A stretch of 64,000 nt of DNA from Tricharina praecox (Eukaryota). The stretch spans positions 992,001-1,056,000 of the forward strand of contig NW_026250404.1 in NCBI RefSeq assembly GCF_024521635.1. Reading direction: 5' to 3'. A program made the position numbers and the translations under genes. The notes beneath the pieces are model-generated. The model ran no database searches, was not told the DNA's origin, and saw only the letters and a list, made by a program, of their open reading frames with translations. Below, one piece after another: positions 1 through 64,000 of the stretch; positions within the stretch are counted from its first letter, which is position 1, and each line of letters starts with the position of its first letter.

Positions 1-3000
1 TACTAAACTGGACCACTGCATCCGTATTTCCGAAGAGGACCTTGACATCGTCGGCGGTAACGGAATAACAAGCGTTGGCGGATCCCTTATAAATCTCCAC
101 CGCAACTGTCATATCCCTGAAGAAGGCGCTCTCCGTGTCGACGATCTCCTTGAGGAGATGGTGGCGCCTCCTTAGTCTCTTCTGATCCGGATCCTCGGGG
201 ACGGCCGCGACGATAGGCGCAGCTCCCCCTTGAATGGTCAAACTCCTTCTTGAATCGCTCAAACTTGATGGCGGCGAGTACTTGGTCTCCGAGCTCGGTC
301 GGTTTTGCGAGTACTGATCCATGCTTGGCCTCTGATCCATACTTGATCTCTGATCCATGCTTGATCTCTGATCCATGCTTGGTCTCTGATCCATACTTGA
401 TCTTTGATCCATCGAAGACCTACTATCCATGCTTGGCCGCTGGCCGGGCCCGGCATAGTAGTGCTCCGAGTTGTATGAAGACGTGCGATCAGACGACGGA
501 CGGAAGTCATAGTGCGCAGGAATCGAGTGAATTGCCAGTCCCAGTGGTTCGTTTCCGGACATGGCAAGACTTCTATGGTGAAGGGATGGGGGCGCACTGC
601 TGTATATAGATGAAGGTACGGGCGAGATATTCTTGGGCTTGTCCTTCTCCGGGGGAGGCGGTGGCCGGTCCTTCGGAGGTGGGGTCGGGGGTAGGGAGGA
701 GGAGTCGACTCCTATGGGTTGTCTGGGAGTTGTTGGTGTTTCGCCTCTGCCATCCGACTCCGGACTGAAGTCTGAAGATGTCGTCCAACCGTCATCTTCG
801 GGCAGCTGAAGTTCCAGGAAACTGTGCCTGGGGACAGCAGAGAGCGGCGTAGCTTCCTCGGAGCAAGAATAGTCGTCCAAGCTGTCTCGCGGCAGTGCCG
901 AGGGTGGTTCCGAGCACGATGTGTAATCATCGCTGTTATCGAGGTGCAGATCACGGCGGTCCTCCTCAAGCTCGTTGATCTTGCTGCTGTTGTCGTAGGA
1001 ACTTCGGTGCGAGTACCCTCCGGCGGGACTTCCATCGTTAACATAGCGATTGATCACTTCTTCTCCGTGATCGTCATATCGGGAATAGAACGAGTTGATA
1101 GTGCGTCTATCGTCAGAGAAAGTCGTCGCACCCAAGGGAGAAACTGTCGGTGTTTCGGAGTCTTCTGCGGGGATGTTGAAGCTAGGATTGTACCTTGTCC
1201 TCGTGTCGTAATGCTGTTGGGTAGAAGTCGTTGCAGTCCCATGCGTCCCCCTTTCTGGCGAGCTATCACCCTCACCCTCTTCATCCGTAGTCCACCCAAC
1301 TGAATTCGGGCGCAACATATTGGATATGTTGTACAAAGCGGGTCGAGTTGGAGAGTCGGGGGTGATGACAACAGATATCGGCGTTGCAGAGGTGCGGTTG
1401 CTGACGGAAGAATAAAAGGAAGGACTGTGAGACGAGCGATTGCGTTTTGCGGTGTAGGGATACTGCTCTGGCATAAAGAACTGACTGAACCGGGTCGATC
1501 TAAGGGGCGTGGGATCCGCTTCTACTTCGATGACAGGCTCGTGTGTCTTGGAGGCCACCTCTGTCTCCGCCGCTACCTGGGTTTCGACTTCAGCCTCAAC
1601 TTCCGTCATTTCCACTTCGGTGGTTTCCTCGCCGCTAGTGTCCTCCCAGGCATCTTGCTGATCACCTGCAGGAGAATCGATTGGCTCGGTAACATAGGTG
1701 TTTCGCTCGTCCACTCGTTCCGCTGCCCGATAGTCGACTTCGTCGCCGTCGTCGCTAGCGCCCCATGCACCAGGTATTATTAGCTCCCTCTCTACGGGCT
1801 CTTTGCGAGAGCTCCGAGTCTCGGGTGCGGCAGCAGTGGTGATCATGCTTTCGGTCGGCAGATGTATTTTCGCCATGATTTCTTCGGCCATCATATCCAA
1901 TTCCGGCTCCGTATCGTTGTTGCTGCTGTCTACCTTTCCGTTTTGCATTTCCTGCTGCTGCTGCTCTTGCTGTTTCTGTTGTTCCAGCCTAAATAGTTCC
2001 ATCTCCCGTTCACGCTTCAGCCGCTCCTGTTCCTCACGCTGCTCACGCTGCACGCGCTCCAGCCGCTCTTTCCGTTCCTGTTGTTCTTTCCGCTGCTGTT
2101 GCTCGCGCTTCAGCTGCTCCAGTTGTTCTTGTTGCTCTCGCTTCAACTGCTCTCGCTTCAACTGCTCCAGTTGCTCCTGCTGCTCTCGCTTTAGTTGCTG
2201 TAGTTGCTCCTGCTGTTCCAGTCGTTCCAGTCGCTCCAGTCGTTCCAATTCTTCCTGTTGCTCCTGATGCCGCTGCCACTCCTCTCGCTCTTGCTGCTCC
2301 TGTCGCTCTAGATCCGACTGCTGCCGTTGCTCCTCTTGTTGCTGCTCTTCTAGCTGCTCTAGCTGTTCGTGACGCTCAACCTGCTCCTCCTCAATCTTCT
2401 GCTCCTCCTCAATCTTCCGCTCCTGTACCTCTTCCTCCCGCTCCTCCTCATCCTCCTCCTGAATGCACGAATCCATAGTTGCGCCCTTCTTAGGGTCACT
2501 CTTGCCCTCCTCGTCGGATTCCTTAAGACTCTGATTCGATCTCGCCCGTCGTATCTGCTGTTCATTACTCTCCTTGAGTGTAAAGGCGTTCTGGATGCGT
2601 GCTCTCCTGGCCTCGAAGTCGATAGTTTCCAGCTCCGGGGGAACACCGCGTTTCCGCTCCTTCCGTTCGCCGGCCGAGGCCGCGGCCACCTTATTTTTCC
2701 CGCGCTGGAACGCATTGCTATCTTTCGCGGGCTGAAGCCTCTGGCGAGATGCGTGCGAGATCGTATTCGTGGGGGGTGGGAGGCGGTTTCCACGGGTGGA
2801 GCGGAGTGTCGGCGAGGATTTGGCGGGCGGCACCGAGATGTAGGCTGTCAGATTGGGGCTTTTGTCTCTGGTGGTAGGTTGCGGAGACCGTCTGGAACCG
2901 TGAGATGAAACGGCGGGAGGCGCTACGTTTCTCGTGGTGGATTTGGCACCGGCCGACGACGCGTTTGACTGTGCCGCAGGATGTTTGTCGAAGTCCCTCC

Positions 3001-3928
3001 ACAGGTCAGGGTCGAGTTGTATCTCAATGCCGGGTGAGCCGCTGGTTGACTCCAGATTCGAGCGACTTCGCCGGTGGTGTAGAGGTGGGTGCGACTCCGA
3101 CTGGGAGGCGCCGTCGCTCTCGTTGTCGGCCATGGACGCAGCCGATGGTGAAGGGGCCTCCATAGATCTGCTTCTCCGGTGGGTAGTCCTGCCCCTGGCT
3201 CGGGTATTTCTGGAAGCAAAGGAAGTCTGCAGGGGCGGCAATAATCTGTTGTCCGCGGAGAGATTATCAGACGACGCGGTACTCGATGAAGTCGATATTC
3301 TTCGTCCTGCTTTTGTCTGACGCGAATTGACAGTAGCAGTAGAGCGAGTGGTCGCACCGGTCCCCTTTGCAGCTGCAGATGCCGGTCTGCTGGAAGGTTG
3401 CCTTGCTGACCGTACGGACGGGGGGGCTGCACTGGCACTGGCAGACCGGCCCTTGTCCGCTGCAGCTGCACTCGCCTTCTTGAGCTCCGCAGCGCCGTTT
3501 GCCTTCCATGTTTGCGGTTTCCTGTTCTTCAAGCTAGTTGCCGAAGCAACATTAGCGGCTATGCGATTGGTCGGATTAGGTATCTTCTCGTCGGACGTTG
3601 TGTTAAAGCGGCTCACGATGTCCTTGAAGTGGTTGACATTCGCCGGCGCCGTCGACGTGTTGGCCCGCGATACCGGTGTCGTCGTGTTTGAGCGTGAGGT
3701 TGGTGTAGTGCTCCTGGGAGCCTGTTTATATGGCGAGACGTAGTTATTTTTTGCTGTGATGGCGGCGGATCGTGGTGTTATGGCAGGACGAGGTGGGTCT
3801 GGTTTGGAGGAGGACGAGGAGGAGGAAGACGGTGATTTCTGTGGGGTCCGGGGCACGGCATCAGAGAGCGAGCTCTCTTTGGAGGGATGGACAGCAGGGA
3901 CATTCGGGACTGGTGCGCCTGCGGGCAT
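1..3928 (-). CDS. Large Dbl-homology RhoGEF (dynamin-binding-protein-like fungal RhoGEF), 5' part; continues beyond position 1
   Basis: ATG at 3928 (MPAGAPVPNVPAVHPSKESS...) is in the same minus-strand frame as the segment ending at position 1, which reads DPDQKRLRRRHHLLKEIVDTESAFFRDMTVAVEIYKGSANACYSVTADDVKVLFGNTDAVVQFS, a typical start of a DH domain. Absent from the ORF track, consistent with no stop inside the window. A probable 5'UTR intron lies at ~4163-4266. Confidence 0.85.
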   Translation of the reverse strand, partial: MPAGAPVPNVPAVHPSKESSLSDAVPRTPQKSPSSSSSSSSKPDPPRPAITPRSAAITAKNNYVSPYKQAPRSTTPTSRSNTTTPVSRANTSTAPANVNHFKDIVSRFNTTSDEKIPNPTNRIAANVASATSLKNRKPQTWKANGAAELKKASAAAADKGRSASASAAPPSVRSARQPSSRPASAAAKGTGATTRSTATVNSRQTKAGRRISTSSSTASSDNLSADNRLLPPLQTSFASRNTRARGRTTHRRSRSMEAPSPSAASMADNESDGASQSESHPPLHHRRSRSNLESTSGSPGIEIQLDPDLWRDFDKHPAAQSNASSAGAKSTTRNVAPPAVSSHGSRRSPQPTTRDKSPNLTAYISVPPAKSSPTLRSTRGNRLPPPTNTISHASRQRLQPAKDSNAFQRGKNKVAAASAGERKERKRGVPPELETIDFEARRARIQNAFTLKESNEQQIRRARSNQSLKESDEEGKSDPKKGATMDSCIQEEDEEEREEEVQERKIEEEQKIEEEQVERHEQLEQLEEQQQEEQRQQSDLERQEQQEREEWQRHQEQQEELERLERLERLEQQEQLQQLKREQQEQLEQLKREQLKREQQEQLEQLKREQQQRKEQQERKERLERVQREQREEQERLKREREMELFRLEQQKQQEQQQQEMQNGKVDSSNNDTEPELDMMAEEIMAKIHLPTESMITTAAAPETRSSRKEPVERELIIPGAWGASDDGDEVDYRAAERVDERNTYVTEPIDSPAGDQQDAWEDTSGEETTEVEMTEVEAEVETQVAAETEVASKTHEPVIEVEADPTPLRSTRFSQFFMPEQYPYTAKRNRSSHSPSFYSSVSNRTSATPISVVITPDSPTRPALYNISNMLRPNSVGWTTDEEGEGDSSPERGTHGTATTSTQQHYDTRTRYNPSFNIPAEDSETPTVSPLGATTFSDDRRTINSFYSRYDDHGEEVINRYVNDGSPAGGYSHRSSYDNSSKINELEEDRRDLHLDNSDDYTSCSEPPSALPRDSLDDYSCSEEATPLSAVPRHSFLELQLPEDDGWTTSSDFSPESDGRGETPTTPRQPIGVDSSSLPPTPPPKDRPPPPPEKDKPKNISPVPSSIYSSAPPSLHHRSLAMSGNEPLGLAIHSIPAHYDFRPSSDRTSSYNSEHYYAGPGQRPSMDSRSSMDQRSSMDQRPSMDQRSSMDQRSSMDQRPSMDQYSQNRPSSETKYSPPSSLSDSRRSLTIQGGAAPIVAAVPEDPDQKRLRRRHHLLKEIVDTESAFFRDMTVAVEIYKGSANACYSVTADDVKVLFGNTDAVVQFS
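314..437 (-). repeat. 18-bp tandem repeat inside the RhoGEF encoding R-[PS]-S-M-D-Q, about 6-7 copies
   Basis: GATCCAT(G/A)CTTG(G/A)(C/T)CTCT repeated on +; in the RhoGEF frame it reads RPSMDS RSSMDQ RSSMDQ RPSMDQ... Confidence 0.85.
1950..2460 (-). repeat. Low-complexity Glu/Gln/Arg coiled-coil repeats (EQLKREQQ, LERLER) within the RhoGEF
   Basis: Degenerate repeats such as TGCTCTCGCTTCAACTGC on +; translation rich in E/Q/R/L. Confidence 0.8.
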
Positions 3929-6194
3929 TATTGCAGCAGCACATGTGGGTATAATCGGCGACAGCGTTCGTGAGTATCACGTCACCCGTGGAGAGATGCG
4001 GCGGCGGCGCCCTACACTTCTGTTTTGGCAGTGTATGGGGCCGGAAGGCAAGGGGCAAGGTGGGGAGGGCAGCACCCGATTCCGGGGGTGTCGGTTTATT
4101 GAGCGTTCAGAGTGAATATCGCAGGCTGGTTTTCCACGGCGGAGGTGAAGAGGGGGGAGGATCTGGGCAAGAAACATTCAACGTCAGACGCCATACACGC
4201 AATGTGTGCAAAAGCAGGCAGATAGTGAGAAGCAACAACGGGGCGTGTGTGGGATGGTACACATACCTTTGTTTCGGGGAGCGAAGACGGTGATGGAAGA
4301 GCAACACGCCAGCTTCCTCTACTCGACTACGACTACTACTGGAGGTGGTGGTGCTGGTACTGCTATCGTGTGCTGATGGCAGATGGCTGCAGTCGACTCT
4401 GCGGATCGAAAACAAGCGGGCGTCGGCAGGTGCGAGGCGGCTTGGGGGGGAGGGGGGAGGGGATATGCAAGCGGCACAAAACAGAAGCGAGGGAAGTGAA
4501 CGATAAACGAGTCTCGGCAGGAGGGAGGATATGGGATGGTGGTGGTGGTGGTGGTGGTGGGAGGAGGTTCCGTCTCGCTCGGAATCGAGCAGGTGAGTGC
4601 GGACCTGTAGCCAATCTGTCCGTTCCGTGAGAATCTGGAAGGGAACAAGACCTGTCGGGGAGCGGAGGAAAGAGTGTGCGGGACTCGCGTGCCGAGCTGT
4701 CGATGGGATGGGAGAAGGACGAGGGCGCGAGGGCGAGGAGTAGCAGGACGAGGAGTGAGGTTTGAGTTGGGCACTAACTACCAGTCGGCACTAGGAGCGG
4801 AGAGCTAGGTCACTTCTGTAGCGGCGGTATCTCTGGAGTGGCTGATGGCTTGCCCGCTCGTTCAGCTTGCAGGAGGATGGCTTCGGCGTGGTCGGCTCCA
4901 ACGTGAGTGGCGTACCGTACGTCTGCGGAGCGTGATTACTTTCTTCGCGATGGAGAGATGGGCGAAGAGATGGCGAGGGGGTGCAGAGTGGGGGAGAGAA
5001 AACGAGAGAAAGGGATGTTTTTTTTGGCAAGTTGCAGGAAGCAGTTAAACTATTGATTAAATTAATTGGGCGGTTCGTGCCAGGTTTAGACAGAGCGACG
5101 AGACGAGACAGGACACAACCTTCGACGCTGGAGAGGTTGCACACGACTCGTTCTTGCTCGGCGGTTGTCAGCCGCTGTGCAGGCGAGAAGGGGGGAAGGG
5201 AGGAGGATGGTTGGTGCGGAGGGTGGGCTGTGGAAGAGGCGGAGGAGGGGGAGGAGGGGGTGGTGGTGGTGGAACCAGTGGAACCAGTGGAGCTATGGTG
5301 GTGTGTGTGCGAGTGTGTGGCAGGAAGGGTGCAACTATGCACCGAGGAACCGGTAGCTGGGGAAGGGTAGGACCTCTAAGCACGCAGATTGTTCGGTGCT
5401 TTGGAGGCCTGGTATGAGGCATGCACGAGGCTGATGGCTTCCGACAGCAACGGAGAGAGGCTCTGGAGACGAACGACATGTTCCCGCAGGATCGCAGACT
5501 TGAAGATCGCACGGAGAGGCCTGTGTAACCGTCTCCCCTGAGTACATGCTAGCGAAGCGACTTCACCGTGGGTTTCGGTCTGTGGGCTCTTGGGGCGACT
5601 GTGGGCCCATCAGGCCTCCGGTGGGGCATATGGCCACACAGCGGGTGTTTGACAGGGCACCAAAACGATCGATTTGGGACAGGTGTCGGATGCGTTCGCA
5701 CGATGCAGCGGATTTATTGGCTCGACACAGCGGCTTTATTAACTCGCCATGCCGAGCGTATTGACTCGACCCATCTGATCGTATTGACTCGGTCATTGTG
5801 CGCATTCGGAACTGGCCGAGAAGGGAGCTCCGGACCCATTTTCCGATCCCTTAACGCCGCCCCAGCCCGGGCCGCCCCCCTTCTGCCCCCTACCCCCTCG
5901 TAGAGGAGGTAGAGTAAGCATATAAATTGGGATTTGTCTCGGAGCTGTCTGCTCGCATTCAACGTTGAAAACCCATGCCTCTTCTCTTCTCTTCCCTTCT
6001 CTTCTCTTCCCTTCTCTTCGATATTTACTCGCCATCCCTACCTACCCCTCCTCTCGTCCTTTGCCCGAGCCGGCGTCTGCCCTTCACTCTTCGCATTGCC
6101 CTCCATCAACACCAAGGACGGTTGCACGACTCGAGCTCAACAGCAAGCTAAACGAATACGGTAGTCCGGCCTATTGAAACCCCACCACCCTCAG

Positions 6195-7453
6195 TACAGC
6201 TGCCGTCACTGTTCGAATTGGCGATCACAGGCAGTTGCCCAGCTATCTCGACGCGGAGGGAGACCTTCGAAGATGTCGAAATCGATGGCGTGAGCTAGCT
6301 TCTGAAGATACCTTCTATGACTTCCGCAAGTCGTTCCAGCACACGATTCTCTGCGCCAGTCCGAAGCTCAGAGAACAGTCGATTCTGTCTTCGACGCACT
6401 CGATGACGTCATAGTCTCTCACAGTATCCCGGGAAGCAGCGAGTACGTCGGTTTCGGGGAAGCATCCAGGGCTGGCACCTAACAGGTGTTGTACATACGA
6501 AGCGATACGGGCCGGGATACGGATGCACTCTATGGGGAGAGGCTTTTGAAGTGCAGAAAGCCCCACCGCTTGCGCAAAACCAGGGTTCTTGTGGAAGACG
6601 GTGGATATTCGGGTGTGCAGGAACGGGTCCTCCCACGGACGGAGCTGGAGTTGCAACTTGCCGAGCCTTCGCTGGATATCGTCGTCTGGTATGCGGCCCC
6701 AGAAAGAACTTCACAGCGGTTGTCGGAAATGCTAAAGTGTGCGTCCTTACAGACAGACCGAACGCCAATCGGCCTGTTCCGCGTCACTCGAGCCATGAAT
6801 AACTGGTGATGGTCACCCTGCAGAAGTACAAAGGTTGAAAAACTCTTTACGCAAAAAGCTCTGTTTTTGCGTAAATTCGATGTCATCCAGGACAGACGCA
6901 GCCTATGGGACCATACTCGCGGGTATGATTCCGTGCTTCAGCCTTCGGGAAACGCCAAGTGGCCTCACCGTAAACGGTTCCAATATCTACATATCTACAG
7001 TACCTAGGAGCAGCCAGTCAGACGCGGAAGATCCCCCAGCCTATCTTTTGTCCTGCTACCTAACAATAAGCTCTATAGAAGGGTACGGTATAATCACATG
7101 TCACTGTGTTTTCGGCGACCTGTGATGTCGCTGGAGGTTGGCGTGCGGCTCGCTCGCTCTGTCTGCTGCTGACGGCAAGTCTCGGAAAGTCAAAGGGAAG
7201 GAGCCTGGAGCCCCGCCACCTCAAGCAGCACCACCACGCTGAGACCTCTACCGTACCTACCGCGCAGGATGTTTATTCGGGAATGGTGGTCGCGGTCTCT
7301 TCAACAGAGGCGGAAATTCGTTGTGATGGGACCTATCAGCTCACCTCCGAGCGGCGAGTTCTACTGGAGGCTGACGGTTGGAAAATCGGATGCCATCACA
7401 TCAACACCCGTCAACGCAGAGAACCTTCAACCAACGCCCGCGGACGCTATTAG
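6195..7453 (+). pseudogene. Possible decayed F-box-type gene relic
   Basis: TATAAA at ~5921 and a CT-rich leader precede frame-shifted fragments LPSLFELAI / SYLDAEGDLRRCRNRWRELASEDTFY resembling an F-box motif. Downstream protein-like frames are broken by stops. Confidence 0.3.
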
Positions 7454-8695
7454 GTATTCAAGATCGCAACCTCCCGTGAACATCGGCTCATGCAAGATGT
7501 AAACTCTCCAATATCTTTACATCACATTTCTTATTATTCGGTTTAAAGGCATCGCTATGTAGAGCTCTTGAGAGCAACTCCTCAGGTTGTGTTTTTCTAG
7601 TTTATGTAGTACCATATGGCATACATACGGGTCATTCCGAAAAGGAAACAAACACTTCCCTGACGCCTCGTAACTCGTTAGCTTTGGCCATGAGCGACTC
7701 GTGAATGGCGGGCGTGAAATGAATGAGCGAAGAAAAGGAAGCTGAAGCTGCTGATCATGACTTCGGCGATGATGATGGATGGGATGGGATGTGATGGGAT
7801 GGGATGCCTCACCGAATCCCGCCCGCGCGCAATTTGTGAGGTTGGTACTGCCATTGAGGAGTTAACCGCCCCCAATCGCCGTGGAATGTACGATACCGCC
7901 ACCGACCACCGACCACCGGCCACCGCAGATCTCTCTCTCTTTGATGACGGTGGTGCATTTCTGTCTGAGCCAACCAACCGCCGCCGCCGCCAGCCAGGCC
8001 GAGGGGGCGGAGAAACAGACACATGCATGAAATGCCCTTCCTCCCGCCTCCCGCCCCCTTCTACCTCCTCCTCCTCATTTTTCAGACATCAGCCGCTCCT
8101 GCCCCTACCCCCGATAACGGGTTACGGGAGAACTCTCCAAGTTGATTAGCACTGGGCAGTGCGTGTGTTGAGGCAGGCGGGCGCACTTTGGGCTTGGGCT
8201 TGAACTTGAACTTGGCCTCGAAGCTCAATTCGGTATTCTACATGATAAGGATCACTTCGAGTCTCGACATCGGACATATGTATATATGGATTGAAGGTTC
8301 GTCCTATTTTTGGAATTTTGGCACGCCGCGGCCCGCCGGGCGAGCGACTCACGGGCGAGCAACGCGCGATGTCCACAATCAGTGATCACATCGCGTCGCC
8401 CTGAGCCCTCAACCTTCCCAGTGCCCGCGCCTTGCCTGTCCTACTTACGGACGTCGGACAACCAACCAACCAAACCAACCAAACCCACAGCACAGCAGAT
8501 CCGCGCTCAACAATCACCACCACTACCATCACCACCACCAGCAGAAAAACAAGACCCAGATATCAATAACTTCAAAGGATACTTGGATCTTGGTATTATT
8601 GTACAATTCGGCTACGCACTTCTTCTCGTGTTCCATATCTCATGTAATTTTCTCGTTCTAGGTAGTTCCTGGGCTTGTCAAACAAACTGGGAAAC

Positions 8696-11600
8696 ATGGC
8701 ACCCAAACGCAAGCTCCCACAGTTCTTACACCACCCAGATCAATTCCGTAGCAAACGTACCCGCGTAGCTGCGGCAGCAGCTGCGGCGGGGGCTGCTCCT
8801 GCTCCTGCGGCGGGTGCTGCGGCGGTGGGGATGGCGGGGCCGGTTTCACACCCAGTGCTATCCCTATACTTTGCGGAGCTACACACGCTGCGGGAGTACC
8901 TTGCGAGATTCCTGGCGGCCAGTAAGGCTGGCCGCCGGCGGGGAGGGGAGCTGAGAGGTATTGGTGCTGTTGTGGATGCAGAACTGGCGGCGCTGCTGGA
9001 TGGGGTTGTGGTCGGGGTGAGAGATGTCCCGCCTGCGGCAGGAAACAGTGGCGGTGGTGGAGAGGGAGATTGGGATGGGGATGGGGATGGAGAGGAGGAG
9101 GAGGAGGAGATTGCAGAGCCGGGAAGGAGCCTGCCGAATGCCGATATCTCGCAATCGGATGTAAGCCTGTTCCCGACCCGCCCTTAACCCCCACCTAGCC
9201 CACCCCGATGCCAGATGGTGGATGAGCGAGCTAACTGCCATCCGGCCCCCCCATCGCAGCTCGTCGACCTCGTACTCAACATATTATTTCGCCAGGCCAT
9301 CAACGCTCCCAAGGGGTCGCTTCACGCCGTGTACCCCGGCAAGCCGAACCACATCCTGTCACTTGGGTATGCGATCCACACGCCGGCGATTCACTCCGCG
9401 GGCATGGGTGTTGGCGACAATGATCGAGCCGAGTACCACGTGCTCCCCGGCGCACTCACGGTCCCGCTCGTCAATAGGTATCCCAATAGCCATGTCAACA
9501 CGCTGAAATCGCGGGTGTGGCAGCGCCTCCTGCGAGTGGTTGGCGATGCTGCGATGGTACACCTGCTGCTGGGGACGAGCGTGTTTGTGCCCGTTGGTGG
9601 GAAGGAGAGAGGGACGTATTATCAACTGTCAGGTGAGCGCTTTTTTTCTTTTACTCTGCTTTTGAGAGAAGGGATGGGTGGGGGAGCGAGGGGTGGGGGG
9701 TGGAGGGGGGATTGATATGCCGATTACGTTTTGCAAAGCGCTCCGGCTGTGGAGGCCAGCCCATTTCAATTGGGCGGCCCGCCGGCGGAGGACTTTCGTC
9801 GCGGCGTGCCCGGCCACGGAAGCATTACGTTCGCAACGGCAGTTGTAAAAAGAAAATGATTTCCCTGATGCACTCACTCCTGAGCTGGACATCCGACTAC
9901 CTATCTACCTACAGACTACTCTAGAAAGAGCACAATTTCGGCTGCTGAACTCTGTCTATATGTTTTTTCGCACTTCATATGTAGAGTATATCTCGATATT
10001 GATTACTCGGCTGACATCTCGTACCTGCACCGACATAAATAGGCCCGCCGATTTCCGATGCACTGAACGATGTCGCTGAAAGCTTCGCGGGGCCAGGTAC
10101 AGGCCCAGATACTACAGGTCCAGCAGTGGGGGCGCTAGGGAAATTCCAGGGACACGGGCCATCCGTGAAACGCCCAACGTCGGAGATTGACAGAGCTGCC
10201 AAGGATCGGGTCGAGCAGCAGCAGCAGCAGAGAGAGGCGAATGTTGATCTCAAGGAGCAGAAGACGAAGAAGACGAAGAACGAGAAGAACGAGAAGAAGA
10301 AGATCACAGGGAATACTAGTAGTGTTCATAAGATTGGTGAGCAGGAGGCAGTGGGCACGGACGCCAAAACACATGGCCAGGGCCAGGGAGGAGGAGGAGC
10401 AGCAGCAGCAAAGAAGGATCCCGGAACAACATATGGCAACATCGTCTTCGTCAGGTCCCGCATGTTCTATGCCCGCCCCGTGTGCAACAATACGGGACAC
10501 ATCAGATTTGGACTCAGACACATCCGTATGTTTACTCTATGCTCGCTCACCCTCTTTCTTTATATTCGGTTTGTCTACATACTGAGTCGTCACAGACGTT
10601 CTCAACCGCATCCCGCACAACGCCGCTGGAGCGCGTGACGTCTTGAAGTACCTATTCCCACGCCAGCACGGCCTGCACAATGTGTTCACGTCTTCGGTGG
10701 ACCGAAGGACAACCGTGCAGCCGCTTCAAGATTACACACTGCGGGAAAAAGAAATCCATGACAAAGCGAAAGCCCGTTCTGTGGTGCCGCGCAGACTCAG
10801 AGCTACCGGGGTTCTACTGCTGGTCGAAAAGATGCAGAGATTGCATCAAAGTTGTTCGTACCATGCGCTGGTGATGCACTACTGTCCGGCAAAGGTGAGT
10901 TACGGTACTTTTTGTTTTTATTTTGTTTTGTTCCCACTCTACCGCGCATATGTGAGGAATATTAAACTAAGTTTTTATTTTTTATTTACGTTCACAAGTT
11001 GTGTGATCCCGATGCTCCAGATAGACGACTTCGCCGTCATGCGCAGCAGCAGCAGCAGTCGGATGATGCATCGGCGGCGGCGGAGGTTCCCGATAGTAGC
11101 GATTTAGGCACGCAGAAGAAGACGAATCCCTCGGCGATCCTAGGATCCGGATCGACGACTGCAGGCGATCAAATACCGGTGCTTCAAAATAGCGGCAACG
11201 AACGATTCACGGAATTCGCATCGTCTGCGGGAGAAGTGTCGGGGTTCGTCAAGGCGGTCGTCAACCGAGTGATTCCAGATGATTTTTTCGGGACCGACGA
11301 AAACAGAAAGATTCTGCTCAGGATGATCGACCGGTTCATTAAGCTGCGCCGCTACGAGAGCTTCTCTCTTCATGATGTTATGCAAGGGTTGAAGGCATGT
11401 CGGACCCTCCCCCCAGTATTCTACCACCCCGGTGGGACCTGTAGTTTAGTCAAGGAAAAGTGGTCTGACATATTCATTGACCGTACAGTTGACCGAGATT
11501 GATTGGCTCCGACCACCCAACATCGATCGGGCGCAGAAGATATCCCAAACGGACTTCTCAAAGCGCCAGGAGCTGCTAGCAGAGTTCGTATATTGGCTCT

Positions 11601-13604
11601 TCGACTCATTTCTGATTCCACTATTGCGCGCCCACTTCTACATTACCGAATCGGGCGTCGATCGGAACCGCATCTTCTACTTCCGCCACGACGTCTGGAA
11701 GAAACTGTGCGAGCCCGCCCTGGCAAGGTTGAAGGCCGGCATGTTCAGGGAGATGAGGGGAGATCGGGCCTCGCAGATTCTGGGGGCTCGCTCGCTGGGG
11801 TTCGTGCAGCTCCGCCTGCTGCCGAAGGACGCAGGTGTGAGACCGCTGATGAATCTGAGGAGGAGAGGAACTGTTGTCGTAAGTGCCGTGCTGTGCTGTG
11901 GGTGGCTACACACATACGTTCGCCTTCCTTCCCTAGGTATGTAGCTGAGAAAGGTGTGCGGTCACAGCTGAAAAATGGGCAAACCCGCCTAACACCGAGC
12001 ATCAACGCCATAATGACCCCGGTCTTCAATGCTCTGGCGTTCGAGAAGGTATGTATGCATGCTATGAATATCTGAGACTTCGGCCCGCATCGGGGCTCAT
12101 ATGTATCACTAACTGACAGCCGTTCCTAGTCCCGGAAATCGGAACAAATGGGCTCGTCGATGTTCTCGGTGAACGACATGTATCCGCGGATGAAAGCGTT
12201 CCAAACCCGCATTGCCGAAAAAGGCTGGCAGGACAAGAAGCTGTACTTTGCCAAGGTCGATGTCCAGGCATGCTTCGATACCATTCCGCAGGAGCGCCTG
12301 CTCCGTCTGATCAAGGAAATCATGGAGGAGGAGGAGTATCGGGTTAACAAGTATGTCGAAGTTCGTCCGCCGGCGGCAAAAGTGGGTGTGGGCAAGAGTG
12401 GCGTGGTCAAGCCGATCAAAAGGATTGTTACGCAGGCCAGACCGAGTGACGAGATCGAGTCGTTCACTGAGGTCACCAAGAAGTTGGCGGCAAGTTTGAA
12501 GCCCGGCACTGTCCTCGTCGACGATGTTGTCGGAAGGCCGTGGGAGACGCACACGCTTCTGAGACTGCTCAAGACGCATATCACGGAGAACATCATCAAG
12601 GTGGGTTGGTTTAGGTGGCACCGAATCATCACTGATCACTTATGACTGACCCCATCACCACACAGATTGGCAAAAAATATTACGAGCAAAAGACCGGTAT
12701 ACCGCAGGGCTCGGTACTCTCGAGCATCTTGTGCAACTTCTTCTACGCAGATCTCGAGCGCGAGAAGTTATCCTTCATCACCGCGGATGGCGACAGCCTC
12801 CTGCTGCGCCTCATCGACGACTTCCTCCTGATCACACTTGACCGCACAAAGGCTGATCGCTTTCTCAAGGTCATGATCAATGGAAATCCAGAGTATGGTG
12901 CAATGGTGAATGCAGATAAGAGCTTAGTCAATTTCGAAACCGCCGTGAATGGGAAGAAGATCCCACGATTGGTCGGGACGAGGGAGTTTCCCTACTGCGG
13001 GACGGTCATAGATACGCAGACTTTGGATGTGCGTCGTGATCGGGAGCGGCGAGGCGGCGCGAGTATGTCAACTCTCCCTTTCTGCTGCTGTATTGTGTGC
13101 TAACAAAAAGTACCAGACATCGACGACACGCTGACCGTCGAATACTCGCGCCGTCCCGGCAGCACACTCCTGCGGAAAGTAGTGGACTCGTTCAAGATCC
13201 AGTCGCACGCCATGTTCCTAGACACGGATTTCAACAGCGTGTCCACGGTGCTAAAAAACCTCTACCACGCACTGATCGAATGCGCCATGAAATTCCACCG
13301 CTACGTCCGCAGCCTCCAGCGCGGACGGGGGAAGGTTGCGGGCACGCTCATGGTCAGGGCCGTCAAGGAGCTTCTGGAGACCGCGTGGGCGATGCTGAAA
13401 ACCCGGCAGCAAGGGATGGGGAAGGATATTGTAAGGAGTGAGGTCGTCTGGTTGGGTGCCAGGGCTTTCAGGAGGTGCTTGGGAAGGAAACAGGCTTCGT
13501 ATTGGATGCTGCTCAGGTGGTTAAAGGGCGTGGAGAAGGAGGGACGCAGGCCGAAGGGTGTGGGCGCGCTGGGGTTGCAGGAGTTTCGCGAGGTGAGGTA
13601 TTAG
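8696..13604 (+). CDS. TERT: Telomerase reverse transcriptase, 10 exons
   Basis: T motif (FYITESGVDRNRIFYFRHDVW), motif 1 LRLLPK, motif 2 VRPLMNL, A (LYFAKVDVQACFDTI), B' (GIPQGSVLSSILCNFFY), C (LLLRLIDDFLLIT), E (FPYCG). Predicted exons 8696-9160, 9260-9632, 10043-10525, 10596-10894, 10999-11394, 11489-11878, 11968-12048, 12130-12600, 12666-13062, 13117-13604. Confidence 0.97.
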
Positions 13605-13756
13605 GATTGAGTACTTCATACATATCGTACTTCCTGTGGACACTGGATGGAGCAGATAGCTATTGTGTACAATCCTAAATTGATCAAAAGGTCACCATAG
13701 TTTCCAGTGCTCTCCAAAATCCATGACCTCATGCACTCCAGTCTCCGGGGGTTAGT

Positions 13757-13813
13757 CACGTGCCATCCCATCCCATCCCGTCGCGTAGACTGTCCTATCG
13801 TACCTTTACGCGT
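13757..13813 (+). promoter_or_regulatory. Candidate CACGTG (E-box/Cbf1-type) and ACGCGT (MCB) sites in the MSH3 promoter
   Basis: GTCACGTG at ~13755-13762 and ACGCGT at 13808-13813, within 140 bp of the MSH3 ATG; MCB boxes are typical of G1/S DNA-repair genes. Confidence 0.4.
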
Positions 13814-13889
13814 CCTCCTCAGCACAACAACCTCGCATTGATCCATTGACCCGCACCACACCGCCGCAACCACACCACAGCCTACCACA

Positions 13890-16800
13890 ATGCCGAGCAC
13901 CAAAACGCCCGCAAAAGCCAGCAAACAAACCTCGATCTCGAGCTTCTTCTCGAAGCCGTCCGGCGGCGGTCCCCCATCCTCGCCCGCCGTGGTCCCAAAG
14001 AAGCGAGCGCCGAGTCCACCGCCCAAAGCCAAGTCCGCGGCCGCACCCAAGGCTGCACCCAAGCCCAAGCCCAAGCCCGCGCCTAAGCGCAAAAAGCAGT
14101 CCGCGGCGGTACAGGATAGCAACGACGACGAGGAGGACGAGGACGGCGACGTGCGGCTTCCCGTCCGGTCCCGCAGGACGAAACGCGCGCTCGCCGATGA
14201 CGACGACGAGGACGACGAGTTCAGGCCCCTGGTTGGCGACGACAACAACAACGACGACGATGACGGCGATGACCTATACTCTGTCCCGGCCCCCGCGGTG
14301 AAGAGGGTGAAGATAGAGAGGGCTTCGAGTCCCGCGTCTGTACCTGTGAGGAAGAGTGTGCAGGCGGAGCAGACGACTAGTCGATACCGCTACGATCCGT
14401 CGCAGAAGCAGAAGCCTGAGGATATGCTGGTCGATGAGGACCCCGCTAGGAAACGCGAGAAGGAGAGGTTGAGGGAAAGGTTTGTGCAGAAGCTCGGGAG
14501 GATCGAGATTTCGAGGAAGGATGTGGGTGGAGAAGGTGAGGAGGGGGAGGCGGACGATGAGGAGCAGCAGCAGGAGCCCGAGCCGGGGCCTATTACGAAA
14601 CGGTTTGGCAGGGGGAAGGCGCCTGCTGCTGCTGCGAAGGGGAAGAAGGGCGCGGCGAAGTTGACGCCGCTGGAGAAACAGGTTGTCGACATCAAGCGGA
14701 AGCATATGGACACTGTGCTGGTGGTCGAGGTGGGGTATAAGTTTCGGTTCTTTGGGGAGGATGCCCGGATCGCCAGTCAGAACCTGTCGATCATGTGCAT
14801 CCCCGGAAAGATGCGGTTCGATGAACACCCCTCGGAAGCGCATATGGACAAGTTTGCGTCCGCCAGTATTCCCGTGCACAGACTGCACGTGCATGTCAAG
14901 CGCCTCGTGGCGAACGGGTACAAGGTCGGTGTTGTGCGGCAGCTGGAGACGGCGGCGTTGAAGGCCGCCGGAGATAATAAGGCGGGCCCGTTCGAGAGGA
15001 AGTTGACAAATCTTTACACCAAGGGAACCTATGTAGACGATATTGACGGGCTGGAGGGCGCCGATCTGTCGTCTGGTGCAGGAAGTGGCGGCGCTTCGAA
15101 TACCGGATTTTTGCTCTGCGTAACTGAGAAGCCTGGTGGCGGGAACGGCACGGATGAGAAGGTCCATGTGGGCCTCGTCGCCGTGCAACCTTCCACCGGA
15201 GAGGTGATATATGATGAGTTTGACGACGGGTTCATGAGAAGCGAGATTGAGACGAGATTACTACACAGTACGACCAAATTTCCCACGCTGCTGCTACTGC
15301 ATTTCTGATACCAGGCGTTCGTCTAGTCGCTCCATGTGAATTCTTGATTGTCGGCGAGTTGAGCAAGTCCACCGAGAAGATAGTATCACATCTTGCTGGC
15401 AGCACGTAAGATTTCCTCGAGGACTCGATACGTTTCTCCTTACTAATGAATGTAGGACCACCGTGTTTGGAGACAGAGTTCGCGTAGAGCGCATGGGGAA
15501 GGACAAGAATACAGGAACCGAAGCATCCACTCATGTCTCAAAATTCTACGCCGACAAAGTACACGTGGCTGAATCTGCCGAAGCCGCGGGAAAGAACAGT
15601 ATATTCCCTCCCTCCTCCTTGTCTCACCCTCGAACTCGGGTTGTTAATTGTACTTTCACAGAACTACTGGATGCAGTGTTGGATTTGCCGGGACTGGTGA
15701 CAATATGTCTCTCGGCTATGATCAAGCATCTGTCAGACTATGGCCTGGAACACGTGTTCGACCTTACCAAGTACTTCCAGTCGTTCAGTGGGCGCTCGCA
15801 CATGCTCCTCAACGGAAACACGCTTTCCAGTCTCGAGATCTACAGGAACCAGACAGATTACACCACCAAAGGAAGTTTGTTCTGGACTCTGGACCGGACG
15901 AAGACCAAGTTCGGGCGTCGGCTGCTGCGGAATTGGGTTGGCAGGCCGCTGCTGGATAAACATCAGCTGGAAGAACGAGTCAAGGCTGTGGAAGAGGCAA
16001 AACTTGGAGAGAACATAAAGCTGGATAAGTTGAAGGAGCTACTTGCGAAGGTTTCGTACGATCTTGAGAAGGGACTGATCAGGATTTACTATGGAAAGGT
16101 AGGCGTTCCTAGAGCTGTGCTGGTACTACGATAGAGCTAATGTAACATAGTGCACTCGTCCGGAATTGCTCTCGATTCTGCAGACGATGAACCGAATAGC
16201 GTCTGCCTTCCCGCTGATGGAAAATCCAGAGGATGTTGGATTCGAATCGGACATCCTCAATAAGGCCGTTGCTGCTCTCCCGGGTATCCAAGAGGATGTT
16301 GCCAAATTCCTTGGGATGTTCAATCACCAGGCGGCTGGGAAGGACGACAAGTATGATTTCTTCAAGGATGAAGACGAGCATGAGGAGTACGAAAAGATCG
16401 TTGAGCAGAAGATGGTGAGTTTTGACGTTCCATGGTTCGGTATGAGATATTAATTTTTGTAGGGAATCATGGCCGTTGAAGCAGACTTGGAGGAGCACAA
16501 GAAGGATATCAGCAAAATCCTGAAGGGCAAAAAGTTCAATTACATCACGGTCTCTGGCGTAGAGTATCTCGTTGAAGTTCCCAACACGAAAGTTGCTCTT
16601 GCTCCTGTACCAGCCAACTGGGTCAAGATAAGCGGGTCATTCTCAACCACTCCTACCTGTGTTTAAGATTGAGATTCTGACACTATGCAGCACCCAAAAG
16701 GTCCACCGTTTCCATACGCCACAGATCATCCAGATGATCCGCCAACGGGATCAGCACAAAGAGTCTCTCGCGGCGGAATGCGACAAGGCGTTCAAACGTT

Positions 16801-17738
16801 TCCTCGAGCAAATCTCCAGCAAATACCAAGAACTCCGCGACTGCGTACAATCCCTAGCCATCCTCGACTGCATCCTCTCCCTAGCTGCAGTCGCCAACCA
16901 GCCCGGCTATTCCAAGCCCGAGTTCACATCCGAAACTATCATCGACGTCAAAGAAGGCCGCCACCCGATGGTCGAGCAGCTCCTCCTTGACGCATACGTC
17001 CCCAACGACATCACTCTCTGCCAAAACAGCAAGCGCGCCATGCTCGTGACCGGACCCAACATGGGCGGTAAATCCAGCTACGTCAGACAGATTGCCCTCA
17101 TCTCGATCATGGCCCAGATCGGCTCGTACGTTCCCGCCGCATCCGCCACCCTCGGGCTGCTGGACGCGGTTTTTACCCGGATGGGAGCATTCGACAACAT
17201 GATGGCCGGCGAATCAACCTTCATGGTCGAGTTATCCGAGACGTCCGATATCCTCAAGCAAGCTACACCCCGCAGCCTCATAATCCTCGACGAGCTGGGC
17301 CGCGGAACGTCTACGCACGATGGTGTCGCCATCGCGCATGCAGTCTTCGACTACATAGTCCAAGACCTCAAAGCCCTCCTCCTCTTCGTCACACACTACC
17401 CCCTCCTCTCCCGCTTCGGGGAAATGTATCCCGACGAGGTGACAAACACACACATGGCGTTCGAAGAGGCCGGCGAGGGTGGCGAGGACATCACTTTCCT
17501 GTACCGTGTTGCGGAGGGCGTGGCGCATCGGAGCTACGGTCTCAATGTTGCGCGGCTGGCGGGGCTTCCCAAGAGCTGTCTTGAGCTTGCGGCGGTCAAA
17601 AGCCGACAGCTCGAGGCCGAGATGAAGGAGCGTGCCGGTGTGAGGTGGGCGACGAGTGTAAGGAAGATAATGGAAGACGACGAGGTCGATGTCGAGGCGC
17701 TGGCGAGGAGCTTGGAGGGGGTGGTGGTCGATGTGTAG
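13890..17738 (+). CDS. MSH3: DNA mismatch repair protein MSH3 (MutS beta), multi-exon
   Basis: N-terminal PIP-like [17 protein letters not shown]...[14 protein letters not shown] (Msh3-type mismatch-binding domain); P-loop [44 protein letters not shown]. About 6 GT-AG introns. Confidence 0.96.
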
Positions 17739-20273
17739 CTTGGTGTTCTTGCCGGATCTAGATGTACGTGACTGCAGATATTATTAACAAGTAGACTTCT
17801 TGAATCTTGATTCTCGTTGTGGGCATGCGACCACTTCACGTTCTCGCTTTCGCGATCCGCTAGAGCAGCAATGAAAAAAGTAGAATGAAATCATATAAAC
17901 AGCCATACAGAGCCATACAAGGTATGACTGTTGAAAGTTCCAAAAGTAAGCGTAGCCGCAGAGCAGCTAGAGCAGTCCAGAAATAAGCAAGACAAAGGAG
18001 ATGATAGAGAACACACTGATGTAGGATAAACCATCGTACTCCGCTGGCTCTTAACCATGTTCGGGGGGCAGAGTGGATGTTGGGCTCGCACTATAATGGG
18101 AACGGTATCAATGGCATCCTTCTGCCTCACTGGATGTGGACTGTGGACCGTGGACGGGGAGCAGCGTGGAAACTATGGAAGGAATTAGAATTGGGGAGGA
18201 AAGGACTGGTGAAGAGAAGTTGTGGCGGAAGTGAGGATTTTTATATGCGGCTTGAAGGTGTGATTGTGTGAGGCTAGGTAGTGTCTACAGCGATGCATGG
18301 TGCGTCACTCGGATTCCGTGAAGACTCTTGGCGGGGGGAAGCATAGCTCTTCTAGTGCCAGACAGAGACATCTACGGATCGAAGTTAGTTTTATGCTCGG
18401 CAGGAAGCAAGCGCCAGATTTCGCGCCTGTGCCTGCCCGGCGCTTGGTTCGCTCTGAGGTCGCCTTCAACGTGCAGAGGATTGAAGCAAGAATTAAGCGC
18501 AATATCATGGCTGCATCGACCAAACGTTTTGGCGAACCTTGTATGCAGTCTCACTTGGCGTCCACCGGCATCCAGCCCGAGTGCATATCCCGCCAATCAC
18601 ACCCGCTGCCCGCAGGTAATCGCCGTTGAGGCACGAGTGACCCGGATCGATAAATTTGGCGCGTGTTCCTACCCCTCTAGCCCCTTTCCAACCACATGAT
18701 GGGGGTCTGGGCGCGGGGGGGCTCAGCCGCCCGCCGCCACCGACCAGGTACGGCATTTCCCCTGGTTACTCCACATAACTCCCGGAATTCAGATCTCTGC
18801 CTCACCTTGCACACCATCATTATGCGTGGTATGTACGCCGACTCCACTGCGTTTATATATCATCGCATGGTCAGCAAAATGCCTTAAGACGGATCGATGT
18901 TCTCGCGGCCGGATTTCCATGCAACATTTTTTTTCCTACTGAATCGGGTCGAATCGGGGCACCATTTCCACATTCTGACGATCGATATGCGGAACCATTT
19001 TAGAGCACTGACGGTGTAATTCCACCAGAGCGCAAGAATGGTGGTCTAACCGGGTTGTAATCGGCCCAACTCCTTTTCCCTCGTCTGCCCTGGTCTGCTT
19101 CGCTTTTTTCATATTTACAATCCTCAAAAACAGTTTCCTTTCCTGGGCTAGATGGACAGAGGGAGATGGTTACTCTAGAGAGTTACTCTGGAAAACGAGC
19201 ACGTCAGTTACTATCCGCCGTCGTGGCTTGCTTCACCATCCGCCGTTTCTTGTCATCCTGCGCTTGGATCTGAGGCCTTCTTTCTCGGCTTTCCCTTCTC
19301 TCCATCTTTGGCTGGATATGCCGTCGTCGTCCAAGCGCTAAACGCCTTCACTTTTGGGTTGTTGACCACGCTCCCAAGCGGCTCGAGATTACTTTCTTCG
19401 TGTGGGTTGGGTGGTGGTGGTGGGTTCTAAAGATCCTTGACGCGTGCGGTCGGTTCTCAGCACTTTAGAACCTCTAGGCTCGAGATCCCCCTTTGGAGAG
19501 AAGGGCATCCTGAAACCTCTCCTCTAACACCTACAAACCCCCACCTGCCTTGCCTGTCTTCCTTCCTTCTCTTCCTCTTTCCTTCTTCCCTTTTGATGCG
19601 TCCTCACACCTTTGTCGACTGCAACATATTCCCTTCGTTTGATCTGTTGCAATAGCCTCACCCTTCTTGTACTTACTACTCGGCCACTTAACTCTACATA
19701 CTTCGTCCGATATACTTCCCGCCTACACGCTGCTCGTTGCTTTTTGTTTTCTTAGGCGGTTTCGTTCCCCGTCTTGCATGCCGGCCGCCGGTATCAGCAT
19801 AATTATCTAGATCTCCTGTCAGCTTCTGTCGTTCCCCCGGTTTCGGATTTCATCGATCGCTCTCAGCAAACCTACCTCCCCTAGGCTTCAGGCCGCACGT
19901 CATTCGTTAAGTATCCCGCGCTCTTCCGTCGTCGTTTGCAGCATCGCGCGTTCGGAGTTCGGAATACGTACATACATACGGCAACATACGGAAGCTTTGA
20001 CAGCTGACAACGGCTACGGAATAATACTCACGATTGACTTTGGGCACCTGCCTGAAGACGACGCGCCACACTGCCACCCCCATACCCTCGCTCACACCAA
20101 CGAGGCCTCGTAATCCCCCGGTGAACCACCAACGCAACACAAACCTCAGGGGCCAGCCAGAAGATAGACTTGAGAAGAAAAATCACATCCACCAGAAAAC
20201 TTTCGCGAAGGGGGAAGACAGAGGAGCAAGTCTTTGGGACTGTCCATTTTCGCTTTATTTTGGGATCCTGTAA

Positions 20274-22631
20274 ATGCACAATACCTCGGCTTTTGCGAAT
20301 ATGCCTCCTGATGTTGCTGGTCTTTGGGCGGCGGAGTTTTCCTCGAAGGCGTCTACATCCTCGGTTCCTTCGAGCTTCCAGCTCGACGACGGTGGAATCC
20401 TCAATGGCATGACTGATTTTGAAGAGATCGGCCTCGACGACGACAACGGAGGCGGCAGGGGCCGGACCGCGGATGGGCGAGGAGTTGGAGCAGGCGCAGG
20501 CGGCTTCCCCGGATTGACGCGGGATCTCACACATACGCAGACCAAACGAACGACCTTTACGGCCCTACAGACGAATTTCCCTGCGCAAATCCACCCGGTA
20601 GATCGTCTTGCAGCTCCGGGAGCATCCAACGGACGGTCCAAGAAGCACCTCTCATCACCGGCGCCATCTCGTCCTACTTCTTCTCGAGGTCTATCGCCCG
20701 CGCGCCATTCGACTTCCATTCAGTCTCCCGGCGTTGCACCACTGCCCCTGGGAAATGGTTACCGACCCAGCATCTCTCCGTACGGACCCAAGCGAACGTC
20801 GTGGCAGAAAAAGACCAGTGAGCAGTTGGAGGAGGAATACGACTCTGACGACGAGGTCCCACCGGATGCAATCTTCTACAACGTCCCGTTATCCCCGAGA
20901 TCTTCAAAAGCGCTCGCCTCACCGACGCCGGAACCGGAACCGGAAAGTAATAATGAAGAAGAAACCGAGGTTGTGCCAAACGGAACGGTAACTCCGCCGC
21001 CGGAGGATAACCAGGCCGAAAGAACACTATCCGCTCCATCAGCTCCAGTTTCTATAAACGGCAACCCGTCAGACCGAGATGGGTCGGATATGAGATCGAA
21101 GAGTTGGACCGACGCCATGATGGATTTGGGCTATGAGGCAAAGGAGCTGAGCGAAGCCTTGGAGGCGCACGCGGACGCCGAGATGCTGGTGACCGTGAAC
21201 CGCCTGCAGCAGCGACGGAGTGAGCCTCTAGCTCCCAAGAAGAAGATTACACCGCCGGCCTCAAAAGGAAATTCAATCGAACTACCGCCGCTCCAGGTGT
21301 CCAACGGGATCATCGATCCTCTGCCGATCAGCAAAGAAAAGGAAGCGGTATTGTCACGGACACGCCCCAGCTGGCTACCACCAAAATCCAAAGATGAGGA
21401 GAAGAGACACCTCAAGGAATATCAACGAATGATGCGAAGGTCTCAAGAAACTGGTACGTCACACCTTATGGTTCGTGGTCATTAATTGACTTCGTCTGAT
21501 GGTTGGAATTTAGAGCGCAAAAGGATTGAAAAGGAACGACACGACCAGGAAGAGAGAGACCGCTTGCAGCTGGAGTTCTCGAATGTTTGGGAAACCAAGA
21601 TTATCCCCAATTGGAACCGTGCTTGCAGGGCGCCCTCGACGCGGGAACTCTGGTGGAAGGGTGTTGCTCCGCGGTGTCGAGGCCAGGTGTGGTCGTTATC
21701 GTTCGGTAACCATCTTGCGGTCAGCACAGAGACGTTCAAATTGGCCTTGAAAAGGGCCAAGGAGATTGAGATTGGTGTCCTAAAGGCGCCAACGATGTAT
21801 TCTGCCAGGGAAAGAGAGCTTTTCGAGGCGATTCGTAGGGACGTTAAAACGACGTTCCCGGAGCTCAAGATCTTCCAGGTATGTGTAAAAACCCAATACG
21901 AATCGAGAGAAGTAGGCTAACCTGTGCAACAGAAAAATGGTCCGTTATACGAAAGTCTACGGGATGTTTTGATGGCATATGCCATGTACCGCAGCGATGT
22001 GGGATATATCTATGGTTCACATGTTTGTGCACCCCGATCTCCACAAAATATTTCGTTTTATTGACAGGGTGCTAGACTGTGGCCGGAATGCTGCTCCTCA
22101 ATCAATCACCTGAGCAGGCTTTTGTGACACTTGCAAACATGCTCAATCGACCACTTCCATTGGCATTTCTAACGAATGATGAAGGAGCTGTAAGCCATCT
22201 AACCAAGCCCCTATTAATTGAACATATTCTGACAGCATCTATAGATATCTAGATCATATGGCCTGTTCCTCAAAGCATTCCAGTACAAGCTGCCCTCCCT
22301 CTTCCGTCATATCCACCAGAATCTTCAAATCGAGCCGGAGCTCTACCTCGAGCCCATGTTCCTGACCCTCTTCTCGCTGCAATTGCCCGTCGACATCACC
22401 AGCCGCCTCTGGGACATCTACTCGTTCGAAGGCGACAGTTTCCTCGTGCGAACAGCAGTCGCGATAATGATGGTGCTCGAAAACAAGCTATATGGCGACC
22501 GCAACGAGGTCCTCAGCATCTTGGGTTGGAACGCAGGAATATTGCCCGTCGGAAAGGAAGAGGAGTTCCTTGCCATCGTTAGATCCGCTGGGAAGGAGGA
22601 GGTTGAGGGGGGTCCTATTGAGCGATTTTGA
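20274..22631 (+). CDS. TBC-domain Rab GTPase-activating protein (TBC1D14-like) with Sbe2-like N-terminal motif
   Basis: [87 protein letters not shown]. Four introns between 21454 and ~22243. Confidence 0.9.
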
Positions 22632-23307
22632 TATCTTTTTTGCGTTGACGGTTGTATGATTTACACTCTTTCTCTTTTCTCTGCCTCTCACTTTTCCTTT
22701 TCCCTTTCTTTTTTACATACCATAACTAGAGCACTCTTTACCTTAATTGTAAAAAAATCTTTTTTTTGTATTTTGTTTTGGACCGTACGGCTGAAAAACT
22801 AGAAGCGGGGATAAACTGGGGGGTTTGGGATCTTGTCTTTGGTCTCTTGTGTTTCTGGAGTTTGATATCTTGTTTTATGCTGTATAATTTTTTCTCATTT
22901 GGGTTGATTTTGGCTCCCGGTGTAATCTTAAGTATTTAGTACTTCATATAGTTAGAATGCAATGAATGGTGTGGGTTGAATTGAACTGGACTGATGCGGT
23001 TGATTGAGGTCGTGGAGATTAGAGATGGCAATGGTGGTAATGGGATGGTGAAGGAGCACGGTGCGGATAATGTTTGGTAATGCCACTTCGGCCCTTTGCC
23101 CATAAATAGGCTGTTGTTCCACGCTCGGGACCGTGGATTCTTTTGGTTCCAGAGGACCGAGCGATTCTTCTCTGGCAGGTGGTTATTTATTGGCCATAGC
23201 TCAGGCAGGGCATGGGGTTAGGGCGCTGTCGTCCATCGGCACGACCACCACCGCCAACACCGCCAGCATTGTTCCCGCTCTCACAACCTCCACAACACCA
23301 CACCGCG

Positions 23308-23799
23308 ATGCCGACGCTCCCCTTGCACCTCTCTGCGGCCCCCAGTTCCACGACCGTCGCCGCCGCCTCTCCCGCAAACCCCCTCCCACCCCTCCTGCAC
23401 ACGCCCCTGGGCCTCGCGCTCCTCGAGCTCCAGGGCACCATCAACACGCCGCCGGCCACCGCGGCAACAACATCCACTCCCGTCGGCACACTGACGTTCC
23501 CCGCCGACTTTGGGCCCGAGAACAAGCGCGTGTACATGCACGTCGGCGCGAACCAGCGGATGATAGGGGAGCTGCGGAAGTTGGCGACGCCGCTTGGTGT
23601 GTTGCGGAGGCGGCGGCGGCGGAGTGAAGGGGGGGGGGGGGAGAGCGCCGAGGACGTGGTCATGCAGGAGGAGGAGGCTGAGGAGTCCGGGAAGTGGGAT
23701 GGTGAGGAGCTGGAGGTGGCTGAGGTCGTCAGGTGGAAGTTGGTCTTTGCGGGAAGGCCGGAGCCCGTCGGCAGTGCGCCGGTCGATGCGTTGGTTTGA
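23308..23799 (+). CDS. CTF8: Chromosome transmission fidelity protein 8
   Basis: LPPLLHTPLGLALLELQGTIN; KRVYMHVGANQRMIGELRKLATPLGVLRRR; ELEVAEVVRWKLVFAGRPEPV. ATG at 23308. Confidence 0.9.
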   Translation: MPTLPLHLSAAPSSTTVAAASPANPLPPLLHTPLGLALLELQGTINTPPATAATTSTPVGTLTFPADFGPENKRVYMHVGANQRMIGELRKLATPLGVLRRRRRRSEGGGGESAEDVVMQEEEAEESGKWDGEELEVAEVVRWKLVFAGRPEPVGSAPVDALV

Positions 23800-24141
23800 T
23801 GCGATGCGTGCGGGAGGAAGCGCATGAAACTCTCTACGCGTGCTCGGATTGATACTTGTAGCTGCGATGACCGGATCAATTCTTGTCTGTCCGTCTGCTC
23901 TGGCTTGTTCCAGAGGAAGATATCGGGCTGGTGGAGGATGCATCATCACCGCCCACGCGGTGAGAGCTGGGGATAGACATTGAGACGTGCACGAACACGC
24001 AACGCATATTCACTTCTTTCGTGTGTATAGAGTACGGACATCACTTTTATTCCTACATTTCCGGATCAAAAAACGAAATATTAACGAAAGAAACGAACTA
24101 CATCACAATCTATGAGACAAATCCACATCTATCATGGGTTT

Positions 24142-25351
24142 TCACTTCTGCTCCTTCTTGACCGCGCGACCCTTGACCCTCCGTCTCGGCAGTCCCTCCC
24201 CACTCCTAACCAATTTCTTCGCCACCTTCTTGACATTAGCAGCCGGTAACACCTCGTCGGCCGACTCGGAATCATCAACGATTTCCTCCTCCTCCTCAGC
24301 CTCCGCCTCGACCACAGCCTTCTTGGGCATGAACCGACCCAACGTGATTCCCCAGATACCCATAGGCAGCTTAACCAGCGTGGTATCGCGCCACCTGGCA
24401 CCCGAGATCTCCTTTGGATCTAGCAAGAGCTCTTCAGGTCCATCCTCCGTCTCGTTGAGCAGGAAAACGTCGCCATTGGGATCAACCATGAAGGTCTTTC
24501 CGTTGGCTTGGCCGACCCTCTTGCGCTGCGCCGTGGGCGGGGACGCAGTCCCGCTGGCACCCCTCTTGGAAGCAGCCTTCTTGGGCTTAACCATCGCCGC
24601 AGAGCTTGCCTCGCCCAACCCCTCAAGACCAGGGATTCCCGCGGGCCCGTACGCAGCAGTCCTGACGTCGCGGATGACATCCTTCATGAAATCCTTCTGT
24701 CTCTTGGCCGTCAAGCCCAGCACCGCATAATGCGCAACGCCAACAAACAGGTAGATTCCAATGAGGACGCTTCCAATGCCCGGCCTGAACCTCGCATAGT
24801 AATAACCGGTGCCGCGCCACTTCGGGAATCCATTCCTGAGGAAGTGATCGTAGCGGTCCCGGCCCTCGCCACGGAGGACATTGGCGATCAGTCCCAGACG
24901 TGCGAAGCGCTCGCTCGCCTTCTTGCGAAGGGCGGCTTGCTGAGACCGACCCAGTCCTTTCGCCGGCTTGAACTTGTCGGGGTGCAGACGGGCACTGGTC
25001 TTGCGGTAGGCCTTGTTAATGTCGTCCATGGACGCCGCGGGACCGTTCTTGACGCCGACGAAATCTACGCAGGAATATGAGTAACCCGAGCGGATGCAGA
25101 TGGTTCACGGGTGGGTGGTGAGCGGGTGTACCGTAGAATGTTACTCCCTCCCCCTCGTTCATCTCCAGCTCATCGCGGATGCGAAAGATTTCATGGTCTG
25201 CTCAAACTCAATCAGCTGTCATTCACTCACTCGACCCCCCCCTTCCCCTTTCCCGTGAGTGATTGTACGCACCCTCTTTGCTCCACCCATAGCCCAAGAC
25301 TCCAGCGAAGACGCTGGACAGCAGCAACGTGAATAGCGCTGCGGATCGCAT
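24142..25351 (-). CDS. ERJ5: ER membrane DnaJ-domain protein (Erj5-like), 3 exons
   Basis: Signal peptide MRSAALFTLLLSSVFAGVLGYG, WSKEDHEIFR, J-domain with HPD (SARLHPDK), RDRYDHFLRNGFPKWRGTGYYYARFRPG followed by a TM helix. Confidence 0.88.
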
Positions 25352-25839
25352 TGCTGTCGGTTGCGACGGATTTTGTTGGTTGTGTCGTTCTGCAAGGTGT
25401 GTTGTGGAAACGTGGAGGTTTATGTATTTCTCGAGCTGTGCTTGACTTGAGGCTAATTATGGCTAACGCTACCACCGTCACACAGGGTAGCGTGTCCTCA
25501 GTGAACTCTCAATCCGTGAAATCTTATCGCGATCATCGCCACACAGTATGATATGTATTGCTGAGAAGAATTTCCAATACATACGTGCGGCGTAACTTGA
25601 TCACTGCCATAAGAACCATTCGTTCCCTAGGTATTCACAGAATATGCACCGTCTGAATCGAGATGAAGCTGGTCCGAAATCACGTTACATATCATAAATT
25701 CGGAGTGCAGCACATTTCTAACTTGCAAAAGAAAACAGAAACCCAAAATATCTAAGTTCGAAAGGAAAAAAAGCAAAAGAGCAAGAGAAACCATCCCTAT
25801 CCAATCTACCGTTGACGCCAGAGCCAGAGCCATCATTAA

Positions 25840-26754
25840 CTACCGTTCGAGTTGCTTACGCAATTCCTCCCTCTTCCTGCGTCTAGCAAGTGCCTCGGCA
25901 GATAGAGAACTCGAGCTTCCTTCGCCATCATCACTTCCCGAGACAGAGACAATGTCCGACTCGGACCTGCTAGCAAGTGCTGGGTACTTGTTGGGGTAAT
26001 AGCCAGGTCGGGGAGGCAAATCGCGAGGTCCTGAAACAGGTGATGACCGAAAGTCAGAGGTGAGCTGGGAAGTTGAGGATGAAGGGCCGAGAGGAACAGG
26101 CGGAGTATGTCGAACAGACGAACGTATCGGCCGAGGTTCGAGATCCGAATCACCGGGAAATGCGCCAGCTAGTGATCCGAGAGGAGACAGAGGCGACGCT
26201 GTGTCTGGAATAAACTTGTCGATGACTGGAGGATCGGGATAAAGTTGTCTGGTGGTGACCGCCGGCTTCTGTCGTGGCGACACTTCTCCGATTGGCGCGA
26301 ATCCATTGCCCGTCAGGATGCCAGGTGCCGCCGCTCCCCCCACTGGTCTTGTCGGTAATCGTGGGGATGACGTCGGCACAGTAACCAACCTTCTTCTCTC
26401 CATCTCCAGACGCTCCCGCTCCAAGCGCTCCGCAACTCTCCGCTCGACCTCCTGTTCTATAGCCATATGTCTCTGCCACGCCTCCCACTCCCTTTCCTCC
26501 ATCTCCACCATACCGTCACCCCTCCTCTTGGCCCTCTCGAGCGCCCGCCTCGCTCGCTCCACCATAACATCATCGATGATTAAATCTTCGCTACTTGCAC
26601 TTGCACTTGAATAAAGGTTGAAAGAATTTTTTGTCGTCGCACCACTCCCCGGACCCCCACCAACCGCCCGCATTACTTCTCCCACCGCGCCCCCGGCTAC
26701 GCCCCCCATTGATCCATATCTTTCTTGATGTAAAGGAGTTCGCGGCTGGACCAT
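25840..26754 (-). CDS. Uncharacterised 304-aa intronless protein whose ATG overlaps the YIP3 stop codon (TAATG)
   Basis: Uninterrupted ORF MVQPRTPLHQERYG...; protein-like charged helix VERARRALERAKRRGDGMVEMEEREWEAW; S/P-rich disordered C-terminal half; U-rich 3'UTR-like sequence follows. Confidence 0.75.
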   Translation of the reverse strand: MVQPRTPLHQERYGSMGGVAGGAVGEVMRAVGGGPGSGATTKNSFNLYSSASASSEDLIIDDVMVERARRALERAKRRGDGMVEMEEREWEAWQRHMAIEQEVERRVAERLERERLEMERRRLVTVPTSSPRLPTRPVGGAAAPGILTGNGFAPIGEVSPRQKPAVTTRQLYPDPPVIDKFIPDTASPLSPLGSLAGAFPGDSDLEPRPIRSSVRHTPPVPLGPSSSTSQLTSDFRSSPVSGPRDLPPRPGYYPNKYPALASRSESDIVSVSGSDDGEGSSSSLSAEALARRRKREELRKQLER

Positions 26755-27419
26755 TAGACCGCCTCCTCGGAAAAAGCATTCTCGATCGGCTTGTCCATGA
26801 AGGATGCGTGTCCGAGGATGGTGACACCGGAAGCTCCGATGAGCCAGAGGACAGTGGAGAACGGAGAGGCGATGATGCCCAAGGGAACCGCGATAACCAA
26901 CAGCGTGGTGTAAAGCTGCGAGGGAGTGGCTCTAATAGGACCTATACAACAATTGTCAATCGAATGCACCCCGTGTGTTTGGCGGGAGGGCTGAACGTAC
27001 CGAGTTCCAGATCCCGACCTGCAAGTTTGCCGATACCCCACATGCCTCCGACGACGATACCGATCACAAAAAGCAAAAGGAGGTTGGTCAAGAGGGAGTA
27101 GATGCTTAGAATGACGAAGAGCACAGCATAGTTGCTAGCGAAGTACGACAGGTTGTAGGAGGCGCGGCTCTGGACCTCAGCAAAGTTCACAGGCTTCGAG
27201 ATACGCTTGAAATCGAAGAACTCGCCGAGAGGACGAATGTTCGAGAAGCGGTTGGCCAGAGGCATGCGGTTAGCACCTTCCTACAGGAGAAGCACCATCA
27301 GTACAGCTATCCCGAACCGAGAGCACACCAGCTTCGGAGGAGATAGAGGAACATACGGTGAAGCGGCCGAGTCCGAAGCGGTCGGAAATCATGCTGATGG
27401 GAATGGATATTCTCGACAT
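26754..27419 (-). CDS. YIP3: Prenylated Rab acceptor 1 / Yip3 (PRA1 family), 3 exons
   Basis: RPLGEFFDFKRISKPVNFAEVQSRASYNLSYFASNYA; STVLWLIGASGVTILGHASFMDKPIENAFSEEAV*. Introns 27356-27281 and 27000-26942. Confidence 0.95.
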
Positions 27420-28491
27420 GGCTGGTTATTGGGTTTTGGTTGGAGGAGGTTGTTTCGTTCCGAGTCTGATTTGCTGTGCAACTGGTTTGTGCTCTCCTAG
27501 CTAGGAGGGCGAAGATATATCTACTAAAAAAGCACTCAGGTGAGGAGTAAGTATCGTGTGTGTCAGAGAAGCTGACGCGGCGTTGAATGGTGGTCGTTAG
27601 AGCAATCCGTGGGTGATGCGACTGGAAAGGAGGGTGTTGGCTTGTGGGTAGTGAACTCCTTTTTGGGTTCTTCTGTTTCGACGTAGCAAAAGTTGCCAGC
27701 AAGCCCTCCGTAGCACCAAGGTGTGGCAGTGCAGCTAGTGGCGCTTTCCAGTCCAGGGTGCTTTAGGCTTTGGCATGTGCATAAAACGCCACAAGCAGTC
27801 CACGCGGCCCGGTTCTACGTCGCCCCGCTTTGGTCGGGCCCGTCGAATCACGATACCTGCAGGCCTCTGGTCAGCGAGGCTGGAGTCACTCTTCAGATCA
27901 CGGCGCAACAATACGCCGCGAATCAATATCCATAGGCATTCGGCGGCCTAATTGCACTTACGCAGGCGATTCCTATCCGGGGTGGCCGATCGAGTACTAC
28001 CAAGCTTCACTTTGGGCTTCGGTGGCTAAGATGAGTCCCTCGACTCCTCGCATTCTCAGACGGCGAGGCCTAATAGATATAAAATATCTCGGAAAAGCAC
28101 ATAGTTCAAATTCCCGGCCCGATGTGAACTAGTGAGTGATATCGCATGAACCCAAGCAGTTCGACTCTGCCCGTGATTTCGTATTCGCGATGGCAAAGGT
28201 GCTTACATGCCAATTAAGCGAGTTTTTATGGTGTAGAGGGCCACTCTGTATTGGATTCGGAAAGTTAACGTTCATGAATCAATGAGGTCAGAGTTTGAGG
28301 GTTGCAGTGGTATACGGGCTTCGACCGTTCGACGGGCATCGGAACGTCTTATGAATCACCTAGAACATGTATTTGCTGGATAAAGAATAAAAGTTACTCT
28401 CTTGAATTCTAGATCTTATCCGGTGTCCGAAGACTCGTCAATGGCCCCTTCACAAAAAAAACCCCATCATTCACAGCCAACCCGCCCCTCG

Positions 28492-28499
28492 ACCAATCA
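28492..28499 (+). promoter_or_regulatory. CCAAT box (candidate HAP/CBC site) upstream of cytochrome c1
   Basis: ACCAATCA about 250 bp upstream of the CYT1 ATG; respiratory genes are established HAP-complex targets. Confidence 0.4.
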
Positions 28500-28743
28500 C
28501 ACTTGGCTCTTTAGAAGTTTGTCCCGTGCTGCAAAATACGCATCCCCGCTATCCCACCTCACAGCCGTACACGCCCGGGCTTAGCGCAAACAAAAGATCA
28601 CCTCTTCCGATCTTTTCCACTGCTACCCAAAACCAGAAGTCCTCCACCAAACCCCCCCATCTGTATCCCGCCTTCGCCTCTCCACTCCTTCCAACCAGGC
28701 AGGGTTCTCGTCCGTCGTGATATCCGCCCAAACCTCCTACAAC

Positions 28744-30018
28744 ATGTTCGCCCGATCGTGCCTCCGCTCGACGACCTTGAGGTCAATTCCTCGTCAGGCC
28801 GCTAGGGTATGTCCCTCATGCCCCCCCACACCCCCCCTACATACCCTCAACGCCGAGGTCGGATGGCAACCTCGAAGATGGAAAGCATTAATCGAAGGAG
28901 ACATCTACAACAGTGCTAACGACACACCTCATGTGCACAGCGTGCCGCTTCCACATCCTCCGCCTCCGAGGCGTCCCCCAGAAACCTGAACATTGCCGGA
29001 ACCGCAGCTACCGCTGTCGCCATCGGTTCCGTCGCTCTGTACTACCAGCAGTATGGCTTCATGTCGGATGTGCACGCTGCGACTCCGGCCGAGGAGGGGT
29101 ATGTGCCAGGCTTTTCTGCGACACCGTATGTGATGGGGAATGGCATTCGCTGATATCGGATGAATTATAGTCTCCACGCCTCGAAATACCCGTGGGCTCA
29201 CCAGGGTTGGTTGAAGACCTTCGACCACAGCGCGTGAGTTTCAACCGCTGCCCGCACCTTGCCGCGCGACATTATATTCTGACCACCACTTCCAGTCTCC
29301 GCCGTGGATTCCAGGTCTACCGTGAGGTTTGCGCCTCCTGCCACTCTCTCCGTCTGGTTCCTTGGCGAACCCTGGTCGGTGTCACCCACACCGTCGACGA
29401 GGCCAAGGCTATGGCCGAGGAGAACGAGTACGACGACGAGCCCAACGATGCCGGTGATATCGTCAAGCGCGCCGGAAAGCTCTCGGACTACATCCCATCA
29501 CCCTACGCCAACGAGCAGGCCGCCCGTGCTGCCAACCAGGGAGCCCTTCCCCCGGATTTGTCGCTGATCGTCAAGGCCCGCCACGGCGGTTGCGACTACA
29601 TCTTCTCGCTGCTGACTGGATACCCCGATGAGGTTCCCGTTGGTGCCAACGTTGCCGAGGGCTTGAACTTCAACCCCTACTTCCCCGGAACCGGTACATT
29701 CACTTCCTATCTCAACCGTCAGGTCCACTCGGAAGGTACTTGAAGCTGACTTGACTAGGTATCGCCATGGCCCGTGTTCTCTACGACGGTATTGTCGAGT
29801 ACGAGGACGGTACCCCCGCCACCACCTCCCAGATGGCCAAGGACGTCACCGAGTTCCTCAACTGGGCCGCCGAGCCCGAGATGGACCAGCGCAAGAAGAT
29901 GGGAATGAAGGTTCTCGCCGTGACCGCCGTCCTTACCGCTCTCTCGATGTGGGTCAAGCGATACAAGTGGGCCCCGATCAAGAACAGGAAGCTCGTCTAC
30001 ACCCCTCCCAAGGCCTAA
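28744..30018 (+). CDS. CYT1: Cytochrome c1, mitochondrial, multi-exon
   Basis: Arg-rich presequence [31 protein letters not shown] (CxxCH); [47 protein letters not shown]. Confidence 0.97.
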
Positions 30019-30895
30019 ACACCCAATCACCACTGCAACAACCAAACCAAAACCTGGATGATGTGAATGGGAGAGGGAAGGGTAGAAGGGGCAGGAAGGG
30101 TAGGAAGGATGTTTTCGGGTGGGCGGGTGGACGGATGGACGGACGTACGGAACAGACGGGACCAATGGAAATATTACATACGTTAGATGCAAAAAATTAC
30201 TTGGCTCGGTCGGAGTTGGCTTGCGTTTTTTTGTTTCTCTTTGGGGAGCGCGAAAAAGACGTGAACGGTTGACTTATGGGTGGGGATTGTATGGTTTTCA
30301 CTGTAGTACTAGGCGTGTTTGTGCAGAAATCGGGAGGTCTCGTTCTTTTTATTGCGTGTATGATGGATTCCTTGCTACACCCGCACATCTCCATTTCTCA
30401 TATGCATTAAATCTACTACTACATCTTGTCTTTGCTTTCTCCTTTTTTGTTATGCTGGAAATATCATGGCTGTTTGTTTTGTCAATTGGGTTTCCTCGAC
30501 TTGGATGCTTGTCAGATGCAGTCAATCTCTCCTCATTCACTTCAGTTCCTCATAATCCGGTCCGAGCTGAGTGAGACCCGACAAGACCGAGTGATACATA
30601 TGAAAGTATACAACGCTGCAGCTATGCAGCAGACTGGAGTGGACTTCTCCTGGAGACATTCCCCGTTTGAAGGTTTGTAATGGGGTTCCACGGCAGCCTC
30701 GATTGAAACGCAACAACTCTATCTATCCGTATGGTACGAAGTATGTACTCTTATTTAGCCGCCTAAGTACCGAATCCCTACACCTCCCCAGAGCCCTAAC
30801 CCAGCTGTCCCAAGGGCCACATAAGCTCCTCACGGCGCCTACATCTTGCTTTCTTCTTTCTACTTCTTCCTCAATAAACCCTCACCATTGTCATA

Positions 30896-31852
30896 ATGGC
30901 TTTCCTACACAAGTTCGTTGCACTCTTCGTGCTCATCGCTATCACGCTCTCGTTCCTGATCCAGTCTGCTGAGGCAGCGAAGGGACCTCTGATCACCAAC
31001 AAGGTAACACCAACAACCAACTCGGAGTCGGTTGGTTACGTACATGGCATGTTAACGGACGGCGATTACTAGGTCTACTTCGACATCAAGCATGGCGATA
31101 AAGAACTCGGCCGCATTGTGATCGGCCTTTACGGCAAGACCACCCCCAAGACCGCCGAGAACTTCCGGTGAGCTCCCCCCTCCCTCTTCGACACCCAACC
31201 ACGGTTTCTGACTGGCGTGTGTAGCGCATTGGCAACCGGCGAGAAGGGCTACGGCTACCAGGGCTCCAAGTTCCACCGTGTCATCAAGAAGTTCATGATC
31301 CAGGGAGGAGACTTCACCAAGGGCGACGGAACCGGCGGAAAGTCGATCTATGGCGAGAAGTTCCCCGATGAGAACTTCAAGCTGAAGCACACTCGCCCCG
31401 GACTTTTGAGCATGGCCAACTCCGGAAAGGACACCAACGGATCGCAGTTCTTCATTACCACTGTTGTCACTTCGTGAGTAGCCCCGGAATGCCACACCCC
31501 ATACACCACCCCTCCACCCCTCCACCCAATGATGAAACAACCATTCCAAACAGTTATCCCTGTCTGAACATCCATCTGTTGATAATCTGCTTCTGAGCTC
31601 CTCTCCGTTGCCCCTCCTTCCCATACACATACATTCTTTTCTGTTACCCACCTTGTAACACGCACTGACACCCAAACCAGTTGGCTCGATGGCAAGCATG
31701 TCGTTTTCGGCGAGATCCTCGAGGGCATGGAGATCGTCACCGCGATTGAGAACGCTGAGACCAGCTACGGCGACAAGCCCAAGCCGGACGTGGAGATCGT
31801 CAAGAGCGGAGAGTTGGAGGTTCCTGCTGAAGGTATTCACAAGGAGCTTTAA
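30896..31852 (+). CDS. cypB: ER cyclophilin B (peptidyl-prolyl isomerase), soluble isoform ending HKEL
   Basis: Signal peptide; [65 protein letters not shown]-terminus GIHKEL*. Confidence 0.95.
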
Positions 31853-32000
31853 ACTGCCCCTCCCCCACCTACGGTCTTTTTATGTAGAAAAAAAATGTGG
31901 ATATGTTTCAAGTCAGTGTTTTTGTTATCTAGCTCGATCGCGATCAAGAGAAATAAGAGCATTCGCTGATTCGCCTGTGCTTCCTTTCTCGTGTCTGTAG

Positions 32001-32242
32001 AACCCGAATCCCCCGTTCCAAACGCACCAGCCGGCATCCCCGCCGGCGCTGCAATCGATGAGCTTGAACTCGACAAGTCCGAGCCTGTTATCGTCGCCCC
32101 CCACGGCGTCTATGAGAAGGCCAAGGCCCACGGTCTGTCGTTCGGTGAATTGCTGTTCATCCTCGCCATCATTTGCGGCGCTGCCTGGTTCTACGTCAGG
32201 ATGAGAAGGAGGGCAGCTGCCACTGATAAGATCCACGAGTAA
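32001..32242 (+). CDS. cypB: Alternative terminal exon of cyclophilin B encoding a linker, a TM helix and a basic tail
   Basis: Donor GAAG|GTATTC at 31833, branch-like GCTGAT at ~31965, acceptor TGTAG at 32000. Phase-1 join is in frame: EPESPVPNAPA...LLFILAIICGAAWFYVRMRRR...*. Confidence 0.78.
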
Positions 32243-33376
32243 CGTCGAAGCTGGCTTTGGCGGGGGGAGGCGGGAGGATGAAGAGGAGGAAGAAAATGAT
32301 ACCGATTGTTTAAACACATGTCAATTTGCAATTGCTTGATATAGATTTCATTTGTGAAGTAACAATGAGGTGAGGGGCCGAAATGGCTCCTTCATTATCC
32401 TCTAGAAAGACTCAGCGAGCCAGCGGATTTTTTTCGTTTAATTCTGATGTATTCGACCTCTCTAGACCATAGCATCGGTAGCAAGTTAGCGTGTTTTTTT
32501 TGTTTGAATCTTCAATGCTTTCGATCTCATGTAGGCAGATTATGGCAGTTACAAAACCGTGTGCCCCCATTGCCCCCATTGCCCCCGTTCTCATGCTGTT
32601 TGCTGGTGGCTCGATGTGAGTTTCCATTGCTCCTATATAGCCTAGGCCTATCGCAACCCAGCGGAGGGGGCGGGGCGGGGGCTTCTGCGTGCGTAAAATA
32701 TTCGCGAGTGACGGAATATGAACAAGTATAAACCCTAGAATGTAGCCTCTCTATCCTATTCCACTCCTGCGCCCATGAAGCCTATAAGCCCCCCGGCAGC
32801 AGATGGCTTGCGAGTTGGAACCACTGCTCGGGGTGTGTATGTACCCATGGTGTCTCGGGAAACTGCGATATTGCATTGTTCTGCTGGGGGGCGGTGTGAG
32901 TCCGGAGCCAGAGCGAGTACGGAATTTAAGGCATGGTTGGCGCTACGGCTGGGGAAGTACCTAGATGGCGGTAGCACGTGGCATCACTCGTCGATGGAAC
33001 GTAACTACAGGTGACAGTGCTGTGCGGAAATTACAGTGGCGGGTGCCTGGCTCGGAATATAGAGGCTTTGAGGTGAGTACACATGTTAACTGGTATGTAC
33101 CATAGTCTAGATAGGCTGCATGTAATTAGTGATGAGACCAGTTGTATGTTCAAGCATGGCAGTCCATAGCGTGCAACTACCGATCTTGGGCAAAGGAGGC
33201 GCTATGTAAATGGTATGTATGAATCCACGACAGACAGCAGCACATCACGATCCTTGGCTCATCCAGCGGGCACGAAGAAAATCACATCAAGACATGCAAG
33301 TAGAGGAAGAAGCAGTGATGTATTATCTCCTCGAGCGCGCCACCACCACTATTTCCCCCCTAGCACAACCGCCCAT

Positions 33377-33973
33377 CTAATGCAGCACAACCCTCAAGTT
33401 CCACTGAAAGAAAATGTAGTAACCGCCGGCCCTGCTCATTCCGTGATTTCCGCACCTGGACTTAACTTCGAGCATAGCCCAGATGATGTCCTCGCAGGCG
33501 AGGCCCTGCTTGTACCGACCGCAGAGGGAGACGTTGCCGCCGTCCGACTTCGCAATCTGCGTGCACATGGAGCCACCGCCGTTGCTCTGCCAGTAGCTGC
33601 AGGTCTTCCAGTTCTTCTTGTCGTAGACCTTGGCGATCAGCCCGTCGATCTCGGACATGGTCGGAGACGCCCACGACGTCTCGCATTTTACTTTGCCCCA
33701 GCCCTCGCCGTTCACCTCGTCGACCGAACCAGAACCCGTGCCGCGGACGAGTTTGTCTTGGTAGTTGTTCTTGTCGCCGGTGTCGGCTTGAGCGGGGAGG
33801 ACGGCCACGTTGACCTGCTCGGCGTTGCCGGTACCCGGAATGGAGATGTGAGTGTAGTCGACCAGCTTGTTGGTGTCAGAATAGACGAGGCCGGTAGAGA
33901 GAGGACCGGGAGCAGCGGCGGTGAAGGCGATGAGGGCCGAGAGCACCGGGAGGATGTTGAGATTGACGAGCAT
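33377..33973 (-). CDS. Small secreted Cys-rich protein, effector-like (Ecp2/Hce2- or KP4-like pattern)
   Basis: Signal peptide MLVNLNILPVLSALIAFTAA; C-terminal domain with 6 Cys: KCETSWASP...CSYWQSNGGGSMCT...SLCG...ACEDI...RCG...AGG; 198 aa, intronless. Confidence 0.75.
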   Translation of the reverse strand: MLVNLNILPVLSALIAFTAAAPGPLSTGLVYSDTNKLVDYTHISIPGTGNAEQVNVAVLPAQADTGDKNNYQDKLVRGTGSGSVDEVNGEGWGKVKCETSWASPTMSEIDGLIAKVYDKKNWKTCSYWQSNGGGSMCTQIAKSDGGNVSLCGRYKQGLACEDIIWAMLEVKSRCGNHGMSRAGGYYIFFQWNLRVVLH

Positions 33974-34008
33974 GTTGATGATGTTTTTGGTGGTTGGTTT
34001 TTGTTGCG

Positions 34009-34058
34009 GTGAGTCGTGAGTCGTGAAGTCGTGAAGTCGTGAAGTCGTGAAGTCGTGT
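34009..34058 (+). repeat. GTCGTGA(A) 7-8 bp tandem repeat in the leader of the secreted-protein gene
   Basis: GTGAGTCGTGAGTCGTGAAGTCGTGAAGTCGTGAAGTCGTGAAGTCGTG. Confidence 0.85.
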
Positions 34059-35636
34059 TGGGTGTCGAAGTACAAACAAACAATTCCGTTTTCTGAAGCA
34101 AGTTGAAGTGGATGCACGAGAACGGTGGGCCGAGTTAGGGCTTCACTACACTTCGATTCTGCTCGTGGCCTAACCGCGTCACCAATATCACTCGCAAAAT
34201 AAAACAGGAAGATCTCTCTCTCCACCGTGACTGCAGCCGCCGTATGTTCCCTCTCTTCGCCGCAGCCGTCACGTCTGAATCAGCTGAGCCGATCACTCGG
34301 GAACCTGCTTTCTCGCACCGTCATCTTTCTTCGTCTCCTTGCATGCAGCCAGGAAAACAATGAAAGGCTTTGTAGTACCAGTGGCATGATGATCGTCGAC
34401 ACGCGCAAGCATAGTGGTCAACCCATGTTTTACAGAATACGAAAGAGTCTGATGGACTGGTTCAAATATTAGACTGAAAAGAACAGATACTGAGATACCC
34501 ACTACACTTGATCTAAGCCCAACGACTAAAGTCTAAAATAATTAGTCAGCATGTGATTGAAATTTGAATGTGTTGATGGGGTGGGTAAGACATACATATC
34601 AAGGAGAATTGAAGAGAAGAGAAAGGAGGGAGGAGTAGTTAGAGAGGTAGTGGTTTTTGTCTTGTTTGATCAAGTATCCAACCTTACGTGATCATGGCAG
34701 TTACAAAAACGGTTCCTCCTTCACTGCCCCCATTCGACCTCGTACGGTCCGCGGGTGGCTCGAGTGTGAATAGGGAGGTGGTAGTTTTGTTTGCCGTTTA
34801 CTCAATGACTGCATGCGACCCGTCTACGGTAGATCATGACAATACACACCCCACTCCCATGTCCACTGTCTACTGTCCAACCCACCTTTCATCAAGCGGG
34901 CCGATGTGACTTCCCTACCCCCTCTCACCAGAATATGCCATGAAGGAAGCCGTGGGGAGAAACAGCGGGAGTGACCCCGGCTCCTCAGCCTCAGAGTCAG
35001 CGCCCTCCTCCTTTCCATCTCGTCTCAATGAGTGTGATCCGCCTGTCTGTCTTCCCGCTCCCTGAGCTCCCACCCAGGAACCTCGCTTGCTGTATCTCCC
35101 CCAGCAACCTCGGAGATCCGCCTGCCAAAACCAGTGGTGGCGAGGAAGTCCAATAGGGAGGTGGTGGTGGTTTTATAGGTGGACTATCGGCGGTCGAGTG
35201 ACTTAGGGAAGATCGCTCCCAGTATACAGCCGGGCTGCGTACATAGGGGCTTGATCCTTGCTACTATCACCGCCTCACTCTTCACAATCTTCACTCTCCC
35301 AATCCTACTTGGCACATGTCCTCATCTAATAAAATCAATTTTTCCGCTCCCAGTTCCAAGTTCCAAGTTCCAAGTTCCAACTGTCCGTCCGTTTGCGCCA
35401 ACTGCCAAAACTGCCCAAAGTGATCCGTCGAACATCAAGATAAGCAACGCTCACAAAACCAACCGGGTATATATTTATAAAACGCAATTGAAGCTCTCGA
35501 TTCTCCGGCCAATGCGGAGTCCGAAAGAATAGAATAGAAACGTGCACCACATCGAAAACAACCTCCCCTCCCCCGCTCCCCTCCCCCCCTCCCTAAAAAA
35601 AACAAAAAACTAGAGCTGCGATCCAGTGGTAACCAC

Positions 35637-37273
35637 TTAATACCTCCCCTTCTTCCCCTTGCCGGACTGGCTGGATCTGCTAGCCTTGATAGCCTTGCTA
35701 TAGTACTTGGGGCTCTTGCTCTTACTCTTGATCTTCCCGGCCTTATCCTTCTTTGCCTGCTGGTAGCGGCACCACTTGCCGCAGTACGCCGACTTCGAGG
35801 GCCTCACGCTGGCGGTGGCTGTGCGCGTAATCGTGCTCCCCTTCGTCGTTCGCGTGGCGGTCACGAATGTGTACACTACCGGAGTAGAGGCGACAGGAGC
35901 AACGTCGGTGGGGTATGCAGCTGGGGTAGTGGCAACAGGAGGAGTGGCAACAGGAGCAACGGGAGCAACGGGAGCTACCTCCGTGGTGGGCTCGGCGATG
36001 CTGCTGGCCGGGTACTCGGTGCTGCTGGGCAGGGGCAGGTACTCGCTGGTCGTGGGGTCGACGTTGGGGTTCTGCGCGCCGTTGGCGAAGCTGGTGTAGA
36101 CGGAGAAGTAGGTGGTCGGGTAGGGTTCGCCGGCCGTGGGGTCCTTGTTGGGGTTTTGGGCGCCGCTGGCGAAGCTGGTGTACACCGGGAAGTACGTGGT
36201 AGAGTACGTCTTTGTCACCAGCACCGGGAGTGGGAGTGGGGTCACGGATGCGAAGTGAGTGAAGGTGGGGAAGTAAGTGGTCGAGTAGGTCTTTGTCCGG
36301 CTCGTGGGCACAGCGAGCTGGCTCGTAGGTACGATGGGCTGGCTCACGGGAGAGGTGCCGTCGACGAAGAGCGCGGGGCCAGGCATCGGGTAGTTCTTGA
36401 ACGTCTCGCTGTTCCACACGTCGAAGATCAAGCCTGGGGTGTCGATGTTGACGTAGCCTGGAATGCTGACGGTTTCTGGCTTCGCAGTTCCGGTGGTTCC
36501 GGTGATGGTGACCTGGGCACAACCCGGGTAGAACTGGGGCGACGCCTGGCCACCAATGCTCTTGGCGCCGGCATCGTTGAGGGTCAGGAACTCGGCGCGG
36601 AGGATGTAGTCTCCGGCTTCGATGGAGCTGGGAATGGTGACCTCTTGCAGAGCATTGGCCTCTCTTAGTCTGGTGGTGCAGAACACACCGTTCGAGTCGA
36701 GTCCATCCTCCATGATCTATCTCATGTGTCAACGAAAGCTCTTTGCGTGCTCGATAAGGGTCAGTCTTACTTTGAACCAACCATCGCCTGGAGCCGTCGC
36801 AGAGGTAGAATCTGAGACCTTCTTGGCATACACCGCACATGGGCCCATATGGCTCGTGTCGGTGACACCGACCCTTTCGCCTTCATCGTTGAGAGGATAG
36901 TCGGCGGCAGGAATTTGCGGATCGACACGCCATTCGAACCCAACGATATCGCCGGCTATATGGATGGTTAGCAAGAGTAGAGTGATGCCACCTCGTACAT
37001 AGCATAGCTAGATCATACCTTGAACTGTGCACTTGTTGGTTGCCTTGCTCGAAACAATATTGCAAGCCATCTACTAGACATCAGTTGCGGAACCGCGGGG
37101 GGCAATCTTCAGAGAAAACATACAGCATCACTCGACAGATCGGTGATAGGGTTTGTACTGGATGCCTGACGGACACACGACGAATCGGCGACTCCGTTGA
37201 CATGGAAATGCGAGACCATACTGTGGGCCGAAGCCAAGCCCGCCAAAGCGGAGAGAGCGAATAAGTACTTCAT
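35637..37273 (-). CDS. AA9 lytic polysaccharide monooxygenase with a long repetitive C-terminal extension, multi-exon
   Basis: Signal MKYLFALSALAGLASA followed by His1 (HSMVSHFHVNG); SHMGPCAVYAKK; GDGWFK; IPSSIEAGDYILRAE; QFYPGCAQVTI; YPMPGP. Confidence 0.93.
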
Positions 37274-40200
37274 TGTTTTTATCCGGCTACTGTGGATGTC
37301 GGTTTTGAAATTTGAACGAGGATGTAAAGTTGGGGGCTGTTCGTGATGTTCGTCGATCGAGGCTCAAGTGCAACAGTAAAGGATTGGACGTGGAAACTCT
37401 TCAAGAGTTACACACAGAGAACTGGGTGGCGAATGAAGCACGGGAGCTTGAAGACGATGTAAAGGAATGTGGTGATAGGCCAGCTTGGTGAGGAAAAGCG
37501 AGTGGAAATGTGGGCGTTAATGTGTATTTGTATTTTGAATTGGCGACATCCCCAGCGGACCACACCCTGGCTGGAACCCGAGTTTCTCGTCGGCCAACCA
37601 TGGCAGCAAGTCCAAGGGCCGATCAGTATAGTAGAGCACATACGAGGTCAAAGGCACATCACTGGTAGCAGTTTCAGCATCTAGCGAGCCGCAGAATGGG
37701 GGAGTTAAGGCGGAGGTTGCTGTGCCCGGGGGTGGGGGGGCGTCCATGCGTGCTGTTGCTGCTGGTGCAATAAAACCATGGGACATCGCCAACGTTCGAG
37801 GGGGGCCACGGGCGTGAATCCACGGTTACACCGACCGAGCCAACTAGCGGCCGCGTATAAAGTGCCCCCTGCAGCAAGCCGCTCGCTCGCTTTCTCGTGT
37901 AGGGAGATCTGGGGGAGAGTGCGGTTCCTCGTGCGCATAGAGGGCCCAACACCGCCCCTTCAATCGATGCCGAGATACGGGCCTTTCTCCATCCACCAAG
38001 GATTCAGGGGCGAACACGTTTTTTCTTTGGAGATGCCTGCTGCAAGTGGGAGTCCGCGTTGATGTTGTTCCTGTGTCCTGGTTGTGGGTATTTCAGTGGG
38101 TCTTGGTTGGTTGGCGTGTTGTGCACGGCGGTTATCGCTGGTGCAAGCGTAGCCGGCGTCCATGTACCACGGTACTCCATGGAGTTATTAGTCTATATAC
38201 TAACCAGAGTAGCAACTAGCACCCAATCCCACCATTCGCATCCTGATGCTGCGCTGTTGCCCAGAGCTCTCCTCGCACCAATTTTGCCTCCACGGACGAG
38301 CCCGCTTGCTTCTTGTGCTTCGACCCTCCAGAATATCCTTCGAGATTATCCGGGATTCGCCGCCTCTAGCTTCGGTGCGAATCCCGTCTAAATACTCCCT
38401 ACTCTTGTACTCTACTCTGACATCAGTGAGGCTGGAACCTCGAAAAAAAGCAACTACGCCGTGAACACATAGCGTCGTTCCTTCAGTAATCTCACGTTAC
38501 GGTCGGTGCATAGGAGGGGCATAGGTACTCGTACTACCTGCTCTGCGATACCGTGACAAGGAGATGCCCAATGGGGGGCTGGGATAACGAACAAGCATTC
38601 CGGAGTCGTGTAGACATCCCCCTCCTCCTCTCGGCCAGGAAACAGATTGAAACGCGGCAAAAGAAACCACGAGCCCAAGCGAGATGTCAGGCACGGATGT
38701 GCCGAATGCTGTAGATGTGTGTAATTGCGGCGGCGCAGCCTGGAAGACTGGGAGCCGAGGCCTAAGGCAAGGGGAAATGTATGTAAATATGACTCTGCGC
38801 AGAGGAAAGAGCAGGCAGGCAGATACCAGTACCTACCGGTAGGTATGGCTCCTGAATGCAAGGCAAGAGGGAGTGCCGCCGCCGACGACGCCATCCGATA
38901 TAGCTTCGGTCAGTGGGTGGCGATGGGTGTCTATCGACAAGGCTTACAGGTTGTAGGGTTCCAGCTTCCGGTGGGCGCGTGCAAGTCTGTGAGTGAGCGG
39001 GGAAGACTCAGCGGAGAGGAGAGGGGGGGGTTTCTTCGGAATTGATTCTCCGTAGGGGTTCCCGTTTCGGGCAAAAGAAAGGAAAGCTGCTTGCTTACAA
39101 GGGAATTAGGATTTTACATACTCCGGGGTGATTGTTCGAACTGTGCCACCTATTGGACCGCACGGAAAGGACAGGACCCCCTGAGCGCGAAAACGTAAGA
39201 AGGAGCACAGGTTACATTCACTAATACCTGGATACCTGTTATCCGGGCACAGGAATCGCAGCGCAGGCCCAGCAGCACCCCGAAGAACCTCTCACCTGTA
39301 TGTCAACGAGGCGCCACGGTGGCGCGTCTTTCATCTATTGCAAACTTTTCGGACACGATACGCACTCGAAAACATGGACTTTCACGTTTCGAGGGTTTTC
39401 TCGCCACGATGAACCTTCCACGATGCGAATCTTGCAGTCGTCGTCGATTGCCGTCGATTCGATCTCGGGCGCTGCGGTCTCCGCCTCGACTCCGGATGCC
39501 CGCGGCTGCCCCTTGTTTTTGTAGCCGCACAGGCTCCAGTTGGTGAGATGGAACGGCACAGCACATGCAATAGTGGTGCGCCCCCATCCATGCCCGGAAC
39601 AAGGTAATAAGGATTCTCCGAAGGATCTATCCGAATTGCTTTTTCGTTTGTGAGAGCACGGATGCTGAAGTTCAACGCACCTATGAGGTACCTACTCTAG
39701 TAATCTCATAGCCTCTCACGCGAGCTGGGATTCAGCATCGATATCCTGGTGAAACCTGCCCGAGCAACACAGTGACAGTGGGGTGGAACCGGAAAGTTAT
39801 GTAAGTGCCATGATGATTAAACAAACAGCCCCGAGCAACAGACCGAGCTTCCGTGCTGGTCGTAGTCTTCCCGACGCCCGGATCCCAACCACATTAAAGA
39901 CCAGACAAGCCTTGGACTAGGTCTGTAGTTAAGCTCAATCCACTTTCGCGTGAATAATATGTACCATAGTCGGGGTGAAATTTCAGTGGTATGTATGTGC
40001 ATTATGCACTCTGGATACTTCGTATTGGTCTTTAACTAACCAACGATCCTCACCACGGCTCAATCCGTCAACGGTTAACTAAGGTGTCCAACCCGCGCTT
40101 AAAACTGCATAAGCACCCGCGCTCCCTCTAGCTTGCTCGACGATGTGCGCCAGAGCTGCAGCTAACTAGCACTGTTCCGGCCGGGGAGATTTGATGCAGG

Positions 40201-42491
40201 AGAATCAACGGCGGGCGTAAATCATGCGCGATCTCGAACTCTTCTTCTTCTTAGATTTAGGTCTGGTACATAAAAGTAAGCAAGCAGTTGCTCGACATAT
40301 GCACCGCGCCGCAGACCGCTCACACTCGTACATAGCATCCCGACCGGGTCAGACTCCAGTCGGCAGTCCCTCCGGGATCGATGATGGCGACCCGTGCTTG
40401 GCTATCCGTCCTGCCTCATCTCATCTCGAGCTCGGAGAAGGAGAAGTTCCCGTTTCGTTCCCACTCGTCAGTGGCGCAATGGGTCCATGACGATACCATG
40501 CACGCCGGGTCTCGGCCGGTGTGGACATGAGACAGATACATCTAATAGGTAGTAAAGCACTCGCCCCCATGGTATTCCACGGCTAGAGTATTCCACAACT
40601 ATTCCACTAAACTAAGGGGCTGAATCGATTGGCATAGGTATTCCGAATCCCACTCTCCACAAAAAGTGTTTCTCCTGTTTCGCCCCCGTATGGCTTAGGG
40701 TGGGTATGCGCCTTTTTCGAATGATACGCGGGAAATAGGTATGCATAACTATGTACCTGGCTGTTGTCTCAACTATTTACTGGTAGTTACGTGCTCACGC
40801 GACATACCTCCTACATACTCCAGCATAAATCCAGCCACAAGATCTCTGAGCTTCGAGCTGCAGATCCTATGCATAAACTTGGTAGCCTTCCCGAATTCCG
40901 AATCCGCATCGATTCCACGATTCCACGATTCCATGCATCGTACATATCGAATGCACGAGAGGTTAGTGGCCGTCAGGGTTGCGATCTCCGCACCACTTCA
41001 CTCTCTACATACGAGTACGGTATGCGGTATGCGGTAGAGTACCGACCCATGCGCAAAGCCTGCCCTTCAAAGTTCCAATAACCTCCGGTCGATCGAGAAG
41101 CACTCCCGTAAACCCGTAACCCGTAAACCCGTTGCAAGCTCGCCGATCCGGGGCGGGGCGGTCGAATATCGGACGATTCTCGAATACGGGGAGGGAGGGA
41201 GGGAATCGAGTGCTGGATAAAGTACGTAAGTATGTAGGAAGTAGGTACCTAAATACCTTGTTAGCTCCAATCTTCAACTTATGGTTCTTCCCTCCGGTGA
41301 CTTTGGAACATTGATCATGCATTAGTTAAGCTAACGGTGGGGGTCGGTGGTGGCCGGTGGTGGTGGGGATGGCCGATGGTTCACCGGGTCACCCGGGGTT
41401 GGATGAGGATAAGGACGCCCGTGTATGGTACATACATGGCCGGATTGGCGGGGCCGACCGGTTGGTTGGAGCAGTCAGACTGGCCCGGAGGATTCTACAT
41501 ATCCTAGGCCCCACCTTTGGTCGGCCCGGCGGGCTAATACCTACCATGTTTACCGTGGGTATACCTAGAAGTCCCGTAAACGCTCACGACTCACGACAGA
41601 TGTCTGAGTACTTTTCTCTTCTTCCCCAAGCCCGAAGCCCGTTTTATCCCCGACGACCGGGATACCTATGGGCTGAGGCGAGTCGACATGCGATGACACT
41701 GGCAGTACTATCGGAAGACGACGATTCGGAAGTTATGCTACCCAGCAGAAAGAATATAAATTTTCAAATGAAAGCTAGGATACACGACACGATACGAGCA
41801 ATGCTAGGAGCATTGAACTGATGCTGGCAAGAATCATATACAGCAGATATCACTCCGCAACTATAGTTCTACGCCTGTGTTGTCTGGCCATCTTTGAGGC
41901 CCCAAACACACGGTACACCTGATATCTTTGCTGTATATATGCGGTTTATGCATTGAAGAGTTCCGAATCGAATAGGACTGGAATGAAGAACCCATCTATA
42001 TCGATTTTTCGAGTGGGAACTGAGGGAGCGTCTGCTTCACGTTGCCCCATGAGAAATACAGTGAGCGAGAATACTCTCTTCACCATAACATCTATCTATC
42101 TGTAAGTTACGGGTGACGAAAACACCTCGAGAGAGCCGAGTAAACACTTACTCTGACTTTCAGCCAAGGCATGTATCCGTATTCCTCGAAACTTGGCAGC
42201 TCAAGCCGCGGAGTCACAAGGAATCACCGGAGGTGATCGCGTCACTCTCAGCGATATCTTAGGTACGATCAATCCCACTCCCTCATGTAGCGGCCAGAGA
42301 AGCAACTTTGACTTTGGCAGTACTGCTTCATCTCGTTCCGGCACTGCCGAACATCTCGACGAAGAAACTCGGCGTCTACAACCTGCTGTACACCATAGCG
42401 GCAGCAACATACACGATCAGGAGCCTGTATATATCTAGAAACTAAAAAGAAACATATCACTATTGCTCGTCCTGATGGGATCATCTCATCT

Positions 42492-43289
42492 TTACCGTTC
42501 ACTATGTTGGAACTCCCAGTCACTGTCCGGTGACCAACTGTTGAGTGGGAACTCTGCTACAAGCTCGGCGTCCTCTTCTGAGATCCGTACCTCGCTCACA
42601 CTCCCATCTGCGACGTATCCTTGCTGCCTCCCATCTCCAGCTCGGCCCTCTTCCACATCTACATCCATAGGATCCTCTCGTGGGAGCCTTGCACCGCCTT
42701 CAACCTCAAGCGCAGCAGTGGCGAGGGTGTTAAGATCATATCCGTATATTTGAGAAGCGGGAGAACCAGGGGGTGCCTGAGGCGTCGGGAGCCTCCAGTC
42801 CGGATACTGCTGCGTCAGGCCTGCAATCTGCTCCGCGACTCTTTCCACGGTCTGTTCCATGACGACAAACCCGCCGCTCGCAGCCTCCGGCTGCGAGACC
42901 AGATGCATCTCCCACTCGCTGTCTTCGTCGTACATATAGAGGCTTTCCCCATCGCTGTCATAGTGGGTGTACTCGTCGCAGTCGCAGTAGATGTAGTTCT
43001 GATCGTCCGGGTAGAACTCCTCGACGCCTCGCCTACCGGCAGGCGTCTCAACGAACGTCACTTCCGCACGGCAGTAGGGACACGTAGCATCGACGTCGGA
43101 GCGCTGCTCGCGGAGCCACGCCTCGACGCACGCGACGCACAGATCGTTGTGGCCGCAGGGGAGTAGGCGGCTGTTGTTCCCCCGGGGTATGGGCTCGTAA
43201 CAGACACCGCAAGTCGGGGCCTTGGAGCTGGGTGGCGTCGGAGGGTTCGAATGGAGTTCTTCGGTATCTGGAGGTGGTGGGGCTGCCAT
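42492..43289 (-). CDS. C3HC4 RING-finger protein (putative E3 ligase)
   Basis: CGVC...LPCGHNDLCVAC...CPYC near the N-terminus; acidic disordered remainder; intronless 265 aa. Confidence 0.8.
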   Translation of the reverse strand: MAAPPPPDTEELHSNPPTPPSSKAPTCGVCYEPIPRGNNSRLLPCGHNDLCVACVEAWLREQRSDVDATCPYCRAEVTFVETPAGRRGVEEFYPDDQNYIYCDCDEYTHYDSDGESLYMYDEDSEWEMHLVSQPEAASGGFVVMEQTVERVAEQIAGLTQQYPDWRLPTPQAPPGSPASQIYGYDLNTLATAALEVEGGARLPREDPMDVDVEEGRAGDGRQQGYVADGSVSEVRISEEDAELVAEFPLNSWSPDSDWEFQHSER

Positions 43290-44378
43290 TGGTTTTGTTT
43301 CTGGAATTCACTTGGGCGAAAGGCTTCTCTAAACCTTTTTTTTGTGCTAGATTGATGGCTCGCAACACGAGTCGCCCTTTCCTTCGACATGGCTGCCCTC
43401 GGCGGTTTGGTCGTGGGACTCGGCGCCGTCATCACGAGCGGAAACTCGCCCGCCACCGCGGTTGGGGATCCGTCATGTGAGTTCGCCAACCCGGCTTCGA
43501 CCCGAACAAGTTGTATTATTACGGCAAGCAGCGTCAGATACGGGTCGTACTGCTCTAGGAGAGCGATTTTCTCTCTAGGCGTCCGATCCCTTTGGGTAGA
43601 TCCACATGCTTTCCTCAACATGTAGTCAGCCCTCGATTTAAACGCTGATATCGGTGCCGTCTGCTTCTCGTGACTTACTAGGAGAGACCCAAACAGTATT
43701 TCTATCAACTGCTGCTTTCTGGACCACGCTTCAAACGGACTAGGGTGTCTAGTTGAGTGAAAAATACTCCTTTGGGATGTAGTATATCAACGGGAGACTA
43801 GTGACCTCAATCGCCGGGTCGAATTCTCTCGGCGGGGACTGGCCAAATTGTCTTGGCGGGTCGAAATCTGTCGGCGGGCTTTACAAGAGTCAATACTCGA
43901 TACTCATATATGTAACGGGCGTTGAGTTGTTTTAACCCAAAAGGGTCTGCCCTATCTACAAAGAACTGTTGCAGAGAGTTTGTTGGCCAATCACAGTACT
44001 CGGCATCTTTTTTCTCACACCTCATTGATTTGTACTCACACCGCTAGTCACAACGAGGCCTTAGCGTGGTGTTAGCGTAGACACATGATGTGAACGCTCC
44101 CCGATCCACCTATAAATCGCACGATATTCTTCTTCTTCTTTTGCTTCCCTCGTATCTACCATAATCATCCCGCGTCCCCGCCATAACTATCCCGTGCCCC
44201 CGTCATAATCATTCCACCAGCTTTCCACGTACCTGTCGCCAATAATCCAAATTCCTATTTGATAAATAATGTATGTTGTCGCTTCTTCCCGAACCCTCTT
44301 TGGCACTTGCTCGTACAAACCATCTTCTCGGTGACAAGATTCACTGATACTGACATCGCTTAGTCCGTCGCAGTAATT

Positions 44379-46059
44379 ATGCACCCAGAACACTGGTACA
44401 ATAATCTCGGGGGAGAGGGTGAGGACGACGCCGAGTCTCTCGACGGCGAGGGAAACGTGGAGCTCGACCTCGAAACACCTATGAAATCAAAATTCACCGT
44501 TTCGTCCAGGTTGGATTGCTCGGACAACAAGTTGACGGAGATCTCTCTTGTCAACGAAGACTTTCTTCCCGCTCAGACAATCATGAACGCCGACGACAAT
44601 GGCAACGGAGTGTTTGGCAACACCTTGAAGATGCGACAGTTCCAATACCTTAAGGCCATCCAAATCGCGAAGGAGAACGATGAAAAAGGAAACCATGGAT
44701 TCAATATCAAGTGGGATGAACACCCGAGCACCATCATTTCCGCTCTGGAGGATTGCGGAGCTGCACCTACACTCTCGGACGACAGAATGAACGAAACTAG
44801 CACCCGGAAGGCATTTGATCCTAAAGCGCCGCATTTTGACGTTATCGTTATCAATCTATTGGAAAGTCCGTATTTTCCCAAGGATACTGTCGTCCCCGAA
44901 GGTGGTCTACGTCCGACTTTGATGGACGACTTGCCGATATCTAGTTTATTGGGAAGACCCGGTTTTATCATCATGCACATTGGAGGAACCGCCTTGGGAA
45001 GGGAAGAGGGAATGCGTCTATTTGATGTCTGGAAAATAAAAACCCTTGAAACAATAACATGGTTGCCAAAAGTTATTGAGACGCTGCACGCGAACCAGCG
45101 TGGACACGGAGTTCTTTCTTCTTCTTCGGAAGATTTTCTCGTTGGGTTGAAGGGAAACATTAACCGGTAAGACACCCCTCCCCCCAATTGTTCTCCGCAA
45201 TATCCGCTAACCCAACAAAAGGTCGAAAGACTCGAATATCGTCCACTGTAACGTCTCCGGGGACGTTATGGTCAGCAGCCAGCGCCCGCAGATGGAGTTC
45301 TTGGCCGAGAAATTTTCAAATGGGCAGCGAAGGCTGTCAATCTTTGTGCCCTCTGGCGCCCCCCGTCCTGGCTGGGTGCAGATGGGAAGAGACCTCTGCA
45401 ACAACTTCGACTGTCGCGAATGGCTCCAAAAGTGGCAAGGCAAGGACAGCTGGCTACTGAAGATAACCGATGACATTGAGTATTTCCGGCCGAAGTCACC
45501 TTCTGATACCGGTTCAAATGGCCAGGGTGATTTTCTAGAGGATATCGACGAAATCATCAGAAGGTTGAAGACGGAACACCTAGCTGGTGAAACGAATACT
45601 CAGAACTCTGAAGCTCACGTGTCGGCTGAGGCACCAGAACTCGAAGCAAACGAACATGAATGGCACTTTCAGACGAGATCCGACCCCTTGGCTCGCACCG
45701 AGTTCGACTACAGATTTCCCACCCCCCCTCCGGATATCGTGTCTCGTACCGAGTTCGACTTCAGGCTTCCCTCTCCTCCTCCAGGTAACTTGGACCATAG
45801 CACCGGCTATGACTACGATGCGAGGTTTACCTTCTACCCCTCGGGCATCTCGGACCGCGCCACTGCTGGGGACGGTGAATCTCCACATACGGGCAACAGG
45901 GACTTCGAAGGCGGCTTCTTCGCAGTTGGCTTTCGCTCTCCCACAGCTTCGCCTGTTCACTCTCCTCCCCGACCTTCGTCATTCCTCACCCCCTCCCAAA
46001 CTTCTCCTGTTCGCTCTCTCCAAATATCCCCCCCCCCCCTCTCCCCCCGCCTCCCCTGA
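44379..46059 (+). CDS. MT-A70 family protein, Kar4/METTL14-like (non-catalytic m6A writer subunit)
   Basis: FDVIVIN (no DPPW), DDLPISSLLGRPGFIIMHIG, FLVGLKGNINRSKDSNIVHCNVSGDVMV, AEKFSNGQRRLSIF, PRPGWVQMGRD, IEYFRPKSP are collinear with Kar4/METTL14 motifs. Intron 45167-45221 restores the frame. Confidence 0.82.
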
Positions 46060-46313
46060 GCAGCCCGCGGCCCGTATCCTCAATTTCGAGACCTACCGTG
46101 AGCGCGTTGGAAACGACCTGACTCTGTCGTGGATTGAGTCTGATTAAATTCGTGGGGTTTGGCACATAACTAGTCCAATATCATACTAATAGGACTTGTT
46201 TGGGTTTGGTACACAATCCGTCCGGCTATGATAATAAAATGACTCTGTTGGCCCGGTTACCGTGTTTTTTTCTGTGATTTTCTGTGATTTTCTGTGATAT
46301 GTAGGAACTGGAG

Positions 46314-46506
46314 CAGGGCTGTCAACCGTCCGTCCCGTCCGTCTTTGAGGTTGCCCGGCCCGGGACGGAATTAGTCGGGCTGAGGAGACGAAGGACTACA
46401 GTCTTCCGGGCAGGAGAAATGAGGACGGATACCCTACAGGGCCCGGAGAGTAGTCGGACACTAAGAACTAGTGGACTGTAGTCCGGACGGACGGTTGACA
46501 GCCCTG
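46314..46506. mobile_element. 193-bp hAT-type MITE
   Basis: 22-bp perfect TIRs CAGGGCTGTCAACCGTCCGTCC / GGACGGACGGTTGACAGCCCTG, flanked by the 8-bp direct repeat AACTGGAG (46306-46313 and 46507-46514). Confidence 0.93.
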
Positions 46507-46741
46507 AACTGGAGTGGATTTCTAGTCATCTACTAGTAGTTAAGGACGAGCCAGTAACCCGTGATATGAACTACCATAGCCGTAGCCGTAGCTGTACAAC
46601 TAACAGGATTGGGTTTCCTGCTTTCTATTTCACCATTGATCGTATGTAGTTTACGGTATCTAGACTAGGTATGGCGATTTTCGGGTGCGGCTTTGATTTC
46701 TCCAGTTTCTCACTACGGCCTGATGTAAAAAACCGAGTGAC

Positions 46742-47172
46742 CAGTGCCTCCGATAGTCCAGTCCAGTCCGTCCGGACCCAGGACGGGACTGGACTACATA
46801 CATCTAGTCCGTCCGGAGGTGTCTGTCGGACAGACTAGGTAGTCCACCAGTCCAGTAAGGCCGGACAGGACGGACTGCAGTCCAACCCGTCCAGAAAATT
46901 GGCGGACGGGACGGACTACGTTTTCTTCCGCCCTCAAAAAGGCACGGACGAGACTGGACTGGACCTTTTCAGTCCGTCTCGTCCGGGCTGCAGTCCGGAC
47001 CGGACTATGTCGAATACTGCACTGCACATAGGTAGTTCGACCCAAAAACTTCAGAAAGTGTCCGTCTGTCAGTCTGTCAGTCTGCAGTCCGAGGCGGCAA
47101 ATCTTGGCCCAAGGACGGACTGAATTCAAAACCGTCCTCCAATTTTATGGACTGGACTGGACTGGACTATCG
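46742..47172. mobile_element. Degenerate MITE-like element built from AGTCC/GGACT and GTCC/GGAC motifs
   Basis: Inverted ends CGATAGTCCAGTCCAGTCC (46751) and GGACTGGACTGGACTATCG (to 47172); many internal motif copies on both strands; no convincing TSD found. Confidence 0.65.
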
Positions 47173-47936
47173 ACTATCGCGAGCCGGATCGAGTGCGAGC
47201 TGATGAAAATATCGAGTGCGAATCTGTGAATGAATCCGCGCCCACCCGGGCTCCACTGGTCATTTCGCCTCCGACGGCGGAACCAGTTACGAAGAGAGAT
47301 ACAGACGCCCACAGGAGACTCCTGCCGGGGCAAATGTGTAGCCCTCTACAATCATCATTTTTGGGTCTTTTCGAGTGCTCGAAGACCACTCTACAAGTAC
47401 TGGCTTGATAGATAGATGTCCCAACTTGTGCACCATCCTATCGGTACTGTTTGATCCTATGCCCCACAGAGTCACAGGAACAAAAACGTCCGGTCCAGTC
47501 GAAATCAGTAGCAATAGATCATGTAACACTTCCATGCTGTGGAGATGAGGAGATATTGCGAGCGCCACACCATGCACATGTAACGAACTCACCGTTCGGC
47601 CATCCTCCACCCCATGAGTCGTTTCTTCACATCCGTTTATCAATCACTGTATTGAGAAGCGTACATATCAACCATTGCAGTAAGTGAAAAGCAAGTTATG
47701 TAAGGAAGCAGGACCATTTCATATGCTCCTCTCATCAGGTAAAAAAAAAGAACCCCCATCAGACCAGACCAAACGCCCCAATAGAATAGAAAGAAACACA
47801 AGTCATCATCCGCCCCGTACCATCCATCCAGCAGATCTGTGTACATGCAACAGATCTGTGTAGGTATGCATAGCAAGAACGTAACCCAAGTAAACAACAA
47901 AAACCACGAGGAGAAACACCCGACCCCCACCTGCTT

Positions 47937-50900
47937 CTAAACCTGTGCCTGACCCCGCTCCTGGCCCTGCTCCTTCTCCAGCTCCTGGCCCTGATTTTGT
48001 TCCTGCTCCAGCTCCTCCGCCTCAAGCTCCCAATCATCCACGACCTCCTTGGGCTTCTCCACCTCCTTTGGCTTCTCCTTCTTCGCGGCGGTACCCGAAA
48101 TGACAGCTGCCGAGCTGCCACCAGCTCCACTAAACAGCTCGAACCCATTCTTGCTGGCCAACGAGGGTTTAGTGGACCACGTAACTGCCGACGCCGACTT
48201 CCTCGGATTCGTCACGCTCCAGCCCGAGCCGTCCTTGTTGTTTACGCGTCCGTCCTGGCCGACCCAACAGAGTTCCGCAGCGTCGGCAAGTCCCCGAGCG
48301 GCTACGACGCGCTTCAGTTTGGTGCTGAGGCCGTGAAGCTCTGCTTCCACCTGCTCGATGGCGAGGGACGAGGCTCGGGGCTTGAGGAGTACGTCTTCGT
48401 CGCCGTACCAGCTGATGTCGAAGCGCAGCTGGGAGTCCTTCAGGATCGAGAGTTCCTTCTCGAGCTCGGACGCGAGGAGGCCGACTTTGATGCCTTTGAG
48501 GAGGAAGGCGTTGACTGCGTGGCTACGGGCTATCTTTTTCAACTGCTGGACGGCAACTGGAGCGGCACCCGGTGTGGCACTAGATTTTGCTGCAAACTCC
48601 GCAAGCGACTTCCGCGGGACGGCAACGAAAGAGACCGGCTTTCGGACCATGATGCTGCGGTAGGGCTCTGGGTCCTGCGACTCGCTGTCAAGACCATAAG
48701 CCTCGGCCAAAAGATGCAAGAACTCCCGAAGCGGTGCTCGCATTGGAGGGAACTGCAGAGCTCTCTGGTCCTTATTTTCGATGAATGTACGAAACTTCGT
48801 TTCCATCGCGGCGGACCACTTCGGATCCCTGTTGTACGCACTGACGGTCTCCTCCGAGAAGGACTGACCTTCACGATCAGGGTCGAGGTCGAGAGCCATT
48901 GCGAGTCGCCTCACCCGGCACGCGTCGGAACAAGGTATTTCCTTCTGGTTTCCAGCCGGTTTAGCCTTGGTCGCACCACACTTGATATCCTGTTTCACTC
49001 CTCCACAAGGACACGAAAGTTTCAGTTTCTCCTGGCAAGGCTTATCCTCCGAGCACTGGAAGGGAGCATGACAAGGATCAATGCATGGATGTCCGCAGGT
49101 AGGCTTGGGCTTTCCGCACGACTGCTTACAAGGCTCCTCGCATCCTCCATCGTGGCAAGGCTTACGGCAAAGATGTGTACCGCACGAAAGTCGTTTCCCG
49201 CAAAGCTGGCCGCACGAAACATTCTCACGCCAACAGGGGACTGCCTTGATCTCCTTCTTACCACACTTGCAGAGCCGTCCTGTCAGGTACGGGCACTTGG
49301 GACATGCTTCGTCATCCGTGTGACAATCGTGGATAACTGGGGGGTGTCCGCAGGACGGGGGCCGAGTACAAGGGAAGCGGCAGCGAGGGGGCTTCGAACC
49401 GCAGGGAACTGGTGGGTCGATGGACGTCCTTCCGCAGTGACAGGTCAGCTCTTCGAAAGAAGCCTCCAGACAGGTTCCGCAAGGGCCTCTATGACACAGC
49501 ATCGAGCAATTGTGCTTGCCACATTTGAGCAGTCTTCCGCAGGGCCTTGTGCAGATATGTTCGGGCTCGAATCCGTCGTCCGTCTGCAATCCAGGATTGG
49601 AAGCGAGCGGTCTCATTTTTCTCTTGGCTGATATCCTCTCCTGTGCCTTCACCTCCCCAGAACAGCACTTGTCTCCGCATTCGTGTCTTCCGCAATTCAA
49701 CGCCGCCCGGCAGTTCCGCATGCATTGGGGAGGTTCGTAATCTACCCCCTGGTGGCAGAGACTGGAGGAGTGGGTTTTTCCGCAACGACATGCTATCTCG
49801 ATCTGAACCAAACAGACGCCGCATTCACCATCGTGGCAAGTCTTCGTGCAGGAATGGCCGCACGCGAGAGTCTTCTTACAAACCTTCCCGCAGGTAGGGA
49901 TCGGAGCTTCACAGTTGGGTCGAGGCTCGGACAAGATATCCGTCAGGGGTGTTTTACCGCACGGGCAGTGCGCAACGACTGACGGATCAGAGTGACAGAT
50001 ACCGTTGTCGGTGTCCTGTGGGTGGCACGGCTTTTGACAGTGGTGAACACCGCAAGCAAGCAACCTAAGAAGTAATAGATTAGCAATCAGGGAGTGGCAA
50101 TGCCCAAGGAGAAATAAACAAACCTATTGCAAACTTTGCCACACTCATAGTATCCGGTCCACTCTTCGAACTCATCGTCTGAGTACTCATCATCCGAGAC
50201 TTCGAATGCCCTGGACGAATCTTTTGGATGCTCCTTGTCGGAACACTTCATTTCCTTCATCTCATTCCCGCAATAGCACTTAACGAGTTCGGGAACCTCG
50301 CAAGACCCGCACAAGAGGGGATGACACGGCCTCGAACAGGTGTGTTCTCCGCAAGGCATGACGTCTCCGCATACTTGACCGCAACTAAAGCCGCCGTCGT
50401 AATCCGTATCCACACATCGTTTCTGTTGGGATTCCCTGCCGCAAAAGCAGGTCATAACCGGGCCCATGGCCGCACAAGGTGTACAAGGTCCAGCGTGACA
50501 CTGTGCACTACACGTGTGAGGACATTTTTTCGGGTTGGAGAGCTGCCTTCCACAAGTCTGTCCACAACTTTATGGTCATTAGTTAGGACATTCCCGAATA
50601 GCGGAAAGCTAGAGGTCAACATACCTGTGCGGCGGAAGATATTTGGTGCTCTCCGGCTGTGTCTCCTTCTCGCACCAACAGGTATAAAGATCCGGCAGTA
50701 AAGTGCTCGGATTATTGCAAGCCGGACACCTCCACGATTTCTGTGGTTCATATGCACCGACCGGACCCCTCGTTTCCTGCTGTAGACCCTGCTTCCCCCA
50801 TTTCTGAATGCAGTTCAAGTGGTACACCGCCCAACAGCACCTGCAAGACCAGATCTTTGCCCTCCTATTCACACTGCCGTAGCAGACCATGCACTCGTAG

Positions 50901-51559
50901 GCTCCGCTGCTAATCTCCCTGTGAATGCGGCTGGTTATGTCGTCCGCGCCGGGCACAAAATCAGGAGCATCAGGCCTTATTCGTACTTGAGGTTGTGACT
51001 TCTGGGGCGACGTCTCAGCTTCGGGATTGGCAGCACTGAGCTGAGCTCCGAAGGCTCTCCGTCTAGCATTGCCACCTCCAACTCCGTTGCTGGCCGGCAT
51101 AGGATGTAAATGTGTATGCTGATGCTGATGTGTAGTTCCGTCTTCCGTAGATCCACTCGTTGGCGGTTTACGATGTCGGACACGTTTCCTACGGGGTGGT
51201 GGAAGCGGTTCACCCTCGGGGTGCGAGTGTGCGTTCGGTGGTGCGCCCGGGGGAGCGCTCGATGGAATCTGAGCGTTCGGTTCCGGAGCTGGGTGTAGAG
51301 CGCCACCGCTGCGGTGGGACTGCCGTGGAGGTCTTGTTCTGCGTGTCCTCTGCCGCTGCTGCTGCTGTCCTTCCGAGGGGTTGCCACCGCCGCCACCACC
51401 GCCTGGGGCACTCCCACTCTCTCCCACCGCTGCACCGGCATAGCCCTCAGTCTTCTCAGACTTCGCGGGCCGTCGATTTCTTCGGCGAGGTCGCTGTGGA
51501 TCTGCTGTACCTGCATTCCCGTTGATTGTCGGCTGATGAGGCTGAGGTTGGGACTCCAT
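47937..51559 (-). CDS. FAP1: NF-X1-type zinc-finger/R3H protein (Fap1/NFX1), 3 exons
   Basis: RING-like YECMVC...WSCRCCWAVYHLNCIQKW; many NF-X1 repeats (CGxHxCxxxCHxGxC); R3H domain FPPMRAPLREFLHLLAEAYGLDSESQDPEPYR. ATG at 51559. Confidence 0.93.
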
Positions 51560-52403
51560 GTTTGTATCCAGTGATTGAGTTGGGACTATGTTCAGACGGA
51601 GAGGTATGGAGGAGTAAGTTGCGCTCAGCGCCAATAAGAAAAGCAATGGGAAGTTAGAAAGTGCCTCACAGAAGTGAGTGTTGAAGTGGGGGGCAAAGAA
51701 GGAAAGGAAGGAAGGAAGAAAGGAAAGAAGAAAGCTGAGGTACTTGTGTCCCGTCTTTACCTAATGGTCGTCGGCTGTCGTCATTCCAAAAGTGAGTGGT
51801 GGTGGTGGCGCATTAGTCTTGGCAGGGTGCAGCTTCGCAGTGCTCTAGACTCAACTCGACCTGCCACTCGGAGTGGATTCACGTCGACTCATTTTCGACA
51901 AGCATCCACCAGCCCGAGTCTAGTGAAGGAGTACCGTATTATGTATTCTACGAAGAATAATGAATCCCGAACCGTCACAATTCTCGTAATAAGTGCTTAC
52001 TTCATACAGGTACAATTATAAGTTGTAGACCTAGAACAGACGAGGGCATATATTTGACCAGATGGGACAAAGGAAAAAAAGGCAGGTTACAGTAGTATAC
52101 AAAAACAGTATCAAACCCTCTTGAACTCCAGAACCCACAGAAAACAACCCAGATACACCTTTCCACCCCCCGGAACATAGTGATGATAGTATCCAGCCCA
52201 CCAGATGGATGTCATTGAGAACTAGAACAGGACTTGCCGGAATGGTAGAAAAGTAACCAACGCAACATGAACGCCATGTCTGCAAAAGTGCCACCCCTCT
52301 TCACCATACCATATCACTCAAGATGACTGTTTCCCTCAAAGTCAGAACCCCATTGCAAACAAAACAAACAAACTCCCGCCATTAACCCCGAGACCTGCCA
52401 AAC

Positions 52404-54119
52404 TTACCTCCTCTGCCTCTTGAGTGGAGGGTCGCCTTTTCGTCCACCCCGTGAGCCCCCTCTACCCTTGCCCCCCGTACCTCCAGGAGCTGGTGGTCCC
52501 CCTGTAGCATCGTTCCCGTTCGTCTTCCTCCGCTTGGATGGCCCAGTCTTGCTGCTCTCCCCAGGCTTCACCGTCTTGCCGGTCGCCACGCCCATCCCCT
52601 CATCTCCCGAATCCGCTACCCCGATAGCCTTTCTGCGGCCACCCCGACCACGTCCCGACTTTTTACCTTCCACTTCTTCGTTTTGCAGGAATACCTGTGG
52701 TTGGTTCTTCCTCAACCAGCAATACACGCTCATAGGATTCCGAGAATCACCCTCTGCCTTGGCTGCGGATGGGTCGCCCGGGCGCTCGAGCGGCGGAATT
52801 CCACCATCGTATTTCTCCTCAATCTCTGCGTACCACTCTTCCTCCTCCTTGAGTGTCATCAAGAATGGACTGCCGCTGCGGAGATACTCGGGGGTTTGCC
52901 CACGGCGGTATTCCTCAACGATGGTGGGTGGCTGGGGCGCGTCGTCGGCGGGACCGCTGTTAAGCTCTGCCTCATCCTCATCCTCATCTTCTATCTCCTG
53001 CTTGATCTGAACCGTCGAGGCTTTATTGATACCATTGCTCTTCTTCTTCTTCTCCTCCTGCTCAGCCTCTGCTGCTGCGGCTGCTGCGGCCGCTGCGGCT
53101 ACTGCGGCTGCTTGAGCTGCTTGAGCTGCTTCGGCTGCTTCAGCTACTTTGGCTGCCTCGGCTGCCTCGGCTGCTTCAGCGGCCTCCTTCGCATGCTGTT
53201 CGGCCTCCTTCCGCACGTTCTCCGCATCCGCTTTCATCTTTTCGCGCACCGACTTAGGTGGGGTGCCTGCAATGCCGCGTGTGTAGTTCCACTCCCGTAT
53301 CTCTTCGCGGTAGGCCTCGCTGGTATCCCCATCGTCATCGTCACTATTGTACTTGGAGCCGCGGCCAGTCGCCGGCGTCTTCTCGTCATCGTCGTCGTCG
53401 TCATCGTCGTCGTCCGAGCTCTCATTGTCATTCCTACTCTGTGATTCCTTCAAAGCCTCGCGAGCCGCTTCCTCCTCCGCCGTCGCCGCCGCAGCAGCAG
53501 CAGCCATAGTAGCAGCCACAGCCGCCGCCTCCGCCTCCGCCGCCGCCGTCGCTACGGCGTCGAGGTCCATCTTCTCCACATCATCGTTCTCTTCCGGCTC
53601 CGGATATTTGCCGTACCGAGCCACATACACCTCCGGTGAGAGGAAACGAGGCGGAGTTGCACGCGACGGGGACCCAATGTTATGACGTCGTTCCTTGGGA
53701 ATATGCGAGCACTCGTTCAGATCCACGAGGAAATCCAGGACGCGACTATACGCAAGCCAGCACAATGTATCAGCGACACTTTATTCGCAGCGGCCAGCGG
53801 CGGTGGTGGGGAAGAGAAAGAGAGAGGTATTTACGTGTTTTCCTCCTGCATCCTGCGAATCGCCTGTTTCGCCAGCTGCTCCTGCCGGAACAGCTCATCT
53901 GAGCGCCTCATGACTTCTTTAAACTTATGACGAAGTTTTCTATACTTTCTCCTGCAGTTTCGCGCACAGACAATCAGCCTACCGACACACGCACAACGGG
54001 CGCAAAGACGCGTACTTGTAGGATTTTTGGTGAGCTTTGTCTTCGCTGTAGCCGCTGCCACCGGCACCTCCCATTGCACCTGGTCCGCCATTCGCCGAGG
54101 GTAGCTCGGCTTGAGACAT
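52404..54119 (-). CDS. IEC3: INO80 complex subunit Iec3-like, 3 exons
   Basis: Spliced KSYKRKYRKLRHKFKEVMRRSDELF...RVLDFLVDLN; C-terminal RNPMSVYCWLRKNQPQVFLQ. ATG at 54119 (MSQAELPS...). Confidence 0.85.
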
Positions 54120-55123
54120 GGCGATCAGTATGTGCGCCGTCGTGGCAGACGGTTGTGCGTAAGCGGTGGGGTTAATTGTCGTCGTCGTGGTGGCGGTAGG
54201 CGCAGGTGACGGGTTTGTTCAGTAGTTGATGTTTGGGGGGGTGAAAAGCGTGAGTGATGATGGTGCTCTGGGTTGGATGGCTACGAAGATAGGAGAAGAT
54301 TAGGGTTGTTGAGGAGCGTGGAAGGGAGGTTGTGTCTTCTTGTCGTTTTGTCGTGGAGAGTGAGAGGGGAGAGAAAGCGAGAGTTCGAGTGTGAATGAGA
54401 AAGTTGAAAGAGAAAGCAAGGAGTGATAGCTTTTTAGAAATGCACTCAATACGATGTTCTCCTTCCTCCTCTCCACTAGCTAGAGTCTATGGAATCTCCC
54501 AACGTTCCATGCGACGACACCACACACGACCAATTCCACTTAAGCCTGAGCAATGTTCCTGGCGACGACGAAAAACGACATCGACGAGGGATGAGAAGGT
54601 GAGGAGTGTAAGCACTTCTTCTACACAGCCTTTCTTGCGTGCGAGATTTGCGCGAATGCTGCATCCTGGCAGTAACTCTACCTGCCTGCTATCCCATGTG
54701 AGCCGCAGGAAGCAGCGAATGAAAGCGCTGGAGACAAAAGAAGATCGGACTGCGACGCAACCTGCATCCTTTGCCTCAACACAACAAATATCGGTATGCT
54801 GCATTTAATGGTGCTTTCTACACAGCAATAAGCTTGTCGAATTAGAGTGCGGATTGTGATCTTGCGTGTTAATCACGAAAGCATACTCGCCCGAAAGAAT
54901 CAGCCTCGCTGAAAGTGGACTCCAAGCTGTATCTGGGCTTGTCACGGCTCTCCATGCTAGATCTGGTGAAGCCTTTCTGATCTACCACCGTAGGTAGTAT
55001 CGTCCATCTTTACTCTCGTGCCATCACGTCACTTTATCTCACTCGTCGCCTTCACAACTTCTTGGCGTCACTTCCCCACTAAACACAAAGTCCCTGGCAA
55101 CCTCCGCCTCTCGTTCAGCAATC

Positions 55124-56136
55124 ATGACCCTCGCCTCCGCCGTCCGCCCATTGGCCCTACGCCAGCTCGCCCTGACCGTTCCGCGCACGCCCCGCCGCAA
55201 TGCCCGCGTCGTGAATGCCTTCTCGCGCTTCTTCCAAACGCGCGTGGAGCCTCGGGTCGTCGCCAAATACCGCGAGAAGCTCGAACTGAAACAAAAAACG
55301 TCTGCCACCGGAAAATCCGCAGAGGGAGGACTAGAGCTGATGAAATAGAGACACAAAGTGAAGGCGTCAGCTCATTCGAGGAATTGAAGCAAGTCTACAA
55401 AGGCAAGATCGAAGCCGTGCGGAAAGAAGCCGCCGTCACCCCCGAGGTGGATGCGGTTCTCAATGCCACCGCCGTCGCGACCACCGCTGCCGCAGACGCA
55501 CCAACGCAAGCCCGGCCGCCACCACCGCCCATCGCCGCCGCCGCCCGGAGAGCCGCTTCGGCCCCACCCGGCGTAAAAACGCTCTCCTCGTATGTCGACG
55601 CCGACGCGCTCTCCGCGCACACATCGCCCAAAGAAATCGAGCTCATCTGGCGCGCGCGCTTCGTCGCCGCCGCGGACTCGCTGTGCGCCGTTGTCCCCAC
55701 GGCGACGTATAAGCGCATGGAGGCGCTAGCAAAGCGGCACCCGATGTTCCTGCTCCCGCTCCCACGGGACGGACAGGGTGTCGAGATGCATCTGCTGCAG
55801 TGGACATTCCCGTCCAGGGAATCCGCTACGGTGATTTTCACCTCGCTGGAGGACTATAAGCTCCGCGGAGAGTTTGCGCAGCCCCACACCACGCTGACGC
55901 ATCATCTGGAGCTGGCGGATGGCCACGGCCTCGTCCTGGCGCAGGGACAGGTGATTAGTGAGCGCGGCGTGAGTGTGGATCAGGCGCAGCTGCTGGTGAT
56001 CGCGCTGCAGAAGTTTTATGGCGCCATCGAAAGCTCCGAGACTGAGAGGAGGAAGGAGATGTTGGAGATGTTTACACGAGGTGATGAGAAATTCTCCATT
56101 GAGGCGTTGATTGCGGAGGTGGAGAAGGCGGTGTAG
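55124..56136 (+). CDS. ATP11: Mitochondrial F1-ATPase assembly factor Atp11
   Basis: Presequence; PPGVKTLSSYVD; EIELIWRARF; HPMFLLPLPR; HLLQW; FTSLEDYKLRGEFAQPHTTLTHHLEL; LQKFY. Intron ~55300-55358. Confidence 0.93.
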
Positions 56137-56271
56137 ATTGTGAGGTTGTTGTAAGATAGATAGACGCATTGTATATGTAGACAGTCACTGGCACGGTAGA
56201 TCCTTATCGTTATTATTACGCATTAATTATCATACAACATCATACACCATCCTACATGCTTCCCATGCCAT

Positions 56272-56874
56272 CTATTGCGCCACAGGCGCCGCCGGCGCAG
56301 TGCCGGTAGCATCCATCTTCACCGGCACAGGGAAGAAAATCGGCATGTACGTCTATCGCCACGCGCATTAGCACATATCCTCCTCCATCTTCCTATAGAA
56401 GTAGAAAACTCACGATCAACAAACTCATGAACGCCATTCCAACACCAAAGTATGCAGGCTGCTTTCCGCCCGCAAGCTGCGCCGGTGTCTCGTTCAGCCA
56501 ACTCTGGATCGCGAAGACAACAGCGCCCCAGCCGATCATGCTGTTCTCTCGCATTAGTCCGAGTCCGGGTTGTAAATGGAGGAGGAGGAGACGGAGGATG
56601 TGGTGGAGGGGTTACCGGTGGCGGGTGAACATCGCGGCCATAGGAAGAGCAGTGCTCAACGTGTCGGACATCGACTCTGTCACATCGTCAGCAAACACCC
56701 AACATCACTTGTAAACTGAGCGGGGAACAAACGTTCTTCAATCTTGGTCTCGGGCGCAATGTATGGGATTGCTGTTGCGCGCCATTAGCGATTTGCCCTA
56801 AAGGATGACGAGAGCAGGGAGGAAGTACCGAGCTCCATGCGGCGCTGGTCTTTGAGGTTTCTGTTGAAAGACAT
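56272..56874 (-). CDS. Small membrane protein, Asterix/PAT-complex subunit-like (UPF0139), 5 exons
   Basis: Four GT-AG introns with CTAAT/CTGAC branch sites join to MSFNRNLKDQRRMELAIPYIAPETKIEEQSMSDTLSTALPMAAMFTRHRMIGWGAVVFAIQSWLNETPAQLAGGKQPAYFGVGMAFMSLLITYMPIFFP...*. Confidence 0.85.
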
Positions 56875-57350
56875 TTTGTGGTAGAGATTGTTGCGATGTC
56901 CGTAGAGTCGTGGTGGGTTGATCAATGGTGAGGTACGGTAGTTGTGGTTGCGTGTTAGGTGAGATCTGTTCGTTGTCTCTGGAGCTCGGGGCCGATGAAT
57001 ACTGGCCAAAGCTCGGCGTACATGGTGCCAAGGGACCATGGTGGTATGTTACTCATGCCGCATCACTCGCCGAAGAATACCCATTTCTTGAAGAATTCTT
57101 GGTTCAAGAGGAATTTTGCATCTTCCCCTTCCCTCAATCAGTCCGAAAACCCCAAGGACCGAAGCAATCGTTTGAGCGAGCTCTCACCGAGGAAATCGTT
57201 CAAATTGAGTTTCCCTACCCGCGACCGGCAACTTCCGTCTCGTTTGCAAGCATACGGTTCGAAGAAAAAAAAACGCTGCGACATCCAACCAACTTCACAC
57301 AGCAGTTATACCCCCCGCTCGAAACCCCACTCAACTATTACTTCACAGCG

Positions 57351-58718
57351 ATGTCGAAAACGAAAGTTGGCGGCGACCAAAAACGCAAGGCGGAGCGTAA
57401 GGCTGCAAAAGCTGCGGCGAACGCGGCCAACGGTGCAGCAGATGTGGATGCTAAGATGACCGATGCTGGGTCAGAATTGAAGAAGGAGAAGAAGGAGAAG
57501 AAGGAGAAGAAGGACACGGCCGAGAAGAAAGAGAAGAAAGAGAAGAAGGAGAAGAAGGAGAGGGATGAAGATTCCGAGGAGAAGAAGGAGAGGAAGGCAA
57601 AGCGGAAGGAAAAGAAACGGCAAGAGGAGGAATCCAACGAGACCGAATCCACATCGCCCAACCCCACCGCGGACGACGACGACACCGAAGAATCGCCCCC
57701 CAAAAAGCGAAAACGCGATGCCGCCGAAGGCGATCTCGAGATCGACGTCAGTCTTCCGCAGCCGCCGTCGAAAAAGGCTCTTCGAAAACTCAAGAAGCAC
57801 CCCGAACTCGCCCCAAAGATTCTCAAGCCCACTCCTTCCAATGCGCCCAAAGCTGAAATCGACAAATCCACCTTCCCCGAGCACTCCTCACAAGTGCGCT
57901 CCAAGCACGGTGTCTGGATCGGCAATCTTGCTTTCTCCACCACTGCCGACACGCTGCGCGACTTCATTGCACTCAAGCCCGAGGATGTCACTAGAGTCAA
58001 CTTGCCTACGGATGAGAGGGGAAGAAACAAGGGTTTCGCATATATCGACTTTGATAGCGAGGACGCACTCGACCATGCACTCAAACTTTCCGAAGCACTA
58101 CTTGGGGGCCGAAAGGTACTGATCAAGAACTCGAAAGACTTCTCGAAGCGTCCAGCTTCCGCTCCCGCCCCTCCGAAGAACGGCGCAAATATTGATAAGA
58201 ACCCGCCGTCTCGCATTCTCTACGTCGGTAATCTTGACTTCAGCACTACTGCTGAGGCCCTGCAAGAACACTTTGAGTTCGCGGGCAAGATCCAGCGTGT
58301 GAGGTTGGCGACTTTCGAGGACTCGGGGAAATGCAAGGGTTTTGGCTTTGTCGATTTCCTTGACATCGAGAGCGTTCGCCGCGCCATGTTGGGCCTGACA
58401 GCCGAAGAGGAGGGAACGATGAATGAACTCGAGGGTAAGGCTGAGGTTGAGTTGGCCTCAAGGAGGAAAAGGAGGGCGATGCTCATCGGAAGGACCATTA
58501 CCATGGAGTATGGGCAAGACCCTTCTGTGAGATACAAGAAGCGGTTCGGAGGCAAGGATAGGGAAGGCGGTGATGAAGAGGGTGGAAGTGCTGTGCCGAG
58601 GAAAAAGGAATGGAAGGACACCCGCTCTACAGATGCTGGCGCCGCATACTCGAGCGACGTCAGGCGGACGGGAGCCATCACGGCTGGAGAGGGAAAGAAG
58701 ATGACGTTCGCCGAGTAG
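57351..58718 (+). CDS. NOP13: Nucleolar two-RRM protein (Nop13/Rnp24-like)
   Basis: KEK repeats; RRM1 GVWIGNL...NKGFAYIDF; LLGGRKVLIKNSKDF; RRM2 SRILYVGNL...RLATFEDSGKCKGFGFVDF. Confidence 0.85.
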   Translation: MSKTKVGGDQKRKAERKAAKAAANAANGAADVDAKMTDAGSELKKEKKEKKEKKDTAEKKEKKEKKEKKERDEDSEEKKERKAKRKEKKRQEEESNETESTSPNPTADDDDTEESPPKKRKRDAAEGDLEIDVSLPQPPSKKALRKLKKHPELAPKILKPTPSNAPKAEIDKSTFPEHSSQVRSKHGVWIGNLAFSTTADTLRDFIALKPEDVTRVNLPTDERGRNKGFAYIDFDSEDALDHALKLSEALLGGRKVLIKNSKDFSKRPASAPAPPKNGANIDKNPPSRILYVGNLDFSTTAEALQEHFEFAGKIQRVRLATFEDSGKCKGFGFVDFLDIESVRRAMLGLTAEEEGTMNELEGKAEVELASRRKRRAMLIGRTITMEYGQDPSVRYKKRFGGKDREGGDEEGGSAVPRKKEWKDTRSTDAGAAYSSDVRRTGAITAGEGKKMTFAE

Positions 58719-59099
58719 ATGGGTGGATGTTTATGGAGGTATTTGTGTGTAAAGCACCAAGATGCAAATTAATGCCAGGGCAGCATACTCTCATAGCTGT
58801 TCCCATTGGTGTAAATATCCCGAAATCGCGGTGACTTCTGAAACCACAGTGCTTATCATTCATAGCCAATCACTCATTGTCTTGGCTACTAACCGAAGGC
58901 CGGCCATGCACCGTTTCGTCACTGCAGCAGCGACCCTTGATGCCGGCGCCCTGACGTGGCTGGCCAGCGCCAGATGCTGACCATCAAACCGGAGCATGAC
59001 CTTACCGCCCAAAGATCTCCAAAAAATATCTTCTCTGCGCATTACAACTACTACTCCGTACAACTACTACTCCGTACAACTATCCAGCATTTCGCAGAC

Positions 59100-61810
59100 A
59101 TGTCGGCGCGCTTCTTCTTCAGCACCTACGAGTATGGCGACAATTCAACAAAGCCCCCTGGCGATGGGCTGTACGATCTTCGTCACCAAGGTTAGTGGTG
59201 TCACTCGCCAACCACTCCAAAGCTCCTGTGCTAATGCGCGCCATCTCTACAGAACAGAGAAACCTTATCCAGCAACTGATAATATCCGCCCTCCTTGGAA
59301 TCGGGGCCTTCTCGACCTTTTGCCTTCTGCGACCGAAATGGCCGCACTTCTACTATGCGCGCAAAATCAGAATGCGGAATGGTGGGTGGACCTTTGTTGT
59401 TGGGCTCGCGGGGTCCCGCTAAACTGTGGCGAATACAGCATCGTTACTTCCCGAGTTGCCAGATACTCTCTTCGGATGGATACCGGCGCTCTGGCGCATC
59501 TCCGAGGACGATGTATTGGCGACAGCTGGTCTTGACGCCTATGTGGTGAGCAGTCCCTGTTATGCGGCAGCTGCATAAATTGTCGCTTACAGAAAATAGT
59601 TCCTTGCGTTCTTCAAGATGGCTATACGCTTCCTTTTCGTAGCATCGGTTCTTGCGGCAGTTGTCCTTGTTCCTATCCACACTTACTTCAAAGACGACGA
59701 TGATTCCAAGGATAACACGGCGAATATACTGGGCACTGGGAATGAGCAGATGCCTTTTGTGGATGGTAAGAAAAAGAAGCCACTGCAACACGTGAAGCCT
59801 GCATATCTATGGGCGAATCTTATCTTCGTCTATGTCTTCACCGGCCTGGCATACTATTTCCTGTGGAAGCAGACGGAGGAGGTTGTACAAGTCCGGCAAA
59901 CGTATCTCGGCAATCAGGCAACAGTCACCGACAAGACTGTTAAGCTCTCCGGAATCCCTGAAGAATTGCGCTCCGAAGGTGTTCTGAAGGAGCATATCGA
60001 GAAACTGGCGATAGGGGCAGTGGAGAAGATTACCATCTGCCGGCAATGGGGAGATTTGGATCAGTTGCTTAACGAACGAAGTTCGACGCTGCGGAAACTG
60101 GAGGAAGTCTATACTGTCTATCATGCTAGAAAGGGGCGTAGAGGCATGATAGGCGACAGTTCAGAACGGCAATTTGACGAGTCCGGCGGTGAAGAGGAAG
60201 GGCACTCCTTGCTCGAAAGACGTCCTAGCTATCGTCCGCAACTCACTCTGAGATACGGCAAGTTGAAGCTCAGGACCAAGAAGGTCGATGCACTCGATTA
60301 CTACACCGACAAACTCCAGGATTTGGATGATCAGATCACCGAGGCAAGGCAGAAGGAATACCGGGCGACTCCTCTGGCTTTTGTCACTATGAAGTCGGTA
60401 TCTTCTGCACAAGTCGCGACACAAGTGCTTATGGATCCTACCCCTGGTGCTATGGTCGCCCGACCAGCACCTTCGCCGTCCGATGTAATCTGGCCCAACA
60501 CGTACCTGTCTCGGTCCTCCCGCTGGTCCAGAAGCTGGGCTATCAGTACCTTCATCACTCTCTCATCAATCTTCTGGCTTGTACCTGTCGCTGCTTTGGC
60601 CGGTCTGTGGAATACGAATGAAATTCACAAGATCTGGCCTCAGCTGGCAGATACGCTCAAAGAGTACCCTGTATTGGCCTCATTTGTTCAAACATTCCTT
60701 CCGACAGCAGTTTTGACCCTGCTTAACGTGGCTGTTCCGTATTTCTATGACTGGCTCTCGCAGTTCCAGGGGTTGATCTCACAAGAAGAGGTTGAACTCT
60801 CTGTCATCAGCAAGAACTTCTTCTTCGCATTTTTCAACCTGTTCCTTGCGTTCACTGTATTTGGAACTGCTTTCAATTTCCATTCTTTCTGGGAAACTCT
60901 TAACCGCTCATTCAAGGACACTGCCAGCATTGCGCTGGCTCTGGCGGAGGCCGTTGAGGATCTAGGACCTTTCTACATCAACCTGAGTACATATCTGTCC
61001 GGATCGCTTTTGGTTGTGCCATGCTAACAAAATGACCAGTCATTCTTCAGGGACTGGGGATGTTTCCGTTCAGACTTCTGCAGGTCGGTTCTGTCACGTT
61101 GTACCCAATCACCAAGTTTGGCGCAAAAACACCGCGAGGTACACCCAGAACACAACTGGCTAGTATTTTGGGGGCTTTAACTGAATTTTTACAGACTACG
61201 ACGAACTCAAGCAACCAGCCATATTCCAATATGGCTTCTTCCTTCCGCAGCCAATCCTGATTTACATAATATGTATTGTTTATAGCGTACTCGAGCACGG
61301 AGTCTTGATTCTGACCTTCGGCTTGATCTACTTCGTCCTGGGCTACTTCACCTACAAGTATCAACTCCTGTACGCGATGGACCACCCTGGCCATTCAACC
61401 GGAAAGGCCTGGCCAATCATCGTATACCGTGTGTTCCTTGGACTCCTGGTCTTCCAGCTCACCATGACGGGCTGGCTGGCTCTCAGACAAGCCTTTACTT
61501 CGGCAGGACTGATCCTCCCGCTCCTCGCCTTCACGATTTGGAGCTACTGGCACTATACTAAGAATTACTTGCCGTCGAATTACTATATCGCGTTGAGGTG
61601 CATCCAGGAAGAGCACGGCGATTCCGTGAGTGATGTCGGGATGCGACATACCGTCGACGAGGAGCGGGAGGAGGGACAGGTATTCGTCAATCCTAGCTTA
61701 GTGTCCCCGTAAGTTCAAATATGAGATCTCGTGCCAAATCATTCAGTGCTGACTTCCAGACTAGATTGGAGCGTCCATGGGCCATCGGGGACACGAATGG
61801 TCACAGTTGA
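59100..61810 (+). CDS. CSC1/OSCA (DUF221) calcium-permeable stress-gated channel, multi-exon
   Basis: [89 protein letters not shown]; multiple TM segments. Confidence 0.93.
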
Positions 61811-62270
61811 AAGGAATCCGTCATCGGAATCGTGTAATGCCCTGTAGGAGTACATATCGTATGAAGTGGACTGGGCCGGGGGTCGGTTTCCACGTATTGT
61901 TTATGTCTTGCGTTTGCCTGGTTGTTTGTTAATAGAAATTGTATGATTGATGGTCTTTTGAATGCGTAATGTCTGCATGGTTGTACTTAGGAAGTATAGG
62001 CTTCGTTTGACATGGAGATTTTGGAAAAGTGCTAGAATCGGTTTTATAAACAAAAGTTCGAGTGATGAACCATGGGTGGCGGTGACACCAAGGCTTGTGG
62101 CGTTCCTACTTGCGGCTCAACTGAAAGCTACCCACCTTCAACTGAGCAGCAACGCAGCACCACCGAACAGCGAACGTCTAACTCCATCACCGCCATCCAT
62201 CATCACGGTTCTACCTCTCCCACATCCCCATCAATAAATCTCCGACAGCTCCTATCGTTTTGAAGAGAAA

Positions 62271-63349
62271 ATGCCGGGCTTCGACTTCTCGAACTTCACC
62301 CGCAACGCGGCCCTGCACGCCAAGGGCTTCCCGCTCCCGAAAGCTACCTCCACCGGAACAACTATCGTAGGATGCATCTTTGATGGAGGAGTCGTGATTG
62401 CTGCGGGTACACAGCATCTTTCTGCTCTGCGGTTCTGGGAGATGTCTAAGATGCTGATGGTGCACAGATACGAGAGCCACCAGCGGCGAGATAGTCGCCG
62501 ACAAGAACTGCGAAAAGCTTCATTTCATCTCGCCCAACATCTGGTGTGCCGGTATGTTGTCCCCGCACCTGGTATGTGCTATTTATAATATTGACTGGCG
62601 CGGTGCTGCAGGAGCTGGAACCGCCGCCGAGTAAATACCGCTTCCCGTCGACAATGCGCGGACATGTCCAGCTAATCATTGCGTTTGTGTGTAGCACCGA
62701 ATTCACGACCTCCCTCATCTCCTCCAACCTCGAGCTACACTCGCTCAGCACTGGCCGCAAACCGCGTGTCGTCACCTGCATGACCTTGCTGAAACAGCAC
62801 CTGTTCAAGTACCAGGGCCACATCGGAGCGTACCTCGTCGTTGCCGGAGTCGACCCCACCGGTGTGCACCTCTTCACCGTCCACGCACACGGATCGACCG
62901 ATAAGCTGCCGTACGTGACGATGGGTTCGGGATCGCTGGCGGCTATGGCGGTGTTTGAGACTATGTGGAAGAAGAACATGACACGTGAGGAGGCTGTGGA
63001 GCTGTGCAGCCAGGCGATTCTGGCGGGTATCTTCAACGATCTGGGATCAGGAAGTAACGTCGATGTGTGCGTCATCACGGAAGAGAAGGTTCGTGTTCTC
63101 ATGGATGGTGTGTGGAGATTGGTTGGTGGCTAACAATGGGAACAGGCGACACTGATGAGAAACCTTATCAAACCAAACGAGCGTGTGCCCAAGGAGCAGA
63201 GCTACAAGTTCGCCCGCGGCACGACGGCGTTTCTCAAGGAGGCCAGCGTCGAGAAGAAGGATCTCAAGAAGTACGTTACAATTGTGGATCTGGGTGCGGC
63301 TGTGCCTTCTGGTACAGTGAGCGGGGATGCGATGGAGGTGGACGCATAA
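62271..63349 (+). CDS. PUP1: 20S proteasome subunit beta2, multi-exon
   Basis: Propeptide [21 protein letters not shown] catalytic Thr, [46 protein letters not shown]. Confidence 0.96.
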
Positions 63350-63545
63350 GTTGGCTTGTTCTAGTTTTCTACCTTCAGTAATGAATAAACTGCGAACTTA
63401 TGGATGATCCGTGGATACCTGAACTGTAAACCGGAATATGCCGGGTAATAAACTAGAGGGGAGAGGTGGGGTGGGACCCATGGTGGGGTAGCTTGAGCTT
63501 TATCTTGAGCTTCGCACAACGCGCTGAGGACACATCCCGTACACA

Positions 63546-64000
63546 ATGCCCGGACACGACCGAACACCACCGCCGTTGCCGACGCCAGCGGAGGAAGAGA
63601 CCGCTGCTCTCAAAGCGCGAATCCTCAAACTCGAAGCTGAACTCGCGCAGTACCGCGCCCTATACCCGCCGCCGCCGCCACCACCGCCTGCGCCTAGCTC
63701 CAAGCCCTCGATTTCCTCGCAACCCACCACCACCACCCTCACCCCCGACGAATACATCCGGTACGGGCGGCAACTAATCCTGCCCTCGATCGGGCTCCCG
63801 GGGCAACTCGCACTAAAATCCAGCCGGATCCTGATCGTCGGCGTCGGCGGCCTCGGCTCGCCCGCCGCGCTCTACCTTGCCGCGGCCGGGATCGGCACCC
63901 TAGGGCTCCTCGACCACGACACCGTCGAGCTCTCCAACCTGCACCGGCAGATCCTGCACCCGACGTCGCGCGTAGGCCTGCCAAAGGTCGTCTCCGCGGC
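63546..64000 (+). CDS. UBA4: Uba4/MOCS3 adenylyltransferase-sulfurtransferase, 5' part
   Basis: [70 protein letters not shown] (ThiF/MoeB domain); runs off the window end. Confidence 0.92.

What the first reader, a model, noticed from the sequence alone, without database searches (positions are those of the whole stretch)
25840..27419. YIP3/PRA1 coupled by a TAATG stop-start overlap to a 304-aa unknown ORF: candidate nuclear bicistronic, termination-reinitiation system
Seen (minus strand): ...GAG GAG GCG GTC TAA TG GTC CAG CCG...; the last base of the YIP3 stop (26754) is the A of the ATG of an intact 304-codon ORF in the -1 frame. There is no intergenic space for a terminator or promoter, and U-rich 3'UTR-like sequence appears only after ORF2. 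YIP3 is complete (ends FSEEAV*), so this does not look like a frameshift error. Established: UAAUG/AUGA overlaps drive coupled termination-reinitiation in fungal victoriviruses and hypoviruses and in influenza B BM2, but are exceptional in nuclear genes. Inference: one mRNA yields Yip3 plus a partner protein (charged helix VERARRALERAKRRG..., then a disordered S/P-rich tail), possibly with an upstream reinitiation element inside the YIP3 CDS. The -1 frame is also open for some distance upstream, so frameshifting or an internal promoter are alternatives.
Basis: partly seen in the sequence, partly recalled or inferred. Interest (0 to 1): 0.85.

Follow-up and report, generated by a model that had tools for sequence, protein, structure and literature searches.

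The report
Known YIP3 ribosomal frameshift gene
The "second gene" behind YIP3 is the already described tail of YIP3 that filamentous ascomycetes make by a programmed -1 ribosomal frameshift, so the TAATG overlap is a by-product and not a new stop-restart system.

Summary
On the minus strand the YIP3/PRA1 stop (TAA, 26756-26754) shares its last A with the ATG of an intact 304-codon ORF (26754-25840).

The favoured reading, termination-reinitiation on a bicistronic mRNA, is not supported. Malagnac et al. 2013 (PMC3777964) showed that Podospora anserina YIP3 makes a short form and a long form. [quoted passage not shown]

- **Signal in the window:** it has the same heptamer (26775-26769) and spacer, and a stem 1 with a 3-nt bulge. 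Its stem 2 uses the TG of the "start" ATG.
- **Related loci:** 52 of 54 metagenome loci ending in ENAFSEEAV* carry an open -1-frame ORF at the stop. The codon at the window's ATG position is ATG in 12, GTG in 5 and GGT or GAT in 35.
- **Homology:** the ORF's family is homologous across these groups (hhalign 93%).
- **RNA:** one spliced RNA contig spans both ORFs with no change.

Predicted products are 176 aa and 481 aa. The feature is already known and of low interest.

The parts
27357..27419 (-). YIP3 exon 1 (ATG at 27419; 21 codons, ends in phase 0)
   Evidence: Sequence. The RNA contig joint skips 27281-27356. The spliced CDS translates to 176 aa.
27281..27356 (-). YIP3 intron 1 (76 nt, GTATGT..TAG)
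   Evidence: Joint in the contigs of runs X1 and X2. Intron ends checked.
27001..27280 (-). YIP3 exon 2
   Evidence: Pfam PRA1 at E 1.7e-24 on window:27002-27280:-.
26942..27000 (-). YIP3 intron 2 (59 nt, GTACGT..TAG)
   Evidence: Joint in the contigs of runs X1 and X2. Intron ends checked.
26754..26941 (-). YIP3 exon 3 in the zero frame, ending ...PIENAFSEEAV plus TAA (26756-26754)
   Evidence: Pfam PRA1 at E 5e-11. Sequence.
26769..26775 (-). Frameshift (slippery) heptamer T_TTT_TCC, covering YIP3 codons 171-172 and the last base of codon 170
   Evidence: Columns 1-5 (TTTTT) are invariant in the 31-sequence alignment A3, and 29 of 31 rows read TTTTTCC. This is the same heptamer as the P. anserina shift site (PMC3777964).
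26767..26768 (-). 2-nt spacer GA between the heptamer and stem 1
   Evidence: The paper reports that the pseudoknot starts 2 nt after the slippery site.
26759..26766 (-). Stem 1, 5' arm GGAGGCGG
   Evidence: All 8 pairs are invariant and 100% paired in alignments A4 and A5.
26735..26745 (-). Stem 1, 3' arm CCGC (26745-26742), 3-nt bulge GAA (26741-26739), then CTCC (26738-26735)
   Evidence: The paper describes a highly conserved 3-nt bulge in stem 1.
26749..26753 (-).
   Evidence: Pairs 26-69 to 30-65 of A4 are fully paired.
26710..26714 (-). Stem 2, 3' arm GATCA (within the codons for RYGS of the 3' ORF)
   Evidence: Pair 29-66 shows a compensatory change (UA 7, UG 2, CG 1).
   Evidence: Relatives. 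Homology to the ATG-less group.
25706..27632 (-). Extent of RNA contigs over the gene
   Evidence: The X1 contig of 1725 nt covers 27601-25742 with both introns removed and no other change. X2 has two contigs, 27632-26759 and 26644-25706.

Best explanation
The stretch 27419-25840 (minus strand) is a single gene, the orthologue of Podospora anserina PaYIP3. One mRNA carries the YIP3/PRA1 frame and a longer, less conserved 3' ORF in the -1 frame. Most ribosomes stop at TAA and make the 176-aa (19.2 kDa) Yip3. A minority slip back one base at U_UUU_UCC (26775-26769), four codons before the stop codon. A pseudoknot starting 2 nt downstream promotes the slip. These ribosomes read on in the -1 frame (...ENAFS/F RGGGL MVQPRTP...) and make a 481-aa (52.2 kDa) long form, which is Yip3 with a mostly disordered, charged-helix tail. 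The ATG that overlaps the stop is an internal Met codon of the long form, and its T and G belong to pseudoknot stem 2.

Shown here: the sequence signals, their conservation, the homology of the 3' ORF, the conserved gene order, and RNA contiguity. Shown elsewhere (P. anserina): that the long form is made and that the mRNA is neither spliced nor edited at the site. Inferred: that frameshifting occurs in this organism, and how efficiently.
For: 1. **The published signal is present letter for letter.** The window has T_TTT_TCC, a GA spacer, and stem 1 GGAGGCGG pairing with CCGC-[GAA bulge]-CTCC. PMC3777964 describes U UUU UCC near codon 170, a pseudoknot 2 nt downstream and a conserved 3-nt bulge in stem 1.

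2. **The arrangement is general.** A pattern for ENAFSEEAV plus a stop codon found 54 metagenome loci.
- 52 of 54 have an open -1-frame ORF starting at the stop. In 36 it is complete, 239-489 codons long. In 16 it is still open where the contig ends.
- 2 of 54 (L010, L047) have none.

3. **The ATG is dispensable.** At the window's ATG position, 12 of these 52 loci have ATG, 5 have GTG, and 35 have GGT or GAT. The peptide that follows (PRTP...GP/GRP) is kept in all of them.
- In the GTG species (P0012) the first Met comes only after the conserved helix.
- P0031 reads ...RECFFRGGGL-VVSPRTP straight across the junction.

4. **The shift is confined to the end of YIP3.** The -1 frame is closed only 9-12 codons upstream of the junction in 21 of the 54 loci. 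Entry into that frame must therefore happen within the last 9-12 codons of YIP3, where the heptamer lies.

5. **The structure is kept.**
- In the 10 sequences of the window's group, 97.1% of pair cells pair, against at most 55.7% when the partners are slid.
- In the 21 ATG-less sequences, 100% pair, against at most 58.9% slid.
- Nine synonymous sites of the YIP3 C-terminus are invariant in nearly all loci.

6. **The 3' ORF is one family.** The profile of the window's group against the ATG-less group gives hhalign probability 93.1%, E 3.2e-7, on the helix LVERA...G..V.L..E..A. Both groups share the N-terminal motif.

7. **Gene order is conserved.** In 4 of 4 named Pezizales where both accessions were seen, PRA1 and the ORF homologue have consecutive accession numbers on one contig. 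The species are Pyronema omphalodes, Geopyxis carbonaria, Sphaerosporella brunnea and Ascodesmis nigricans.

8. **RNA.** The X1 contig (1725 nt) has both YIP3 introns removed. It runs through the junction and the whole 3' ORF with 0 other letters and 0 gaps.
Against: - No protein or ribosome data exist for this organism. Frameshifting here is inferred from conservation and from P. anserina.
- Covariation support in my alignments is weak. There is one compensatory pair in each alignment, and 144 of 500 and 150 of 500 shuffles reach the observed values. Most paired columns never vary.
- The heptamer is non-canonical, and the reporter value in yeast was only about 1%.
- For Tuber melanosporum, also in Pezizales, the paper suggests a simple stem-loop rather than a pseudoknot.
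- A minimum-free-energy fold of the window's stretch alone is no better than shuffles (z +1.17). That program cannot model pseudoknots.
- In the window's own lineage an in-frame ATG does sit on the stop, so some independent initiation cannot be excluded.
- A contig across two ORFs does not prove a single RNA molecule (caveat).
- I could not compare directly with the P. anserina sequence, because no tool held it.
Confidence: 0.88

Rival explanations
1. Termination-reinitiation. Ribosomes finish Yip3 at UAA, the 40S subunit stays on the mRNA and restarts at the overlapping AUG, giving a free 304-aa protein.
For: The UAAUG overlap exists in the window and in two close relatives, L024 and L049. 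Twelve of the 17 loci in the window's group have an in-frame ATG 0 or 3 nt after the stop. A conserved structure sits at the site. One RNA contig spans both ORFs.
Against: - The codon is GTG in 5 of 17 loci of the same group. It flips between close relatives (L006 ATG and L008 GTG; L054 ATG and L026 GTG).
- It is GGT or GAT in all 35 loci of the other group, yet the peptide right behind it is conserved.
- The GTG species has no Met before the conserved helix.
- The T and G of the ATG are explained by stem 2.
- In P. anserina the product is a fusion protein, an 88-kDa band with GFP.
- No element complementary to 18S rRNA could be sought, because no rRNA sequence was available.
Confidence: 0.05
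2. Two overlapping transcripts. An internal promoter inside YIP3 gives a separate mRNA whose first AUG is 26754-26752, and the 304-aa protein is made by ordinary scanning.
For: RNA contigs cannot tell one molecule from overlapping ones. In run X2 the two ORFs lie on two contigs with an uncovered gap at 26645-26758. NCBI annotations of 4 Pezizales list the ORF as a separate gene.
Against: - An ATG at 26779 opens a 62-aa out-of-frame ORF that crosses the start. A scanning mRNA would therefore need a 5' end within about 25 nt of the ATG.
- Relatives without any ATG rule this out as the ancestral route.
- The next gene downstream has a clear RNA-free gap of about 330 nt before it (25742 to 25412), whereas none exists here in X1.
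- In P. anserina, 12 cDNAs showed one mRNA.
Confidence: 0.04
3. Splicing, editing or transcriptional slippage changes the frame in the RNA, for example an alternative acceptor at the stop codon or an extra U in the T5 run.
For: In loci with a TAG stop, CTAG| could act as an acceptor, and exon 2 of the window's YIP3 ends in phase 1, which would be in frame. Adding one T to the T5 run would also give the -1 frame (my reading).
Against: - The window has TAA, so there is no AG at that site.
- The 35 ATG-less loci have an intronless YIP3 frame of 176 codons or more, even on contigs of 50-345 kb, so no upstream donor is available.
- The X1 RNA contig shows 0 other letters, 0 gaps and only the two known joints.
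- P. anserina cDNAs were identical to the gene.
Confidence: 0.02

Closest known systems
PaYIP3 programmed -1 ribosomal frameshift of Pezizomycotina (Malagnac et al. 2013, PLoS One 8:e73772; summarised in Atkins et al. 2016, NAR 44:7007)
   Same: - The 5' ORF is YIP3/PRA1.
- The 3' ORF has no known domain and lies in the -1 frame.
- The shift heptamer is U_UUU_UCC at about codon 170.
- The structure starts 2 nt downstream, with a G-C-rich stem 1 carrying a 3-nt bulge.
- One mRNA covers both frames.
   Different: - Here YIP3 has two introns inside the CDS. P. anserina has one intron in the 5'UTR, and the ATG-less loci are intronless.
- The 3' ORF is shorter, so the long form is 481 aa (52.2 kDa) against 61.6 kDa.
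- The codon behind the stop is ATG, which gives the eye-catching TAATG.
- Stem 2 in the window is only 5 bp, with one G-U pair.
- Nothing has been tested experimentally in this organism.
UAAUG/AUGA termination-reinitiation of victoriviruses, hypoviruses and influenza B BM2
   Same: The stop and start codons overlap in a pentanucleotide, the downstream frame is -1, and an RNA structure lies nearby.
   Different: Here the AUG is not conserved. The peptide encoded right after it is conserved even where no start codon exists. The homologous system yields a fusion protein.
PEG10/Edr and Ma3, mammalian cellular -1 frameshift genes (mentioned in PMC3777964)
   Same: A -1 frameshift with a pseudoknot extends a cellular protein. 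Edr also has a 3-nt bulge in its pseudoknot.
   Different: Those genes derive from retroelements. YIP3 shows no such signature (the paper's statement).
Fungal bicistronic genes, e.g. glpks3-glnrps7 of Glarea lozoyensis (PMC4471562) and reinitiation-based bicistronic expression in yeast (PMC11952965); search listing and abstract starts only
   Same: One fungal nuclear mRNA carries two reading frames.
   Different: Those cases give two separate proteins from two cistrons. Here the second frame is reached by recoding and is fused to the first.

Membership tests
YIP3 -1 frameshift gene of Pezizomycotina (PaYIP3 type) | The 5' ORF is an orthologue of YIP3/PRA1 | tested here: met
   Pfam PRA1 at E 1.7e-24 and 5e-11 on exons 2 and 3. 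The C-terminus ENAFSEEAV is identical to Pyronema PRA1.
YIP3 -1 frameshift gene of Pezizomycotina (PaYIP3 type) | A long 3' ORF in the -1 frame abuts the end of YIP3, has no known domain and is restricted to Pezizomycotina | tested here: met
   The ORF lies in the -1 frame. No Pfam family hits the window's ORF or 6 of 6 relatives. The family is small, with 25 representatives at E<=0.001. Every named member is in Pezizales. The nearest ESM Atlas clusters are Ascomycota. Absence outside Pezizomycotina was not tested beyond these searches.
YIP3 -1 frameshift gene of Pezizomycotina (PaYIP3 type) | Shift site U_UUU_UCC in the zero frame near codon 170 | tested here: met
   T_TTT_TCC at 26775-26769, with TTT as codon 171 and TCC as codon 172. 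The heptamer is identical in 29 of 31 aligned sequences. L016 has TTTTTGC and L053 has TTTTTCA.
YIP3 -1 frameshift gene of Pezizomycotina (PaYIP3 type) | A stem-loop or pseudoknot starts 2 nt after the shift site, with a 3-nt bulge in stem 1 | tested here: met
   Base-pairing potential is present: 97.1% of cells pair in A4, and both parts of stem 1 pair 100%. The bulge is GAA. Stem 2 in the window is 5 bp. Covariation is weak, with 1 compensatory pair and a non-significant shuffle control. Folding itself was not shown.
YIP3 -1 frameshift gene of Pezizomycotina (PaYIP3 type) | The 3' ORF is homologous to the 3' ORF of other Pezizomycotina | tested here: met
   hhalign of A2 against A6 gives probability 93.1%, E 3.2e-7. 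The two groups share the N-terminal PRTP...G(P/R)P motif. That the ATG-less group is of the P. anserina type is inferred from the paper's description. No P. anserina sequence was available to compare.
YIP3 -1 frameshift gene of Pezizomycotina (PaYIP3 type) | The RNA is neither spliced nor edited at the junction | tested here: met
   The X1 contig runs through 26939-25742 with 0 other letters and 0 gaps. Contigs drop rare variants.
YIP3 -1 frameshift gene of Pezizomycotina (PaYIP3 type) | A single mRNA molecule spans both ORFs | tested here: inconclusive
   One 1725-nt RNA contig spans both ORFs in X1, and two contigs do so in X2. A contig cannot prove a single molecule.
YIP3 -1 frameshift gene of Pezizomycotina (PaYIP3 type) | A long fusion protein is made | not testable with these tools
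   Shown only for P. anserina, as an 88-kDa GFP fusion.
Termination-reinitiation (UAAUG type) | The stop and restart codons overlap or lie close together | tested here: met
   TAATG at 26756-26752.
Termination-reinitiation (UAAUG type) | The restart codon is kept wherever the downstream protein is kept | tested here: not met
   ATG in 12, GTG in 5 and GGT or GAT in 35 of the 52 loci with the ORF.
Termination-reinitiation (UAAUG type) | An upstream tethering element (18S-complementary motif or upstream pseudoknot) | not tested
   No 18S rRNA sequence of this organism was available. The conserved structure lies across and downstream of the stop, not upstream.
Termination-reinitiation (UAAUG type) | The downstream product is a separate polypeptide | not testable with these tools
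   This needs protein data.

The most novel reading that the evidence does not exclude
In Pezizales the codon just behind the YIP3 stop has become AUG in most lineages (7 of 10 here, 0 or 3 nt after the stop), whereas the other Pezizomycotina loci have GGU or GAU there. Ribosomes that terminate Yip3 next to the pseudoknot might therefore also restart. That would release the 3'-ORF protein free of its membrane anchor, giving a third product from one mRNA by two recoding routes at a single site.
Probability: 0.06. Interest if true: 0.55.

Novelty: already known. Interest (0 to 1): 0.15.

Why it matters
The window adds one more orthologue to a published case. When reported, YIP3 was described as the first cellular gene not derived from a retroelement to use -1 frameshifting to lengthen a protein (the paper's claim).

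The practical value lies in annotation.
- In 4 of 4 named Pezizales genomes checked, the 3' ORF is filed as a separate hypothetical protein. Some of these models have truncated N-termini, such as P0024 and P0005.
- One Pyronema gene model fuses YIP3, the 3' ORF and the next gene into 790 aa.

The 52 loci collected here also give a broad, previously unassembled view of how invariant the signal is. They show that Pezizales keep pairing potential for stem 2.

Tried and rejected
- **, second query.** The stretch was mis-framed and its Rb_C hit (E 0.12) means nothing.
- A protein-pattern scan of metagenome contigs with A1 gave 598 pattern matches, none confirmed. This was a false negative, because one search found such loci in the same collection.
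- No RNA holder was listed on record. X1 and X2 were only guessed to be RNA. Their spliced contigs show that they hold RNA.
- The uncovered gap in X2 (26645-26758) and the contig depths were not used as evidence. X4 laid nothing.
- No genome is held for this window.
- No earlier findings exist.
- The exon borders were 1-2 nt off, so the YIP3 translation printed there is wrong. It was corrected. The upstream-stop result stands.
- A search with the upstream-extended ORF (residues 1-90) scored nothing among 40 candidates. Only cluster representatives are searched.
- **Alternative-splicing idea** (acceptor at CTAG|, exon 2 in phase 1). Dropped after one search showed an intronless YIP3 in the ATG-less loci and one search showed no extra joint.
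- The single-sequence fold was not better than shuffles (z +1.17). It cannot model pseudoknots.
- Variability by codon position over the first roughly 20 codons of the -1 frame showed no third-position excess in either group. This is uninformative, because the stretch is also constrained by the RNA structure.
- **Structure prediction and complex prediction.** Not used, because a Yip3-partner complex is moot if the product is a fusion.
Full report
**Observation.** One search shows ...GAG GAG GCG GTC TAA TG GTC CAG CCG... on the minus strand. The YIP3 stop is at 26756-26754, and its last A is the first base of an ATG that opens a 304-codon ORF ending at 25840. Intron borders come from spliced RNA contigs (skips of 76 nt and 59 nt, GT..AG on the minus strand). 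With them, YIP3 is 27419-27357 / 27280-27001 / 26941-26754, giving 176 aa that end PIENAFSEEAV*. Exons 2 and 3 hit Pfam PRA1. The ORF's frame stays open for 59 codons upstream, back to TAG 26934-26932.

**The ORF is real.** It has no Pfam family.
- It has 11 relatives at E<=0.001 among 8000 scored candidates.
- A profile search found 25 representatives at E<=0.001, of which 21 are at <=1e-10 and 14 at <=1e-30.
- The named members are all Pezizales: Sphaerosporella brunnea, Geopyxis carbonaria, Ascodesmis nigricans, Pyronema omphalodes and Peziza echinospora.
- In the 25-sequence alignment A2, 19 of 25 begin with M/V-V-S-P-R-T-P...RYGPS, including members only 30% identical.
- Two of the six without this motif have full-length cluster mates that carry it (P0062, P0064).

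The region directly behind the YIP3 stop is therefore protein-coding, which rules out a start at a downstream ATG.

**Gene order.** Consecutive accession numbers on one contig link PRA1 and the ORF homologue in 4 of 4 named species where I saw both:
- Pyronema omphalodes: KAI5820799, KAI5820800 and KAI5820801, the last being the DnaJ-like neighbour, as in the window.
- Geopyxis carbonaria: KAI5795085 and KAI5795086.
- Sphaerosporella brunnea: KAA8906437 and KAA8906436.
- Ascodesmis nigricans: TGZ78374 and TGZ78373.

One Pyronema model (CCX11888.1, 790 aa) fuses PRA1, the ORF and the neighbour.

**The first clue against a restart.** P0031 is a 407-aa gene call from the cluster of P0012, which is 52% identical to the window's ORF. 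It reads the ORF's frame upstream...HGQAHRECFFRGGGL-VVSPRTP. This matches the window's ...HGQADRECFFRGGGL-MVQPRTP. The spacing and phase are the same, but the codon is Val. P0012 has no Met before the conserved helix.

**The wider picture.** A DNA pattern for ENAFSEEAV plus a stop codon found 54 loci in metagenome contigs.
- In 52 of 54, the frame starting at the last base of the stop is open. In 36 the ORF is complete at 239-489 codons. In 16 it is still open where the contig ends.
- L010 and L047 are the exceptions.
- Seventeen loci resemble the window's ORF (blastp from L024 at E<=1.6e-7 for the 14 that were long enough to be tested). Their junctions are TAATGG, TAGTGG, TAGAGATGG, TAGGGATGG, TAAAGATGG, TAGAGGTGG and TAAAGGTGG. 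That gives ATG in 12 loci and GTG in 5.
- By lineage (85% clusters plus the window), 7 have ATG and 3 have GTG, with flips between close relatives.
- The other 35 loci read GTCTAG-GTGGTCGGCCGCGA, or GATGGTC in L016. In the ORF's frame this is GGT GGT CGG CCG CGA, or GAT... in L016, which gives GGRPRTPYD.P.WGRPPGAR with no start codon.
- In these 35 loci YIP3 is an uninterrupted frame of 176 codons or more, even on contigs of 50-345 kb.
- In 21 of the 54 loci the ORF's frame is closed 9-12 codons upstream of the junction.

Ribosomes must therefore enter this frame within the last few codons of YIP3.

**One family.** The two groups are homologous. hhalign of A2 against A6 gives probability 93.1%, E 3.2e-7, on the helix LVERA...G..V.L..E..A. 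The ESM Atlas places an ATG-less ORF next to Ascomycota clusters that are automatically named "Prenylated Rab acceptor 1" (score 0.94). I treat this as a lead only.

**It is published.** A passage in Atkins et al. 2016 (PMC5009743; one passage seen) led to Malagnac et al. 2013 (PMC3777964). Of the latter I read the abstract, the whole Results, part 1 of the Discussion and term look-ups. I did not see figures or supplements. The paper reports the following:
- P. anserina PaYIP3 mRNA overlaps a YIP3 ORF and a larger 3' ORF that has no known domain and is found only in Pezizomycotina.
- Twelve cDNAs showed no editing or splicing at the site.
- A stem-loop or pseudoknot starts 2 nt downstream and has a conserved 3-nt bulge in stem 1.
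- The long form was detected as an 88-kDa GFP fusion.
- Efficiency in a yeast reporter was about 1%.
- The extension is present in all Pezizomycotina examined except two species.
- Tuber melanosporum may have only a stem-loop.
- Capnodiales and Ophiostomatales use the +1 frame.

The paper does not mention reinitiation or an AUG. A search for YIP3 plus frameshift found 11 papers, and by title and abstract only this one deals with it.

**The window fits the published signal.** The parts are as follows:
- heptamer TTTTTCC, 26775-26769;
- spacer GA;
- stem 1, GGAGGCGG (26766-26759) pairing with CCGC (26745-26742), bulge GAA, then CTCC (26738-26735);
- stem 2, TGGTC (26753-26749, which includes the TG of the ATG) pairing with GATCA (26714-26710).

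On the 10 sequences of the window's group, 97.1% of pair cells pair, against at most 55.7% for slid partners. There is one compensatory pair, and the shuffle control is not significant (144/500). On the 21 ATG-less sequences, 100% pair against at most 58.9%, with one compensatory pair (150/500). The A of the ATG pairs in only 6 of the 10 sequences of the window's group, and not in the window itself. The predicted products are 176 aa (19.2 kDa) and 481 aa (52.2 kDa), with the junction ...PIENAFS-RGGGLMVQPRTP.

**RNA.** Runs X1 and X2 hold spliced contigs, so they contain RNA.
- The X1 contig of 1725 nt covers 27601-25742 with both introns removed and nothing else changed.
- X2 has two contigs, 27632-26759 and 26644-25706.
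- The next gene's contig starts at 25412 or 25396.

This fits one mRNA, as in P. anserina, but contigs cannot prove it.

**Verdict.** The TAATG overlap is real but incidental. The feature is the known YIP3 -1 frameshift gene. Termination-reinitiation fails its key test, conservation of the restart codon. What remains open is whether the ATG acquired in Pezizales adds a minor restart route, and whether frameshifting has been kept in this species. The latter is inferred, not shown.

Noticed in passing
window 24000-25412 (-): The next gene downstream is a DnaJ-like gene (weak Pfam DnaJ hit, E 1.3e-4, below the cut-off). RNA contigs support two introns (skips 25065-25131 and 25198-25272) and a transcript starting near 25412 or 25396. 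The same neighbour follows YIP3 in Pyronema (P0050, KAI5820801).
   Followed up: partly
P0024, P0005, P0009, P0016, P0051 (NCBI records of Pezizales): The YIP3 3' ORF is annotated as a separate hypothetical protein in 4 named genomes. Some of these models start at downstream Met codons. In Pyronema omphalodes CBS 100304 it is fused with YIP3 and the DnaJ-like neighbour into one 790-aa model. In Pyronema domesticum, PRA1 and the 349-aa neighbour have consecutive accessions, and no 3'-ORF entry was seen.
   Followed up: partly
L016:71-154 and L053:1509-1592: Two loci carry variant heptamers, TTTTTGC (Cys codon) and TTTTTCA, with the rest of the signal unchanged. The T5 run is invariant in all 31 aligned sequences. 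This would fit slippage of the P-site tRNA-Phe alone, as the paper suggests.
   Followed up: no
A5 columns 52-62 (e.g. L012:1560-1570): The ATG-less loci have a conserved CCCC-NNN-GGGG mini-hairpin between stem 1 and the 3' arm of stem 2. It is absent from the window's group. It was not analysed.
   Followed up: no
window 26645-26758 (run X2): The only break in RNA-contig cover of the gene in X2 lies over the pseudoknot and the G-rich stretch behind it. No cause was established. It may be an assembly or filter effect.
   Followed up: no
window 26591-26779 (-): A 62-codon ORF in the third frame starts at an ATG inside the YIP3 C-terminus (GAG AAT GCT) and crosses the junction. It would block scanning to the 26754 ATG from any upstream 5' end. 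No sign of conservation was sought.
   Followed up: no
(metagenome contigs): The protein-pattern scan reported no relatives, although the collection holds at least 17 loci with window-like ORFs. A negative result from that tool should not be read as absence.
   Followed up: yes
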